Notes: generated by a model not told the origin, from the sequence alone. Shown: positions 1 through 64,000, numbered from the stretch's first letter. The stretch is DNA of 64,000 nucleotides from Phenylobacterium sp. (GCF_041919955.1 NZ_JAYRSU010000008.1:2943-66942), one strand, 5' to 3'. Numbers and translations: made by a program.

Positions 1-371
1 TCGGCCGGGTAGCGTTGCAGCGTGCCGCTGAAGAAACGCCCGCCGACAGCCTCGACCGCCCCCTTCAAGGCGCGAACCTGACGCGGACTCCCGGTCACCA
101 GATTGATGAAATCCACTCTGGCGAGTCGAGCGCCCGAGGCGCCTACGGCGGCCTCGACCTCCGCTGTCGAGGCGGTGATGGCGATCACGACGTCGGCGGC
201 GGCGAACAGAGCCGCTGGCGTCTCCACCCATTCGGCCCCAGCGTCGACAAGCGGCGCGGCCCTGGCGGCCGTGCGGTTCCAGACCACGACCGGGCTTCGC
301 ATTTCCAGAAGGCGCGCCGCAATGGCCGAGCCCATGAGGCCAAGCCCCATCACACCGATCGTCTTCGTCAT
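1..371 (-). CDS. NAD(P)-dependent oxidoreductase, imine reductase (IRED)-like / beta-hydroxyacid dehydrogenase fold; 3' end runs off the window
   Basis: Not in the ORF track. Manual translation from ATG at 371: MTKTIGVMGLGLMGSAIAARLLEMRSPVVVWNRTAARAAPLVDAGA...FINLVTGSPRQVRAL...GGRFFSGTLQRYP. GLGxMG and VWNRT Rossmann motifs. Confidence 0.8.
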   Translation of the reverse strand, partial: MTKTIGVMGLGLMGSAIAARLLEMRSPVVVWNRTAARAAPLVDAGAEWVETPAALFAAADVVIAITASTAEVEAAVGASGARLARVDFINLVTGSPRQVRALKGAVEAVGGRFFSGTLQRYPA

Positions 372-646
372 GGTTGCGATTTCCCCAAGCAGGCCGCCAG
401 CAGCGCGGTCGGCCCCTTTGAGCCAGGCGCCGGTCAGGGCATCGCGACGTGAACAGCATCGAGGCGCATCGTCAACGAAATATGATATTTATCGTGTAAT
501 TTTGCGCACAAGTCGCGCACCCGACCTGCATTCAGGAAAATTGCCTGTTCTAGATGGATAATTGTCGCCCTACAGTCAGCGTGCCGACCGCTGCGCGACC
601 AGTCGCAACCACCATAGAGCGCCTAAGCCGAAGGACTGCCGCCGTC

Positions 647-2086
647 ATGACCGATCCGTTCCGACTGGACGCAGCAGCCGGCCAGTTGCTTCGCGCCGGC
701 AAGCCCGCCGAGGCCCTCGCCCTGCTCCGCTCCCGACCTGCGCCGACCCAGGCGTTCGGATTGTCGAGCGCACTGGAACTCGAAGCGCTGATCGCGCTTG
801 GACGTCGCCGGGAGGCCAGAGCGGCCCTCGACGCCGCCCTGACCGTCAAAGAACCGACACCGGACGCTCTGGACGCCCTCGCCTTCTTCGCACGTCAACT
901 GGAACTGCACGACGTCTCCAACCGGCTCTACCAGCGCACGGTCGAGCTCGCCCCGCTCGATCCCAGATACTGGTTCAACCTCGCCACCAGCGAGCGCAGC
1001 CTTGGACGCCTGGAAGCGGCGGCGGACGCCTGCAACCGCGCCCTGGCGCTCGACCCCGATCATCGCGCAGCCCTATTGCTGCGCTCGGAAGTGTCGCGCG
1101 CCACAGCGAGCGCCAATCATGTGGACGACCTGAAGGCCCGGCTGGAGCGACGGCTCCCGCCGGGCGACGAGATCGTTTTCGCCTACGCCCTCGGCAAGGA
1201 ACTCCATGAGCTCGGGCGCTACGATGAGGCCTTCGGAGCTTTCGCCCGCGGCGCGGCCGCCCGGCGCCGCGCTCTCCAGTACGACGTGCGGCAGGACGAG
1301 TTGAAGCTGCAGCGCATTGCAGCAGCGTTTTCGCACGCGCCGCCCCAGCCCCCCCCACTGCCCCCCGGCCGGCACATCTTCATCGTCGGCCTGCCACGGT
1401 CGGGGACGACCCTGACGGAACGGATTCTGGGCGGCCTGCCGAACGTCCGCTCGAACAACGAGACGGACAACGTCTCGACCGCGTTGATGCGCTGGACGCC
1501 TCAAGGACCGGACGACGTGTTCGAGCGCGCCGCCAGGGCCGATTTCGTTCGCATGGGGCAAGACTATGAAGCCTTGGCGGACCTCGACGACTTCAAAGGC
1601 AAGATCATCGAGAAGCTGCCGTTCAACTTTCTCTATGTCGGGGCGATCCTGCGGGCGCTGCCCGACGCCTCGGTGGTCTGGTTGCGCCGCCACCCGATCG
1701 ACAGCTGTTTTGCAATGTTCCGCACACTGTTCGGCGCAGCCTACCCGTTCAGCTACGACTTCGAGGAGCTGGCGAGGTACTTCGCAGCCTACGAACGGCT
1801 GATGGCGCATTGGGTGAACCTCCACCCCCACCGCATACTGCCGGTCGAATACGAGCAGTTGGTCGCCGCGCCGGAGGCGATCGCGCCGCAGCTTGCCAAG
1901 CACTGCGGGCTGCCATGGGACGCCTCAGCGCTTGAGATCAGCCGCAATCGCTCGGCGTCGTTGACGGCAAGCGCGGCCCAGGTGCGCGGGGGCATCTATC
2001 AGTCTTCGTCGGGCATTTGGCGGAGCTACGGAGCGCACCTCCAGCCGCTGGCCGATCTATTGGCGAGGCAGGGCGTCACGCTCTGA
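647..2086 (+). CDS. TPR-repeat sulfotransferase family protein
   Basis: N-terminal TPR-like helices, PAPS-binding loop IFIVGLPRSGTTLTERIL, and EKLP and RHPIDSCFA motifs. Start set at ATG 647 (ORF track starts at 554). Confidence 0.85.
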   Translation: MTDPFRLDAAAGQLLRAGKPAEALALLRSRPAPTQAFGLSSALELEALIALGRRREARAALDAALTVKEPTPDALDALAFFARQLELHDVSNRLYQRTVELAPLDPRYWFNLATSERSLGRLEAAADACNRALALDPDHRAALLLRSEVSRATASANHVDDLKARLERRLPPGDEIVFAYALGKELHELGRYDEAFGAFARGAAARRRALQYDVRQDELKLQRIAAAFSHAPPQPPPLPPGRHIFIVGLPRSGTTLTERILGGLPNVRSNNETDNVSTALMRWTPQGPDDVFERAARADFVRMGQDYEALADLDDFKGKIIEKLPFNFLYVGAILRALPDASVVWLRRHPIDSCFAMFRTLFGAAYPFSYDFEELARYFAAYERLMAHWVNLHPHRILPVEYEQLVAAPEAIAPQLAKHCGLPWDASALEISRNRSASLTASAAQVRGGIYQSSSGIWRSYGAHLQPLADLLARQGVTL

Positions 2087-2105
2087 CCGCGCCGCCATCG
2101 CCGAT

Positions 2106-2137
2106 AAGAAAAGCGGCCCGGAACGTGTCCGGACCGC
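2106..2137 (-). terminator. Rho-independent terminator-like hairpin for the minus-strand TBDR transcript
   Basis: Stem GCGGCCCGGA / TCCGGACCGC (one mismatch), 5-nt loop, and AAGAAAA on the + strand (U-tract on the minus strand). Confidence 0.55.
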
Positions 2138-2190
2138 AAGGGCGACGTCGACAATCGACGCGGGGAGAAAGAGGTTCGCCGTGGGCGACC

Positions 2191-2532
2191 AGAGGCGTTC
2201 AGGCCACGCATGATCTGACGCTGGGCGCCCATGAACTGCGAGCCGCTTGAGGTCACCACCAGGTTTGGCACCTGGCGCGACAGATCCTCTACAGTGGCCA
2301 CGCCGGTGCGCGCGACCTGCGCCGCAGCGACCGCGGTGATGTTGTAGGGGATTTCCGTAACGTCCTGCGCGCGGCGAGCGGCGGTGACGACGACTTCATC
2401 GACGGTCGCGCCTTGTCCCGGCGCGGCTTCCGTCTGGGCGGCGGCGTGACCGCTCGCAATGACCATGAACAGGCCGCTCAGCGCCGACGCGCCGAGGAGC
2501 TGCCTCATTCGACTTTTGCTGTACTCCCGCAC
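2191..2532 (-). pseudogene. TonB-dependent receptor, N-terminal remnant (signal peptide, TonB box, start of plug)
   Basis: GTG start with GGGAGGGA RBS; signal peptide ending HAAAQ; DEVVVTAARRAQDVTEIPYNITAV; RQIMRGLNAS. The reading then runs into non-homologous sequence and the terminator, with no barrel. Confidence 0.85.
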
Positions 2533-2647
2533 GTTTCCCTCCCGAAACCTACGGCGCTACCGAGTTCGCCCTCGTGGCGGAACCCGCTTTCGCAGCGCCA
2601 AGCGACCGCATCGCTAAGCGATTTTTATCAGTTTCACAAAAGATAAA

Positions 2648-2673
2648 TCGAACAAAGATCGATAAAATTTCGC
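2648..2673. promoter_or_regulatory. Phased TCGA-N7-TCGA-N7-TCGC array upstream of the TBDR remnant
   Basis: TCGA ACAAAGA TCGA TAAAATT TCGC in an AT-rich patch. Confidence 0.45.
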
Positions 2674-2849
2674 TTTGTGGCGTAGGCGCCTCGCGCACCG
2701 CCACTTGCGCGGCACATCGGCGGCGATTTGCACGCAAACTCCTCAGCCAGGAGGGAAAAGGGCAAAATTCCGTGTTTTTCGAGAAAATTCCACTCCAAAA
2801 GGTTCGATTGGCCGGGCGCGAGCCGGTGACAGCCGCCCCTTAACCGCTC

Positions 2850-2897
2850 TTGACGCAGATTTCCGTCAAGGCGATGGTCACGATTGAAATCGAATTT
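2850..2897. promoter_or_regulatory. Inverted repeat TTGACG-N8-CGTCAA plus ACGA-N6-TCGA motif upstream of the SDR
   Basis: TTGACG (Caulobacter sigma70 -35-like hexamer) at 2850-2855 and its inverse at 2864-2869; AAATCGAATTT at 2887-2897. Confidence 0.4.
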
Positions 2898-3023
2898 TTT
2901 GCAATATGTAACCGATATCGATTGAATCTAGTGCGGTCGACCGCGACCGCCGGATCGCGACACCAAAGGCACCGCCGGCGCGCCCGCGCCGTCCTGGCTC
3001 AAAAGACAAGGGGACCAAAACCA

Positions 3024-3809
3024 ATGGCCGATCGAGACACCACGGTCCGGCAAATTCCTGCGCCGCTGCAAGGCAAGACCGCGCTCGTCACCGGCGGCAC
3101 GCGCGGCATCGGACGGGGGATCGCGCTGTCGATGGCGGCCGCCGGGGCCTATGTGATCATTTCGGGGCGCGACGAAGCGAACGCCCAGTCCGCGGTCGCT
3201 GAAATCCGCGACGCGGGCGGCCGGGCCGACTATCTGGTGGCCGACCTCTTCGACGAGGCGGCTGTCGACGCCCTGGTGCCGCGGACGATTTCCGAGTTCG
3301 GCGGCCTGGACGTCCTGGTCAACAACGCCGGCATCGACGCGGACGCCCCGGCGCGCGCCTATCCGCTGTCCAGCTGGAAGCGGGTTATGTTCATGAACCT
3401 GGAGGCCCCGTTCCGCCTCTGCATGGCGGCCGGCGAACACTTCTTCGAACGGGGCGGCGGCGCGATCGTAAACATCGCCTCCGTTCTCGGTTCGGTCGCG
3501 ACGGTGGAAGCCGTGGCCTATACGAGCGCCAAGCACGGCTTGCTCGGCCTGACCAAGAACCTCGCCATCGAATGGGCGCGCCATGGAATTCGCGTCAATG
3601 CGGTGGCGCCTGGCCTTATCCAGACCGACATGACCAAGGGCCTGTGGGAAAGTCCGGCCGGGGACGGCTATGTCGCCTCCCGCATTCCCGCCGGCCGGAT
3701 CGGACAGCCGAAGGACATCGGGGCCGCGGTCGTCTTCCTCGCCTCCGACGCCGCCGACTTCATTCATGGCGAGAGCATCACCGTCGACGGCGGCTTCCTG
3801 GCCACCTGA
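3024..3809 (+). CDS. SDR family oxidoreductase (KduD/gluconate 5-dehydrogenase-like)
   Basis: TGGTRGIG, NNAG, YTSAK (YxxxK) and VNAVAPG motifs. ATG 3024 follows a GGGGA RBS. Confidence 0.92.
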   Translation: MADRDTTVRQIPAPLQGKTALVTGGTRGIGRGIALSMAAAGAYVIISGRDEANAQSAVAEIRDAGGRADYLVADLFDEAAVDALVPRTISEFGGLDVLVNNAGIDADAPARAYPLSSWKRVMFMNLEAPFRLCMAAGEHFFERGGGAIVNIASVLGSVATVEAVAYTSAKHGLLGLTKNLAIEWARHGIRVNAVAPGLIQTDMTKGLWESPAGDGYVASRIPAGRIGQPKDIGAAVVFLASDAADFIHGESITVDGGFLAT

Positions 3810-3869
3810 CTGCGCCCTGGAGCCGCTCGGGTCGCCGCGGCGGCCCGGGCCAACCGTTCTGGAGGTCCC

Positions 3870-4682
3870 ATGCAGGCGCCCGCCCCGATCCCCGAAACAA
3901 GCAGGAAGAAGCGGCGCGCCTCACCGCGCCAGCCGTCACGCGGTCGCGGGCTGGCGCGCTATGCTGCGCTTCTGGACGCGGCCCACGACCTCCTCAAGCG
4001 GGAGGCGCCCGACGCCATCGGCCTCTATCAGATCGCCGAGCGGGCCGGCGTACCGCCTGCGTCGGCCTATCACTTCTTTCCGACCAAGGAGGCCGCCTAT
4101 GTCGGCCTGGCGGAACGCTATTGTGACGAGATCGTGCGCATTCACAGCGTGCCGATCCCAGCCCGCGACATTGCGAACTGGCAGGACGTGTTTCGCATCG
4201 ATCTGAGGCGGGCGATGGCCTATTTCAACAGCGAGCCTTCGGCCATGAAGATCCTCTACGGCGGCTACGGCGGCGTAGAGGCGCGGAACATCGACAAGAT
4301 CTTCTCTCGCAAGCTCGCCCAAGCGAACTACAGCCGCCTCGACAAAATCTTCCACATGCCGGTCATGCGCGACGCGGAGAAGAAATTCGAGCTCCGCCTG
4401 GCGATCCTCGACAGCATCTGGGAGGTGTCTGTTCGCCGGCACGGGCATATCACCGAGGACTACTTCACCGAGGCGCTGGACGCCTGCAACGCCTACATCC
4501 GACTGTTTCTGCCAGAACATCTGGAACCACGGGAGATCCTGGTGCGCGCCATGGAGCGCGACGCCGTGGTCCATCTTCATCTTCCCGGCGACCAGATCGA
4601 GATTTCACCACGGGACATCGAACTGGAGCATTGGAATGGCGATGACGGGCCGAGCCCGCCACCGCCCTTCGCCTATTCGTAG
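3870..4682 (+). CDS. TetR/AcrR regulator, paralog 1
   Basis: [31 protein letters not shown]-domain KILYGGYGG is shared with the 7382 and 13568 genes. Confidence 0.9.
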
Positions 4683-5629
4683 TCGATGGCGAAGCTGTAC
4701 TTCGGGTCGTAGTGGGCCTCCCAATAAGACTCCCAGACCTGACGGGTGATCGGCCCGACTTGGCCGCCCCCGACCGGTTGACCGTCGAGTTCTGTGATCG
4801 GCATGACCCCGCCTGCGGTCGTGCAGATGAAAATCTCGTCGGCATGGTAGAGCGCGTCCACCGGCACATAGGTCAGCTCGGCCTTGATCCCCTTGGCGGC
4901 GGCGATTTCCAGGACCGTGCGGCGGGTGACCCCTTCGAGCACGCCACGCGAAGGCGTCGTGAGCGCCCCGTCCCTGACCACGAAGATGTTGTATCCGCCG
5001 CCCTCGGTGATGTTTCCGTCCCCGTCCGGAAGCAGGGAATAGACCGCACCGCGATCCATGGCCTCAAGCCAGCCGCGTACGAAGTCGCCCCACTGCAGGT
5101 TCTTGATCGTCGGGTCCATAGCGCCCGGCGGCGTGCGGCGGACCGTCCGCGTGACGACCGCCTTGCCGCCCGTCGGATGAAGCTGCGGCGGCATCGCCCA
5201 GACGTAGGGCATGACCATCAGGTACAGGCTGTTTTCATAGCTTTGATACTCGCGAATGAACTTCAGGCCGCGCGTGACGATGAGCTCGACATAGGCGTCG
5301 CGGATGCCGCTCTTGACCACCATCTCGATGAGGGTCTTGCGGACGCTCTGGCGATCCAGCGGGATGCGAAGCCGCATCTTTTCGCAGCTTGCTTCGAGGC
5401 GATCGAGGTGATCGTCGAGGCGGAAGAAGCGCCCGTCCCAAACCGCGGGAACATCGTAGGTCAGGTCCGAGCGCAGGAAGCCCTGATCAAGGATCGGGAT
5501 TCGCGCCTCCGCCAGCGGGTAGAGTTCCCCCTGGATCCAGGCCACGCCCCCGGCCAGCGGATTCTCAGACACCTCGAGCGCGCTCCGGCGCGCCTCGTGC
5601 GCTCCAAGCACCTTCTCCATCGAGTACAT
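4673..5629 (-). CDS. PLP fold-type IV aminotransferase, (R)-selective amine transaminase type
   Basis: [30 protein letters not shown] (PLP Lys), LEGVTR, TTAGG. N-terminal helix MYSMEKVL...NPLAGG and C-terminus YSFAIDY resemble fungal R-ATAs as I recall them. Confidence 0.93.
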
Positions 5630-5657
5630 GGCCTTCTCCCGATCGCCCAGAAAATAG

Positions 5658-5734
5658 TCGTCAAATATCTACGATTATGACGAACGATGGCCAATCAAGG
5701 AGAAAATTTCAACACTAAAGTCGTCAATTATCGA
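5658..5734. promoter_or_regulatory. TCGT-N6-TC(G/T)A motifs upstream of the R-ATA
   Basis: TCGT CAAATA TCTA (5658) and TCGT CAATTA TCGA (5721). Confidence 0.5.
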
Positions 5735-5800
5735 ATAATTTGGGACTGGCAGCGGGCTGCACCGGCTGCGGGCGCATTCCCTCCCGCAGCCAGCCAACAA

Positions 5801-7108
5801 TCATTGGCTTGCGGGGGTCTGAACGGGCGCGGCCTGACGGCCAGCGGGCAGCGCCAGGCTGCAGATGGCGGCCGGCAGGTAGACAAGCGCCACAAAGACC
5901 AGGAAGCCGGAGGGGCCCAGATGGTCGAAGCTCCAGCCCGCGAGGCTTCCGCCCGCCGCGTAGCCGGCCTGCAAGGCGAAGTACCATCCGCCATAGGTCA
6001 CGGGAAACACCGCGTCCCCGAACTGGCGTCGGGTGAGCGTGATCCAGAGGACCTCGCCGGCGCCGAAGGCGAAGCCGAGAGCGAGCGCGCCGGCCCCTGC
6101 GAGGATCACGCTCCGGCTCTCAGGGGCGAGCGCCAGGGCAAAGACGCCAAAGCTGATCGCCGCCACGATCGCCAGCGCGCTCCACCTCGCGTTGAAGCGG
6201 TCGAGCATCCAGCCGATCGCGACCGAGCCCGTCGTGCTCCCGCCGGCGGTCATCCCCAGCAGAGTCGCCGCAGCAGCCGGCGAGAAGTGCGCGCGCCGCA
6301 ACAGCGCCAGCTCCTGGGTCAGGACGGCGATCGAAGCCATGCCGGCGCCGATCACCGCGACGAACATGCAGCCAGCCACCCACGGATTGATGGCTTTCAC
6401 GTCGCCGGACTGGGTATTGCCCGACTCGCCGCGCGCCGTCCGCGCGCCGTCGATCTCGCGCGCGGCGATCGGGTCGCCGTCCAGGCCCAGCCCCATCTCC
6501 GTCGGCGACGATGGACCGCGCGACAGGAGCGAGATGGCCACGGCGACCGCCAGAAGGCCGCCGGCGACGACCAGCGTCGCCGGCCGCCATCCCAGCGTCA
6601 GAACCAGCGCCTCAGTGGCCGGTGAGAGGGCCAGTCCGCCGGTCGAACCCCCGGCCCAAACCAGGGCCATGGCTGTGGCAAACCGCCTGGAGAACCAGCG
6701 GGCCGTCAGCATCGGGACAGCCGCGATCGCGAGGACCTTGCCGAAACCCATGACGATGCGCAGCAGATAGAGCTGCCAGAATTCCGTGACGAAGATCAGG
6801 GAGGCCAGCACCAGCGCTTCGGCGCAGAGACCGAACAGGATCAGGCCCCATGGGCTGAAACGCCGCGTCAACGGGCCATAGAACAGCGCCAATGGAGCGA
6901 CCAGCCACATCGCCGAAACGAGGCCGCCGGTTTGCGCCGCGCTCCACCCGTGCTCCTGAGCTAGGGGCTGGGCGACCACGATGAACGAATAAATGCTGGA
7001 GCCGAAGATCGCGAACGTACAGAGGAAGAGCGCCAGAACGACGCGCCATCCGAAGTAGACGCCACGCCCCAAGGACATCGACGCCGCCGCCGGCGGATAT
7101 TCCGTCAT
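5801..7108 (-). CDS. MFS transporter (OFA-like)
   Basis: About 12 hydrophobic segments; YFGWRVV N-terminus; ARWFSRRFATAMAL and GWMLDRFNAR motifs. Confidence 0.9.
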   Translation of the reverse strand: MTEYPPAAASMSLGRGVYFGWRVVLALFLCTFAIFGSSIYSFIVVAQPLAQEHGWSAAQTGGLVSAMWLVAPLALFYGPLTRRFSPWGLILFGLCAEALVLASLIFVTEFWQLYLLRIVMGFGKVLAIAAVPMLTARWFSRRFATAMALVWAGGSTGGLALSPATEALVLTLGWRPATLVVAGGLLAVAVAISLLSRGPSSPTEMGLGLDGDPIAAREIDGARTARGESGNTQSGDVKAINPWVAGCMFVAVIGAGMASIAVLTQELALLRRAHFSPAAAATLLGMTAGGSTTGSVAIGWMLDRFNARWSALAIVAAISFGVFALALAPESRSVILAGAGALALGFAFGAGEVLWITLTRRQFGDAVFPVTYGGWYFALQAGYAAGGSLAGWSFDHLGPSGFLVFVALVYLPAAICSLALPAGRQAAPVQTPASQ

Positions 7109-7381
7109 GCCGCTTTCCTCCCTCAGGGTCGTTCGCCCCGTTTGCGCGACTAGTATCGTCGCGCCACACAGAAAGTCGACAAAATTTGGCTTATTCCGGA
7201 CATTCGCAGATATTTTGAGCGAATTTGCGCATATATGTCGATTTTTATACAGACCAGGTGCAACCTGGACGAAGGCCTCGCCATGCAGCCCTGACCGCCC
7301 CAGGCCCGCATCCTCGGACCCCCAAGGGTTGCCGGGGAACGGCGATGCCGTTTAGCTCAGGCGCGAGGAGAGGAGACCTTG

Positions 7382-8131
7382 ATGCCGAGTCCGACCACCG
7401 CTGACGACGGCGCCTCCAAGCGCAAGCGCCGCGAAGGGCCGCGGACGCCGTCGCGCGGCCGAGGGGTCGCGCGGTACGGGGCGCTGCTGGACGCTACGGA
7501 GGCCCTGCTTCAGGTCGAGAACCCCGACACCATCGGTCTGTATCAAATCGCCGAACAGGCGGGCGTTCCACCTGCTTCGGTTTACCACTTCTTTCCCACA
7601 AAGGAGGCGGCGTATGTCGCCTTGGCTGAGCGCTACCTCGAAGGCCTGATGGAGGTTCACCGCGCGCCGATCGAGGCCCGTCTGCTAGGCGGATGGCAGG
7701 ACCTGCTGCGGATCGATTTCCGGCGGGCGATGGAGTTCTACAACGCCCGGCCGCCCATGAATAAGATTCTCTATGGCGGCTACGGGGGAATTGAGGCGCG
7801 CAACATCGACAAGCTGTTCTCCCTGAAACTGGCGAACGCGCACTACGATCGGCTGGACCGCATCTTCCATATGCCCTTCATGCGCAATCCCGGCGCCTTC
7901 TTCGAGAACCGCCTTGGAATCCTGGACGCGCTCTGGTCGATTTCGGTGCGTCGCTACGGCAGCATCACCGAGGAGTATCTCCTCGAAGCGCAGAGAGCCT
8001 GCAGCGCCTATACGCTGGTCTACCTCCCGCAATATCTCGAACCGCGCGAGTTGCTGGTCGAGGCCGCCGCGCGCGGCGAGGCGTTGACCCTGGCGTTCGA
8101 CCTGCCGGCGCAGGACGAACCCGCGGCCTGA
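7382..8131 (+). CDS. TetR/AcrR regulator, paralog 2
   Basis: [46 protein letters not shown] upstream; TTG 7379 is an alternative start. Confidence 0.9.
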   Translation: MPSPTTADDGASKRKRREGPRTPSRGRGVARYGALLDATEALLQVENPDTIGLYQIAEQAGVPPASVYHFFPTKEAAYVALAERYLEGLMEVHRAPIEARLLGGWQDLLRIDFRRAMEFYNARPPMNKILYGGYGGIEARNIDKLFSLKLANAHYDRLDRIFHMPFMRNPGAFFENRLGILDALWSISVRRYGSITEEYLLEAQRACSAYTLVYLPQYLEPRELLVEAAARGEALTLAFDLPAQDEPAA

Positions 8132-8254
8132 ACCTGCCGCCAGGATGACTTGCACGTCGCCGCTGTGAGAGGGCGCCCGTCCCCGACGTCGCTCATTCGC
8201 CAAACCGCACAAGATGCTGCACGCCAGCGCAATGAGGCCTGCGTGGCCGCATTC

Positions 8255-8344
8255 AAATTCGATTTATTTCGATTAAATATCGACCTTCACCGCGAAAACC
8301 TATTGATGGAGATGAAAAAATAAAATTTCATCGACAAAACTCGG
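8255..8344. promoter_or_regulatory. Phased TCGA array upstream of the second MFS gene
   Basis: TCGA at 8259, 8269 and 8280 (10-11 bp period), plus TCGA CAAAAC TCGG at 8331, in a very AT-rich patch. Confidence 0.55.
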
Positions 8345-8359
8345 TGCGCCTCGGGGGTC

Positions 8360-9562
8360 ATGGCTGTGCAGCAATCTGTCGATCTGGCCCAGGAGACCGC
8401 CCCGTCGCAGCGATCGGTGGACGCGCCGTCCGCCGTCGTTGCAGCGGCATACCTCATCGCCCTCAACCAACTGGTCGCGAACATCCAACCGCTGCTGCTG
8501 GGTGCGCTTGCGACGGATTATGGCTTGAGCGACCGACAGCTCGGCCATGTGAGCGCATTCTACGTCGGCGCAGTCACCCTGTGCACCTTGTCGGCTCCAT
8601 TGTGGATCCGCCGGATCAACTGGCGCCTGGCCACGCTCGTATCCGTCGCAGGCTGCGTCGCGGCCTTCGCCTGGGGCGCGACGCTGAACGGCGTGGGGAT
8701 GTTCCTCTTGCTGTTCGCCATCCTGGGCTTTGCGAAGGGCTTCTTCGGCGCCCCCGCGTTCGCCAGCCTCGGCGACGGTTCGAATCCTGACCGCGGCTAC
8801 GGGCTGTCCACCGTGCTGCAAAGCCTGATCGCCGCGGGCGCGGCGGCTCCAGTGGCGAGCTACATCATTCCGACCTACGGTGTCAGGGGCCTCTTCATTT
8901 CACTCGCCCTCGTCTACGCTACCGGGATCGTGGCCGCGCGGTGGATGCCAGTCGGCGCGCGCTCGCCGCGTGCGGCAAGCCTGAGCCCCGCCGAACCCGG
9001 AGAAGCATTGCTGTCTTGGGCGGCCATTCCGCCCCTGGTCGCGGGGTTCGCCGTCGCGCTGTTCGCCGGAGGGATTCTGGCTTTCTGGTATTTCGTCGAA
9101 CGGATCGGCGTCGCGCGCGGCGTGCCCGCACAGACCATCGGCCTGACCATCAGCCTGGCCGCTTTCGCTTCAATTCTCACCTCGGCGATCAACACCTGGC
9201 TGGGGGGCCGCGTACCGAGCCTTGCGTTCGTCGCCGCCGGGACGGCGCTGCTCCTGGCCTCCTACGCGGTTCTGCTCGTCCCGGGCGATCTGGCCTTTGT
9301 CGCCTGCAACCTGCTGTTCGCCCTCGGCTGGGGGTTTGCGCAGCCGGCCTACTGGACGATCGTCCGCAGGGTCGATCATACGGGGCGGCTGTTTGTGGCG
9401 GCTCCCGCCGCCTCTGGCGCCGCCGGCGTCGCCATCGGAATCTTCGCCGGGCCGGTGATCGAGTCGGGCGGATACTCCGGACTGATAGGCCTCAGCTCGG
9501 CGCTGATCGCGGCGGCCATCCTCTGCATCGTCGGCGTGCTGCGCTTTGCGGCGGCTCGCTGA
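8360..9562 (+). CDS. MFS transporter
   Basis: About 12 TM segments; PLLLGALATDYGLS...WIRRINWR, same subfamily pattern as the MFS domain fused to the P450. Confidence 0.9.
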   Translation: MAVQQSVDLAQETAPSQRSVDAPSAVVAAAYLIALNQLVANIQPLLLGALATDYGLSDRQLGHVSAFYVGAVTLCTLSAPLWIRRINWRLATLVSVAGCVAAFAWGATLNGVGMFLLLFAILGFAKGFFGAPAFASLGDGSNPDRGYGLSTVLQSLIAAGAAAPVASYIIPTYGVRGLFISLALVYATGIVAARWMPVGARSPRAASLSPAEPGEALLSWAAIPPLVAGFAVALFAGGILAFWYFVERIGVARGVPAQTIGLTISLAAFASILTSAINTWLGGRVPSLAFVAAGTALLLASYAVLLVPGDLAFVACNLLFALGWGFAQPAYWTIVRRVDHTGRLFVAAPAASGAAGVAIGIFAGPVIESGGYSGLIGLSSALIAAAILCIVGVLRFAAAR

Positions 9563-9598
9563 TCGGGTTCGCCGATCAGCGCCGTCGAGGCAGCCTGG

Positions 9599-10447
9599 CT
9601 AGTTCAGCAAAGTGATCGGGTCGACCATCTGCCCGTCCACCTCGACCCAGCCCATGTGATTGACGCCTGACGACCAGCCGAGCAGGCGCTGAATTGTCTC
9701 CGGATAGCTGGCCACGACGTCGCGCGACAGCGCCAGGTACATGTTCTCCTCCTGGCGGACATTGGCCGCATCGATCGTGATCGTCAGGCCGGTCCTTAGC
9801 TGGTCGGAGGTCGTGTTGGTCCCGCCGGCGTGATAACAGCTGCCGACGAACAGCAGCGCCGACCCGGACTTCATGATCGTGGGGCGGGCCTCCGACATTT
9901 TCGGGACGCGCTCGTCATCCCAAAGGTGGCTGCCCGGAATAACCAGCGTGCCGCCGTTCTCGGCGGTGAAGTCGGATATCGCCACCATGACCTGGAGGCG
10001 CGCCTCGCGGCCATAGGTCGGATGTCGCCAAAGGAAGGCCGTATCGTCCCGATGCAGCGGCTGGGCTCCCTGGCCGGGCCCGATCTGAATGAGCTGGGTC
10101 ACGCCGATCCGAATGCCGGGATAGAACTCCCGCCTCTGGTCTCCCGCCCCGTAGACCACCGGCCGATTGATCAGCGCTTCGGCTACCGGAAGATATAGGG
10201 GGTGCGTGGCGACGTCGGCCATGCGACGCGAGTGGGCGAAGAGCGCGCTCATCCGCTTGGTCTGAGCGCCCGAAAAGGGATCCCCGCCCGTCGATTTCGC
10301 CGCCAGCTTCGGCAGCAGATCCGCTTTCAGTTCGGAGATCGTTTCCGCGGGGAGAAAGTCCTCGATGATGACTCCTCCATCGCGCTCGAGGATCGCCAGG
10401 ACGTCCTGGGCGGTCGACGCCGCGGTCACCCTCTCGACTTCAGCCAT
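9599..10447 (-). CDS. Phytanoyl-CoA dioxygenase (PhyH) family Fe(II)/2OG dioxygenase
   Basis: QPLHRDD (HxD), AISDFTAENGGTLVIPGSH, CYHAGG (distal His). Confidence 0.92.
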   Translation of the reverse strand: MAEVERVTAASTAQDVLAILERDGGVIIEDFLPAETISELKADLLPKLAAKSTGGDPFSGAQTKRMSALFAHSRRMADVATHPLYLPVAEALINRPVVYGAGDQRREFYPGIRIGVTQLIQIGPGQGAQPLHRDDTAFLWRHPTYGREARLQVMVAISDFTAENGGTLVIPGSHLWDDERVPKMSEARPTIMKSGSALLFVGSCYHAGGTNTTSDQLRTGLTITIDAANVRQEENMYLALSRDVVASYPETIQRLLGWSSGVNHMGWVEVDGQMVDPITLLN

Positions 10448-10521
10448 GACAGTTCACTCCCCTACGGGCGGGCCGGCCAGACACGCCAATCAAACATCGT
10501 TAGTCGCGCTACCGCGACACA

Positions 10522-12051
10522 TCAGACCGTTTCCGAGGATGCGCGCAGGACCTGCGCAGCAGCCTGGCCGTCATATCGGAAGGCGGGACCGTCCAGGTCG
10601 ATCGCCGGAAAGGCTTCCTTGTCGGCCAGATAGTCCTGGCTATGGCGCCATTCGGGATGATCCAGGCTGCGCGGAAGTTGCGGTAGCGCGCGGGTCAGGT
10701 AGCCCGGATTGAAGTTCTCGGGGTCGATCCACGGTCGCCGCGGCAGACGATCGACGTCCGACGGCGGCGAGACCTCCACCCAATTGGCGCCCCGCGCATC
10801 GAGGTGCTCCAGCAGCCGGATCACGAACTGGGCCAACAGGTCCGAACGGAGCGTCCAGCTGGATCGGAAATAGCCGAACACCCAGGCGAGGTTCGGCAGG
10901 CCGCTGAACATCATGCCGCGATAGCCGACGCTGCTCGCGATATCGAAAGGCGCCCCGTCGACCGTAAAGGCGATGTCGCCGAAGACATTCATGTTGAAGC
11001 CGGTGGCCGCGATCACGACGTCCGCCGCCAGGGTCCGGCCTGACTTCAACAGCACTCCGTCGGGAACGAACCGCTCGATCTCGTCGGTGACCATGGCGGC
11101 GCGCCCGGCGCGGATCGCGTGCAGCATGTCGGCGTTCGGCAGGAAGGCCAGGCGCTGGCGCCAGGGCCGGTAGCTGGGCGAGAAGTGCGCCCGCGTGATC
11201 TCCGGCCCTACGATGGCTTCGACCGCCGCCAGCAGCTCGGCGCGGACCTCGTCGGGCGTATCGCGGCAACTGTCCGCGAGCGCAGCCTCCTGGGCGAGGA
11301 TGTCGCGCCGTACGATTTCGTGGATCCAGGCCTCGTCGACTTTCAGCGCCCGCAGCCGATCGGCGAGCTCATTGCTGTTGTCGGCATAGGCGAAATAGGT
11401 CGGCGAGCGCTGCAGCAAGGTGGTTTCCGCGCAGGTCTCGGCGATGTTCGGAACGATGGTCGCCGCTGTCGCGCCCGACCCCACCACCACGACCTTCTTG
11501 CCGGCCAGATCGAGGTCGTCGGGCCACTCCTGGGCGTGCACCAGCCGGCCCGCGAAGTCGGCTTTACCTGGCCAATCGGGCATATGGCCTTCGCGATGGC
11601 GAAAGTATCCCTGGCACATGAACAGGAAGCGGCCGGTGAATACGCGGACGCCGCCATCCGCGGTCTCGGCGATCACCGTCCAGAGGCCCGCCTCGCTGCT
11701 CCATCGCGCGTCCGCTACGCGGTGGCCGAAGCGCATGTGGCGGCGCAGATCGTTCTCGTCCACCGCTTCGCTCAGATAGTTCAGGATCTCCGCCCCTGTG
11801 GCGATCGGAGGGCCCGACCACGGCTTGAACCCGTAGCCGAAGGTGTAGAGGTCGCTGTCCGACCGGATCCCCGGGAAACGGTTGGTGCGCCAGGTTCCCC
11901 CGAACGAGGCCTCCGCATCCAGGATAACGAAGCTCCGTTGCGGCGCATCGCGTCGCAGGTGATAGGCCGCGGCGATCCCGGAGATCCCCGCCCCGACGAT
12001 CAGGACCTCAAAGTGCTCCGGCTTGGCCGCATCGGCGATCTGCGCGCTCAT
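10522..12051 (-). CDS. Flavin monooxygenase / Baeyer-Villiger monooxygenase, EthA/AlmA type
   Basis: GAGISG, FPGIRSDSD, BVMO fingerprint FAGRLVHAQEWP, GSGATA, LQRSPTY. ATG 12051; TTG 12060 is an alternative start. Confidence 0.92.
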   Translation of the reverse strand: MSAQIADAAKPEHFEVLIVGAGISGIAAAYHLRRDAPQRSFVILDAEASFGGTWRTNRFPGIRSDSDLYTFGYGFKPWSGPPIATGAEILNYLSEAVDENDLRRHMRFGHRVADARWSSEAGLWTVIAETADGGVRVFTGRFLFMCQGYFRHREGHMPDWPGKADFAGRLVHAQEWPDDLDLAGKKVVVVGSGATAATIVPNIAETCAETTLLQRSPTYFAYADNSNELADRLRALKVDEAWIHEIVRRDILAQEAALADSCRDTPDEVRAELLAAVEAIVGPEITRAHFSPSYRPWRQRLAFLPNADMLHAIRAGRAAMVTDEIERFVPDGVLLKSGRTLAADVVIAATGFNMNVFGDIAFTVDGAPFDIASSVGYRGMMFSGLPNLAWVFGYFRSSWTLRSDLLAQFVIRLLEHLDARGANWVEVSPPSDVDRLPRRPWIDPENFNPGYLTRALPQLPRSLDHPEWRHSQDYLADKEAFPAIDLDGPAFRYDGQAAAQVLRASSETV

Positions 12052-12142
12052 ATTCGACAATTGTCCGCAATGCTGACGAAGCGGCGGCGCCGGCCTGAAA
12101 AAAGCCCGCAGGCGCCGCTGCGAGAAGGGTTCTCAGGCGCGC

Positions 12143-13036
12143 CTACAGCGCCAGATGCTCTTCCAGAGGCCGCGTATGGGCTCGCCACAGGAAGCCGGGC
12201 TGCTCGCCCTTGTAGGAGATCGAGCGGAACCCGAGGTAGGACTGCAGGCGCTGCGGGTAGGTCCGCGCCTCGTCCGCCGTGATGACATGCGGCCACGCCT
12301 CTTCACCCAGGATGATCCCGGGGCTGAACGCGGTCGACAGCACCCGGCGTCGCCGATCCTTCGTGACGTTGGCGCCGCCGCCGTGCAGCACCTTGCCGCT
12401 GATGCAGAGCACGTCGCCGGGGAACATGGTCGCCGGAATGGTCTGGGACTGTTCTCCCGGCGTCTCGTAAGATTCCCAGTGGTTGCTGCCGGGGATCACG
12501 CGGGTCGCGCCCATTTCCTCGGTGACGTCGGTCAAGGCCAGCAGGAAGTTGACCTGGAGATTCGGACCGCCGGGGCCGCCGACGCCGAGGACCTCCATCA
12601 GGCCGCCGCCATCGCGGTGCAGTTCCTGGGGCCGCTCGCCGGGATAGATCTCGATCCCGTGGCTCGCATACATCGTATGGCTCCCCGCCGGCCCCGGCAT
12701 CATCGCAGCCAGATACTCCCGGATGATCGGTGCGTCGTAAAAGGCCTCCCGCAGGGTGCGGCTGTATTTGACGCAGTGGGCCAGGCGCTTGGTCTTGTGG
12801 CCCATGAAGTCGCCGACGAAGGTCTGTCCGCCATCCGAGAAATTGCCGCCCGCCAACCGATCGAACTCGCGGTCGAGATCGGCGTTGATCGCGGCCACCT
12901 CGGCCGCCGAGAGGGCGGCGGTCAGGATGACGCCTCCCTCCAGTTCGACGACGGCGGCGACCTCTTCGGCCGGCGCCCCGAACGGCAGGCGGCGCATGGT
13001 GGCCGAGGGGCGCGCGGAGACGGCGTTCTGGGACAT
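12143..13036 (-). CDS. PhyH family Fe(II)/2OG dioxygenase (second copy)
   Basis: QELHRDG, ALTDVTEEMGATRVIPGSNHW, VLHGGGAN. Start set at ATG 13036. Confidence 0.92.
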   Translation of the reverse strand: MSQNAVSARPSATMRRLPFGAPAEEVAAVVELEGGVILTAALSAAEVAAINADLDREFDRLAGGNFSDGGQTFVGDFMGHKTKRLAHCVKYSRTLREAFYDAPIIREYLAAMMPGPAGSHTMYASHGIEIYPGERPQELHRDGGGLMEVLGVGGPGGPNLQVNFLLALTDVTEEMGATRVIPGSNHWESYETPGEQSQTIPATMFPGDVLCISGKVLHGGGANVTKDRRRRVLSTAFSPGIILGEEAWPHVITADEARTYPQRLQSYLGFRSISYKGEQPGFLWRAHTRPLEEHLAL

Positions 13037-13097
13037 GTCATTCAAACTCCATTGGAGATCAGATGGGGGCATGGAGATCGCGCACCGCGCCCGGCAC

Positions 13098-13550
13098 TCG
13101 ACAAAAATCGTATGGGGAAGCACTCGGCTTCTGACTCGAAAGCCCACGCCGGTCGGGCCGCCCCTTCACGGCCGCGCCGGGGAATCTCACCGTCATAATA
13201 TTGATCCCAGGGGACAAAATGCCCACCGTCGACGGCCTTTTCATCTCGCGCGTATGGCCGGGACTGCAAGACGCCATGTGAGACCCTCAGCGAGTTTCTC
13301 CCGCTCCTGAAACTGATAGAAAATCAATTTAAATCGAATTTCAAGCGGTTCTTGAGCTTTTCAAAGAATAGCGAGCCGCGCCCACGCTCAGCGCCGGGGC
13401 GCGGCCCCACGCGGCGCCCAGCGCACGCCGCAGCCAATCCGCCTCACGAAGCACGAGCCGACAGCCCGCAGACGCGACCCAAGGCCTGAATTCTTGCCAA
13501 GTTGACGACTTTCCGCCATCTCAGACCGCAGGATAGTTGAATAATATCGA
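13098..13550. promoter_or_regulatory. Three TCGA-N6-type motifs in the divergent PhyH2/TetR3 intergenic region
   Basis: TCGA CAAAAA TCGT (13098), TCAA TTTAAA TCGA (13324), TTGA ATAATA TCGA (13537). Confidence 0.5.
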
Positions 13551-13567
13551 GTGGAGAGACTTGCAGG

Positions 13568-14314
13568 ATGGGGACATCGGACGCCGCCGCGGGGAAGGAG
13601 ACAAAGCCTCGCCGACGCGAAGGTCCGCGCACGCCGTCCCGCGGCCGGGGCCTGCTTCGGTTCAACGCGCTGCTGGACGCGACTGAGAGCCTGCTGCAGT
13701 CGACCAACCCGGACGAGATCGGTCTCTACCAGATCGCCGAGCGAGCCAACGTTCCGCCGCCGTCCGCTTACCACTTCTTTCCGACCAAGGAGGCGGCCTA
13801 CGACGCCCTGGCCCAGCGCTTCATAGTGCAGTTGCTGGACGTCCACAGGACGCCTATCGAAGCGCGCCGCCTGAACAACTGGACCGACCTGTTCCTGATC
13901 GACATCGACCGCGGCCGCGCCTTCTACAATCGCCACCCGCCGGCGCTGAAGATCTTCTACGGCGGCTATGGCGGCGTGAACGCCAAGAACATCGACCGGA
14001 TCGCGGCCGACAAGATCTCGACCTCGAACTACGACCGCATGAACCGCGTCTTCCACATGCCGATCCTTAGCGACACCCATCGCCTGTTCGAAGTGCGCCT
14101 GGGAATCCTCGACGCCATATGGACCCTGTCGGTGCGTCGCCACGGCTACATCACCCAGGACTATCAGGATGAAGCTGTGGAGGCGTGCCTGGCCTATAGC
14201 CGCGTCTACCTGCCGGCCCGGATCGAACGACGCGGCTCGTTGATCCAGGCCGCAGAGCGCGGGGAGAGCGTTACACTGCCCTTCGAGCCGAGCGCCGACG
14301 AACTGGAAGCCTAA
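13568..14314 (+). CDS. TetR/AcrR regulator, paralog 3
   Basis: [39 protein letters not shown]. Confidence 0.9.
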   Translation: MGTSDAAAGKETKPRRREGPRTPSRGRGLLRFNALLDATESLLQSTNPDEIGLYQIAERANVPPPSAYHFFPTKEAAYDALAQRFIVQLLDVHRTPIEARRLNNWTDLFLIDIDRGRAFYNRHPPALKIFYGGYGGVNAKNIDRIAADKISTSNYDRMNRVFHMPILSDTHRLFEVRLGILDAIWTLSVRRHGYITQDYQDEAVEACLAYSRVYLPARIERRGSLIQAAERGESVTLPFEPSADELEA

Positions 14315-14328
14315 CTGCGCCGCACCGC

Positions 14329-16398
14329 TCATCGCCCATGGGTGAACATCTGAGCGTGGGCCGGCGGGGGCCGGCGCGCTTCGGCCAGCAGATAGGCGCG
14401 CAGATCTTCGACATCGGTTTCGTTGAAGTAGCGCCGGAACGAAGCCATGCCCTGGGTCGAGAGCGCGCCCTCCAGGACGATCGCGCGGAACCCTTCAGGC
14501 TCCAGAATCGCCGAGGAACGCGCCAGGACCGGGAAGAACTGTTCGGCTCCGTGACACGTCACGCAGAACTGGTCGGCCAGCGCCTTGCCATGCGCGGGGT
14601 CCCCCTTCGACGGCGTGGCGGAACTGACGTCGAGGCGCGGCGCCACGAAGGGTTCAGGCAAGGCGGGCGGGCGGCCGTCTCCGCCAAGCTTGAAGACCAG
14701 AAGGCGTCCTTGCCTGCGCGGCTCTGGGCCGCCGATCGCGGCCGCGCCTCCATAGCCGACCATCAGAGCGACGAACTGCTCGCGGCCGACCGCGTATGAG
14801 ATCGGCGGAGCGATGGCGGCCGCGCCCACGTCGACGCGCCACAGCTTTGCGCCGCTCGCCGCATCAAAGGCGATCAGGTCGTGGCCCGCGGCGTGAAACA
14901 CCAGATCGCCCGCCGTCGCCAGCACCCCGCTGCGCCACGGCTCGGGAAAGTTCACGGTCCAGCGCGCGCGTTGCAGCACCGGATCCCAGGCGACGAGCGC
15001 GCCGCTCACGGGAGGTTCCCTGCCGTCCGCCGGCGGCGTCGCCGCCCCCTGCCCCATGTTCCATGCGCCAGGGACATAGGTGAAGCGGGCCGGGTCGCTG
15101 TAGCTCATGTGGAGGATCTGCGCCGGGATGTAGACGAGACGCCCCTTCGGATTGAAGGCCATCGGCTGCCAGTTGTGGCCGCCCAGCGCGCCTGGGGTCT
15201 GCAGGTTTTCCCTCAGATATCGCGCGTTCGCCGTCTCGACCGGCCGGCCGGTCCGGAGGTCGATGCGTTCGGCCCAATCGGCCGGGACATACTTCTCCGC
15301 CGAGAGCAGTCGCCCCGAGGCGGCGTCGAGAACGTAGAAGAAGCCGTTCTTGGGCGCCTGCATGACCACGCGGCGCTCGCGCCCGTCGATCGGCAGGTCC
15401 GCCACCATGATGTGCTGGGTCGCCGTGAAGTCCCAGCTTTCGCCCGGCGTGGTCTGGTAGTGCCAGACGTACTGTCCGGTGTCCGGCTTCAGCGCCACGA
15501 TCGACGAAAGGAAGAGGTTGTCGCCGCGCCCGCCGGACCGGATCTTGTGGTTCCAGGGCGAACCGTTGCCGACGCCGACGAACAGAAGATCGAGCTTCGG
15601 ATCGTAGGTGATAGCGTCCCACACCGTGCCGCCGCCGCCCGTCTGGCGCCACGCGCCCTCGCTCCAGGTCGAACCGGCTTTCTCGCGCAGGACGGCGTCA
15701 GAGGCCGCGCCATCGGCGCGCCCCTGGGGGTTGGGCGTGGTGTAGAAGCGCCAGACGAGCTTACCGCTCGCCGCGTCATAGGCCGAGACGTAGCCGCGGA
15801 CGCCATACTCCGCGCCGCCGTTGCCGATGATGATCAGGCCCTTCACCGCCCGCGGCGCGCCGGTGATCGTGTAGGGCTGGCCGGTCGGCGTCGTCTGGAC
15901 GCTCCAGGCCGGCGCGCCGGTCCGGGCGTCGAGCGCGATCAGCCGCCCGTCGAGGGTTCCGACATAGACACGCCCCTTCCACAGCGCCACGCCTCGGTTT
16001 ACCGCGTCGCAACAGGCGTCGAAGCCCTTGGCGCCCAGGACTTTCGGATCGAAGGCCCAGAGCCGCTTGCCGGTCTTGGCGTCGAACGCCAGCACCTTGG
16101 ACCAGGCCGTGGTCGTATAGAGGACCCCGTCCGCGACGAGCGGCGTGGCCTCCTGCCCCCGGTCCGTATCGAGATCGGCCCACCAGGCGACGCCCAGACG
16201 GACGACGTTGTCGCGCTTGATCGCATCGAGCGGCGAAAACCGCTGCTCGGCGTAGTCGCGGCCATAACTCAACCATTCGCCGGCCTTAGCCGCTTCGATG
16301 CGCCTGGCGTCAACGCCCTGACTGCAGGCGCAGAGCAACGACAGCGCCATGAGCGCCGCGCCGCCGATCAACCGTCGGACCTTCAGATTTCCCACCAT
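14329..16398 (-). CDS. Type II quinohemoprotein PQQ-dependent alcohol dehydrogenase (Ca2+ type), exported, possibly lipoprotein
   Basis: Signal ...ALSLLCAC; RGQEATPLV; vicinal CC (DACCDAVNRG); WDFTATQ; C-terminal heme c motif CVTCH. ATG 16398. Confidence 0.93.
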   Translation of the reverse strand: MVGNLKVRRLIGGAALMALSLLCACSQGVDARRIEAAKAGEWLSYGRDYAEQRFSPLDAIKRDNVVRLGVAWWADLDTDRGQEATPLVADGVLYTTTAWSKVLAFDAKTGKRLWAFDPKVLGAKGFDACCDAVNRGVALWKGRVYVGTLDGRLIALDARTGAPAWSVQTTPTGQPYTITGAPRAVKGLIIIGNGGAEYGVRGYVSAYDAASGKLVWRFYTTPNPQGRADGAASDAVLREKAGSTWSEGAWRQTGGGGTVWDAITYDPKLDLLFVGVGNGSPWNHKIRSGGRGDNLFLSSIVALKPDTGQYVWHYQTTPGESWDFTATQHIMVADLPIDGRERRVVMQAPKNGFFYVLDAASGRLLSAEKYVPADWAERIDLRTGRPVETANARYLRENLQTPGALGGHNWQPMAFNPKGRLVYIPAQILHMSYSDPARFTYVPGAWNMGQGAATPPADGREPPVSGALVAWDPVLQRARWTVNFPEPWRSGVLATAGDLVFHAAGHDLIAFDAASGAKLWRVDVGAAAIAPPISYAVGREQFVALMVGYGGAAAIGGPEPRRQGRLLVFKLGGDGRPPALPEPFVAPRLDVSSATPSKGDPAHGKALADQFCVTCHGAEQFFPVLARSSAILEPEGFRAIVLEGALSTQGMASFRRYFNETDVEDLRAYLLAEARRPPPAHAQMFTHGR

Positions 16399-16409
16399 CG
16401 CCAGCCCGA

Positions 16410-16730
16410 TCAGTGCTGGCTTTGCGGAAGACGCACGACCAGGCCGTCCAGCGCATCGACGATCCGGATCTGGCATGAGAGCCGCGAGTTCTCTTCGACG
16501 CCCTCGGCGAACTCCAGCATGCTCTCCTCCATGGCCGTGCGGCCGCCGACCTTCGTGAGCCAGGCCGGCTCCACATAGACGTGGCACGTCGCGCAGGCGC
16601 AGGCGCCGCCGCAGTCGGCGTCGATGCCGGGGACGTTGTTCTTCACGGCCGCGTCCATGACCGTCAGGCCGGCGTTGGCCTCGACGACGTGCGCATCGCC
16701 ACTGTGCTCGATGTAGGTGATTTTCGGCAT
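16410..16730 (-). CDS. fdx: 2Fe-2S ferredoxin (putidaredoxin/adrenodoxin type)
   Basis: [13 protein letters not shown]...SRLSCQI. Confidence 0.95.
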
Positions 16731-16823
16731 GGAGCGTTTCGCCGCCCTCCAGGGGCGCGCCTCTTCAGTATCTGCAGGAGGTTGAATGGTTGCGGAAGGC
16801 GCCTCCCGGCGCCCTCCTGCGGT

Positions 16824-19311
16824 TCAGGGGCGGCCCGAGGCGAGACGGCGCCCCAGCACCATGAACGCGGCGAGGCTGACCGCCGCCGCGCCCGCGAACA
16901 GGGCGTAGAGCGGCATGAAGCCGTGCGCGCCGGTCAGCAGCGAGCCTGCCAGCATCGGCCCGAGCGCGCCGCCGACGGCGAGCGCAGCCGGCATCAGCAC
17001 CGCCACATTGCCGCGGCCGTCCGACGAGGCGATCATCCCCATCTGATAGGCCATGGGGAAGTTCCACAGCCCCCCGGCCAGCACGACGCCGGCCAGATAG
17101 GCGCCGAGGCCCTGGCCCCACTGAAGCGCCGCAACACCGGCGATCGCCAGCAGCATCCCCACCGCCAGAGGCTTCGCACGCCCGAGCTTGTCTCCCAGGA
17201 AGGCGGCCGCGAGGCCCGCCACGCCGCTGACCACCAGGGTGGCGGTCAGGACGCCGTCGGCGGCCTGCGGGCTGACGCCGAACGTCGGGGCGAGTTCGGA
17301 GATGAACGCCCAGAGCGCGGCCAGGCCTGCGAAGGCGACGAACAGCGCCGACAGCCCGAGCCAAGGCGCCCAATCGCGCAGGACCGGCGAGCGGCCGCCG
17401 GCCAGACGCTGCATCGCAAAGCGTCGCTCGGGCGGGGTGAGCGCGCGGCCGGCCGGCATTCCGCGAAGTCCGCAGAGCGTCGCCACGCCAACCATGCCGG
17501 CCAGGGTCAGGACCGCGCCGGAGAACCCCCATCGCGCGGTGACGAACGTCGTCAGGGCCAGCAGGGCGACGATGGCGAGCCCCACCTCGCCTGCGAGCTT
17601 GAAGCCGAACGCCTGGTCAGGCCGATGATGTTCCGAGACCACGGCGATGCAGACGGTGTAGAGCACCCCCAGGCCGGCCCCGGCGATCACCAGGGCCGCC
17701 AGCAGCACCGCGTAGGATCCTACCGCCGCGCAACTCGCCAGGCCCGCCACAGATAGGGCCGAGGCGCCCGCCACCAGGCGGCGCCAGTTGAACCGGTCGA
17801 TCCATAGGTTCGAGGTCGTTGCGACGAGCGCGAAACCCGCCAGGTAGCTGGAGCCGACCAGTCCGATCTGGTTCTCATGAAGACCGAAGCGGGCCGCAGC
17901 GGCGACCAGCAGCGCCGGCATCAGGTTGAAGAGCAGCGCCGCGGCCGCCGATACCGCCGTGGCCGAGGCCAGGACCGTCTTGGACTGCCGATAGAGCGTC
18001 GGCCGCTCGACCGGCGGCGGCGCTTCGGCCGGCGCCGAGCGGGCTGGCAGCGCGCTCGAAGCCGGAATGCGGACCGGGAGGCTGGTGTAGCCTTTGACGA
18101 ATGGCGTGGCCGGGCGAACGGGCTCGCCCATGACCTCGATCACCGGGTAGCGTTTGAGAATCTCTTCCCAGACGATGCGCAACTGCATCTCGGCAAGGCG
18201 GTTGCCCACGCAGCGATGGATGCCGAAGCCGAACGACATGTGCTGGCGCGGTCGCTCGCGGTCGATGATGTAGCGGTCGGGGTTCTCGATCACCGTCTCG
18301 TCACGGTTGCCCGAGACGTACCACATGACCACCTTGTCGCCCTTCTTGATGGTCTTGCCGCCGAGTTCGGTGTCCCGCGTCGCCGTTCGCCGCATGTGCG
18401 CGAGCGGCGTCTGCCAGCGAACCGTCTCGGAGACCATGGACGGGATCAGCTCGGGATGATCGCGCAGCTTCTGGTACTGATCGGGGTTCTGGTTCAGCGC
18501 CAGGACGCTGCCGGTCATGGTGTTCCGGGTCGTGTCGTTGCCGCCGACGATCAGGAGAATGACATTCCCCAGATACTCCATCGGCGACATGTTCCGGGTG
18601 GCCTCGCCGTGCGCCAGCATGGAGATCAGGTTGAAGGCCGGCTCGGCGTTGACCCGTTCGTTCCACAGGCGGACGAAGTAATCGAGGCACTCCATCAGGA
18701 CTGCGGTCTGCTCCTCGACCGTCTCCACCAGCGCCCCGGGCGCCGGCAGGGTCGTGGCGACGTCGGACCAGTAGGTGAGCTTGCGTCGGTCCTCGAACGG
18801 AAAATCGAACAGGGTTCGCCAGCATCTGGGTCGTCAGCTCGATGGAGACCCTGTCGACCCAGTCAAACGTCTCGCCGATGGGCAGCTCGTCCAGGATCTT
18901 CGCTGCGCGTGACCGGATCAGATCTTCCATCCGCGCGAGATTGGCCGGGGCCACGATGGGCGCGACCACCTTGCGCTGGTGATCGTGCTTGGGCGGGTCC
19001 ATGGCGATGAACATCGGCAAGGCGTCCTTCGACAGGTCGTCGAGGATGGCGATGCCGCCGTAGCGGATGTCGGATGAGAACGCCTCGTGGTTGGTGTCGA
19101 CCGCCATGATGTCGTTGAACTTCGTCACCGACCAATAAGGACCGAACTGGCTCTTCGGGCAGAAGTGAACCGGGTCCTCGGCCCGCAGCCGCGCGAAGTA
19201 GGGCCAGTGGCTGTCGGTCCGCCAAAGCTCCGGATTACTGACGTCGATGTCCTCGAGCGCGATTGCAGCCGCATCCAGGCTCTCGCGGGCGACAGCGCCA
19301 TCGTCTGCCAT
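16824..19311 (-). pseudogene. CYP153-family cytochrome P450 fused in frame to a C-terminal MFS transporter; one +1 frameshift at 18815-18816 (real or sequencing error)
   Basis: P450 motifs [48 protein letters not shown]. After LPVRIPA a Pro/Ala linker leads without a stop into about 12 TM segments. Removing one A in GCGAACC restores [16 protein letters not shown] and a single 828-aa ORF. Confidence 0.85.
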
Positions 19312-19362
19312 GGGTCATGCTCCCTGCTGGCCGGTTATATCCGGCTGCATTGCCTAGGTCAT

Positions 19363-19402
19363 TCGTCCTAGATTGAGTAGGACGACCGTCCTAGACTGTC
19401 AA
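19363..19402. promoter_or_regulatory. TetR operator overlapping the P450 promoter
   Basis: Perfect dyads TAGGACG-AC-CGTCCTA (19378-19393) and TCGTCCTA-N7-TAGGACGA (19363-19385). Minus-strand TTGACA at 19397-19402. Confidence 0.75.
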
Positions 19403-19427
19403 GGAAGTCCTGCTATAGGCTGCCCGA

Positions 19428-20075
19428 ATGAGCGACATCGATTTGGCGAAGGCGAATCCGCGAGCGCGGAGGAGCCATGAGGCGGCGGCGGATTCACGGA
19501 GCGTGAGCGAGAAGATCCTCGACAGCGCCGAGATCGTTCTGCGGCGCCACGGCTATGCGGGCTTCTCGACCCGGCGCGTCGCGCAGGAGGCGGCGATTGC
19601 GTTGGGCAACCTCACCTATCACTATCCGACCAAGCCTGAGCTCGTCCAAGCGCTGATCAGCCGGCTGATCACGCGCTATCTGGATCGCTTTCAACAAGTC
19701 CTCAGGACGCCTGGGCGCGGTGTGGAGGATCTGGTTCGCTGGCTGCTGGAAGAGGCCGTCGCAGAAGAAGCGATGTGGCTGTTTCGCGAACTCTGGGCCA
19801 TGGCCCTGCATGACGAGATCGTGCGCGAAGCGATCGACGACCTCTACGATGAGCTGATGGGCAAGGTCGCCGCGACGCTGGAGGCCGCCTACCCCTCGGC
19901 GGACCCGCAGGCCGTGCGGGACCTCGTCCAATTCATCGCCCTGATCTCGGAGGGCAGCACGGTGCTCTACGGGACGAGACGATCCAGGGTCACGCCTCGC
20001 CAACGGATGATCGACCTCGCCGTGCGCCTCACCTCCGTGATCGCGCCCGAACTGGCGCCGGGCGGCGCGTCGTGA
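19428..20075 (+). CDS. TetR/AcrR regulator, divergent from the P450 operon
   Basis: HTH FSTRRVAQEAAIALGNLTYHYPTK. Confidence 0.92.
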   Translation: MSDIDLAKANPRARRSHEAAADSRSVSEKILDSAEIVLRRHGYAGFSTRRVAQEAAIALGNLTYHYPTKPELVQALISRLITRYLDRFQQVLRTPGRGVEDLVRWLLEEAVAEEAMWLFRELWAMALHDEIVREAIDDLYDELMGKVAATLEAAYPSADPQAVRDLVQFIALISEGSTVLYGTRRSRVTPRQRMIDLAVRLTSVIAPELAPGGAS

Positions 20076-20382
20076 GAAAGCGTCGATAGAGACTCGCCGA
20101 CCCCAAACTGCGCGCACCGCCAGCGCAAAGCCTTATCTGTGTTGGCGCAGGTTTGAACTGGCCACTTCGAAGCTTAAAGCTGGCCCTGGCGGAACCTAGT
20201 CCAGCCGCGAATCAGCGTGCGATCTCAATCCGTTAGCCAGGCCTAGAGCCACCGTCCTCGCGAGTTCAACGCAGGTCTCGCGGAGGTTGGCGAAGCCTGG
20301 GGCGCAACGCTCGGGCAGCTCGGCCCTATTCGCCCGACAAGTGGGAATTCGGAGCGCCGACCCGCGCCCTTCTCCAGGGACT

Positions 20383-20463
20383 TGGCGGGAATTCCCGCGC
20401 CCGTCTCCGACCGGGAAAGCTGCACCCCGGTTTCCCTGCTTATCAGGGAAGAACAGGGAGTTT
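20383..20463. repeat. Intergenic CCCGTCTC...TTCCCTG-N5-CAGGGAA...CAGGGA element
   Basis: Perfect inverted repeat TTCCCTG / CAGGGAA (20432-20450) and direct repeat CAGGGA (20454). It recalls a recurring alphaproteobacterial island-end motif (from memory, unverified). Confidence 0.4.
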
Positions 20464-20509
20464 CTCAAGGGCACGAAGGATGGCGCTGGCGCGCCGCGCC
20501 CGCGACGCC

Positions 20510-21121
20510 CTAAGCCCTCGCCTCCTTCCGCGGATGCATGGTCTCCATCAGGCGTCGTAGAAGCCCGATCGATTGCTGGACGTCGCCGACGCCGGGCTCC
20601 AGCACAGTGGAGATCGACAGGCCCCGGATCGCCCAGACGACCAGCCGCATCTCGGCCACGCTGCTTGCGAACTCGGGCGGGAACCACTTGGTCAGGCTTC
20701 GCGCCGCTTTCTTCGAGACCCGCTCGAGCACCGGCGCCAGCCGCGCCGCCATGGCCGGGTCGCTGCGCGAGCCCTGCAGGATCTCCAGCACCGCGACGCC
20801 GGCCGGGCGACTGAGAACCTCCCAGACCACCTCGGGGATGGCGTAGACCCGCTCCAACGGATCGGGGATGGCGGCGTAACGCGCGTCGTAGAGCGCCATC
20901 TCCTCCTCTGCGACGGCCTCCATCACCGCGGCCATCAGGTCGGCGCGAGTCGGGAACTGGTGCAGCATCGCCCCGCGGCTGCCCGAACGGTCGGCGACCA
21001 GCGAGGTGGTCGTCGCCGCATAGCCCAGAGTGTGCAGGCTGGTGATCGCCGTCTCGATCACCCGCGCCCGGGTCCGCGCGCTGCGCTCGGCCTGGGTCAG
21101 TCTGGGCGGTCGTTCGGTCAT
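20510..21121 (-). CDS. TetR/AcrR regulator with an apparent one-codon deletion in the HTH
   Basis: RLTQAERSARTRARVIETA...TTTSLVADRSG-SRGAMLHQFPTRADL. ATG 21121. Confidence 0.85.
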   Translation of the reverse strand: MTERPPRLTQAERSARTRARVIETAITSLHTLGYAATTTSLVADRSGSRGAMLHQFPTRADLMAAVMEAVAEEEMALYDARYAAIPDPLERVYAIPEVVWEVLSRPAGVAVLEILQGSRSDPAMAARLAPVLERVSKKAARSLTKWFPPEFASSVAEMRLVVWAIRGLSISTVLEPGVGDVQQSIGLLRRLMETMHPRKEARA

Positions 21122-21420
21122 CTGCGATTCCTGGCCGGCTGCCCGATATATCCACGCAGCGCGCAGGCCTTCGCAAGGCTGCGCCGACGACCTCAGATAC
21201 ATGCGGTATTGACCGGATGTAAATTGCCGATCTAGTTTGCGCCCGACTCCGGGGCATCGGGGCGCTTCAGAATTCGAGACAGCCGCCGCGGGCGCGCCGC
21301 TTTGCGCCCGCCCCAGTACCCGTTCCTTTCGGCTCCGCCTCCCATTCCGAAGCGCGTCGGCGCGTCATGATATCGATTACACAACCAGGCGGTGAAAAGG
21401 CCGCCGAAACAGGGGGAAAG

Positions 21421-23760
21421 ATGAGCATTTCCATTCGCGGGCTGTTGCTGGCCACTTCGGGCCTGGCCCTCGCGGCACTGGCCGCGCCGGCCGCCGCGCA
21501 GACCACGCCCGACAATATGTTGGCCGAGCTGGTGGTCACCGCCCAGAAGCGGGCCGAGAACGTCCAGGACATTCCCAAGCCCGTCCAGGTCGTCGGGTCC
21601 AACGAACTGGCCCAGAGCAACGTCACCGAGATCTCGGACCTGAAGAAGCTGGTGCCGGCGATTTCCGGGACCGGGCTCAGCATCCGCGGCGTGGCGACCT
21701 CGGCCTCCAGCATCGGGGCCGAGAACAAGGTCGGCGTCACGCTGGACGATGTGCCCCAGCCCTCGCGCGCCACCCTCGCCAACAACCTGATCGACATCGA
21801 GCGGGTCGAGGTGCTGCCCGGGCCGCAAGGCACCCTGTCGGGTCGCAACGCCACCGGCGGCCTGATCAACCTGGTCACCCGCGCGCCGTCCAAGACCTGG
21901 ACCGGCTTCGCCACCGCCATGGTCACCGACGACCACGAACGCCAGTTCGGCGCCTATGTCTCGGGCCCGGTCACCGACTGGGCCGCCTTCAGCCTGTCGG
22001 CCTATTCGCGCCACACCCGCGGCCTGTTGACCAACCTCACCACCGGCACGGACACCTATTCCGAGGTCAGCGGCCTGCGCGGCAAGCTGGAGCTGACCCC
22101 GACCGACGACCTGACCGTCACCCTCACCGCCTTCCATCAGCAGCGCAACGCGGTGGAACAGGGCCTGGGCGCCTTCATCCTCGCCTATTCGTCGATCCCG
22201 ACCTCGCAGATCTTCACGCCCTACGACTTCAACGGCCCGCGTCGGCCGTTCTCGGAGCTGCGCCCGGCCGCCGTCGGTCCCGGCCAGAACGGCTTCTCCT
22301 CGCCGCGCGACTCCAAGAGCCGCACCATGAACGACGGCGGCGTGATCCGGATCGACTACGACCTGGGTGAAAGCACCCTGACCTCGATCACCTCGTACCT
22401 GCGCGAGACCAATCCCTCGCGCACCGACCTGACCGCCTCGACCCTGGTCAACATGGCCATGCGGCCGGACTTCGACGGCTTCGCCCACATCTTCAACAAG
22501 ACCAACTACATGACCCAGGAGGTGCGGCTGACCTCGCCGACCACTACCGCCTTCCAGTACGTGGTCGGCGCCTTCTATTCGAAGACCGAGAACACCTACG
22601 ACTACACTCGCTTCCTGCTGCCGGTGGACTGGCACCGAGTGTTCGGCCAGGAGGCGGTCGCGATCTTCGCCCACGCCTCCTACGACGTCACCGACAAGCT
22701 GACCCTGGCCGGCGGCCTGCGCTACGAGAAGGACGAGATCGACTACGACTGGACCTTCAAGCCGATCGGCGCAACCAGCCGGCGGCTTGAGAACGGCATC
22801 ACAATCCCCTTCCCGAAGATCAACGACCTGATCGTCAGCCGCGGCTCGGCCTCGGGCGACTATGTCAACTACGACATCTCGGCCCAGTATCACCTTACCG
22901 ACGCGATCATGGCCTATGTCACCTATGGCAAGGCCTCGCAGGGGCCGGTCTACGACGCCGAGGACAACACCGTGGCCATGGTGCGCCCGCTCACGGCGCT
23001 CGAGCCTGAGAAGGTGAAGGCCGTCGAGGCGGGCCTGAAGACCGAATGGTTCGACCGTCGCCTAGTGCTGAACGCCAACTATTTCGACAGCCGCTACGAC
23101 AACTACCAGCTCCAGACGATCCTTTACGACGCCACCATGGCCAACACGATCCCGGTGCTGAAGCTGGCCTCGGTCGGCCAGGTGCGCACTCGCGGCGTGG
23201 AGCTGTCGGCCGCGGCCGTGGTGACCAGCGACTTCCGCCTGAACGCGGCGGTCTCCTACACCGACGCCAAGATCGAATCCTTCCCCTACGCTCCCTGCTA
23301 CACCGGCCAGACCGTGGCGCTGGGCTGCGAGACCATCGTGGTTCCGGGCGAGACGGCCGCGCGGCCGGTGCAGCGCGACCTGGCGGGCCGCTCGCTGGCC
23401 AGCGCGCCCAAGTGGCGGGGCACGTTCAGCGGCGCCTACACCTTCCGCCAGCTCGTCGGCGATTACGACCTGATCCTGAGCGGCACGGTCCGCGCCCAGA
23501 GCAAGTCCAACACCGATCTCCTCGGCGACCCAGCCAAGAACCTTGCGGCCACCACCTTCGTCGACGCCGCCGCCAGCCTCACCAACGGGACCTATCGGTT
23601 CGATCTGCTGGCCAACAACCTCTTCGAGGAGAGCGCCGAGACCTACGGCACGACCATGGGCATCTATCAGCCGCCCGCCGGCACGGTGATCCGCACCCGC
23701 ACCGGGATGAGCCGCGACAACACCCGCTACTTCGGGCTGCGCGTCACCGCGACCTACTGA
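21421..23760 (+). CDS. TonB-dependent receptor
   Basis: Signal peptide, ELVVTAQKRAENVQDIP, DIERVEVLPGPQGTLSGRNATGG, C-terminal RYFGLRVTATY. Confidence 0.95.
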   Translation: MSISIRGLLLATSGLALAALAAPAAAQTTPDNMLAELVVTAQKRAENVQDIPKPVQVVGSNELAQSNVTEISDLKKLVPAISGTGLSIRGVATSASSIGAENKVGVTLDDVPQPSRATLANNLIDIERVEVLPGPQGTLSGRNATGGLINLVTRAPSKTWTGFATAMVTDDHERQFGAYVSGPVTDWAAFSLSAYSRHTRGLLTNLTTGTDTYSEVSGLRGKLELTPTDDLTVTLTAFHQQRNAVEQGLGAFILAYSSIPTSQIFTPYDFNGPRRPFSELRPAAVGPGQNGFSSPRDSKSRTMNDGGVIRIDYDLGESTLTSITSYLRETNPSRTDLTASTLVNMAMRPDFDGFAHIFNKTNYMTQEVRLTSPTTTAFQYVVGAFYSKTENTYDYTRFLLPVDWHRVFGQEAVAIFAHASYDVTDKLTLAGGLRYEKDEIDYDWTFKPIGATSRRLENGITIPFPKINDLIVSRGSASGDYVNYDISAQYHLTDAIMAYVTYGKASQGPVYDAEDNTVAMVRPLTALEPEKVKAVEAGLKTEWFDRRLVLNANYFDSRYDNYQLQTILYDATMANTIPVLKLASVGQVRTRGVELSAAAVVTSDFRLNAAVSYTDAKIESFPYAPCYTGQTVALGCETIVVPGETAARPVQRDLAGRSLASAPKWRGTFSGAYTFRQLVGDYDLILSGTVRAQSKSNTDLLGDPAKNLAATTFVDAAASLTNGTYRFDLLANNLFEESAETYGTTMGIYQPPAGTVIRTRTGMSRDNTRYFGLRVTATY

Positions 23761-23806
23761 TCCCAGATCGGAGCCCCGGCGGACCTTCCTCCGCTGAGGT
23801 TTCACA

Positions 23807-23837
23807 GGGCGGCGAGGTGTTCCCCGCTTCGCCGCCC
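23807..23837 (+). terminator. Intercistronic hairpin between the TBDR and GH20 genes (attenuator or mRNA stabiliser)
   Basis: GGGCGGCGAGG...CTTCGCCGCCC stem with no clear U-tract. Confidence 0.4.
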
Positions 23838-23858
23838 GCACCTTTCCCGGAGGCTTCC

Positions 23859-26051
23859 ATGTCCCCTGCCCGCTTCGCTCTAGCCGCCTCCTGCGCAGCG
23901 GCCGCCCTGGCCCTCGGCCCCCCGGCCTTCGCCACCCCCACGCTCATGCCGCTGCCGCAGACGCTGAATCTCGGGGAGGGCGCGCTGCCGATCGCCGGCG
24001 CCTTCGTGGTCGCGTGGGACAAAGGTTGCCGCGACGCCTTTCTCGACCGTGCGCTGACGAGGTTCCAGGCCGATCTGGAGCGTCTCACCGGCGTCGAGCT
24101 CAAGCCTGGCGCCGGCCCGCGGCTGGAGATCGCGTGCCGCCCCGATCCAGCGCGGGCGGGGCTGGAGGCGCGAGAAGCCTACCGTTTGTCGATCACGCCG
24201 CAGGGCGTGCGCCTGGAGGCCGACGGCCCTCTCGGCGTGCTCCGCGGTCTGGCCACCCTGCGCCAGATCGTCGAGACCTCTCCCGTCGGCGTCAGCGCTC
24301 CAACCATGACCGTCGACGACCGGCCTCGTTTCGTCTGGCGCGGGGTGATGATCGACACCGCCCGCCATTTCATGGCCCTGCCGACCCTCAAGCGGCAGAT
24401 CGACGCCATGGAAGCGGTGAAGCTAAACGTCCTGCATCTGCACCTCAGCGACAACGAGGGCTTCCGCGTCGAGAGCCGCCGATACCCGCGTCTGCACGAG
24501 GTCGCCAGCGGCGGCCGCTACTACACCCAGGATCAGATCCGCGAACTGGTCGCCTACGCAGCCGACCGCGGCGTTCGGATCGTTCCCGAGTTCGACGTGC
24601 CCGGCCACACCAAGGCGCTGATCGAGGCGTATCCCGAACTCGGCGCCCGGCCGGCCAAGGCCGCCGGCCCGATGGCGATCGGCGGGCCAGCCCTGAGCCC
24701 CGCTTGCGAGACGACCTACCGCTTCCTCGACCGGTTGTTCGGCGAGATGGCCGACCTGTTTCCCGACGCCTATTTCCATGCCGGCGGCGACGAGGTGAAC
24801 GCCGCCTCCTGGGCCGGGGATCCGCAGATCGACGCGCTCAAGGCCAAGCACGGCCTAGCCGACAAGGCAGCCGTCGAGGCCTATTTCCACGGTCGCATTC
24901 GCGAAATCCTACGCCGGCACGGCAAGACCATGATCGGCTGGGAAGAGGTCGCCGCCAGCGGCGCCCTGCCCCGCGACGTCGTCGTCCAGGCCTGGCAGAC
25001 CTCCAACGCCACGGCGCATGCGACGGCCAAGGGCCACCGCACCATCGTCTCGGCCGGCTACTATCTCGATCTGCTGGACCCGGCCGCCCACCACTACGCC
25101 ATCGACCCGCTGGACACCTCGGCCGCGGGCCTCACGCCGGCCGAGGCCCAGGCCGGTCGTAAGCTGCACCCGCTGGTCGGCCTCATCCTCACCGACGCCC
25201 TCGTCGCCAATCCGCTGCCGGCGCTGACGCAGGAACAGGAGGCGCTGGTCCTGGGCGGCGAGGCGCCGGTGTGGGCCGAGTTGGTCACCGACGAGATGCT
25301 CGACGCGCGCCTTTGGCCGCGCGCGGCGACCCTGGCCGAGCGCTTCTGGTCGCGCCGCGACGTCCGCGATCCGGCCGACATGTACCGCCGCCTGGCCGTG
25401 CAGCAGGACCGCCTGCGGGCCGCCGGTCTGCAGGACCGTGCCAATCGCGCGCGCATGGCCTCGCGCCTGGCGCCGGGGGCGTCCGAGCCGCTGCTCACCC
25501 TGCTCGACCTGGTCGGCTCGGTCCGTCACATGGCCCACGACAAGCGGGTCGCGGCCATCCTGCGCGGCGAAAAGGTCGTCCAACACCTCAACGCCGCGGC
25601 CGACGCCGCGCCGGTCGACAGCCTGGTCGCCCGCGGCTTCGTCGACCGCGCCCGCCGCTACGCCGGCGGCGAGCGCAGTCTCGCACCCTCCCTGCGCGCC
25701 GACTTCGACCTCTGGGACGTCAACCACCGCCGTATGACGGCCATGTCAGCCCAATATCCGTCGCTCGCCGAGGTCCTGCCCGTCTCGGCCGACATCGCCG
25801 AGCTCGCCGCCATCGGAACGCTGGCGCTGGACGCCATCGAGACCGGTCGCCCGCTGACGCCGGAGGCGGCGGCCCGCGGCCAGGCGATCCTGGCGCGATG
25901 CGAGGCCTTCGAAGAGGCTTCCGCCCGGCCGATCTTTGCTTTCTTCGGCAAGCAGCCGCCCGGCGACCTAATCGTCATGGTCACGCCGGGCGTGCGCGCG
26001 CTCCTTGAGAAGGCGGCCGGCCTCAGCGCTAGCGCGGCGATCCCGGGGTGA
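23859..26051 (+). CDS. Beta-N-acetylhexosaminidase, GH20, exported
   Basis: Signal peptide; PRFVWRGVMIDTARHF; KLNVLHLHLSD; catalytic FHAGGDEV; LWPRAATLAERFWS. ATG 23859 follows a GGAGG RBS. Confidence 0.95.
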   Translation: MSPARFALAASCAAAALALGPPAFATPTLMPLPQTLNLGEGALPIAGAFVVAWDKGCRDAFLDRALTRFQADLERLTGVELKPGAGPRLEIACRPDPARAGLEAREAYRLSITPQGVRLEADGPLGVLRGLATLRQIVETSPVGVSAPTMTVDDRPRFVWRGVMIDTARHFMALPTLKRQIDAMEAVKLNVLHLHLSDNEGFRVESRRYPRLHEVASGGRYYTQDQIRELVAYAADRGVRIVPEFDVPGHTKALIEAYPELGARPAKAAGPMAIGGPALSPACETTYRFLDRLFGEMADLFPDAYFHAGGDEVNAASWAGDPQIDALKAKHGLADKAAVEAYFHGRIREILRRHGKTMIGWEEVAASGALPRDVVVQAWQTSNATAHATAKGHRTIVSAGYYLDLLDPAAHHYAIDPLDTSAAGLTPAEAQAGRKLHPLVGLILTDALVANPLPALTQEQEALVLGGEAPVWAELVTDEMLDARLWPRAATLAERFWSRRDVRDPADMYRRLAVQQDRLRAAGLQDRANRARMASRLAPGASEPLLTLLDLVGSVRHMAHDKRVAAILRGEKVVQHLNAAADAAPVDSLVARGFVDRARRYAGGERSLAPSLRADFDLWDVNHRRMTAMSAQYPSLAEVLPVSADIAELAAIGTLALDAIETGRPLTPEAAARGQAILARCEAFEEASARPIFAFFGKQPPGDLIVMVTPGVRALLEKAAGLSASAAIPG

Positions 26052-26288
26052 GGCCGGCCAGGTAGCGCGGTGGTCTTAATATCCTGATCGGACAGCGAGG
26101 CCGCGGTAGTATTCATCGCCTCGGTCGGATCTGGCCGCTCGCCGCGTTTGAAGGCCACAAGCTGTGCGACCCAGATAGGCCTCACCTTGCCCAGCCAGGC
26201 GCGGGCCGACCGACCGGCCCACGAAGCCCTCGCCATGGCAGCCGGCGCAGGCGTCGGTGGCGACCTGCGCCTTGCCCTCGGGCTTCAG
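26029..26288 (-). pseudogene. Cytochrome c4/c553 domain remnant with two frameshifts
   Basis: Manual translation: ACAGCHGEGFVGRSVGPRLAGQGEAYL / VAQLVAFKRGER...MNTTAASLSDQDIKT / YLAGL. CxxCH motif; no start codon. Confidence 0.8.
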
Positions 26289-26498
26289 CTACGCATCGAC
26301 CGCGACCGTATCGTTCGGATCAGGCGTCTGCCGCTCGAAATAGCCGGCCGGAGACTTGATCTGAGGCTCGCTCCAGGCGGTGAGGACAGCAGCCGACTTC
26401 CGCGGCCCGTAGGCGCTGCAGTTTGACAAGCCCGCCTTGCGCGCCCCGTCTGAGAACCAGTTGCCGAAGCCCTTGGCGGTGAAGCCCCGAGCTTCCAC
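26289..26498 (-). mobile_element. Tyrosine (phage) integrase C-terminal fragment
   Basis: FTAKGFGNWFSDGARKAGLSNCSAYGPRK matches the FGNWF...AGL..CSAHGLRK integrase pattern; HxxR has decayed to YxxR. Confidence 0.75.
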
Positions 26499-26602
26499 AC
26501 GGCTCGGCGGCGCGCCGGGGTAGTGGCGCTTCTGGTCCGCGCCAACAGGAGACGAAGGCTTCTAACCGAAGAGCAGACTCAGTTCGCGGCGAGACCGACC
26601 AG

Positions 26603-26914
26603 CTAAACGCGACGGCGCGCGGCGAAGGCTTCAATGCGAGCGCGGGAGTCTGGACCAACGCCTTCGCAGCGATGAACTTCGTGCGCGAGACCAACGGCGA
26701 GCGGCAAGCCGTCCGTGTCCGCCAGCAGGCGTTTATTGGCGGCGTGGCTGAATGGCGAATTCGCTGCGATCTCGGCGCAAAGCGCCGCGACAGCGTCTTC
26801 GAAACCAGCGTCCGGCGCCCAGGTGTCGGCCAACCCCATCTCGACGGCCTGACGCCCGTCATAGGTACGGCAGGTGAACATCATCTCGCGCGCCTTGGGC
26901 AACCCAGCCTGCAA
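26603..26914 (-). pseudogene. Enoyl-CoA hydratase/isomerase C-terminal fragment
   Basis: GLPKAREMMFTCRTYDGRQAVEMGLAD...IAANSPFSHAANKRLL; the N-terminal half is absent. Confidence 0.8.
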
Positions 26915-27059
26915 CCCTCCCGACTGACGCACGACGGCCTTCTTCGCGTTGGGGATGGTTCGGCCGTTCGATTGAGACGCTAGGGATTCCGATCTTCTTC
27001 GACGGTTCTGGAAACCTCTTGGCCTCGACCTCGTCGCGAAACCTCGTGGCCCTAGATCG

Positions 27060-28772
27060 TCAGTCGACAGCCGCGACCGCAGCATCCGGCCGGCGGCTGT
27101 CGGCGCCGCCTTCGAACACGCCCGCCTCGATGACGATCGACTGGGTCGACCCCATGGTGAGGCTGGATCTGGCCTTGTGGCCCTTGGCCTCCATCAACTT
27201 CAGCATATCGATGGGGAAGCCGGGCTCGAACTCCACGGGCGTGTCGCTGGCGGCCTGGAAGATGCGCGGCCGGCTGGTGGCCTCGGCGATGTTGAGCCTG
27301 TGATCGACCACATTGCTGATCAGCTGAGCCATCGCGCCGATGACGCGCGTCCCGCCGGGGGTGCCCGACGCCAACCAGGGCTTGCCGTCCTTGAAGGCGA
27401 TGATCGGGGTGATGGTCGAGATCACCCGCTTGCCCGGCGCCGGCGCATTGGCCGGTTCTGCACCGCTCCACGCGAAGTTGGCCATGGCGTCATTGAGGAA
27501 GAAGCCGGTGCCGGGCGCCATCACGTGCGCCCCGAACGAGGATCCCAGGGTGAAGGTGTTGCTGACGACGTTCCCTTCGGCGTCGGCGACGGAATAGTGG
27601 GTGGTGTCGCGGCTCTCGAAGGTCAGCGGATCGCCTGGGGCCACGGCCTTGTCCATCGCCTTGTCGAGGTCGATCAGCTTGGCCCGTTCGGCCGCATAGG
27701 CCTTGCTGGACAGCCCCCCCACCGGCGGCGTGTACTGGGGCCAGCCGCCCATGAAGCGCGCGCGGTCGGCGAAGACCAGCTTCATCGCCTCGGCCGTGAC
27801 GTGCAGCGACTGGACGCTGTTCTGGCCGTAGTCCGCCATGGGATAGCGTTCGACGATGTTCATCAGCTCGCAAAGCAGCACGCCGGCGGCCGGCGGCGGC
27901 ATGTATGCGACCGGGACGCCCCGATAGTCGCACCATAGCGGTTGCTCGATGCGGATCTGGTAGTCGGCCAAGTCCTGCTGCGTCAGCACGCCGCCGCCGG
28001 CCTGCACGCCGGCCACGACCCGACGCCCGAGCTCGCCGCGATAGAAGGCGTCGGCGCCGCCATCCCGGATCTGACGCAGCGACCAGGCGAGGTCGGGCTG
28101 CTTCAGCCGGTCGCCGGGCGCGTAGGCGCCGCCGCCTGGCCTGTAGAGCGCCTTGGCCGACGGCGCATCGGCGAGCAGCGCCTCGCTGTACACCTGGGTC
28201 GCATAGACCATGTCGTCGGTCAGAACGACGCCGCCCGCGGCCAGGTCCAGGGCCGGCTGCACAAGGTCGCGCCATGGCAGGCGGCCGTATTGCCGATGCA
28301 CTTCGTAGAAGCCTTTCACCGTCCCAGGAACGGCGACGGCGCGGTGGGAGTAGCGCTTGGCTGGGTCGAGCTTGCCGTTGACGCCGACGAGCAGGTCGCC
28401 GCGAGTCGCGGCTGGAGCCTGGCCATAGTAGTCGACGGCGAGCGTCTTCTGCGCCTTGGCCAGATGGACGAGCATGAAACCGCCGCCGCCCAGATTGCCG
28501 GCCCGCGGCAGGGTGACGGCCAGGGCCAGGCCCGTGGCGACCGCCGCATCCACCGCATTGCCGCCCCTGCGCAGGATGTCCGCGCCGATGCGCGAGGCGA
28601 TCTCGCTCTGGCTGACCACCATGCCCTTCCGCCCCATCACCGGATGATGGATCGCGTCATAGTCGAGGATGTACTCTGCGGCGCCCTTGGCTGGCGCTTG
28701 CGCGAAGGCAAGGTGCGGCGCCGTCAGGCTGGCGGCGGCGAGAAGGGCGGCCAGGGTCGCGGGAAGGCGCAT
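27060..28772 (-). CDS. Gamma-glutamyltransferase-family Ntn hydrolase, exported, with divergent substrate pocket
   Basis: Signal peptide; GGNAVDAAVA; GNLGGGGF; nucleophile motif DTTHYSVADAEGN; TPGG oxyanion loop. Confidence 0.93.
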   Translation of the reverse strand: MRLPATLAALLAAASLTAPHLAFAQAPAKGAAEYILDYDAIHHPVMGRKGMVVSQSEIASRIGADILRRGGNAVDAAVATGLALAVTLPRAGNLGGGGFMLVHLAKAQKTLAVDYYGQAPAATRGDLLVGVNGKLDPAKRYSHRAVAVPGTVKGFYEVHRQYGRLPWRDLVQPALDLAAGGVVLTDDMVYATQVYSEALLADAPSAKALYRPGGGAYAPGDRLKQPDLAWSLRQIRDGGADAFYRGELGRRVVAGVQAGGGVLTQQDLADYQIRIEQPLWCDYRGVPVAYMPPPAAGVLLCELMNIVERYPMADYGQNSVQSLHVTAEAMKLVFADRARFMGGWPQYTPPVGGLSSKAYAAERAKLIDLDKAMDKAVAPGDPLTFESRDTTHYSVADAEGNVVSNTFTLGSSFGAHVMAPGTGFFLNDAMANFAWSGAEPANAPAPGKRVISTITPIIAFKDGKPWLASGTPGGTRVIGAMAQLISNVVDHRLNIAEATSRPRIFQAASDTPVEFEPGFPIDMLKLMEAKGHKARSSLTMGSTQSIVIEAGVFEGGADSRRPDAAVAAVD

Positions 28773-28843
28773 GAAAACTCCGGGAAGGACACGGCCCGCG
28801 AGCGGCGATGCGGCGGCTCGCGGGCCTGGTAAAGGCTCTCAGA

Positions 28844-31800
28844 TCAGAAGCTCTTGCTGACCTGCGCGAACCAGTAGCGCCCACGATTGCTGTAGAGCTT
28901 GGTGAAATAGCCGAACGTCTCGTCGGCCAGCGGCGGGTCCTTGTCGGCGATATTGTTCACGCCGACCCGGAAGGCGACGCCGGCCAAGGCCCCCTCTTCC
29001 GGCGCATAGCCGACGGCCGCGTTGAAGGTCAGCCAATCGTCGCCTTTGTAGAGCAGGGCCGAGGAGTCCTTCACCGCCCCGACATAGCGGGCGTAGCCGG
29101 ACACTTCCCACGGACCAGACGACCAGGTGACATAGGCTTGGCCGCGGGTGCGGGGATTGTCGTCCTGCTCGATCAGCGAGCCGCCTGCGCTGGCCGGCAG
29201 GCCGGCGGCCAGAAGCGCGGCCGCCTCGGCCGAGGGCGTCTGGTCGAACTTCTGCAGCAGGGCGACATCGAGGCCCAGGCGGAAGTCGCCGAAGTCCGTA
29301 CCGTCGATGCGCCAGGTCGCGCCCAGGTCGATGCCCTCGATGGTGCGGGAGTCGAGATTGAGGAACTGGTTGGCGATGCGGACCGGCTCGCCCAGCGCAT
29401 TGCGGGTGAGAGCCGGGTTCGGCCCCGAACCGCCGAGCCGGCCGATGGCGTCGAGGTTCAGGTGGTCCTGCGACTCGAACACCCCGACCACGCCCTCCTG
29501 CTCGATGCGCCACCAGTCGACGGAGAACAGGAGGTCAGGCGTCGGCGTAAAGACGATGCCGGCGCTGAAGTTTTCGCTGGTCTCGGACTTGAGCGCCCGG
29601 TTGCCGGCCCGCACGTCCTCGACATTGAACCGATAGGTCGAACAGGCGGAGCGGTTGAGGTTGGCGAACTGCGTAACGCCCTGGGCCACCGCGCAGGCGT
29701 AGTAGTCGGTGAGGTTCTCCTGCACGCGACGGATCTCGGACGCGTTCACCGTCTCGAGGTTCGGCGCGCGGAAGCCCTGGGAATAAGCGGCCCGCACCAG
29801 GAGATAGTCGTTCAGCCGCCAACCCAGCGCCGCCTTCGGGCGGACGATCTGCTCGTCGATGTCGGAATAGTCCTCGAAGCGTGCGGCCAGCTGCAGGTCC
29901 AGGCTGCGGACGAACGGGATGTCGGCCTCTTCGGGGATCAGCTTTGTCTGAAGTTCCGCATACGCCGAGAACACCTTGCGCGAGCCGGACGTATCGGGCG
30001 TCGGGCTGGACCCCATCGCGTCGCTCGTCGGCCCGCCGGAGGTCGCGAAAGTGATCGTGCCATCGATCCGCGGGTCGCGGTCGTCCTTGAAGGTCTCGCG
30101 CCGCCATTCAGCGCCGAAGGCCAGACCGACGTCGCGGCCGGCGAGGGTGAAGGCCTGGGGATTGCTGATCTTGGCGTCCCACAGCGCCAGGCTGGTGGTC
30201 CCATCGCGGGTGATGCTGACCCGCAGCGGATCGACCACCGCGGCCGGGTTCAGGGTCGCGTCGAAGCCGCCCGGATTGGCCAGGTTCCCGCCGTTGAAGG
30301 GATTGTAGGCGCGTGCGGGGTCGCTGCTGTTCAACGCCGCCTGGAGGGCGGTGTTGCTGACGCGGTTGCTTTCGACGTCCTTGGTGCGAGCGTGCGAGTA
30401 GAGCAGCGCGCTCTCCCACGCCCAGCCGCCCAGCTTGCCGCGCACGCCGCTCAGCAGGCGGTAGGCGTCGGAGTCCACGTCGATCCGGCGGCGACCGACA
30501 TCGTCGACGCGCAACCCGACCACGGTGATGGCCTGGGCCGGCCCCGTATATCCCGCCAGTCGCCCAGGGCCGGAGCCGAACGGATTGTAGGGGTTGTTCG
30601 CCCCGATGCTCAGCGGCGCGGAGGTCAGATTCGTAGTGCCGCCGCGGACAGAGCTCGACGTCGCGCCATAGTAGAGCGCCTGGCCGAACCACTCGACACC
30701 GCCGAAGTCATGGCTGGCCACCGCCATCAGGCTGTAGCGGTCGGAGCTGGGCGACATGGTGCGCTCAGGCCCCTCGTCGGTGCGCAGGGTTCCGTCCAGG
30801 GTTGTGGAGCCACCGTCGATACAGACGCTCCCGCCAAGCTGAGCGTCGGAACCGGTGTAGGAACAGGGCTGGATATGAAACGCCGTGAACGACGGTCCAA
30901 AGCCGGTCACGGCGGTCCCGACCCGGCCAGTCAGCCAAGGCGTGAGGCTCGATCGGTTGTCGAAGCTGCCGGCGTACTGCGCTGAAACACGGCTGCTGAG
31001 GTTGTCGGTCGCCGCATAGTCGCGATCGCTGGCGGGCATGTCGGTGCGGCTGAAGTACTCCCCGAACAGCGCGACGTGCGTGGCGCCGTCGTTGAAGCGT
31101 GCGCCCCACTTGGCGCCGAGCGAGGCCTCGGTGAGGTTCGTGCCCTCCGATCCGCCATAACGGGCGACGACCTCGGCGCCGACATAGCCGTCGTCCAGAA
31201 CGTTGTTCAGCACGCCGGCGACAGCGTCGGAGCCGTAGAGCGCCGCCCCGCCGTCCCGCAGGACCTCCAGGCGCTTCAGGGCCGTGGCCGGGATGGTGTT
31301 GAGGTTGACCACCTGGACCGGGACCGAGCCTTCCTGCTGGGTGCCGGGGTGAGCGACCATGCGCCGCCCGTCCAACAGCACCAGCGTGTTGCCAGAACCG
31401 AGCCCGCGCAGGTTCGCCGACGCCACGTCGCCGCGAGCCTGATTGGGGCCCTGCTGCTCGTTGTTGAACGCCTGCCCGCCAGACTGCGGCAGAGCGGCGA
31501 TCATTTCACCCGCCGTGACCGCCCCGCTCATCTCGAGTTCGCTACGATCCACCACCGAGACCGGCAACAGGCCCCGCTCGGTGACGCCGGCGATGTTCGA
31601 GCCGACCACCACGATCTCCTCGATCTCGGCGGGCGCGACGTTCTCCACCGTCCCGGAAGGTGCGACCGGCGCAGCCGCTGTCGACACCTTGCTGACCGTA
31701 GCCGGCGCCGGCGCGCGTTCGATGACGATGGTGCGGCCGCTTTCGCGCGAGCGAAGAGGCTGGCCGGCCAGCAGCCGTTGGACCGCCGCGGAAACGGCCA

Positions 31801-32023
31801 GGTCCCCTTGAATCGCCGGCGCACGCCGCCCATCGACCAGGGCAGGATCGAACAGCACCTCGCGTCCGGCCTGTACGCCAAGCGTGCGCAGAGCCGCGCC
31901 GAGGTCCTGGGCGGGAATGTCGAACTGCGCGCGCACGGGCGCTTGGGCCCAAGCCGCCGATCCGACCAGCGCGACAGCCGCCGAGCTGGCCAAGGCCATG
32001 GTCCTGAGATGATGAACTTGCAT
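28844..32023 (-). CDS. TonB-dependent transducer with N-terminal STN signalling domain
   Basis: FDIPAQDLGAALRTLGVQAG (STN), EEIVVVGS, RLEVLRDGGAALYGSDAVAGV, C-terminal RYWFAQVSKSF. ATG 32023; the ORF-track extension upstream is spurious. Confidence 0.95.
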   Translation of the reverse strand: MQVHHLRTMALASSAAVALVGSAAWAQAPVRAQFDIPAQDLGAALRTLGVQAGREVLFDPALVDGRRAPAIQGDLAVSAAVQRLLAGQPLRSRESGRTIVIERAPAPATVSKVSTAAAPVAPSGTVENVAPAEIEEIVVVGSNIAGVTERGLLPVSVVDRSELEMSGAVTAGEMIAALPQSGGQAFNNEQQGPNQARGDVASANLRGLGSGNTLVLLDGRRMVAHPGTQQEGSVPVQVVNLNTIPATALKRLEVLRDGGAALYGSDAVAGVLNNVLDDGYVGAEVVARYGGSEGTNLTEASLGAKWGARFNDGATHVALFGEYFSRTDMPASDRDYAATDNLSSRVSAQYAGSFDNRSSLTPWLTGRVGTAVTGFGPSFTAFHIQPCSYTGSDAQLGGSVCIDGGSTTLDGTLRTDEGPERTMSPSSDRYSLMAVASHDFGGVEWFGQALYYGATSSSVRGGTTNLTSAPLSIGANNPYNPFGSGPGRLAGYTGPAQAITVVGLRVDDVGRRRIDVDSDAYRLLSGVRGKLGGWAWESALLYSHARTKDVESNRVSNTALQAALNSSDPARAYNPFNGGNLANPGGFDATLNPAAVVDPLRVSITRDGTTSLALWDAKISNPQAFTLAGRDVGLAFGAEWRRETFKDDRDPRIDGTITFATSGGPTSDAMGSSPTPDTSGSRKVFSAYAELQTKLIPEEADIPFVRSLDLQLAARFEDYSDIDEQIVRPKAALGWRLNDYLLVRAAYSQGFRAPNLETVNASEIRRVQENLTDYYACAVAQGVTQFANLNRSACSTYRFNVEDVRAGNRALKSETSENFSAGIVFTPTPDLLFSVDWWRIEQEGVVGVFESQDHLNLDAIGRLGGSGPNPALTRNALGEPVRIANQFLNLDSRTIEGIDLGATWRIDGTDFGDFRLGLDVALLQKFDQTPSAEAAALLAAGLPASAGGSLIEQDDNPRTRGQAYVTWSSGPWEVSGYARYVGAVKDSSALLYKGDDWLTFNAAVGYAPEEGALAGVAFRVGVNNIADKDPPLADETFGYFTKLYSNRGRYWFAQVSKSF

Positions 32024-32094
32024 GCCGCGCCCCCTTTGATCCCTTCCCGCGCGATGCGGGTGTCCAGGCGAAGACGCCAAGGGGCCTTGGCCCC

Positions 32095-33093
32095 TCATCG
32101 CGGTGATGAAGTTTTTTTGTCGTGCGCGGCGCCGATCCGGACCGCGTCGGCGCCGGTCTCCACCGACACCGGATGCGTCAGCGGCAAGGCGCTCAGGAAG
32201 CCGCTGGTCTCCCCGGCATAGAAGACGCCGCTGACCTTCATGCGCGCCACCGCCGGGTCGGTGACGACGATCGGGGTCCGCCGATAGCGGTTCATCTCGG
32301 CCACTGCCTCGGCAAGCGTCGCGGAGGCGAATTCGATGCGCCCCTCGCGCCAGTCGCCCGCAACCGGGCCCGCGGGCCGCAGGATGGCGCTGCGACCGGA
32401 GACGTCGATGCGCTCGCCGGCCCGGACCTCCGAGATCCGCCCCTGGCCGGCGGCCTCCACCGCGACGCGGCCTTCGACGACGGCCACGCGCAGTCCCGTC
32501 TTCTCCAACCGCACATCGAAGGAGGTGCCGACCGCCGTCACCGTGTGCCGACCGGCCGCGACCACGAAAGGCCGGGAGGAGTCCTTGGCGACATCGAACC
32601 ACGCCTCGCCGGAGACGAGCTGAAGACCGCGCCGTCGGGCGGAATAGTCGACCTTGACCTCGGTGGCGGTGTTGAGCAGCAGGCGCGAGCCGTCGGCCAG
32701 GCTTACCGTCGCCCGTTCTCCCACGCCGGTCTTGTAGGTCTGAGGCGATCCTTCGCCGAAGCCTCTGTCGCGCAGCGCCATCAGGCCGAGGCCGCCCCCC
32801 GCCACGACCAGCGCCAGGGTCGCGGCGATCGCCGCCCAACGCCGCGTCGCGCCCTGGGGCCGGGCTGCGAGGGCCTCGGCCCGAAGCATCCTGAGAGTCT
32901 CCGAACCCGCCGCCTCGCCTGAAGCGGCCCACATTCGCTCCACGCTCTCGAACGCCTCGCGATGAGCAGGCGAGGCCTCCAGCCACGCTTCCAGGTCGTG
33001 GGCGTCGGCCACGCCCCAGTTGGCCGAGCGCCGCGCGAGGAAGAGCCGCGAGGCGGCTTCATAGGGATCGATCGCGGTCGTGGTGCGGCTCAT
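32095..33093 (-). CDS. FecR-family anti-sigma factor
   Basis: AWLEASPAHREAF; TGVGERATVSLADGSRLLLN; GEAWFDVAKDSSRPFVV; WREGRIEF. ATG 33093 overlaps the sigma stop codon. Confidence 0.93.
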   Translation of the reverse strand: MSRTTTAIDPYEAASRLFLARRSANWGVADAHDLEAWLEASPAHREAFESVERMWAASGEAAGSETLRMLRAEALAARPQGATRRWAAIAATLALVVAGGGLGLMALRDRGFGEGSPQTYKTGVGERATVSLADGSRLLLNTATEVKVDYSARRRGLQLVSGEAWFDVAKDSSRPFVVAAGRHTVTAVGTSFDVRLEKTGLRVAVVEGRVAVEAAGQGRISEVRAGERIDVSGRSAILRPAGPVAGDWREGRIEFASATLAEAVAEMNRYRRTPIVVTDPAVARMKVSGVFYAGETSGFLSALPLTHPVSVETGADAVRIGAAHDKKTSSPR

Positions 33094-33614
33094 CCCTGGC
33101 TCCCGCGCCTGGCCAGATGGGCCAGGGCCTTGATCATGTGCTTCTCGATTGCGCTTACCGAGACTTGCAGCCTGCGCGCGATCTGGGCGTAGCTCATCTC
33201 CTCGAACCTGTGGAGCGTGAAGACCACGCGCGTGCGCTCGGGCAACTCGTGCAAAGCCCGCTCGACCACCCGCAATTGCTCCTGACCGAGGAACATGCGC
33301 TCCGGCGAGAAGTCGGCCTCGGCGTGCAGCCGCTCGTCGAACAGCGCGTGGGTTCCCCCGCGGCGTGCGGCCCGGCGGAAGCTGTCGTTCAGCACGCTGG
33401 CCGCAACCGTGAAGAGATAGTTCTCCGGCGCCTCCAGCGTCGCGCCCTTGCGGGCGGCGAGCCGCAGGAACACTTCCTGCACCATGTCGTCGATGTCGGC
33501 GGCCGAGCGGACACGCGCACGAAAATAGCGCGCGAGCGGCGCGGCGTACCGGCGCGCCATCTCGTCCACGTTCGCATCGCCCTTCGGCGCCATGTCCTCG
33601 GCTCCAACCGCCAT
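33090..33614 (-). CDS. ECF sigma-70 factor (FecI-like)
   Basis: DIDDMVQEVFLR; LHELPERTRVVFTLHRFEEMSYAQIARRLQVSVSAIEKHM. Confidence 0.93.
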   Translation of the reverse strand: MAVGAEDMAPKGDANVDEMARRYAAPLARYFRARVRSAADIDDMVQEVFLRLAARKGATLEAPENYLFTVAASVLNDSFRRAARRGGTHALFDERLHAEADFSPERMFLGQEQLRVVERALHELPERTRVVFTLHRFEEMSYAQIARRLQVSVSAIEKHMIKALAHLARRGSQG

Positions 33615-33835
33615 TGTAGACGGCGCCCGCGCGCCTTCCCTCAGCGGACACTCGAAAAAAGTAGACGCTTGTCGATCAGCCGACCCAAGACTTCAGCGGA
33701 GGAAGGCGGGCGATCCTCCCCTCGCGGAACCTCGCGAGCATCGCTAGGGTGGAGAACAGTTCGCGCCAAACCGCGGGACCCGCCAGGGGTCGTGTCGGCC
33801 CGCGACCGACTTCAGTGACCCGAGGCAGGCCCGCC

Positions 33836-34171
33836 ATGATTCAGCCAGGTGCGACGTTCAAGGAAAACCTTCAGCAAATCCCCTCGGTGGACGGCGTGCG
33901 GCGCATCGACCTCGTGGACCGCAACGGGGACGTGGTCGGCTGCATTGAGAACCAACCAGGCAAGCAGGGCTCGCTAGCCGTATACCAGTACCTCAAGCAG
34001 ACCTTCGGCGCCCTGGACGGAACCGCGGCCGAGCATGGCCTGGCCGTGTTCGCTGAACATACGGCTGACGCGCGCAACCGCCCGGGCGCGCACCCGAACG
34101 TCGACCGTCTTCTGGAGATCGCCGCCGGCGGGGACCCGCTGCAGGTCGAGATCGTCGCCGACAGCCGCTGA
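33836..34171 (+). CDS. DUF2322 family protein
   Basis: IENQPGKQGSLAVY...FAEHTADARNRPGAHPNVDRL. Confidence 0.85.
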   Translation: MIQPGATFKENLQQIPSVDGVRRIDLVDRNGDVVGCIENQPGKQGSLAVYQYLKQTFGALDGTAAEHGLAVFAEHTADARNRPGAHPNVDRLLEIAAGGDPLQVEIVADSR

Positions 34172-34338
34172 TCCGGCGGTCTAAGTGCCAGCGAGGAAGA
34201 CCCCGCTCGCGCTGCACTGATCCCTTTTCGATCATGGCGGCCGGCTGTTCGTCACGCGCGCGTCATGCACAGCTTGCCTTCACCTTCTCAATCTAGGATC
34301 AGGACCACCCGAGCAAAGATCGACCGAACGGAACCGCC

Positions 34339-35679
34339 TTGCGTACCGCCATTGTCCATCCCGGAGCCGACAACCTCCGCTACGAAATCCGCCAGATCGT
34401 CGAAGTCGCCAAGGCCATCGCGGCCGCAGGCCAGCCGATCCGCTGGGAGAACATCGGCGACCCGGTCGCTAAGGGCGAGCGGCCGCCGGCCTGGATCAAG
34501 GAGATCGTCGGCGAGGTGGCTCGGGACGACCTGAGCTTCGCCTATTCGCCGACTAAGGGCCTCGACGAGACCCGCGCCTACATCGCGAACGAGCGGAACC
34601 TGGAGGGCGGCATCCAGATCACCGCCGAGGACATCCTGTTCTTCAACGGCCTGGGCGACGCCATCTCAACCATCTACGGCGCGCTGCATCCGACCGCCCG
34701 GGTGATCGGGCCGAACCCGGCCTATCCGACCCACTCGTCCGCCGAGGCCGCTCACGCGGGCCTGCCGCACATCACCTATCGCCTGGATCCGCAAGCCGGC
34801 TGGAGGCCGGACCTGGAGGACCTGGAGACCAAGGTCGCCGCCAATCCGCAGATCGCGGCGATCCTGATCATCAACCCCGACAATCCGACCGGCTTCGTCT
34901 ATCCGCAGGAGACCCTGGCGGCGATCGTCGATATCGCCCGCCGCTACGGCCTGTTCCTGATCTCGGACGAGATCTACTCGAACCTAGCCTACGCCGGCTC
35001 CGGCATGCACAAGCTGGCCTCGGTGATCGGCGAGGTGCCGGCCATCGCCATGCGCGGCATCTCCAAGGAATTCCCCTGGCCCGGCGCGCGCTGCGGCTGG
35101 ATCGAGATTTATAATCGCGACCAGGACGCCGACTTCGACCGCTTCGCCCGTTCGCTGCTTGAGACCAAGATGCTGGAGGTCTGCGCCACAACCCTGCCCC
35201 AGCGGGTGCTGCCGAAGGTGATGGGCGATCCGCGCTACTATCCGTATCTGGAAGAGCGCGTAGCGGCCTACGACCGTCGCGCCAAGCGTGCGGCCGAAGT
35301 GCTGTCGGCCATTCCGGAGATCGCCATCCACCCGGCCCGCGGCGCCTTCTACATGACTGCGGTCTTCCGTCACGGCGCGCTGAACCTGGATCAGTCGCTG
35401 CCGGCGACTCCCAGCGCCTCGGCGATCATCGCCCCACATCTCAGCCCGGCGCTCGACCAGAGGTTCGTGCTGCACCTGCTGGCGAACACCGGAATCTGCG
35501 TGGTGCCGCTCTCGACTGGCTTCAACTCTGACCTCCAGGGCTTCCGCTTCACCCTGCTCGAGGCCGACGAGGCGAAGTTCGAAATCCTGCTGACCGATCT
35601 GGCCGCCGCCTTGCGCGCCTACCTGGCGAGCGCCGCCTCGACGGGGAACGTCACGCGGCCGAACGTCACGGCCGCGTAG
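34339..35679 (+). CDS. PLP-dependent aminotransferase class I/II (AlaA-like)
   Basis: NIGDP, INPDNPTG, SDEIY, ISKEFPWPGARCGW. TTG start. Confidence 0.9.
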   Translation: MRTAIVHPGADNLRYEIRQIVEVAKAIAAAGQPIRWENIGDPVAKGERPPAWIKEIVGEVARDDLSFAYSPTKGLDETRAYIANERNLEGGIQITAEDILFFNGLGDAISTIYGALHPTARVIGPNPAYPTHSSAEAAHAGLPHITYRLDPQAGWRPDLEDLETKVAANPQIAAILIINPDNPTGFVYPQETLAAIVDIARRYGLFLISDEIYSNLAYAGSGMHKLASVIGEVPAIAMRGISKEFPWPGARCGWIEIYNRDQDADFDRFARSLLETKMLEVCATTLPQRVLPKVMGDPRYYPYLEERVAAYDRRAKRAAEVLSAIPEIAIHPARGAFYMTAVFRHGALNLDQSLPATPSASAIIAPHLSPALDQRFVLHLLANTGICVVPLSTGFNSDLQGFRFTLLEADEAKFEILLTDLAAALRAYLASAASTGNVTRPNVTAA

Positions 35680-35692
35680 CGTTCCCAGCGCC

Positions 35693-37054
35693 TCAGGCGC
35701 CGAGCGCCTTGAAGACGTCGATCCGCACCGAGCCGAGACGCTGCGCCGACAGGGCCAGATCCGTGCGCGCCGCGACCAGGTCCCGCTGGGCCGTGAGCAG
35801 TTGCAGGAACGAAATCTCGCCCACCCGGTAGCGATGGTCCGCCAGCTGATAGGCGGCTTCGGCCCGCCTCGACGCCTCGGCGAGCGCCAGATTGCGGTCG
35901 GACTCAGCGCCATAAAGGGCGAGCGACCGCTCTACGTCCTTCAGCGCGCCCAGCACCGCACCGTCGAACAGGGCCAGCGAGACCTGGTTCTGCGCGCGGG
36001 CCTGGGCCAGCCGCGCTCGGGCCGCGACGATGTTGGGGAAGTTCCAGGACACCACCGGCCCAACCGAGAACGTCGTCCCCCTTGCACTGGCCAGCTCGCC
36101 TCCAGCGTCCTCAAGCCCCGCCCCCAGCGAGATGCGCGGATAGAGGTCGGCGGTCGCCACGCCGATGCGGGCGGCGTCGGCGGCCAGCCGCCGCTCGGCT
36201 TCGCGCACGTCCGGACGACGGCGCAGCAGGCCGGCGCCGTCACCGACCGGCAAGACCGCCTGCGTCCGGGGCGGACGGACGCAGGCGGTCGCCTCGGCCG
36301 GCGCCTCGGCAGGGGGAACGCCGATCAGGGCGGCCAGGCCGAAGAGGGAGGCCTTGCGCTGGGCCTCGATGGGAGCGACGAGCGCCCGGGCGTTGGCGAC
36401 GTCGGTGGCGGCCTGCTCGACCTCCAGCCGCGACGCCGCGCCGGCGCTTTCCTGGGCGGTGACGAGCTTCAGGCTGTCTTGCGCGACCGCCAGGGCCGAA
36501 CGCGACGCCGCGGCGGCGTCCGCAAAGGCGCAGGCGTCGGCATAGGCGCGCGCGGTCTCCGCCGCGACGGTGACGCGAACCTGATCACGAACCGCCGCCA
36601 CTGCGTCCGCATCGGCCTTGGCCGCGGCGATGGTCGACGAGAGGCGACCGAAGAGATCGACCTCCCAGTTCATCGAGAACCCGGCGCTCCGGACCCAGTC
36701 CTCGCGGCCCTGGCCTTGTGGATCGCCATTGCCATAGCGCGCCTGGGCCGACACCGTGGTCAGCGGCGGCCGCTCGCCCCGCGCTCCGCGCAGAACGGCC
36801 TGCGCACGCAGGAGGTTGGCGTTGGCTGCGCGCAAATCCGTGTTGGCCGCCAACGCCCGCTCGATCAGGGCCTCCAGCACCGGGTCGTGGTAGAGCCGCC
36901 ACCAGTCGGCGACGGGCTCGGCCCCGGTGGTGTCGGCCGGCATGGTCTGGAAGGGACCGGTCGCCGCGGCGACCGGCGCCTGGACGCTCCGCCCGCCTGC
37001 CGAGGCGCAGGCGCTGGTCAGCAGGGCCAACGTCAGGACGATCAGCTTACGCAT
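35693..37054 (-). CDS. RND efflux outer-membrane lipoprotein (NodT/OprM family)
   Basis: Lipobox LTSAC; WEVDLFGRL; LLRRRPDVREAERRL; FKALG. Confidence 0.93.
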   Translation of the reverse strand: MRKLIVLTLALLTSACASAGGRSVQAPVAAATGPFQTMPADTTGAEPVADWWRLYHDPVLEALIERALAANTDLRAANANLLRAQAVLRGARGERPPLTTVSAQARYGNGDPQGQGREDWVRSAGFSMNWEVDLFGRLSSTIAAAKADADAVAAVRDQVRVTVAAETARAYADACAFADAAAASRSALAVAQDSLKLVTAQESAGAASRLEVEQAATDVANARALVAPIEAQRKASLFGLAALIGVPPAEAPAEATACVRPPRTQAVLPVGDGAGLLRRRPDVREAERRLAADAARIGVATADLYPRISLGAGLEDAGGELASARGTTFSVGPVVSWNFPNIVAARARLAQARAQNQVSLALFDGAVLGALKDVERSLALYGAESDRNLALAEASRRAEAAYQLADHRYRVGEISFLQLLTAQRDLVAARTDLALSAQRLGSVRIDVFKALGA

Positions 37055-40000
37055 GGGCGGCCTCCGACAGCGCCTTGGCTCGCTCGCTTTGGGCTTCATG
37101 GCCATGGTCCTTGGCGATCAGGCTGTAGACGGTGGGCAGCACGAACAGGGTGAAGAGCGTGCCGACCAGCATGCCCATCACCACCACGATGCCGATGGCG
37201 AAGCGGCTGGCCGCGCCCGCCCCTGCCGCGAACAGCAGCGGCACCAGACCCGCCACCATGGCCGCGGTGGTCATCAGCACCGGCCGCATCCGCACGGCCG
37301 CGGCCTTGCGGATCGCCTCGGCGCGTCCCACCCCCTCGTGGCGCTGCATTTCGTTGGCGAAGCTCACCATCAGGATGCCGTGCTTGGAGATCAGGCCGAT
37401 CAGCGTCACCAGTCCGATCTGGGTGTAGATATTGAGGGTCGCGAAGCCGAGATAGAGCGGGACCAGGGCGCCGCAGATCGCCAGCGGCACGGTGACCAGG
37501 ATCACCAGCGGATCGCGCACGCTCTCGAACTGCGCGGCCAGCACCAGGAAGATGACGACCAGGGCGAAGGCGAACGAGACGGTCAGGCGATCACCCTCGG
37601 TCACGTACTGGCGACTGTCGGACAGCCAGTCGATCGAGGCGCCCGGCGGCAGGGGCTGAGCCTTCAGGAACTCCACCGCCTGCCCCATGGTGACGTTGGG
37701 CGCCAGTACTGCCGACAGCGTCGCCGAGTTCATCTGGTTGAACTGCGGCAGGCTGTTGGCCTGGGGATGCACCTCGATCCGCGCCACGGTCGCCAGCGGC
37801 ACGAGGTCGCCGCTGGCGGTCTTCACGTAGTACTGGGCGAGGTCTTCAGGCGAGACGCGCCGCTCGCGCGGGACCTGGGTGATCACGTCGTAGGAGCGGT
37901 CGCGCCAGTTGAAGCGGTTGACGTAGTTCTCGCCCACCAGCAGGGCCAGGGTGTCGGCGATGGCCTCCATGCTGACCCCCATCTCGCCGGCCTTGGCCCG
38001 ATCGATGGTGATGCGGGCCTCGGGGCTGTCGAAGGCCAGGTCGCTGTCGACGAAGGCGAACAGGCCGCTGCCCCACGCCGCGCCTTTCACCTTCTCCATC
38101 GCCGCATAGATCGCGGCGAAGTCCTCGGGCGAACGAATGACCATCTGCACCGGCAGTCCGCCGCTGCCGGCGGGCAGCGGCGCCGGCTGAAAGGCGGCGA
38201 CATAGACGCCCGTGACGCCGGCGCCCCGCGCGTTGAGCTGAGCCTGTACATCGTCCGCGCTGCGCTCGCGCTCGCCCCATTCCTTGAGGATCACCCCGCC
38301 GAAGCCGTTGTTGGCCCCGCCGGTTCCGCTCTCGAACCAGCTGCTCACGTATTCCGGCAGGTCGCGGAACATGTGCTCGACCTGATCGGCGTAGCGGGCG
38401 GTGTAATCGACGTTGGCGTACTGCGGCGCCTTGGTCTGGACGAAGACGAAGCCCTGGTCCTCCTGAGGCGCCAGTTCGCGACGGGCGCCGGCGAACAGCA
38501 CGACGATCGCCACCAGCACCATGCCGCCGACCAGCAGCACCGCGCCGCGGGCCTGCAGCGTGCGGCCGAGCAGGCGCTCGTAGCCGGCGGTCAGCGCGCC
38601 CATGCGGTGCTCGATGATCTTGGCAAAGCGGCCTTCCGACACGCGGTCGTTCAGCAGCCACGAACTCATCATCGGCGAAAGGGTCAGGGCGACGACGCCG
38701 GAAACCACCACCGACCCGGCCAGAGTGAACGCGAACTCGCGGAACAGCGCGCCGGTCAGGCCGCCCATCAGGCCGATGGGGGCGTAGACCGCCGCCAGGG
38801 TGATGGTCATGGCGATGACCGGACCGACGATCTCGCGCGCGCCGACCAGCGCCGCGTGGACCGGCGAAAGGCCCTCCTCGATGTGGCGGTGGATGTTCTC
38901 GACCACCACGATGGCGTCGTCGACTACGAGGCCGATGGCCAGCACCATGGCGAGCAGGGTCAGGAGATTCAGCGAGAAGCCGAAGGCCAGCATCAGGGCC
39001 GCCGTGCCGACCAGCGACAGCGGGATGGTGATCACCGGGATCGCCACCGCGCGGAACGAGCCGAGGAACAGGAAGATCACGACCACCACGATGACGACAG
39101 CCTCGACCAGGGTGTGCACTACCTCGGCGATGGAGGCGTTGACGAAGTGGGCCACGTCGAACTGGTTGAAGATCTTCATGCCGGGCGGGGCGACGCGCTG
39201 GATGTCGGGCAGCAGGTCCTTAACCGCCTTGACGATCTCCAGGGGATTGCCGTCGGGGGTCGGCGAGATGCCGATCCAGACCGAGCGGCGTCCGTCGGTC
39301 ATCGCCTGGGTGTCGTAGTTCTGGCCGCCCAGTTCCACGGTCGCGACGTCAGACAGCCGGATCATGCCGCCCGGGCCGCTGCGGATCACCATGTTGCGGA
39401 ACTCGTCGATACCGGTCAGGTCGGTGGCGGCGGTGATATTGATCAGGGTGTCGGCGCCCTTCAGCCGGCCGGGCGCGGCCTGCACGTTGTTGGCGCGCAG
39501 GGCGGCGGCGACCTCGCCGGCGGTCAGGCCGCGGGCGGCCAGCCGCGTGGGATCCAGCCAGACGCGCATGGCCAAGGATTGGGCCCCGCCGATCTCGACC
39601 GAGGCGACGCCCGGCACGGCGGTCACCAGCGGCTGGGCGACGCGGGTGACGAAGTCGGTGATCTGCGGAACAGTCAGGCTGTCGCTGACGAAGGCGACGT
39701 ACTGAACCGCGGCGGCCCCATCGGTGATCTTGGTGATGACCGGATCGGTGGCGCCCGGCGGCAGGCGGTACTTCACCTGCTGGATCTTGGCCAGGATCTC
39801 CGTCATCGACCGGTCGGCGTCGGCGTTGAGGACCAGCTTGGCCTTGATCTGGCTGCGGCCCTGGCTGGAGGTCGAGGTCAGGTACTCGATGCCGTTGGCG
39901 GTCGCGATCGCCTGGGCGATCGGCGTGGTCACGAAACCCTGCATGACGGTCTGGGTCGCGCCGGGGAAGCTGGTGTCGACCACGATGGTCGCGCTTTCCA

Positions 40001-40118
40001 TGCGCGGATATTCGCGCACCGGCAGCGAGAACAGCGCCGCCCCGCCGCTGAGCAGGATCAGCAGGCTGACCACCACGGCCAGGATCGGCCGGCGGATGAA
40101 GAGGTCGGTGAACTTCAT
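37047..40118 (-). CDS. RND efflux permease (AcrB family, MexI/MexW-like)
   Basis: FIRRPILA; AIGLVVDDAIVVVENI; AVRMRPVLMT. 1023 aa. Confidence 0.96.
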   Translation of the reverse strand: MKFTDLFIRRPILAVVVSLLILLSGGAALFSLPVREYPRMESATIVVDTSFPGATQTVMQGFVTTPIAQAIATANGIEYLTSTSSQGRSQIKAKLVLNADADRSMTEILAKIQQVKYRLPPGATDPVITKITDGAAAVQYVAFVSDSLTVPQITDFVTRVAQPLVTAVPGVASVEIGGAQSLAMRVWLDPTRLAARGLTAGEVAAALRANNVQAAPGRLKGADTLINITAATDLTGIDEFRNMVIRSGPGGMIRLSDVATVELGGQNYDTQAMTDGRRSVWIGISPTPDGNPLEIVKAVKDLLPDIQRVAPPGMKIFNQFDVAHFVNASIAEVVHTLVEAVVIVVVVIFLFLGSFRAVAIPVITIPLSLVGTAALMLAFGFSLNLLTLLAMVLAIGLVVDDAIVVVENIHRHIEEGLSPVHAALVGAREIVGPVIAMTITLAAVYAPIGLMGGLTGALFREFAFTLAGSVVVSGVVALTLSPMMSSWLLNDRVSEGRFAKIIEHRMGALTAGYERLLGRTLQARGAVLLVGGMVLVAIVVLFAGARRELAPQEDQGFVFVQTKAPQYANVDYTARYADQVEHMFRDLPEYVSSWFESGTGGANNGFGGVILKEWGERERSADDVQAQLNARGAGVTGVYVAAFQPAPLPAGSGGLPVQMVIRSPEDFAAIYAAMEKVKGAAWGSGLFAFVDSDLAFDSPEARITIDRAKAGEMGVSMEAIADTLALLVGENYVNRFNWRDRSYDVITQVPRERRVSPEDLAQYYVKTASGDLVPLATVARIEVHPQANSLPQFNQMNSATLSAVLAPNVTMGQAVEFLKAQPLPPGASIDWLSDSRQYVTEGDRLTVSFAFALVVIFLVLAAQFESVRDPLVILVTVPLAICGALVPLYLGFATLNIYTQIGLVTLIGLISKHGILMVSFANEMQRHEGVGRAEAIRKAAAVRMRPVLMTTAAMVAGLVPLLFAAGAGAASRFAIGIVVVMGMLVGTLFTLFVLPTVYSLIAKDHGHEAQSERAKALSEAAHA

Positions 40119-40120
40119 GA

Positions 40121-41251
40121 TCAGCCCTTCGCCGCCAGCAGCTTCGAGACCTGCACCGGCGCGCCAGGCTGCACGCGCAGCTGGCCTTCGGTGATCACCA
40201 CGTCGCCCGGCTTCAGGCCGCGGACCACGGCTACGCGGTCGCCGATGCGCCGGCCCGGCGTCACCGGCACGATCTCGGCCTTGCCGCCCTTGGCCGCGTT
40301 GGCGCCGCGGATGACGGTCACGCTCTCGCCTGCCGCCGAGGTCTGGATCGCCGTCGCCGGCACGAGCAGCGCGCCCTTCTCGGGCGGCAGTTCCAGGGCG
40401 ACGGCCACGTACATGCCAGGCCGCAGGATTCGCCCGGCGTTGGGCAGCCTGGCCTGCACCGCGACGTTGCGGGTGTTCTCGCTGACCCGCGGCTCGACCG
40501 CGTTGACCGTGGCGACGAAGACCTTGCCCGGCCAGGCGTCGGCGGTCAGCCGGACTTGGCCGCCGATCTTCAGCCGCGCCAGCTCCTGCTGAGGCACGGT
40601 GAAGTCGACATAGAGGGTGTCGAGGTCGGTCAGGGTGGCGATCGGATCACCGGGGTTCAGGTACTGTCCCAGATCGACCTTGCGCACGCCCAACTCGCCG
40701 GCGAACGGCGCGGAGATCCGCTTCTGGGCGATGCGCGCGTCCAGCTGGCGCACGTTCGCGCGGGCCTGGTCGAGGTCGGCGCGGCGCTCCTCCAGCCGGT
40801 CGCGGGGCTCGGCCCCGGTCGGCATCAGGCTCACCGAACGTTCGTGCCGCAGCCGCGCCAGCTCGGCGCGGGCCTGAGCCGCGGCGCGGTCGGCGCGTTC
40901 GGGCTCGTCATAGAGCTGCACGAGCGGCGCGCCGGCCCCGACCCGCGTCCCGGCGTCGAAGTGGATGGCCACGACCCGCCCGGCGGTTTCCGGGCTGAGC
41001 ACCACCTGGCGCACCGCGCGCAAGCTGCCCACCGCCTCGAGCGCAGCCGGCGCGTCGCTGGCGGTCACCACGGTGGCGACCACCGGCAGGGCCTGCGCGG
41101 GGGGCGGAGCGGCTGGCGCGGCGCGCACCGTGCGCCAGCCATAGAGCCCGCCCAGCAGGACGGCCGTCGCCAGTCCGGCGACGATCATGGGTTTGGACGC
41201 GCCGCCCGGCCGGCGCGGCGCGCCATCAGGAACGTTGCGAGACGTCGGCAT
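40121..41251 (-). CDS. RND periplasmic adaptor (membrane fusion protein)
   Basis: ISAPFAGELG; LRPGMY; GLKPGDVVITEGQ. Confidence 0.94.
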   Translation of the reverse strand: MPTSRNVPDGAPRRPGGASKPMIVAGLATAVLLGGLYGWRTVRAAPAAPPPAQALPVVATVVTASDAPAALEAVGSLRAVRQVVLSPETAGRVVAIHFDAGTRVGAGAPLVQLYDEPERADRAAAQARAELARLRHERSVSLMPTGAEPRDRLEERRADLDQARANVRQLDARIAQKRISAPFAGELGVRKVDLGQYLNPGDPIATLTDLDTLYVDFTVPQQELARLKIGGQVRLTADAWPGKVFVATVNAVEPRVSENTRNVAVQARLPNAGRILRPGMYVAVALELPPEKGALLVPATAIQTSAAGESVTVIRGANAAKGGKAEIVPVTPGRRIGDRVAVVRGLKPGDVVITEGQLRVQPGAPVQVSKLLAAKG

Positions 41252-41275
41252 GGGAGCCCCCTTGTCGGAGAGAAA

Positions 41276-41292
41276 ATCGACTTAGAGTCGAT
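41276..41292. promoter_or_regulatory. Probable TetR operator of the RND operon
   Basis: Perfect dyad ATCGACT-TAG-AGTCGAT between the divergent MFP and TetR genes. Confidence 0.7.
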
Positions 41293-41372
41293 ATTGTTGC
41301 GAATAGCTATTAATTCAAGGGGCGACGTCAAGTCGCTCGCGCCGGCGCGGCGAAGGGGGCTAGAAAAGACCG

Positions 41373-42029
41373 ATGATGAGGAAGGACATCGGGCGCGTGC
41401 GCCGCCGCGGCCGCCCGCCGGTCAGGACCGTCGGAGCCCCAGCCCGTCCGAGGTCTTCCGAGACGCGCCGCGCCCACCTGCTTGACGCAGCGGCGAAGCT
41501 CTTCGTCGAGCGCGACGCCGCCGAGGTGACCATCGACGACATCGCCGCCGAGGCCGGCGTCGCCAAGGGCACGTTCTACCACTACTTCGCGACCAAGGCG
41601 GACCTGCTGGGCGGGCTGCAGCACCGCTTCATCGACGCCTTCGACCGGCGGCTGGAGACGGCGGTCGGCGCTCACGCGCCGGGCGACTGGAACGGCAAGC
41701 TCGCCGCCTGGGTCGAGGCGACGATCACCGCCCTCTTCGAGATGCAGGCGCTGCACGACGTGGCCTTCCACCAGGCGCCCTCGCACGGAGCGCCGCAGTT
41801 CGCGCAGTTGCCCTTCGTAACACGTCTGGCCGAATTGCTGGCGGGCGGGGAAGACGCCGGCGCCTGGCGGGTCGGCGATCCCCTGGCGGTGGCTCTGATG
41901 GTGTTCCACGGCCTGCACGGCGTGGCCGATGAGACCGCCATCGCCCGGAGCATGGACGCGCAGAGCCTGCGCGCGCTGTGCGTGCAACTCGTCTGCGGCA
42001 TGGTCGGATCGGCGCCGGCCGAACGATAG
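41373..42029 (+). CDS. TetR/AcrR regulator of the RND pump
   Basis: HTH VTIDDIAAEAGVAKGTFYHYFATK. Confidence 0.92.
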   Translation: MMRKDIGRVRRRGRPPVRTVGAPARPRSSETRRAHLLDAAAKLFVERDAAEVTIDDIAAEAGVAKGTFYHYFATKADLLGGLQHRFIDAFDRRLETAVGAHAPGDWNGKLAAWVEATITALFEMQALHDVAFHQAPSHGAPQFAQLPFVTRLAELLAGGEDAGAWRVGDPLAVALMVFHGLHGVADETAIARSMDAQSLRALCVQLVCGMVGSAPAER

Positions 42030-42148
42030 ACAGGGCGAAACCGGGGCCACCGAAACACTCCCATGATGTCAGGGAGCAGCTTCGTAAAACCTCAAGCACA
42101 CTTGAGGTAAAGCGGAATTTTTTTCGGATGGCCCTGGAAGACGCCGGA

Positions 42149-43834
42149 CTAGGAGAACGCGCCCTGCTCGAGCAGGTCCGCCGCATGGTTGGCGGTGCGT
42201 GCCGAGAGCGCCATGTAGGTGAGCGAGGGGTTCATCGAGGCGCTGGAGGTCATCACCGAGCCGTCGGAGCAGAAGAGGTTCGGGACCTCATGCGCCTGGC
42301 CCCAGCCGTTGAAGACCGAGGTCGCCGGATCGCGGCCCATGCGGGCCGTGCCCATCTCGTGGATGCGATCGCCCGGCGGGGTCAGCTTGGCGCCGGCCTC
42401 CTCCCACGGCGAGATGTCGACGCAGCCGGCGGCGGCGAGCATCTCGGCTGCGTCGCGGGCGGCCTCGCGCATCATCGCCTTCTCGTTCGGGCCATGCTCG
42501 GCGGCGATGTGAGGGAGAGGCACGCCCCAGGAATCGACTCGCGCCGACAGGGTGACGCGGTTGTCGGGATTGGGCAGGACCTCGCCGAACGGCGCCAGGG
42601 ACATGACCCATACGCGCCGCGGCTTGCCGCTGTCGTCGAGTTCGCCGCCAGGCCGGCGGAACCGGCTGGCGCCGCCCTGAATGCCGAAGCCGCGCAGGTA
42701 AGGCTTGTCGGTCTCGGTGATGTTCGAATAGCGCGGGATGTAGATGCCGGTCGGACGATCGGCCTGGTAGGGCTGATCCTCGAACCCGTTATAGGTCCCG
42801 AGCAGCGGCGCGCAGCCGACGTGATCCATGAGGTTGCGGCCGACCTGGTCGCTGCCGTTGGCCAGGCCCCGGGGGAACGCCTCGGAGCGCGAGTTCAGCA
42901 GCAGGGCGGCGGTGTTGATGGTCGAGGCGTTGAGGAACACCAGGCGCGCCTCATAGGTCACGCCCTGCTTGCTCAGGCGGTCGACCGTGCGCACGCCGGT
43001 GGCGCGGTTCGTCACCGGATCGTAGGTCACGCTCTCGACGATGGCGTCTGTGATGACGGTCAGGTTGCCGGTCGCCCGGGCGGCCGGCAACGTCGCGGCC
43101 AGCGAGGAGAAATAGGCGCCGAGCGGGCAGCCGTGGGCGCAGCGGACATAGCCCTCGCAGCGCTTTCGCCCCAGGTCCATCTGCGGCTTGGCCACCCGGC
43201 TGAGGTTGGCGGTGCGCCCCATGAGGAAGCGCCGGGTCGGGAACGCCGCCTCGATGCGCGCCTTGGCGTCCTCCTCCACGCAGTTGAAGGGGAACGGCGG
43301 CAGGAAGTCGCCGTCGGGAAGCTGGGGGACCTCGTCGTAGTCGCCGCTGACGCCGGCGAAGGCCTCGACGTGGTCGTACCAGGGCTCCAGGTCCTCGTAG
43401 CGGATCGGCCAGTCGACGCCGTGCCCGTCCTTCAGATTGGATTCGAAGTCGTCCGGCGCCCAGCGGTAGGACTGCCGCGCCCAGGTCAGGGAGCGGCCGC
43501 CCAGGTGATAGCCGCGGATCCAGCGATAGGGCTTTCCGGGCTCGGTCTCGTAGGGATGGTCGTGGTCGCTGACCCAGAACTTCTTGTTCGAGTTGAACAT
43601 CGCGTAGCTGACCCCCTCGTAATAGGGGTAGTGCAGCTGGCGCTCCTCGAGCAGGATCTGGTCCTCGAACCGGCGCAGGCGGCCGGCGATCTCGTGGCTG
43701 TAGTCGGGCCCGTGCTCGATGTTCGGGCCACGCTCCAGCATCAGCACCTTCAGGCCCCGCTCGCACAGCTCCTTGGCGACCCAGCCGCCGCTGATGCCTG
43801 ACCCCACCACGATCGCGTCGAACTGCATCGTCAA
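42149..43834 (-). CDS. GMC oxidoreductase (glycoside 3-dehydrogenase-like)
   Basis: VVGSGISGGWVAKEL; RGYHLGGRSLTWARQ; GRNLMDH; IHEMGTARMG. Confidence 0.92.
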   Translation of the reverse strand: MTMQFDAIVVGSGISGGWVAKELCERGLKVLMLERGPNIEHGPDYSHEIAGRLRRFEDQILLEERQLHYPYYEGVSYAMFNSNKKFWVSDHDHPYETEPGKPYRWIRGYHLGGRSLTWARQSYRWAPDDFESNLKDGHGVDWPIRYEDLEPWYDHVEAFAGVSGDYDEVPQLPDGDFLPPFPFNCVEEDAKARIEAAFPTRRFLMGRTANLSRVAKPQMDLGRKRCEGYVRCAHGCPLGAYFSSLAATLPAARATGNLTVITDAIVESVTYDPVTNRATGVRTVDRLSKQGVTYEARLVFLNASTINTAALLLNSRSEAFPRGLANGSDQVGRNLMDHVGCAPLLGTYNGFEDQPYQADRPTGIYIPRYSNITETDKPYLRGFGIQGGASRFRRPGGELDDSGKPRRVWVMSLAPFGEVLPNPDNRVTLSARVDSWGVPLPHIAAEHGPNEKAMMREAARDAAEMLAAAGCVDISPWEEAGAKLTPPGDRIHEMGTARMGRDPATSVFNGWGQAHEVPNLFCSDGSVMTSSASMNPSLTYMALSARTANHAADLLEQGAFS

Positions 43835-44607
43835 CCTTGCGCCTCGCGACCGTCCGCCTCGAACAGCGCGACGGCCTGCCTGAGCGCGGCGATGGGCTCG
43901 CCGCGCGGAATGAACTCGTGGCCGACCCAGCGGTCGTAGCCCAGATGGCGGAGCAGACCGGCGATGGCGCGCCAGTTGATCTCCTGCCGGTCGTCCAGGT
44001 CGCGCCGCCCCGGCGCGCCGGCCGTGTGGACATGGCCGATCAGCTCGAGGTTGGCCTTGATGGTGCGGCTGAGATCGCCCTCCATCAACTGCATATGGTA
44101 GCCGTCATAGAGCAGCCGGAGCGTCGGGGAGCCGACCCCGCGCACCACCGCCGCGCCGAAGGCGGTGCGGTCGCACTGCTGGCCCGGATGGTCGACCTTG
44201 CTGTTGAGCAGCTCGATGAGCAGCCGAACCCCGGCGCCCTCAGCGTGCGACACCACCGGGGCCAGGCCCTCGACGCAGGCGGCGATGGCGCGTGCATCGT
44301 CGCCGTCGCCGAAGCGGTTTCCGGCGAAGACGATCACCGCCTCGACGCCGCCCTGGACGGCCGCGTCGATCTGGCGGCGCACCTCGGCTTGCAGCGCGGC
44401 ATGGCGCGAGGGGTCGTTGAACCCCTCCTCCAGCTTGTGGCCGCTGGTGTTGACGAGCGTCAGGCCCACGTCGCGGGCGATGGGCCGCAGGTCCTGCGGC
44501 AGCATCTCGACGCCCTGGACGCCGGCGGCGGCGGCCTGGCGCAGGAACGGCGCGGGCTCGATCTCGCGCCCCATGGCGAACGACCACCAGGTAAAGCTCT
44601 GCCGCAT
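43831..44607 (-). CDS. Hydroxypyruvate isomerase / sugar-phosphate isomerase-epimerase TIM barrel
   Basis: ELLNSKVDHPG; LLYDGYHMQLMEGD; HVHTAGAPGR; GHEF. Stop overlaps the GMC start. Confidence 0.88.
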   Translation of the reverse strand: MRQSFTWWSFAMGREIEPAPFLRQAAAAGVQGVEMLPQDLRPIARDVGLTLVNTSGHKLEEGFNDPSRHAALQAEVRRQIDAAVQGGVEAVIVFAGNRFGDGDDARAIAACVEGLAPVVSHAEGAGVRLLIELLNSKVDHPGQQCDRTAFGAAVVRGVGSPTLRLLYDGYHMQLMEGDLSRTIKANLELIGHVHTAGAPGRRDLDDRQEINWRAIAGLLRHLGYDRWVGHEFIPRGEPIAALRQAVALFEADGREAQG

Positions 44608-44900
44608 CGCTACGCGCCCGCTCCCCTTCCCGGTGTCTGCTTCGATCATGGTTTCCGCCCTGCGGCCGCCCGTCCAGGGGCGACCGTCGCTTGTTGCGCC
44701 TCAATGGCCATACAATCGATTACACGGCAAGGTGCGGCGGAACTTTGGCGGCGGGGGTCGGCGCCTGGCCTTGGACGCTCGGCGCTACGCCAAGCCGAGA
44801 GAGAGGCAGGCGGCGGGCCGGCGCGCGACGTCGGAGGGCGCGGGACTGGCCAAGGGCCGATCGCGGGCTTCGGTCCGTTGTGCACACCGCGATGTCCGTT

Positions 44901-45248
44901 TCAGGCGCGCACGTGCCGCCGCGCCTCACGCGATAGCCGCGAGTAGAGGACGTTCCGCCGGTCGATCTGGCGAAGATGTTCAAGGAAGCATGTGGAGACT
45001 GCGTTTGCGAGTTGGTCATCAACAGCGACAGCCTGCTCGACAAACTCCGCCAGACCTTCGATCTGATCTTGAGTCGCCTCCTCCGCGCCGAACGCGGCGG
45101 AAAACTCCAGCACAATCCCGTGCAGGCTCCGATCGCCGCCTTGCACTTCCCTCGTGAGTTCATCATCGCCGAACATCGGAAAGAGGGACTGAAGGCGCGT
45201 CAGAAGATGGCTTGGTTTTGTGGGGCGCTGCTCGTAGGTCCTGGGCAA
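44901..45248 (-). CDS. Small acidic hypothetical protein, DUF7674/immunity-like
   Basis: C-terminal LANAVSTCFLEHL pattern. Start uncertain. Confidence 0.5.
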   Translation of the reverse strand: MPRTYEQRPTKPSHLLTRLQSLFPMFGDDELTREVQGGDRSLHGIVLEFSAAFGAEEATQDQIEGLAEFVEQAVAVDDQLANAVSTCFLEHLRQIDRRNVLYSRLSREARRHVRA

Positions 45249-45480
45249 GATACGGCTCCCGCGAAGTGGCTGGAACGCTTTACGTCGAGCGTGCTGGGCT
45301 CACGTGGTTTGCACCATTCTACCAGTTCGGTTCGTACTGCTTCACAAGCCGCCGGCTTGAAGAGACGCTGATCGGCTGTCGGTCGGGCAACGCTCGATGG
45401 CCGCGCCCTCCCCTTTAGCGGACAATCAATCCCTAGGCGCGAAGCATGAGCGCCAGCGAAACTCTGGTCAGGGCGGATCG

Positions 45481-46017
45481 ATGAAGAGGGGCAAGAAGAG
45501 CGCCGCGGGTCTTCGAGCCATCCGGACGCTCGCCGAGATCAGCACGAGCTACGAGCTCGATGCTTCTCAGCCTCGGTTCACTTCCGTCGCTGCGCGTGAC
45601 GTGGATGACGACACCCTGCTGCATCGGGCGGTGTTCGGCGAGAACCGAAGGGACGTAGAAGACCTGCTGCGCCTCGGCGCCGACGTGAACGCCCATGGGG
45701 ACATGGGACATACGCCGCTGCACTACGCGGCGATGCAGGGACACCTGAATCTGGTCGAAATTCTCCTCGCTGCGGGCGCCAGTCCTTCGGCGCTGAACGA
45801 GTGGGGGCAGACCCCGGCGGTAACCGCCGAGCTGGGGGGACATGTCGAAGTCGCCCGCCTGCTGCGGTCGCCGCGAGGGCGGCAGAGGGGCCCACCTCGG
45901 GCCTTGGGGAGCTCGGTCGTCATGGACCTGCGCCGAGACAGCTACGGGCGCACCGCCGTCATTGGCTCGCCGGCGCTCGCCGGACGGCCATCAGGCAGAA
46001 GATCGCCGCCGCGATGA
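45481..46017 (+). CDS. Short ankyrin-repeat protein
   Basis: DTLLHRAV...GADVNAHGDMGHTPLHYAA...NEWGQTP: about three ankyrin repeats. Confidence 0.85.
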   Translation: MKRGKKSAAGLRAIRTLAEISTSYELDASQPRFTSVAARDVDDDTLLHRAVFGENRRDVEDLLRLGADVNAHGDMGHTPLHYAAMQGHLNLVEILLAAGASPSALNEWGQTPAVTAELGGHVEVARLLRSPRGRQRGPPRALGSSVVMDLRRDSYGRTAVIGSPALAGRPSGRRSPPR

Positions 46018-46474
46018 GACCGACGCCGCCCATCATCACAGCGCCGCCAAGCACGCCGGGCAAGTCAGCCCAGGTTCGCTCCGTGTTGGGGACAATCATC
46101 TCGCCGTTCACGACGTAGCGCCGGCTTGGATCGGGCGGCCATAGCCCGGCGACCAGGAAGGGGACCGCCCCCAGCGAAAATCCGATGGCCAGCGCAGACC
46201 AGCCGTTCAGCCATCGCCAGCGGTATCGGCTGAACCCGACCAGGATCGGCGTGATGACCACCGCTTCGACGGCGAGGCACACGCCGCCTCCCATCACGAG
46301 GAGCAGCACCCATAAATCAATGGCGCTCGACGCATCGAAGTCTTCTGCAGGAGGCGAAAGGACCGCTGACATCGCAACGAATAGCCAAAACGCGGTCAGC
46401 GCGACGACCGGGGCCACGATGTACGCGAGGCCGATCACCCACCACCGGCGAAGTTCGAGAGCGCTCCTGGACAT
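45959..46474 (-). CDS. Hypothetical integral membrane protein (about 4 TM)
   Basis: Four hydrophobic stretches; no recognisable family. Confidence 0.65.
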   Translation of the reverse strand: MSRSALELRRWWVIGLAYIVAPVVALTAFWLFVAMSAVLSPPAEDFDASSAIDLWVLLLVMGGGVCLAVEAVVITPILVGFSRYRWRWLNGWSALAIGFSLGAVPFLVAGLWPPDPSRRYVVNGEMIVPNTERTWADLPGVLGGAVMMGGVGLIAAAIFCLMAVRRAPASQ

Positions 46475-46555
46475 TCAGCAGCTTTGCCATGGGGGCGCAT
46501 TGCTGTCGAACTTGCGCCGCTCTCGTCCGCCGCCAGGCGCGTTGCGGGGACTCCC

Positions 46556-47731
46556 CTACGCCACCACGCTGATCGGCTTGTGGGTGAGGTAGCGGTCGAC
46601 GGCGGCGTCGTCGAGGTCGACGCCCCAGCCGGGGCCGGTGGGGACGTGGCCGAAGCCGTCCTGGTAGGTGATGCGGTCCAGGATCAGGTCGTCCTCCAGC
46701 ATCAGGTGCCCCTGCAGCTCGGTCGCGTGGCGGATGTTGCGCGCGCGGGCGGCGTGCATGTGCAGGATCACGGCGCTGCCGACGCCCGAGGGCTGGTTGT
46801 GCAGGACCACATCGAGGCCGCGCGCCGCGGCGTAGTCGATGGCGCGCAGGGCGCGGCTCATGCCGCCCGGGCGCTCGGCGTTGAGGCCGAAGGTGCGCAC
46901 GGCGTCCATCTCGGCCAGGGTGTGCAGGTCGCGCAGGCCGAAGGCGCCCTCGTGCGCCATCAGCGGAATGCGGGTCTGGGCCTGGAGCTTGGCCATGCCG
47001 GCGAAGTCGTCGGCGCGCACCGGCTGTTCGGCGAAGTCGATCCCGTAGGGGGCGATGGCGTCGAGCACGGCCAGGGCCTGGTTGGGGCCATAGGCCTGGT
47101 TGAAGTCGACCCGCAGAGCGACGTCGGGGCCGACCAGCTCGCGCATGGCCGACATGATCGCCACGTCCTGCGTCAGGCCGTCGCCGAGCTTGCAGCGGAA
47201 GGCGCGCACGCCCATGGCGAGGCCCTGGCGGGCCAGGGCGCAGATGACGTCCACCGAGGCCAGCGGCAGCACCATGCAGAGCGGAACCTTGTCGAGCTGG
47301 GCGCCGCCGCAGAGGTCATGGACCGGCCGCCCGATGCTGCGCGCGGCGACGTCGTGCAGGGCGAGGTCGAGCACGCCCTTGGCCATTTCGTTGCGGGCGA
47401 CGTTGTCGTCGAACTTGGCGTTGATCGCCTCGATGTCGAAGGCCGAGCGGCCGAGCACGAAGCGCGCGAGGTGGTCGCGGATGAGGTCGGCCATCAGGAT
47501 CGGCGAGACGCCGCTCTCGACCAGCCAGACGAAGGCCTCGCCGACGCCGGCGACGCCGCCCTCGGTGGTCATGCGGCAGATCAGGAAATCGCCGCCCAGC
47601 CAGTGGTCGTCGACATTGAGGCTCATGGCGACCTTGCCGCTGCCGCCCTGGAGCGCGGCGCGGACCTCCTCGCGGAACGGCACGTGCAGCGGATAGAGGT
47701 CGATGCGGACGATCGGGTCGCGCGGGCTCAT
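46556..47731 (-). CDS. Enolase superfamily (mandelate racemase/muconate lactonizing enzyme subgroup) with non-canonical active site
   Basis: GVGEA; AKGVLDLALHD; FRCKLG; RVDFNQ; FAEQP; VPTGPGWG. ATG 47731. Confidence 0.9.
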   Translation of the reverse strand: MSPRDPIVRIDLYPLHVPFREEVRAALQGGSGKVAMSLNVDDHWLGGDFLICRMTTEGGVAGVGEAFVWLVESGVSPILMADLIRDHLARFVLGRSAFDIEAINAKFDDNVARNEMAKGVLDLALHDVAARSIGRPVHDLCGGAQLDKVPLCMVLPLASVDVICALARQGLAMGVRAFRCKLGDGLTQDVAIMSAMRELVGPDVALRVDFNQAYGPNQALAVLDAIAPYGIDFAEQPVRADDFAGMAKLQAQTRIPLMAHEGAFGLRDLHTLAEMDAVRTFGLNAERPGGMSRALRAIDYAAARGLDVVLHNQPSGVGSAVILHMHAARARNIRHATELQGHLMLEDDLILDRITYQDGFGHVPTGPGWGVDLDDAAVDRYLTHKPISVVA

Positions 47732-48825
47732 CGGGTCAGCCTTTCTTCGAGATCGGGGGCGGCCAGGCCGCTCAGAGCTTGGGCGAAGACCTGGCGGCCG
47801 CGCGCCAGGACGGCTTCGCGCCAGGCGGGATCGGCGGGATAGAAGGCGGCCAGCAGCCGCGCCTTGATCGCCCTGCCCCGCTCGCCGGCCAGGTCGCCGT
47901 GATGGACCAGCCAATTGTCCTCGATCATGGCGCCCAGCACGGCCTCCCCCGGCTCGGTGCCGTATTCGAGCGTCATGGGCACGACGCGCACGCCGGCAAG
48001 CTGCGTCTCCATCGCCCCGTTCATGTAGCCGCCGAGGATGGTGTCGGCCGCCGAGCGCGGCCGCGGGGTGACGAACATCGGGCCGAACCACTGGGCGGTC
48101 AGGGCCTTGTGCGGCTCGTCGTCGCCAGCGGCCATCATCAGCATGCCGACGCCGCTTTCGCCGAGGCCGCTGTGCAGGTCGATCTGAACGACCACGCGGC
48201 GGCCGGCGAGGCGCCGGGCCCAGAGCTCCTCCACCGCCCGCCGCGACCAGCTGGGGCCCGCGCCGCCGTACTGGACGCCGCGCGGGAAGGCGTACTGGCC
48301 GCCTGAGACGGCCTTCATCATGGTCAGGTAGTCGCTCTGGGCTCGCATCCGGTCGAGCTCGGCGGCGATGGCGGCGAGCGCGCCGTCCGGCAGCTCCTCC
48401 GGGTTCAACAGGGCGTCGATAGCGGCGTAGGCCTCGTTCGCAGGGGCGCCGGCGGCGAAGTCGATGAAGTTGCGGTTGAGGTCGACATTGTCCTCGTTCA
48501 CCCGGCGCAGGTGCGAGAAGCCGTAGGGATTGACCGCATGGACCAGCATCAGGGCGGTGTCCGGCGGCAGGTCCGGGGCGTCCTGGACGAACTGGAGCTG
48601 AAGGGCCGAGCCGCAGAAGCCCTCCACGCCGTGGACGCCGCTGGAGATGGTCAGCACGCGGCCGGCGTCCTGCGGACCGCGCCAGAGCACGTCCATGTAA
48701 AGCGGCGCGCCGTCGGCGCCGGCCTGCGGGTGGTCGAGCGCCTCGTGCGTCCAGCCGCCGGCGGCGTCCGCGGCCGCGAGCAGGCGGTTGCGCGCCTCGC
48801 GATAGTCTTGCGAATAACAGGTCAT
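47728..48825 (-). CDS. DUF2817 / M14 zinc carboxypeptidase-like protein
   Basis: SGVHGVEG (HxxE); NPYGFSHLRRVNEDNVDLNRNF; DLHSG. Confidence 0.88.
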   Translation of the reverse strand: MTCYSQDYREARNRLLAAADAAGGWTHEALDHPQAGADGAPLYMDVLWRGPQDAGRVLTISSGVHGVEGFCGSALQLQFVQDAPDLPPDTALMLVHAVNPYGFSHLRRVNEDNVDLNRNFIDFAAGAPANEAYAAIDALLNPEELPDGALAAIAAELDRMRAQSDYLTMMKAVSGGQYAFPRGVQYGGAGPSWSRRAVEELWARRLAGRRVVVQIDLHSGLGESGVGMLMMAAGDDEPHKALTAQWFGPMFVTPRPRSAADTILGGYMNGAMETQLAGVRVVPMTLEYGTEPGEAVLGAMIEDNWLVHHGDLAGERGRAIKARLLAAFYPADPAWREAVLARGRQVFAQALSGLAAPDLEERLTR

Positions 48826-50435
48826 GCGGCGGCGTCCGTCTGGATGAAGGCGCCGGCGATCATGGTGCGCAGCACCGCGATCTGGCCGATGCGCTCGGGC
48901 GGGACGTCCAGGGGGCTGGCGCTGAGGACCACCAGGTCGGCGACCTTGCCGGCCTCGAGCGTCCCCTTCTCGGCCTCCTCGAACTGGATGAAGGCGGCGT
49001 TGCGGGTGAACATCGCCACCGCCTGCTCGGGGGTCACGCCCTGTTCGGGATGGAAGCCGCCGCGATTGACCGCATAGTCGATGGCCGCGATCACGTCGGG
49101 CCGCTCGATGGGCGCGTCAGACGAGCCGGCGAGCGCGATCCCGGCGGCCAGGAAGTCGCGGAACGGATAGACGTGCGGCGTCCGCTCCGGCCCCAGCCGG
49201 GCGGGCAGCCAGTCCTTCTCCGAGCGGATGAACAGCGGCTGGGTGCAGACCTGCAAGCCGATGCGGGCGATCCGCGCGATCATCCGGGGATCGGCGATGG
49301 AGGCGTGCTCGATGCGATGGCGATGGTCGTCGCGCGGATGCTCGGCCAACAGGCGCTCGAACAGCCGCACGCAGTTGGCGACGCCCTGATCGCCGATGGC
49401 GTGGATGCAGACCTGGTAGCCGGCCAGGTGGGCGGCCTCCATCCGGCGATAGATCTCGTCGTCCGGCAGGGTCATGTAGCCATGGGTGCAGGCTTTGTCG
49501 GCGTAGGGCTCGCTCATGCAGGCGGTGCAGGAACCGAAGGTGCCGTCGGCGAAGATCTTGATCGCCCGCGCTCGGGTGCGTTTGGCGGGATCGTTCAGCG
49601 GTGAGTCGATGACCGCGCGCACGCCGTCCAGGGTCTTGCCGATGACGATGGCGTAGATGGATTGCGGCATGCGGTCCCGCACCATCTGGACGACCATGCT
49701 TTCCATCCGGGCCGAGGCGCCGCCCGGCCCTTCCTCGTCACTCTGCATCATGGCCCCGATGGAGGTGACGCCGCCGGCGGCCAGGGCGGCGAAGCAGGCG
49801 CGGCTGGCCTCGAACATCCGTGCAGGATCGGGACCGGGCATGTGGCCGAGCGGCAGGCCGGTCGCAGCCTCGTAGAATATCCCATCGAGCCGGCCCCGCG
49901 CGTCGCGGCCGAGCGAGCCGCCCGGCGGGGCCTCGACGTCTTCGCCGACACCCGCCGCAGCCAGCGCCGCGGAGTTGACGATCACCGCGTGACCGTCGCG
50001 GGTGTAGACCAGGGCCGGACGATCAGGGAACCAGACGTCCAGTACGGCGCGGTCCAGCCGCTCGGCGGGCGGCAGGCGCTTGGCCTCGAACTGAACGCCG
50101 ATCAGCCACTCGGCGTCGGTCAGCCGCGGTTCGAGCGCATCGAGACTGGCGCGGACCTGGGCCAGCGAGGTCGCGTCTTCCAGATCCGCATTGGCGGCGA
50201 AGAACATCATCGGCAGCGGATGCAGGTGGGGGTCGATGAAGCCCGGCAGCAGGGCGCGGCCGGCCAGGTCGATCTCTTCCGGCGCAGCGCCTACTTCGCG
50301 CGCCTGCGCGCGCGCCGCATCCAGGTCGCCGACGAAGGTGATGCGGTCGCCTGTGGTGAGCAGCGCCTGCGCGCCGGGCGCGCCATCGGCCATGGTGACG
50401 ATCGGGCCGCCGTGAAACAGAAATGAGCTCGCCAC
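48822..50435 (-). CDS. Metal-dependent amidohydrolase (YtcJ/NfdA-like, Amidohydro_3)
   Basis: PGFIDPHLH; KIFADG; HAIGD; RHRIEHA; SSDAP. GTG 50435 follows a GGAG RBS; TTG 50456 is an alternative start. Confidence 0.92.
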   Translation of the reverse strand: MASSFLFHGGPIVTMADGAPGAQALLTTGDRITFVGDLDAARAQAREVGAAPEEIDLAGRALLPGFIDPHLHPLPMMFFAANADLEDATSLAQVRASLDALEPRLTDAEWLIGVQFEAKRLPPAERLDRAVLDVWFPDRPALVYTRDGHAVIVNSAALAAAGVGEDVEAPPGGSLGRDARGRLDGIFYEAATGLPLGHMPGPDPARMFEASRACFAALAAGGVTSIGAMMQSDEEGPGGASARMESMVVQMVRDRMPQSIYAIVIGKTLDGVRAVIDSPLNDPAKRTRARAIKIFADGTFGSCTACMSEPYADKACTHGYMTLPDDEIYRRMEAAHLAGYQVCIHAIGDQGVANCVRLFERLLAEHPRDDHRHRIEHASIADPRMIARIARIGLQVCTQPLFIRSEKDWLPARLGPERTPHVYPFRDFLAAGIALAGSSDAPIERPDVIAAIDYAVNRGGFHPEQGVTPEQAVAMFTRNAAFIQFEEAEKGTLEAGKVADLVVLSASPLDVPPERIGQIAVLRTMIAGAFIQTDAAA

Positions 50436-50465
50436 GGCTGTCCGTCTCTCCCGCAAATCGCAATA

Positions 50466-50477
50466 TAGTAATTACTA
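50466..50477. promoter_or_regulatory. Perfect 12-bp palindrome upstream of the amidohydrolase operon
   Basis: TAGTAATTACTA. Confidence 0.55.
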
Positions 50478-50653
50478 GGTTCCAGCCTGTGCGGGGTCAA
50501 TTGGCGGTGTGACGCGGCAAGGCCTCAAAAGCTCGCCGCGGAGGCGCGGCCTGTTGCGGACCGCCGCCGCTCGCCGCACGCTCACCTCCATGCGACGGGG
50601 CCGGGGCGACGGGCCATGCCAAAGCGCCTGTCCAACCGCGACGGAGACCCTCC

Positions 50654-51013
50654 TTGTTCACCTGTGTCATCCGCTATCATGTCGATCTCGAAGAGCTGCA
50701 GGCGTTCCGAGAATACGCGCGGGCCTGGATCGGGCTGATCCGCAAGTACGGCGGAATCCACCACGGCTACTTCGTACCCGGAACCGGCGACGAGGTTCTG
50801 CCGGCGACGACCTTCAGCTTTCCCGGACTGGGAACCGCCGCCCCGGCGGATGTGGCGTTCGCGCTCTTCAGCTTTCCCGACATCGCGGCCTACGAACGCT
50901 ATCGCGTAGCGGTGGCCGAGGACGAGGCCTGCAAGGCGGCCACAGCGAAGTTCAACGAAACGCCGTGCTTTTCGGGCTACGAGCGCTCATTCCTCATCCC
51001 CATGTTCGATTGA
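50654..51013 (+). CDS. NIPSNAP family protein
   Basis: FTCVIRYHVD...YARAWIGLIRKYGGIHHGYF...ALFSFPDIAAYERYR. Confidence 0.8.
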   Translation: MFTCVIRYHVDLEELQAFREYARAWIGLIRKYGGIHHGYFVPGTGDEVLPATTFSFPGLGTAAPADVAFALFSFPDIAAYERYRVAVAEDEACKAATAKFNETPCFSGYERSFLIPMFD

Positions 51014-51016
51014 GCG

Positions 51017-51619
51017 TCAGAAGAGGTCGAGCACAGCGGCGAGGGCTGTGGCGGTGCGGTCGAGGACTTCCGCCTCGCCGGCGAAGTCGGTCTCGAACAG
51101 CATCTCGACGGCGGCATAGCCGAGATGCAACGCCAGCCCCGCGCGCACTCTCAGCGTCTCGCCGTCAGAGGCCAGGCCCTGTTCGGCGAAGTAGTCGACC
51201 AACAGGACGGCCATGCGCTCCTGGTGTCTCAAGCGCACGTCGCGCAGTTCGGGAATGGCGCGAAGGGCGACGAGCAGTTCGAAGCCGCCGGTGAAGGCGC
51301 GGCTCATTCGCAGCGACTCGCTGAGCATGTCGCGGCAGATGGCGCGCAGGTCGTCCGGCGTGCGGACGCGTCGTCCGGTGTCGGTGCGGATCGCGGTGCT
51401 CTGGGCGCTCAGCATACGTTCGCCCAGCTCGCGCAGCAGCGCATGCTTGTTGGGGAAGTAGTGATAGAAGGTCGGCGGGGTCAGGCCTGCTCGTTCGGCC
51501 ACGGCGTTGGAATTGACGCCCTCAACCCCTGTCTCGGCGAGCAGCGCCTGGGCGGCCGTAACGAGGCGCTCGATGCCGCTGGGCTTCGCACCGGGACGCG
51601 CTTTTTGCTTCGAGCTCAT
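51017..51619 (-). CDS. TetR/AcrR regulator
   Basis: VNSNAVAERAGLTPPTFYHYFPNKHAL. ATG 51619. Confidence 0.9.
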   Translation of the reverse strand: MSSKQKARPGAKPSGIERLVTAAQALLAETGVEGVNSNAVAERAGLTPPTFYHYFPNKHALLRELGERMLSAQSTAIRTDTGRRVRTPDDLRAICRDMLSESLRMSRAFTGGFELLVALRAIPELRDVRLRHQERMAVLLVDYFAEQGLASDGETLRVRAGLALHLGYAAVEMLFETDFAGEAEVLDRTATALAAVLDLF

Positions 51620-51707
51620 AGGTCGATCTAGGGGCGCCGCCCCAGGCGGGCAAGACGCGCCCCTGCGATCGTCCTCGCCGCGCGCCGGGCCCATTTAAGA
51701 TACTTTC

Positions 51708-51721
51708 GAGTTGACATATTA
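51708..51721 (+). promoter_or_regulatory. TTGACA-containing element upstream of the TBDR, near-identical to 56005-56018
   Basis: GAGTTGACATATTA. Confidence 0.55.
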
Positions 51722-51808
51722 TCCCCTCCCAAAATAACGCTGTGCGCCACAGCCGGACGCCCACGCGCCCAAGGGCCGCGCAGGGCGCAGATTTCAGGGG
51801 GGAATGAT

Positions 51809-54124
51809 ATGATCCACACAGCTCTCACGCGCTCGGCCTTGAAGCGCGCGCTGTTCGCCGGCGCGGCCGCGGGCCTCACGCTGGGCGCGGCCTCGGCGGC
51901 GGGCGCCCAGGCGGCGGACGACACGACCACGCTCGGCGAGCTGGTCGTCACCGCCCAGAAGCGCTCCGAGCGCCTGCAGGACGTGCCGGTCTCGGTGAAC
52001 GTCGTCTCTGCCCAGGCCCTGGCCGACAGCCACGTCTCGGGCCTGCAGCAGCTTCAGCAGCTCTCGCCGTCGCTGGGCTTCACCCCCTCGGCCAACACCC
52101 GCGGCCAGGGGCTGTCGGTGCGTGGTCTCGGCACGCTCAACTTCTCGGACGGCGTGGAGCCGACTGTTTCGGTCGTGCTGGACGGCGTCGTCATCGGCCG
52201 CAGCGCCGGCTCGTTCTTCGACTTCAACGACGTCGAGCGGATCGAGGTGCTGCGCGGGCCGCAGGGCATGCTGTTCGGCAAGAACGCCGCTGCCGGCGTC
52301 ATCAACATCGTCACCGCCCGCCCCAACCTGACGGAAGTCGAGGCCGACGCCTCGATCAGCTATGCGACCTTCGATGAAGTTCGCGCCAAGGGCTCGGTCT
52401 CGGTGCCGATCAAGAGCGGCGAACTGGCCGCACGGATCTCGGGTTTCTACAATGAATCCGAGGGCTTCATCACCAACCGCTTCGACGGCAAGAAATATAA
52501 CGGCCTCAATTCCTACGGCCTGCGCGGCAAGCTGGTCTGGAGCCCGACCGACAGCTTCGACCTCTACGCCACCCTCGACTACAGCCGCGCCGACCAGGAC
52601 TGCTGCGTCAGCACGGTGCGGTCGATCCTGCCGACCACCCGTTATCTGGGTCCCACCGGCCCGACCCGCGCCTCGCTCTTCACCGGCGTCAATGTCGGCC
52701 CTTTCAGCCGTGAGGCGAACTTCGACGGCCGCGCCTTCAACGACCAGAACACCTGGGGCGCCTCGGTCGAGATGAACAAGGAGTTCGAGGCCTTCACCCT
52801 GACCTCGATCACCGCCTACCGGGCCTTCGAGGTCGAGGACAACAACGACGCCGACGGCGGCCGCCTGGCCCTGCTGAACGTCAACAGCGCCCACCAGAAG
52901 CAGGACCAGTTCACCCAGGAACTGCGCATCACCTCCCCGACCGGCCAGCGGCTGGAGTACGTGGCGGGCCTGTTCTACTTCGACCAGGACGTCTCCACGA
53001 CGACCGAGGTGCGCGGCAATTTCGGCCAGGTCCTGCCGGCCGGCGCCTACCTCCAGAATTTCATCGACCGGGCGATCAGCACCCGCAACTACGCCGTCTT
53101 CGGCCAGGCGACCTTCAACGTCACCGACGAGCTGAGGCTGATCGGCGGCCTGCGCTACACCAACGAAGAGCTGAAGGCCCGCTTCCTGCGCACCATCCCG
53201 ACCGGCGCCTTGGGCGCGGTCCCGGGCCTGGGCGGCCCCGCGCTCAACGCCCCGAACCTGCACGCCAAGGACGACGACCTCTCGGGCAAGCTTGGCGTGC
53301 AGTACAAGTTCAACAGCGACGTCATGGCCTACGCGACCTACTCGCGCGGCTACAAGGGCCAGGCGATCAACCTGCTGAACAACCTCAGCGCCGCCACCGT
53401 GAACTCGGGCCAATACGTCCTCGCGCCCGAGCGGGTGAACAACTACGAGGTCGGCCTGCGCACCACGCCGTTCGACCGCCAGGTGATCTTCAACGTCACG
53501 CTGTTCCAGACCGAGATCGAGAACTTCCAGGCTCAGACCTTCGATGCGAACACCACCAGCTTCGCCCTGGCCAACGCCGGCAAGCTGCGCTCGCGCGGGG
53601 TCGAGCTGGAGACCCAGTACCGCCCCAACCAGGCCTTCCAGTTCTCGGGCAACGTCGCCTATGCCGACACCCGCGTCGAAGGCTTCGCCCCGGCCTGCTA
53701 CCCCGGCCAGACGGCGGCGCTCGGCTGCGTGGGCGGGCGCCAGGAGGTCACCGGCAGCGCCCTGACCAATGCGCCCATGTGGTCCTACACCCTGGCCGCC
53801 AGCTACAACCGCGCGCTGGAATCCATCCCGTTCGACCTGACGGCCGACCTCTCCTACAGCTACCGCTCGTCGGTGTTCTTCACCTTCCGCGACCCCAACA
53901 CCGTCCAGCCCGGCTACGGCCTGCTGAACCTGAACGTCGGGCTGAAGAGCCAGGACGGCCGCTACGGCGTCACCGTCTTCGCGCGCAACCTGCTGGACGA
54001 GCAGTTCGTCTCGGGCATCGGCACCGGCTTCCTGGACACCAACGCCACCGGCGCCGGCTACACCCAGAGCATGACCGTCGACGCGTTCCGCCGGGTCGGC
54101 GTCGAGGCCCGTATGCACTTCTGA
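51809..54124 (+). CDS. TonB-dependent receptor
   Basis: Signal peptide; ELVVTAQKRSERLQDVP; ERIEVLRGPQGMLFGKNAAAG; C-terminal RMHF. Confidence 0.95.
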   Translation: MIHTALTRSALKRALFAGAAAGLTLGAASAAGAQAADDTTTLGELVVTAQKRSERLQDVPVSVNVVSAQALADSHVSGLQQLQQLSPSLGFTPSANTRGQGLSVRGLGTLNFSDGVEPTVSVVLDGVVIGRSAGSFFDFNDVERIEVLRGPQGMLFGKNAAAGVINIVTARPNLTEVEADASISYATFDEVRAKGSVSVPIKSGELAARISGFYNESEGFITNRFDGKKYNGLNSYGLRGKLVWSPTDSFDLYATLDYSRADQDCCVSTVRSILPTTRYLGPTGPTRASLFTGVNVGPFSREANFDGRAFNDQNTWGASVEMNKEFEAFTLTSITAYRAFEVEDNNDADGGRLALLNVNSAHQKQDQFTQELRITSPTGQRLEYVAGLFYFDQDVSTTTEVRGNFGQVLPAGAYLQNFIDRAISTRNYAVFGQATFNVTDELRLIGGLRYTNEELKARFLRTIPTGALGAVPGLGGPALNAPNLHAKDDDLSGKLGVQYKFNSDVMAYATYSRGYKGQAINLLNNLSAATVNSGQYVLAPERVNNYEVGLRTTPFDRQVIFNVTLFQTEIENFQAQTFDANTTSFALANAGKLRSRGVELETQYRPNQAFQFSGNVAYADTRVEGFAPACYPGQTAALGCVGGRQEVTGSALTNAPMWSYTLAASYNRALESIPFDLTADLSYSYRSSVFFTFRDPNTVQPGYGLLNLNVGLKSQDGRYGVTVFARNLLDEQFVSGIGTGFLDTNATGAGYTQSMTVDAFRRVGVEARMHF

Positions 54125-54127
54125 CGC

Positions 54128-54162
54128 AAAAAGGCCGGCTCGCACCACGGCGAGCCGGCTTT
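54128..54162. terminator. Bidirectional Rho-independent terminator between the convergent TBDR and sulfatase genes
   Basis: AAAAAGGCCGGCTCGC-loop-GCGAGCCGGCTTT. Confidence 0.75.
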
Positions 54163-54211
54163 CACGATCTTCCCCCTCGGGCGCTGCGCAGGCCGCGCCC
54201 TTCTTTTTTGC

Positions 54212-55906
54212 CTACTCGTCGAAGTAGCGGGCGAAGCGGCAGAGCAGGTCCGAGGGCTGGGCCAGCGGGCCTGAGCCATAGCGCTCCCACTCCTGCGCCC
54301 ACAGCCGTTGAAGCCGCGCCAGCACCTGCGGATGGCGCTGCGCCAGGTCGACCGTCTCGGCGTAGTCGACCTCGGTGTTGTAGAGTTCCCAGCGGTCGGC
54401 CTCGAACGGCGTTCCGCACTTGTGCATGGCCACCGCGCGCCAGCCGCCGTCGGTGATCGCCCGATTGCCGCGCAGCTCGAAGTATTGGGTGGTGCGGGCC
54501 GGAGCCCGCGGATTGGCGAAGCTCGCCCCGAACGAACGGCCGGCCACCGGCAACTGGCGCTCGCCATCGACGACTTCGGCGAACCTCGCGCCCGCCGCCT
54601 CCAGCAGGGTCGGGCCGATGTCGATGACGTCGACATATTGGCTGCGGACGGCGCCGCCATCCTTGATCCTCGCCGGCCAGCTGACGATCAGCGGCGTGCG
54701 CACCCCGCCCAGATAGGGCCATAGCTTATAGCGGCGGAAGGGCGTCACGCCGGCCATGGCCCACGGCCGCGGATAGGCCGCCTGGGTTTGCGCCGTGCCG
54801 AGTTCGGCCAGCCGGGCGCGTTGCTTGGCGGGCGCCAGGGTGTTGGGCCGGTAGAGCCCGTTGAACTCGCCCGCTTGCCCGGCCTCCGAAGCCGCGCCGT
54901 TGTCGGAGAAGAGGACGACGAGGGTGTCGTCGTCGAGGATGTCGAGCAGCCGTCCGACCTGCTCGTCGGCGTGTTGCATGAAGCCCGCATAGACTTCCAT
55001 ATAGCGGGTGAAGACCGCCTTTTCGTCCTCACTCAGCGCGGTCCAGGGACGGTCGCCCTCGTTAGGGGGCGGCAGGGCGGTGTCGGCGGGGATCACGCCC
55101 AGCTCTTTCATCCGCGCGAAGCGCTGGCGGCGGATCTCGTCCCAGCCCTTGTCGTAGACCCCGGCATAGGCGTCGGCGTAGCGGGCCGGAACCTGCAGCG
55201 GCGCATGCGCGACGCCCAGCGCCAGGTGCAGGAAGAACGGCTGGTCGGGCGCCTTGCGGCGATGTTCGCCGACCAGAGCGATCGCCTTGTCCGCCAAGTC
55301 GCTGGACAGGTGATAGTCGGCCGGCAGCGTCGGGCGGATGTAGCCGTTGTTCTCGACCAGATCGGGTCTGTACTGGTCCGTCCAGCCGCGCGCGAAGCCG
55401 TAGAAATAGTCGAAGCCGCGTTGCAGCGGCCAGTCGCCGCGCTCGGCGTCCGCGCCCAACTGCTCCTTGGGGATCAGGTGCCACTTGCCGACGATCCAGT
55501 TGGCGTAGCCGGCGCCCTTCAGAGCCTGGGCGAAGGTCTGGGCGTTGTGCGGGATGTGGAAGGCGTTCTTCGGGAACGAGCCTGCCGGGGCGACCATGCC
55601 GAGGTCGGGGACGTCGGGCATGTTCACCGTGTGGCCGTTGCGACCGGTGAACATCGCCGCCCGGGTGGTCGAGCACACCGCCTTGGTGTCGAAGCGGTTG
55701 TAGCGCAGGCCTCTGGCGGCCAGGCGATCCATGTTCGGCGTGCGGATCTCCGAGCCGAAGCATCCGAGATCTGAGAAACCCACGTCGTCCAGCACTATGG
55801 TGACGATGTTCGGCCGCTTGGCCGCCTTGCGCGGCGCGGCCGTGGCCGCCCGAGCCAATGCGGTGGACGCCAACAGCGAGGTGAGCAGGACGCGGCGGTG
55901 GATCAT
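54212..55906 (-). CDS. Arylsulfatase (formylglycine type), probably Tat-exported
   Basis: HRRVLL signal; PNIVTIVLDDVGFSD; CSTTRAAMFTGR; GKWH; FSDNG; WELYN. Confidence 0.92.
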   Translation of the reverse strand: MIHRRVLLTSLLASTALARAATAAPRKAAKRPNIVTIVLDDVGFSDLGCFGSEIRTPNMDRLAARGLRYNRFDTKAVCSTTRAAMFTGRNGHTVNMPDVPDLGMVAPAGSFPKNAFHIPHNAQTFAQALKGAGYANWIVGKWHLIPKEQLGADAERGDWPLQRGFDYFYGFARGWTDQYRPDLVENNGYIRPTLPADYHLSSDLADKAIALVGEHRRKAPDQPFFLHLALGVAHAPLQVPARYADAYAGVYDKGWDEIRRQRFARMKELGVIPADTALPPPNEGDRPWTALSEDEKAVFTRYMEVYAGFMQHADEQVGRLLDILDDDTLVVLFSDNGAASEAGQAGEFNGLYRPNTLAPAKQRARLAELGTAQTQAAYPRPWAMAGVTPFRRYKLWPYLGGVRTPLIVSWPARIKDGGAVRSQYVDVIDIGPTLLEAAGARFAEVVDGERQLPVAGRSFGASFANPRAPARTTQYFELRGNRAITDGGWRAVAMHKCGTPFEADRWELYNTEVDYAETVDLAQRHPQVLARLQRLWAQEWERYGSGPLAQPSDLLCRFARYFDE

Positions 55907-56004
55907 GGCGGGCTCCTGGATACGATCCGCCCGCCGAGGCTGCGAGCGGGGCCTCGTGCAGACGGCCAGCGCCGCCCTCCACCGCAGGTTTCGGCCTGCG
56001 CGAC

Positions 56005-56018
56005 TATTATGTCAACTC
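56005..56018 (-). promoter_or_regulatory. TTGACA-containing element upstream of the sulfatase
   Basis: Minus strand reads GAGTTGACATAATA, 13/14 identical to 51708-51721. Confidence 0.55.
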
Positions 56019-56032
56019 TATAGCATCGTAAT

Positions 56033-56638
56033 TCAACGCGCGCCGGGCGGGGCCAGCAGGCTCTGGATCAGCGTCCGCAGCTCCTCGTCGCTGACGGGCC
56101 AGTTCAGCGAAAGGAAGTTGCGCGCGATGCCGTTCAGGACATTTAGGATCACCGGCGCCGGCAGCGCCGGCGGCGGCTCCATTCGCGCCAGCGCCTCGGC
56201 CAGCGCGCCGGAGTTGCGACCGCGGCGGAACCGCGAGCCGGCTGTCATCGCGGCGCCGATCTCCGTGTTCACCCGGCCCTCCGTCTGCAACGCCACCGAA
56301 CAGGCGCCGAGTTGGGGATGGGTGTAGAGCTCGATGAGCTTGTGGGCGAAGACCTCCAGGTCCGCCGCGGGCGCGCCGGTGTCCTTGAACTCGGCGTCGT
56401 TCCAGACTTCGAGGAAGGCTTCGACCACACAGGCCGTCGGGGTCTCCCAGCGGCGATAGAAGCTGGCCTTGGTGACGCCCGCCTCGGCGCAGACCCGCTC
56501 CAGGGTCATGCCTGAGAACCCGTGCCGGGCCAGCACCGACAGGGCGGCGGCCTTGATCCGCCCTTCGAGCGCAGTGTCACGCGGGCGGCCGCGCCCACGC
56601 CGCGCCGGCTCGGCCGTCTTGGCCTCGGTCGAACTCAT
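56033..56638 (-). CDS. TetR/AcrR regulator
   Basis: GRGRPRD...MTLERVCAEAGVTKASFYRRW. Confidence 0.9.
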   Translation of the reverse strand: MSSTEAKTAEPARRGRGRPRDTALEGRIKAAALSVLARHGFSGMTLERVCAEAGVTKASFYRRWETPTACVVEAFLEVWNDAEFKDTGAPAADLEVFAHKLIELYTHPQLGACSVALQTEGRVNTEIGAAMTAGSRFRRGRNSGALAEALARMEPPPALPAPVILNVLNGIARNFLSLNWPVSDEELRTLIQSLLAPPGAR

Positions 56639-56735
56639 GACCTTGGATATCTCCCGCACCGAATCCGCGCCGGCCAGGCGGGGCCGGCGCACGCCTCCAG
56701 AGGCCCCTCCTGCCCAGCTCCGTCAACCCCTGCGC

Positions 56736-58340
56736 CTAGGCCAGCTGCGCCTCGACGCTGGCGCGGGCGGCGGGATAGTCGGCCTTGCCGTTCGCCGCGC
56801 GCAGGTTGCGGTCGGCGATGACGATGCGCTTGGGAGTCTTGTAGCCGGCCAGGGTCTTGCGCACGTGGGCGCGCAAGGCCTCCTCGTCCAGCGCCGCGCC
56901 CTCGGCCAGGCGCACCACGCCAGTGACCGCCTGCCCCCACTTCTCGTCGGGCAGGCCGATGACCAGGGCGTCCTCGACGCTGGGGTGGGTCTTCAGCGCC
57001 TCCTCGACCTCTTCGGGAAAGACCTTCTCGCCGGCGGTGTTGATGCAGGCGCTGCCGCGGCCCAGCAGGGTCAGCGAGCCGTCCGGCTCGACCACGCACC
57101 AGTCGCCAGGGATCGAGTAGCGCACGCCGCCGATGGTGCGGAAGGTGCGCGCGGTCTTCTCCTCGTCCTTGTAGTAGCCGAGCGGATTGGGCGGGCCGAT
57201 GGCGACGATCCCGGGCACGCCCGAGCCGGGCTCCACCGGCCGGTCCTGCTCGTCGAACACCTTGCACCGCTCGCCCAGCATGAACTTGGCGGTCTGCACC
57301 TCCATGCCCTTGGCCATCAGCGACACGCCCATGCCCAGCGCCTCGGACGAGGAGAAGGCGTCCGACAGCACCGCCTGCGGCATGTGCTCCAGCATCCCCT
57401 GCTTGACCTCGTAGGACCACATGACCCCCGACGAGACGATCATCTTCACCGACGAGACGTCCCAGCGGCCCGGATGCGCATTCAGGGCGTTGAGGATCGG
57501 GGTGGCGAAGGAGTCGCCGACGATCACCAGGGTGTCGGGCTGGTTTCGGTCGATGGCGGCCAGCAGTTCCTCAGCCTCGAACTTCACGCCTTCGAGCGTG
57601 ATGACCGTGCCGCCGCCCAGCATGGCGTTCATGCCGGTGAGCAGGCCGGTGCCGTGCATCAGCGGCGGGGCGGGCAGGACGCGTCCCTGCGGCCCGACGG
57701 CCTTAACGTGCTCGGCCAGGGCCTCGAGCGTCTCCGGCACCGAGCCCATCTTGCGGGCCGCCGCCAGGGTGATCTCGCGCAGGTCGTGATGCGTCCACAT
57801 CACGCCCTTGGGCATGCCGGTGGTGCCGCCGGTATAGATGAAGAACTCGTCCTCGCCCGACCGCTCAATGCCGAGCGGCGAACCGTCGCCCTCCGCCGCC
57901 AGGTCCTCGAACCGCTCGGCGAAGTCGGCGACCTGACCGTCGTTGCTGACCTCAACCCAGGTCTTCACCTTGGGCAGGCGCGGGCGGATCTGCTCGATCG
58001 CATCGCGGAACTCCGAGGCGTAGACCACCGTCTGGGCGTCGGAATTGTCGAAGATGTACCAGACCTCTTCGGGGGTGTAGCGGTAGTTGACGTTGACGTG
58101 GGTCAGCCGCGCCTTCCAGCCGGCCGCGACCGACATGAGGTATTCGGGCCGGTTGCGCATGTAGATCGCGATCTTGTCGCGAGGTCGCGCGCCGCGGGCG
58201 ATCAGGGCGCGGGCCAGGTTGTTGGTCGCCGCCCTCGCCTCTCCCAGTGTGATGATCCGCTCGCCGTGGATGAAGGCCGGATGATCCTGGGGCAGGACCG
58301 GCTCCACGGCGTCGAGAATGTCTCCGAAATTCCAGGGCAT
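56736..58340 (-). CDS. Acyl-CoA synthetase (FadD19-like AMP-binding protein)
   Basis: YTGGTTGMPKG; SSSE; PGD; RGSACINTAGEKVFPEEVE; YKTPK. Confidence 0.93.
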   Translation of the reverse strand: MPWNFGDILDAVEPVLPQDHPAFIHGERIITLGEARAATNNLARALIARGARPRDKIAIYMRNRPEYLMSVAAGWKARLTHVNVNYRYTPEEVWYIFDNSDAQTVVYASEFRDAIEQIRPRLPKVKTWVEVSNDGQVADFAERFEDLAAEGDGSPLGIERSGEDEFFIYTGGTTGMPKGVMWTHHDLREITLAAARKMGSVPETLEALAEHVKAVGPQGRVLPAPPLMHGTGLLTGMNAMLGGGTVITLEGVKFEAEELLAAIDRNQPDTLVIVGDSFATPILNALNAHPGRWDVSSVKMIVSSGVMWSYEVKQGMLEHMPQAVLSDAFSSSEALGMGVSLMAKGMEVQTAKFMLGERCKVFDEQDRPVEPGSGVPGIVAIGPPNPLGYYKDEEKTARTFRTIGGVRYSIPGDWCVVEPDGSLTLLGRGSACINTAGEKVFPEEVEEALKTHPSVEDALVIGLPDEKWGQAVTGVVRLAEGAALDEEALRAHVRKTLAGYKTPKRIVIADRNLRAANGKADYPAARASVEAQLA

Positions 58341-58400
58341 CGCTCACCTCCCGTCCGCGCCCCGGTCTTCGCCGGGTGCGCGTGTGACTGACCTGGGATG

Positions 58401-59618
58401 CTATCGACCATTCCTGACGTCGCGGAAGGGAATATCTCTGTCGACTTCCGGCTCCTTGGGCAGACCCAGGACCCGCTCGCCGATGATGTTGCGCTGGATC
58501 TGGTCTGTGCCGCCCCCGATCGAGGTGAAGTAAGCGTTGAGCGCCAGGAAGTTGGCGTCCTCGGCCCGTGGGTGATCGGGACCTTCCAACAGGCTGCCCG
58601 CGCCCAGGATCGCTGCGCGCACCCGCGCCTCCTCGTGCAGGATGCGGCTCATGGCCAGCTTGCCAAGGCTCATCACCGGCGAGGAACTGCCCTGGGCCAG
58701 GTCGGCCTTGGCGCGGGCCGTGTTGAGGGCGTTCAGCCGCTTGTAGGCGATGACCTGGGCGATGTCCTGCCGCAGCAGCGGGTCCTCCAGGCGCCCCGCC
58801 TCGCGCGCCAGCGCAATCAGCGGTTCCTCGGTCTTCGATTCCGCCGCGCCGCTGCGCGGCCCTCGCGCGCCCTCGCCCATCACCGAGCGCTCGTAGGCCA
58901 GCGCGGTCTGCAGCACCCCCCAGCCCTCGCCCAGGTTCTTGAGCAGGTTCTCCTCGGGGACGACCGCCTCGGTGATGAACACCTCGTTGAAGTGGCGCTC
59001 GTCGGTAATCTGCCGCAGCGGCCGCACCTCGACCCCCGGCTGCTTCATCGGCAGGAAGAAGAAGCTGATGCCCTTGTGCTTGGGAACGTCCCAATCGGTG
59101 CGCGCGATCAGCATGCCGTAGTCGGCGGTGGCCGCGCCGGACGTCCACACCTTTTGGCCCGTCACCACGAAGTGGTCGCCCTGGCGGTCGGCCCGCGTGC
59201 GGATGCCGGCCAGGTCCGATCCCGCGCCCGGCTCGGAATAGAGGAGGCACATGCCGACCTCCTGGCGCAGCAGCGGCAGGATCAGCTTCTGCTTCAGCGC
59301 CTCGGTCCCGCAGGCCAGCAGGGTGTTGGCCCAAAGGTTTGTCCGATCCTGGCCCGTACCCGGCGCGCCGACGGCGGCGAATTCGCGCTCGATGATCTTG
59401 GCCTGGGCGTTGGAAAGCCCGCGCCCCGACCATTCCGGCGACCAGCGCGGAACCGCCCAGCGCGCCTCGACCACCTTGGCCATCCAGGCCTTCTGCTCGG
59501 CCGAGACGGTCCAGCCGGCCCCCTCGCCGCCGCTGCGCTTGGGCAGCCCTTTCCAGTTGTCGGCCAGCCAGGCGCGGACCTCGTCGCGCAGGGCCTCGTC
59601 GGTGACGGTCTCCACCAT
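58401..59618 (-). CDS. Acyl-CoA dehydrogenase
   Basis: YSEPGAGSDLA; GQKVWTS; FNEVF; IGGGTDQIQRNII. Confidence 0.93.
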   Translation of the reverse strand: MVETVTDEALRDEVRAWLADNWKGLPKRSGGEGAGWTVSAEQKAWMAKVVEARWAVPRWSPEWSGRGLSNAQAKIIEREFAAVGAPGTGQDRTNLWANTLLACGTEALKQKLILPLLRQEVGMCLLYSEPGAGSDLAGIRTRADRQGDHFVVTGQKVWTSGAATADYGMLIARTDWDVPKHKGISFFFLPMKQPGVEVRPLRQITDERHFNEVFITEAVVPEENLLKNLGEGWGVLQTALAYERSVMGEGARGPRSGAAESKTEEPLIALAREAGRLEDPLLRQDIAQVIAYKRLNALNTARAKADLAQGSSSPVMSLGKLAMSRILHEEARVRAAILGAGSLLEGPDHPRAEDANFLALNAYFTSIGGGTDQIQRNIIGERVLGLPKEPEVDRDIPFRDVRNGR

Positions 59619-59620
59619 GG

Positions 59621-60718
59621 TCAGGCTCCCAGCGCCTTAAGGAAACGTTCGCGGTGCAGGTTCGAGGCGCCGAACAGCTGCGCCCCCGAGCGGGCCCGCC
59701 GCAGATAGAGGTGGGCGGGGTGCTCCCAGGTGAAGGCGATGCCGCCGTGCATCTGCACCGCGTCGGCCGTGGTCCGCACATAGGCGTCGGCGCAGGCGAA
59801 GGCGGCCAGGGCGACGGCGGCCTCGGCGTCCGGGGCGGCGTCGGCCAGCTTGGCCGCGGCGTTGCGCGCCGCCGAGATCGCGCTCTCGCTCTCAAGCAGC
59901 AGGTCGGCGGCCATGTGCTTGATCGCCTGGAACGAGCCGATGGCGCGGCCGAACTGGAAGCGGGTCTTGGCGTAGTCGACGGTGAACGCCAGGCACCGCT
60001 GGGCGCCGCCGGCTTGGTCTCCGGCCAGGGCGACCAGAGCCAGGTCGAGCGCGGCCTGCACCGCCGGCCAGGCCGCGCCCTGCAGCCGCCGCGCGGGCGT
60101 CTCCTCGAAGGTGATCCGCGCCAGCCGCAGGGTGTGGTCGAAGGTCGGAAGGGCCGCGATCTCTACGCCGGCCGCATCGGGCGCGACCTCGAAGACCGCC
60201 AGGCCGTCCGGCGCATGGGCCAGCACCAGCAGCACGCCGGCGTTCTGGCCGTGGAGGACATAGCTCGCAAGGCCGCTGAGCGCGCCCCCGGCCGAGGCGC
60301 TCACCGCCACGCCCTCGGGCGACCAGCTTCCGGCGTCGCCGGTCAGGGCGGCGGCGGCCAGGGTGGTCCCGGCGGCCATGCCCGGCAGCAGCCGCGCCTT
60401 GGCCTCGGCGTCGTCCAACCCCTGGAGCAGCCCGGCCGCCAGCACGCTGGAGCCCAGCAGGGGCGCGCAGAGCAGGCTGGCGCCGGCCGCCTCCATGACG
60501 TTTTCCAGCTCCAGCGGCCCGGCCCCCGCGCCGCCATAGGCCTCTTCGATCACCAGGCCGGCGACCCCCATGTCCGAAAGCTGGGCCCACAACGCCTCGT
60601 CGTAGCCACTAGCGGTCTCCATCGTCCGGCGGACATCCGCCTCGGTGCTGCGGTCGGCGAGCAGACGGGTGACCGCATCCCTCAGCGCCGTACGTTCCTC
60701 TGCCGACAGGCTCGCCAC
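59621..60718 (-). CDS. Acyl-CoA dehydrogenase (partner subunit of a probable heteromeric pair)
   Basis: RFQFGRAIGSFQAIKH; HGGIAFTWEH. GTG 60718 follows a GGAG RBS. Confidence 0.9.
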   Translation of the reverse strand: MASLSAEERTALRDAVTRLLADRSTEADVRRTMETASGYDEALWAQLSDMGVAGLVIEEAYGGAGAGPLELENVMEAAGASLLCAPLLGSSVLAAGLLQGLDDAEAKARLLPGMAAGTTLAAAALTGDAGSWSPEGVAVSASAGGALSGLASYVLHGQNAGVLLVLAHAPDGLAVFEVAPDAAGVEIAALPTFDHTLRLARITFEETPARRLQGAAWPAVQAALDLALVALAGDQAGGAQRCLAFTVDYAKTRFQFGRAIGSFQAIKHMAADLLLESESAISAARNAAAKLADAAPDAEAAVALAAFACADAYVRTTADAVQMHGGIAFTWEHPAHLYLRRARSGAQLFGASNLHRERFLKALGA

Positions 60719-60740
60719 GTCGCGCTCTCCTTGATTATCG

Positions 60741-60753
60741 GACGGCTTCCGTC
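60741..60753. promoter_or_regulatory. Dyad between the divergent ACAD and TetR starts; candidate operator
   Basis: GACGG-CTT-CCGTC. Confidence 0.5.
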
Positions 60754-60760
60754 TAAAAAT

Positions 60761-61396
60761 ATGCACATGGCGGATGTGATCGCAAGCAGGAGCGCCGGCC
60801 GGGGCCGGCCGCGCGATCCGGGACTGGAAGACCGCGTCTTCGACGCCGCCATCGCCCTCTATGCCGAGGCGGGCTGGGCCGGCTTTTCCTTCGAGGCCCT
60901 TGCCAGGCGCTCGGGCGTCGGCAAGGCTGGGCTCTATCGCCGCTGGAGCGACCGCCAGGAGCTGCTGCGCCAGACGCTGGAGGCCCGCTGGCTGGCCCCG
61001 GCTAGGATCGAGACCGGCGCCCTGCGCGGCGACCTGCTGGCCCTGGCCCGCCAGGTCTTCGCCGCCTATGCCGGCGAAAACGCCCGCGTCGCTCGCTGGA
61101 TGGCGATGGACGGCGAGCGTCATCCCGAGGTCCGCAGCGCCACCGCCCCCTATGTCGAGACGACCATTCGCCAGGGCCGCGCCATCGTGCGGCGCGCCAT
61201 CGCCCGTGGCGAGATCGCCGGCGGGACCAATCCGGGCCTGCTGATGGACCTGGTGGTCGGCGGCGTGATCAATCACGTGGCCACCACCCCCTTGCGTTTA
61301 CGCGGCGCGATGGTCGCAAAGATGGACGCCTTCACCACCGACCTGGTCGACACGGCGCTGAGAGGGATCGGCGCCGCCCCGAGCGAGGACAGATGA
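60761..61396 (+). CDS. TetR/AcrR regulator
   Basis: GRGRPRDP...FSFEALARRSGVGKAGLYRRW. Confidence 0.9.
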   Translation: MHMADVIASRSAGRGRPRDPGLEDRVFDAAIALYAEAGWAGFSFEALARRSGVGKAGLYRRWSDRQELLRQTLEARWLAPARIETGALRGDLLALARQVFAAYAGENARVARWMAMDGERHPEVRSATAPYVETTIRQGRAIVRRAIARGEIAGGTNPGLLMDLVVGGVINHVATTPLRLRGAMVAKMDAFTTDLVDTALRGIGAAPSEDR

Positions 61397-62931
61397 GCAT
61401 CAGCGACAACACTCCCGTCATCATCGGCGTCGGCGAGGCCTCAGAGCGGATCGGCGCGCCCGGCTACGCCGCGCTGTCGCCGGCCGCCCTCGCGGCCGGC
61501 GCCGCCAAGGCCGCTATCGAGGACGCCGGGGCCGGCGACATCGCCGGCCAGATCGACGTCATCGCCGCCATCCGTCAATTCGAGGTCTCCGGCCCCGGCG
61601 CCAAGCCGCCGTTCGGCGCCGCCGACAACTTCCCCCGCTCGGTCGCCGCCCGCATCGGGGCTGATCCGCGCCATGCGATCCTGGAGATCGTCGGCGGCCA
61701 GGGGCCACAGCACCTGGTGAACGAGTTCGCCCACGCCATCGCCGCCGGCGAGACCCGCATGGCGCTGATGGTCGGTTCCGAGGCGATCTCCACCGTTCGC
61801 CACCTGGCGACCCAGGGCGAGAGCCGCGATTGGAGCGAGGCGATCGGCGGTCAGCTTGAGGACCGCGGCTACGGACTGGAAGGGCTGCTGACCTCCGACC
61901 TTGCCGGCCACGGCGCGCGCACGCCGATCTCGGTCTACGCCCTGTTCGAGAACGCCCGCCGCGCACGCATGGGCAAGGATCGGGCGAGCTACGGCCTGGA
62001 GATGGGCGAGTTGTTCGCCCCCTTCACCAAGGTCGCTCACGGAAACCCCCACGCCATGAGCCAGGAGGTCTACACGCCCGAGGAGCTGGCGACCGTAACC
62101 GGCCCCAACCGCCTGACCAGCGATCCCTTCCCCCGCCGGATGGTTGCGCGCGACCAGGCGAACCAGGGCGCGGCAGTGCTGATGACCTCGGCCGGAAAGG
62201 CGCGCGAACTGGGCGTGCCCGAGGATCGCTGGATCTATCTTTGGGGCGGGGCGGACGTGAAAGAGCGCACGCCCGTCCAGCGACAGGACCTGTCGAAGAG
62301 CCCGGCCTCGACCGCCGCCGTCCAGCGCGCCCTGGACGCGGCGGGCGTGCGTCTTTCCGACATCGGCGTCTTCGACCTCTATTCCTGCTTTCCGATCGCG
62401 GTGTTCAACATCTGCGACGCCCTGGGCCTCTCGCCGACCGATCCGCGCGGTCTGACGGTGACCGGCGGCCTGCCGTTCTTCGGCGGCGCAGGGAACAACT
62501 ACTCCATGCACGCCATCGCCGAGATGGTCCGCCGCCTGCGCGCAAAGCCGGATACGGTGGGTCTGGTCGGCGCCAACGGCGGCTTCCTGTCGAAATATTC
62601 CGTGGGCGTCTATTCGGCCAAGGCCCGCGACTTCGCACCGTTCGATTCCAAGCCGCTGCAGGCCGAAGTTGATAGCTGGGCGGCGCCGGCTCTCGACCAG
62701 GCCTATTCCGGCGAGGCGGCGGTAGAGACCTACACCATCGACTATGCCGGCCCCGCCCCGCGCGGGGTGGTGGTCGCCCGCACGCCCGCCGGCGCCCGGA
62801 TCATCGCCATGACGCCGCCCGACGACGCCGCGGTGGTCGGCGAAATGATCGCGACCGACCCGCTGGGCCGCCGCGCCATCCTGGCTCCCGGCGAGGGCGG
62901 CAAGGTGCTGGTGACGGGGCTCGCGGGCTGA
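61393..62931 (+). CDS. Thiolase-like protein (acetyl-CoA acetyltransferase family, non-canonical)
   Basis: PVIIGVGE; NQGAAVLMTS; DLYSCFP; LTVTGGLPFFGGAGNNY. Confidence 0.85.
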   Translation: MSISDNTPVIIGVGEASERIGAPGYAALSPAALAAGAAKAAIEDAGAGDIAGQIDVIAAIRQFEVSGPGAKPPFGAADNFPRSVAARIGADPRHAILEIVGGQGPQHLVNEFAHAIAAGETRMALMVGSEAISTVRHLATQGESRDWSEAIGGQLEDRGYGLEGLLTSDLAGHGARTPISVYALFENARRARMGKDRASYGLEMGELFAPFTKVAHGNPHAMSQEVYTPEELATVTGPNRLTSDPFPRRMVARDQANQGAAVLMTSAGKARELGVPEDRWIYLWGGADVKERTPVQRQDLSKSPASTAAVQRALDAAGVRLSDIGVFDLYSCFPIAVFNICDALGLSPTDPRGLTVTGGLPFFGGAGNNYSMHAIAEMVRRLRAKPDTVGLVGANGGFLSKYSVGVYSAKARDFAPFDSKPLQAEVDSWAAPALDQAYSGEAAVETYTIDYAGPAPRGVVVARTPAGARIIAMTPPDDAAVVGEMIATDPLGRRAILAPGEGGKVLVTGLAG

Positions 62932-63353
62932 TGGACGCGACCGTGCAGGACCTGAACAAGACCCTCGGCTTCGTGCGCCGCGTCTCCATGGATCCGGAAG
63001 GCCGCGCCGTCATCGAATACGAGGCCGGCATGCACATGTGCCACTCGGGCGGCGTGGTGCAGGGCGGCTTCGTCACCGGCTGGATCGACGCGGCGATGGC
63101 GCATGCGGCCATGGCCATGGCCGGCCCGGACGTCACCCCGATGTCGCTGGAGCTGAAGGTCAGCTTCTTCGCGCCGGCCAGACCCGGCCGGGTGATCGCC
63201 GAGGCCTGGGTCGAGCGGCGGGGCAAGCGCACCTGCTTCTTCGAAGGCCGTTTGCTGGACGGCGAGGGCAAGGTGCTGGCCAAGGCCAGCTCCACCCTGA
63301 TGTTGGCCGCCCGCGACCGCGTCGAAGCGGCGGCGAAGGCCGCAGCGCAGTAG
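62931..63353 (+). CDS. PaaI-family thioesterase
   Basis: HSGGVVQGGFVTGWIDAAM; ELKVSFFAPA. Confidence 0.88.
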   Translation: MDATVQDLNKTLGFVRRVSMDPEGRAVIEYEAGMHMCHSGGVVQGGFVTGWIDAAMAHAAMAMAGPDVTPMSLELKVSFFAPARPGRVIAEAWVERRGKRTCFFEGRLLDGEGKVLAKASSTLMLAARDRVEAAAKAAAQ

Positions 63354-63359
63354 GCGACC

Positions 63360-63830
63360 CTAGAGCGCTGAAATGTCGAGTCGGGCCAACCGAGCCCGGC
63401 GTTCGGCGTAACGGTCACCGAGCGCCGCAGTGCTCAGGAACGTGGCGAGGATGCGCTCGGCCACGGCGGGCTCGGTGACGTCGGCGCCCAGCACCAGCAC
63501 GTTGGCGTCGCCATGCTCGCGAGCGGGGGCGGCTTCCTCCAGCGTGTGCAGCAGCGTGGCGCGGACGAAGGGGAAACGGTTGGCGGTGATCGCCATCATC
63601 TGCCCGCTTCCGCAGATCCCCACGGCGAAGTCCGACCGGCCGGCCTTCAGCTCGGCCGCCAAGCGCAGCGCATAGTCCATGGCGTTGACTCGCTCGCCTT
63701 CGCTGTCGGCCCCGCAGTCGGTCACCCCATAGCCGTTGGCGGCCAGCCAGGCCTTCAGCCGCGCCTTCAGGGCGACTCCACGATGGTCGGTCGCAATGGC
63801 GATCGGCTTGTCGGTCAGCTTGCGGATCAT
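63360..63830 (-). CDS. rpiB: RpiB/LacA/LacB sugar-phosphate isomerase
   Basis: ATDHRG; DY; GICGSG; ANRF; HGDANVLVLG. ATG 63830. Confidence 0.85.
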   Translation of the reverse strand: MIRKLTDKPIAIATDHRGVALKARLKAWLAANGYGVTDCGADSEGERVNAMDYALRLAAELKAGRSDFAVGICGSGQMMAITANRFPFVRATLLHTLEEAAPAREHGDANVLVLGADVTEPAVAERILATFLSTAALGDRYAERRARLARLDISAL

Positions 63831-63871
63831 GGCGCGACCGTAGCGTCCCCGCCGGCCTTCCGCCATCGGCG

Positions 63872-64000
63872 TTAGGGGGTGGGCTGGGACGCGGCCCGCG
63901 CCTCGACGGACGGTGCGAAACCAACGGCGCGGGCGCGGGCCTCGCCGCGAGCCATCTCCTTCACAAGATCGGCGACATAGAGGTTGAAGTCGACCTGAAT
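63872..64000 (-). CDS. C-terminus of a gene entering from the right edge, probably a flavin-containing monooxygenase
   Basis: IQVDFNLYVADLVKEMARGEARAR...TAA, like FMO C-termini (QVDF..Y..DL.KE). Confidence 0.5.
   Translation of the reverse strand: MQVDFNLYVADLVKEMARGEARARAVGFAPSVEARAASQPTP

Follow-up and report, generated by a model that had tools for sequence, protein, structure and literature searches.

Enolase-superfamily subgroups are defined by the strand ends that bear the acid/base residues, and much of the superfamily is, to our knowledge, without an assigned function. Members of the mandelate racemase (MR) and GlucD types carry a general-base His at the end of strand 7 and its Asp partner at the end of strand 6, and the strand-7 His of mandelate racemase requires that partner. 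The MLE subgroup is defined by a catalytic Lys at the end of strand 6 (bioRxiv 10.1101/2022.03.03.481873). In NSAR, R266, located three residues after K263, tunes the reactivity of the strand-6 Lys in two-base proton transfer, and the enzyme acts together with a GNAT and a desuccinylase in a pathway that provides a route from D- to L-amino acids (bioRxiv 10.1101/2022.03.03.481873). N-acyl amino acids are the substrates of those YtcJ-like amidohydrolases whose activity is known, for instance an epsilon-lysine acylase (PMC10699109) and a bile salt hydrolase that depends on metal (bioRxiv 10.64898/2026.04.05.716592).

The locus described here lies in a stretch of 64,000 nucleotides of Phenylobacterium sp. 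DNA, called the window below. One of its genes, P0001 (Table 1), encodes an intact and strongly conserved member of a distinct enolase-superfamily family, MLE-subgroup-like by sequence. The protein has the two-domain architecture of the superfamily, an N-terminal capping domain and a modified TIM-barrel domain, as seen by Pfam (MR_MLE_C, 1.6e-50; MR_MLE_N, 2.9e-13), in the AF2 model (pLDDT 93.9, pTM 0.93) and by Foldseek. The G+C content around the P0001 region is about 70%. A GTG-initiated frame of 511 aa was considered for this gene and rejected; the homologs are 387-400 aa long and have a common start site.

Table 1. Features of the P0001 locus; positions are counted from the first nucleotide of the window.
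Feature	Position	Strand	Evidence and remarks
Enolase-superfamily gene (P0001)	46556..47731	-	391 aa; translation, Pfam, AF2, Foldseek, homologs
R179-C180-K181, strand-2 motif (canonical KxK)	47189..47197	-	HMMER alignment; codon coordinates verified
D209, first metal ligand position (strand 3)	47105..47107	-	Alignment, conservation
E235, second metal ligand position (strand 4)	47027..47029	-	Alignment, conservation
H260-E261, end of strand 5; H260 at the MLE ligand D249 position	46949..46954	-	Alignment, invariant
N284-A-E286-R287-P-G-G, end of strand 6; N284 replaces MLE K273	46862..46882	-	Alignment, conservation
H311-N312-Q313, end of strand 7; candidate second acid/base	46793..46801	-	Invariant; alignment; model strand E307-310
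E338, strand 8, MLE E327 equivalent	46718..46720	-	Alignment, conservation
DUF2817 (M14/AstE-AspA-like zinc hydrolase, P0002)	47728..48825	-	Stop overlaps enolase-family start (ATGA)
YtcJ-like Amidohydro_3 metal amidohydrolase (P0003)	48822..50456	-	Pfam 1e-87; start codon position uncertain; stop overlaps DUF2817 start (ATGA)
TetR-family regulator	51017..51694	-	Upstream, same strand; tblastn in 12 alphaproteobacterial loci

A preliminary description, made from the sequence of the window, had proposed that the active site of this protein is rewired, with RCK in place of the canonical KxK on strand 2, Asp and Glu kept on strands 3 and 4, AHE on strand 5 with His for the Asp ligand, and LNAERPGG on strand 6 with Asn for the second Lys. 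HMMER alignments to solved MLEs bore out each of these readings, and the codon coordinates of the motifs were verified. In the comparison with the C. glutamicum MLE structure 3i4k, the segments FKLKMG, MADES and LKTTKHGG of the MLE are paired with FRCKLG, MAHEG and LNAERPGG of P0001, and D209 and E235 are found at the first two ligand positions. In the comparison with P. putida MLE 1muc, with residues counted along the alignment from its chain start position, H260 corresponds to D249, E261 to E250, N284 to K273, H311 to G300 and E338 to E327, numbers that agree with the literature numbering of MLE. K181, the second Lys of KxK, is the equivalent of the catalytic Lys of MLE and NSAR, and R179 falls at the position of the first Lys. 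The strand-2 catalytic Lys of the MLE subgroup is therefore present in the alignment as K181, and the strand-6 one is replaced by N284. Of the NSAR/OSBS residue set, the R266 equivalent is present (R287) and the K263 equivalent is Asn. The preliminary description had also allowed that an alignment might put Asp and Lys at the canonical positions, or reveal an ortholog of a known epimerase; the alignment places H260 and N284 there, and no characterised ortholog was found.

That the function is unassigned, as had been stated, agrees with the database and literature searches, which yielded neither a publication nor a structure or curated model of the P0001 family. No NCBIfam equivalog or subfamily model reached its cut-off. 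The best match, TIGR02534 (muconate cycloisomerase), scored 184.4 bits against a cut-off of 334.95; two L-Ala-D/L-Glu epimerase models scored 70 bits against 500 (NF041118) and 37 bits against 343 (NF011708), and of the two Lys bases that mark these epimerases the strand-6 one is absent from P0001. OSBS models gave 20-63 bits, far below their cut-offs, and no dehydratase model came near its own. Solved structures are at most 29% identical to P0001 (HMMER, Foldseek). Foldseek placed the model in an MLE/NSAR cluster at 21-29% identity and TM 0.85-0.87, with 2p88 first (TM 0.87), and TM values of 0.8-0.87 were obtained with many enolase-superfamily members. The top profile matches among solved structures were an N-succinyl-Arg/Lys racemase (2p88, 220 bits) and a dipeptide epimerase (3jva, 196 bits), followed by MLE 3i4k (181 bits), 2oqy (140 bits) and mandelate racemase (about 100 bits). 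MLEs, at 27-29% identity, were the top matches when a single sequence was searched.

A word-indexed search retrieved 120 homologs with 48-99% identity, from alphaproteobacteria, Hydrogenedentota, Abyssobacteria, Asgard archaea and, overall, many bacterial phyla. In a MAFFT alignment of all 121 sequences, R179, K181, D209, E235, H260, E261, N284, E286, R287, H311, N312 and Q313 are invariant (121/121), and so are P288, G289 and G290. The mean column identity in the 50-sequence alignment A1 is 63%, and the pattern of rewired residues in the family is far beyond chance. The invariance of H311-N312-Q313 had gone unmentioned in the preliminary description. When 1.8 billion cluster representatives were searched exhaustively with phmmer, one full-length representative scored 412 bits, after which the scores fell to 203 bits (about 32% identity); the ESM Atlas returned generic MR_MLE clusters only.

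In a quick IQ-TREE run, rooted at the midpoint only, the P0001 family forms a clade with 100% SH-aLRT support and a long stem of 0.94, within a clade with 97% support. The outgroup sequences in this wider clade, of which P0131, P0135 and P0139 are the nearest, show intermediate states: P0131 and P0139 have RxK and His-Glu and retain the strand-6 Lys, P0135 has the same three features plus a strand-7 His, and P0151 has RxK, Asp-Glu and Lys. As the catalytic changes are fixed across the homologs and intermediate states are found in the outgroups, the rewiring was stepwise and is under purifying selection, with no sign of decay. The strand-5 His predates the P0001 family, and the change of Lys to Asn is specific to it among the representatives compared, the strand-7 His being also present in P0135. 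The tree suggests that KxK changed to RxK first and Asp to His next, and that the change of Lys to Asn, together with the strand-7 His, came last, an order that hangs on the midpoint root. Sampling of 24 genomes from the same genus and 16 from the same order turned up no copy of the enolase-family gene, which makes the operon an accessory module with a patchy distribution. The host genome has two other MR_MLE_C matches, both weak.

On the minus strand, the genes are arranged from 5' to 3' as TetR, YtcJ-like amidohydrolase, DUF2817 and, in last place, the enolase-family gene, and P0003, P0002 and P0001 form a translationally coupled operon. P0002 has a weak match to the AstE/AspA (desuccinylase/aspartoacylase) catalytic domain in Pfam, a family of N-acyl-amino-acid deacylases. 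On inspection of the sequences, the metal motifs of both hydrolases are intact (HxH, H, H and D in P0003; HxxE and H in P0002). Neither has a close characterised structure, the best matches being 3icj, 3igh and 3ieh. No GNAT orthologue was found in the window operon or in the host genome. Downstream of the enolase-family gene there is an orphan ORF with four TM segments, without counterpart in related loci. A TonB-dependent receptor upstream was considered as a conserved partner and rejected, as it recurs in 2 loci only, at about 30% identity. A scan for promoters and terminators gave nothing convincing, and literature searches on DUF2817, on Asgard archaea with muconate cycloisomerase and on neighbourhoods of enolase with amidohydrolase returned nothing relevant.

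Neighbourhoods were compared by scanning one genome per GTDB species with tblastn and ORF clustering (203 relatives, 80 loci kept). An amidohydrolase adjoins the enolase-family gene in 40 of the 80 loci: the orthologue is present in all 12 alphaproteobacterial loci, in 22 of the 32 from other bacteria (14 of the 18 with full flanks) and in 6 of the 36 archaeal ones. DUF2817 was found in 10, 3 and 0 of these loci, respectively. The amidohydrolase and enolase-family genes are mostly separated by a few bases, in an order that varies by lineage. When Asgard genomes without an adjacent amidohydrolase were searched, 4 of 5 carried a copy elsewhere, 41-45% identical, and the enolase-family gene is single-copy in the Asgard genomes examined.

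The module also includes an acyltransferase-like gene in some lineages. One GNAT orthogroup is present in 6 of the 80 loci: in L043 it is fused to DUF2817; in L015 and L063 it comes immediately after the DUF2817 match, and no one ORF covering the two was seen there; in L065 and L079 it is a separate gene next after that of the amidohydrolase; and in L033 it is a separate gene just ahead of the enolase-family one. Among the best 120 P0002 homologs, 30 are fusions of DUF2817 with GNAT, about 515-530 aa in length, and the L043 protein is one of them. NCBIfam gave only generic GNAT matches for the linked protein. An ATG22-like MFS transporter lies beside the module in 10 alphaproteobacterial loci and is absent from this window; a conserved ORF (cluster 12) that seemed to accompany the module was rejected, being the antisense of this MFS gene. 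An MFS_2 transporter is found in about 15-20 Asgard loci, and a Trp/Tyr-permease-like protein in 6 loci, mostly deltaproteobacterial. The adjoining transporters are of amino-acid or small-solute types. Some Asgard loci have PLP-enzyme, S15 peptidase and BKACE genes nearby, and no recurrent sugar-acid or catechol-pathway genes were seen among the loci whose neighbours were scanned. The neighbourhood of amide hydrolases and GNAT resembles that of racemase-containing pathways, and not that of dehydratase or lactonase ones.

Turning to the active site, the metal-ligand positions of strands 3, 4 and 5 align with D209, E235 and H260, the latter followed by E261. With His at the third ligand position, altered metal use, as the preliminary description had considered, is plausible. 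E261 could instead serve as a carboxylate ligand in place of H260; it lies 26 residues after E235 (+26), the spacing of E221 and E247 in mandelate racemase. H260, E261 and H311 are placed here by alignment and strand position.

H311 comes directly after strand E307-310 of the AF2 model, which is where barrel strand 7 ends. The MAFFT alignment puts N284 and H311 in the columns of the Asp and His of the GlucD/MR-like protein P0143 (TD...MHSG), which is closely related to the GlucD-like protein 4dye/2oqh of S. coelicolor (GD...LHSG). When a fragment was used as query, H311-N312 aligned with H-N of the MR-type protein 3mkc. For the mandelate racemase dyad, a sequence alignment (not superposed coordinates) puts H311 in the His column and N284 in the Asp column. 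The P0001 family appears, by this alignment, to bring together an MLE-type strand-2 Lys and an MR-type strand-7 His, with Asn at the dyad position. The preliminary description had argued that two-base racemases and epimerases need both lysines, and had deduced one-base chemistry (elimination or lactonisation) or altered metal use. The premise stands for the MLE subgroup and fails for the superfamily as a whole, as mandelate racemase uses a Lys/His pair; the step to one-base chemistry is not forced, since an invariant H311 ends strand 7 and N284 ends strand 6. As the alignment pairs these two residues with the MR/GlucD-type His and Asp, a Lys/His two-base mechanism may operate in P0001. However, with Asn at the position of the Asp partner, H311 is expected to be weaker as a base; it would then rather act as an acid or in binding, and elimination chemistry would be favoured.

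Since the closest relatives by profile are racemases and epimerases, and the module comprises three roles like those of the NSAR pathway, we tentatively favour the reading that P0001 is a racemase or epimerase whose substrate is an N-acylated amino acid or some comparable small amide, working with a K181/H311 pair. K181 would take the alpha-proton of the carboxylate substrate, after which a metal held by D209, E235 and H260 (or E261) would stabilise the enolate, as in all members of the superfamily. H311, on the opposite face, would stand in for the lost strand-6 Lys as second acid/base, so that an MLE-like scaffold would bear a Lys/His pair of the mandelate-racemase kind. P0001 would thereby racemise or epimerise its substrate, the partner hydrolases would deacylate it and, in some lineages, the linked GNAT might acylate it first. 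Some observations count against this reading. E338 and the N-Q and ELxxxLxxxDDL motifs resemble those of true MLEs, the GNAT orthologue is missing from the operon and genome studied here, most Asgard loci have only the MFS_2 transporter beside the gene, and a simple scheme of racemisation followed by deacylation leaves the presence of two hydrolases per operon unexplained.

The main rival, a serious one although we consider it somewhat less probable, is one-base chemistry, as the preliminary description had proposed. K181 would again take the alpha-proton, and the enolate would collapse by beta-elimination (dehydration, deamination, C-N/C-O lyase) or cycloisomerisation, with H311 acting as general acid for the leaving group or in binding and N284 only hydrogen-bonding the enolate. 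The lack of the strand-6 Lys in every family member fits this proposal, and so does the Asn at the dyad position, which should leave H311 a poor base, an expectation that reportedly has its basis in the MR D270N variant. E338 and the strand 7-8 motifs shared with M. smegmatis MLE 3dg3 point in the same direction, 2oqy, likewise MLE-like in scaffold and with Ser in place of the strand-6 Lys, is a dehydratase, and PF07476, the C-terminal domain of methylaspartate ammonia-lyase, is recorded on some homologs. Nevertheless, the top profile matches are racemases and epimerases, the dehydratase NCBIfam models are all far from cut-off, and the conserved partners are amide hydrolases and a GNAT, with no aldolase or kinase and nothing of sugar-acid or catechol pathways among them.

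It is unlikely that P0001 epimerises dipeptides or murein peptides in the manner of the L-Ala-D/L-Glu epimerases, recycling D-amino-acid peptides together with an M14 amidase (DUF2817 acting as MpaA) and a dipeptidase-like amidohydrolase. The idea draws on 3jva and 1jpm, which are among the top profile matches, on a faint MpaA match for DUF2817, on the Asgard loci in which an S15 peptidase and PLP enzymes lie close by, and on E. coli, in which mpaA adjoins the epimerase gene ycjG. However, the required strand-6 Lys is missing, the two epimerase models fall far short of their cut-offs (70 of 500 bits and 37 of 343), and strand 8 of P0001 reads T-E-L as in MLE and not D-x-D, the ammonium-binding motif of dipeptide epimerases. 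Moreover, most loci are without DUF2817, and Asgard archaea have no murein of their own. A slightly smaller chance has to be left for a chemistry outside all the readings considered here. That P0001 is a pseudoenzyme, descended from an MLE-type enzyme and left with a binding or scaffold role but no catalysis, is very improbable: two canonical catalytic or ligand residues are indeed replaced, but all strand-end positions, the replacements included, are invariant in archaea and bacteria, unlike what decay would give, and the gene is coupled in translation to two metallohydrolase genes that look intact. The reading as a canonical muconate or chloromuconate cycloisomerase, suggested by the top NCBIfam match (184 bits), the JGI label on homologs and the MLEs among single-sequence matches, is effectively refuted by a score far under the 335-bit cut-off, the replaced K273 and D249 equivalents and the absence of catechol-pathway genes from all scanned neighbourhoods.

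Beyond the racemase or epimerase reading, it is conceivable, with due reserve, that the family represents a new solution at the level of a subgroup. On an MLE-type scaffold deprived of its strand-6 Lys, a mandelate-racemase-like Lys/His pair would have been re-created, with Asn or Glu286 in the place of the dyad Asp and with a metal-site His that possibly goes with a change from Mg to a transition metal. Together with the YtcJ-like amidohydrolase, this would make an undescribed route of stereoinversion or breakdown for N-acylated (D-)amino acids, common in Asgard archaea and sediment bacteria. Neither the MLE (Lys/Lys) nor the MR (Lys/His-Asp) definition covers the family, which offers a clean test case for catalytic residues moving on a fixed scaffold. 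If P0001 is a racemase, the module would be a second, non-orthologous enzyme set for N-acyl-D-amino acids, and it would provide a function for two large families that lack one, DUF2817 and the YtcJ-like amidohydrolases of this clade, those of Asgard archaea included. Should P0001 carry out an elimination instead, that reaction would probably be a novelty for the superfamily. Either way, the automatic muconate cycloisomerase labels on genes of this family are wrong.

Compared with the MLEs (1MUC, 3I4K, 3DG3), P0001 keeps the equivalents of K169 and E327 as K181 and E338, and has the N-Q and ELxxxLxxxDDL motifs of strands 7-8 in common with the M. smegmatis enzyme 3DG3. It differs from them in having His for D249, Asn for K273 and Arg for K167, in staying under the TIGR02534 cut-off and in lacking a catechol-pathway context. 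By sequence alignment, it has a strand-2 Lys and a strand-7 His in common with the MR/GlucD-type enzymes (MR; 4DYE/2OQH; 3MKC), N284 and H311 falling in the dyad columns. However, the dyad residue is Asn and not Asp, the third-ligand position is His-Glu, and similarity is lower (about 100 bits for MR against 220 for 2P88). O. iheyensis galactarate dehydratase II (2OQY/3ES7/3HPF), a 'divergent enolase', is also built on an MLE-like scaffold without the strand-6 Lys, has Ser opposite N284 and gives a Foldseek TM of about 0.80. Its strand-2 motif presumably starts with Arg, and its strand-5 ligand is reportedly His, which, if right, would be a precedent for H260. In contrast to P0001, to which it is 24% identical, it has Gly at the H311 position, and it acts on an acid sugar, for which there is no context here.

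The NSAR 2p88 is like P0001 in its fold, its strand-2 Lys, its D and E ligands and the Arg at K+3 (R287 = R266). At 25% identity, P0001 differs from it by an Asn for the strand-6 Lys, a His for the third-ligand Asp, an Arg for the first Lys of KxK and its invariant strand-7 His. The systems are also alike, an enolase-family enzyme being found with amide hydrolases and, in 6 loci, with a GNAT, which is missing from our window and genome. The hydrolase of the NSAR system belongs to M20, whereas a YtcJ-like Amidohydro_3 and a DUF2817 protein are present here. The NSAR pathway and the present module would in this way fill the same three roles with different hydrolase families.

A conserved cluster, in which the enolase-family gene is accompanied by a PLP-dependent (PALP) enzyme, was found in eight Promethearchaeota loci (L032, L036, L041, L044, L055, L060, L069 and L071). 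An S15 X-Pro dipeptidyl peptidase is present in seven of these eight. Three small ORFs, none of which matches a Pfam family, are likewise shared by seven or eight of the loci, and a recurrent BKACE gene occupies a set of loci partly overlapping this one. A PEMT/ICMT-like membrane methyltransferase lies directly 5' of the enolase-family gene in one Promethearchaeota and one Actinomycetota locus, and no orthology between the two proteins was detectable by tblastn.

The TetR gene is separated from the amidohydrolase by an ATG22-like MFS transporter, encoded on the opposite strand, in 10 alphaproteobacterial loci. This transporter is missing in the window and in the window's closest relative (L001); what the window has instead is a TonB-dependent receptor, divergent from the TetR gene. 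At the other end of the operon, a 171-aa ORF is predicted to contain four membrane spans; it had no match in a Pfam search, and none of the 80 related loci carries a counterpart.

Regarding the operon's proteins, a C-terminal GNAT acetyltransferase domain is fused in 30 of the 120 best DUF2817 homologs (about a quarter), among them P0380 and others within P0339-P0411. Such a fusion joins a deacylase-like domain to a putative acyltransferase domain. Among the cluster representatives of MLE (muconate lactonizing enzyme)-like proteins, a separate group (P0166, P0170, P0172, P0176, P0187, P0191, P0194, P0200, P0203, P0206 and P0209) carries Tyr at the strand-6 Lys position and keeps KxK/D/E/D-E. 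It is a further active-site variant, apparently unassigned in function.

Features of the window and related loci
Feature	Location	Strand	Remark
171-aa ORF	window 45959-46474	-	directly 3' of operon
TonB-dependent receptor	window 51809-54124	+	divergent from TetR gene
ATG22-like MFS transporter	L012:3785-5200	-	
ATG22-like MFS transporter	L005:3876-5207	-	
ATG22-like MFS transporter	L006:4863-6869	-	
DUF2817-GNAT fusion P0380	L043:10983-12551	+	
PEMT/ICMT-like methyltransferase	L021:7381-7917	+	
PEMT/ICMT-like methyltransferase	L048:7118-7909	+	
RpiR/SIS regulator	L065:6993-7949	-	proteobacterial metagenome-assembled genome
YtcJ-like amidohydrolase, two tandem copies	G042:C9:379421-382749		one Promethearchaeota genome

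The tandem amidohydrolase pair lies about 370 kb from the single enolase-family gene of its genome. Whereas the window encodes a TetR regulator, L065 has an RpiR/SIS regulator, divergent from an operon in which the enolase-family gene is combined with the amidohydrolase and a GNAT.
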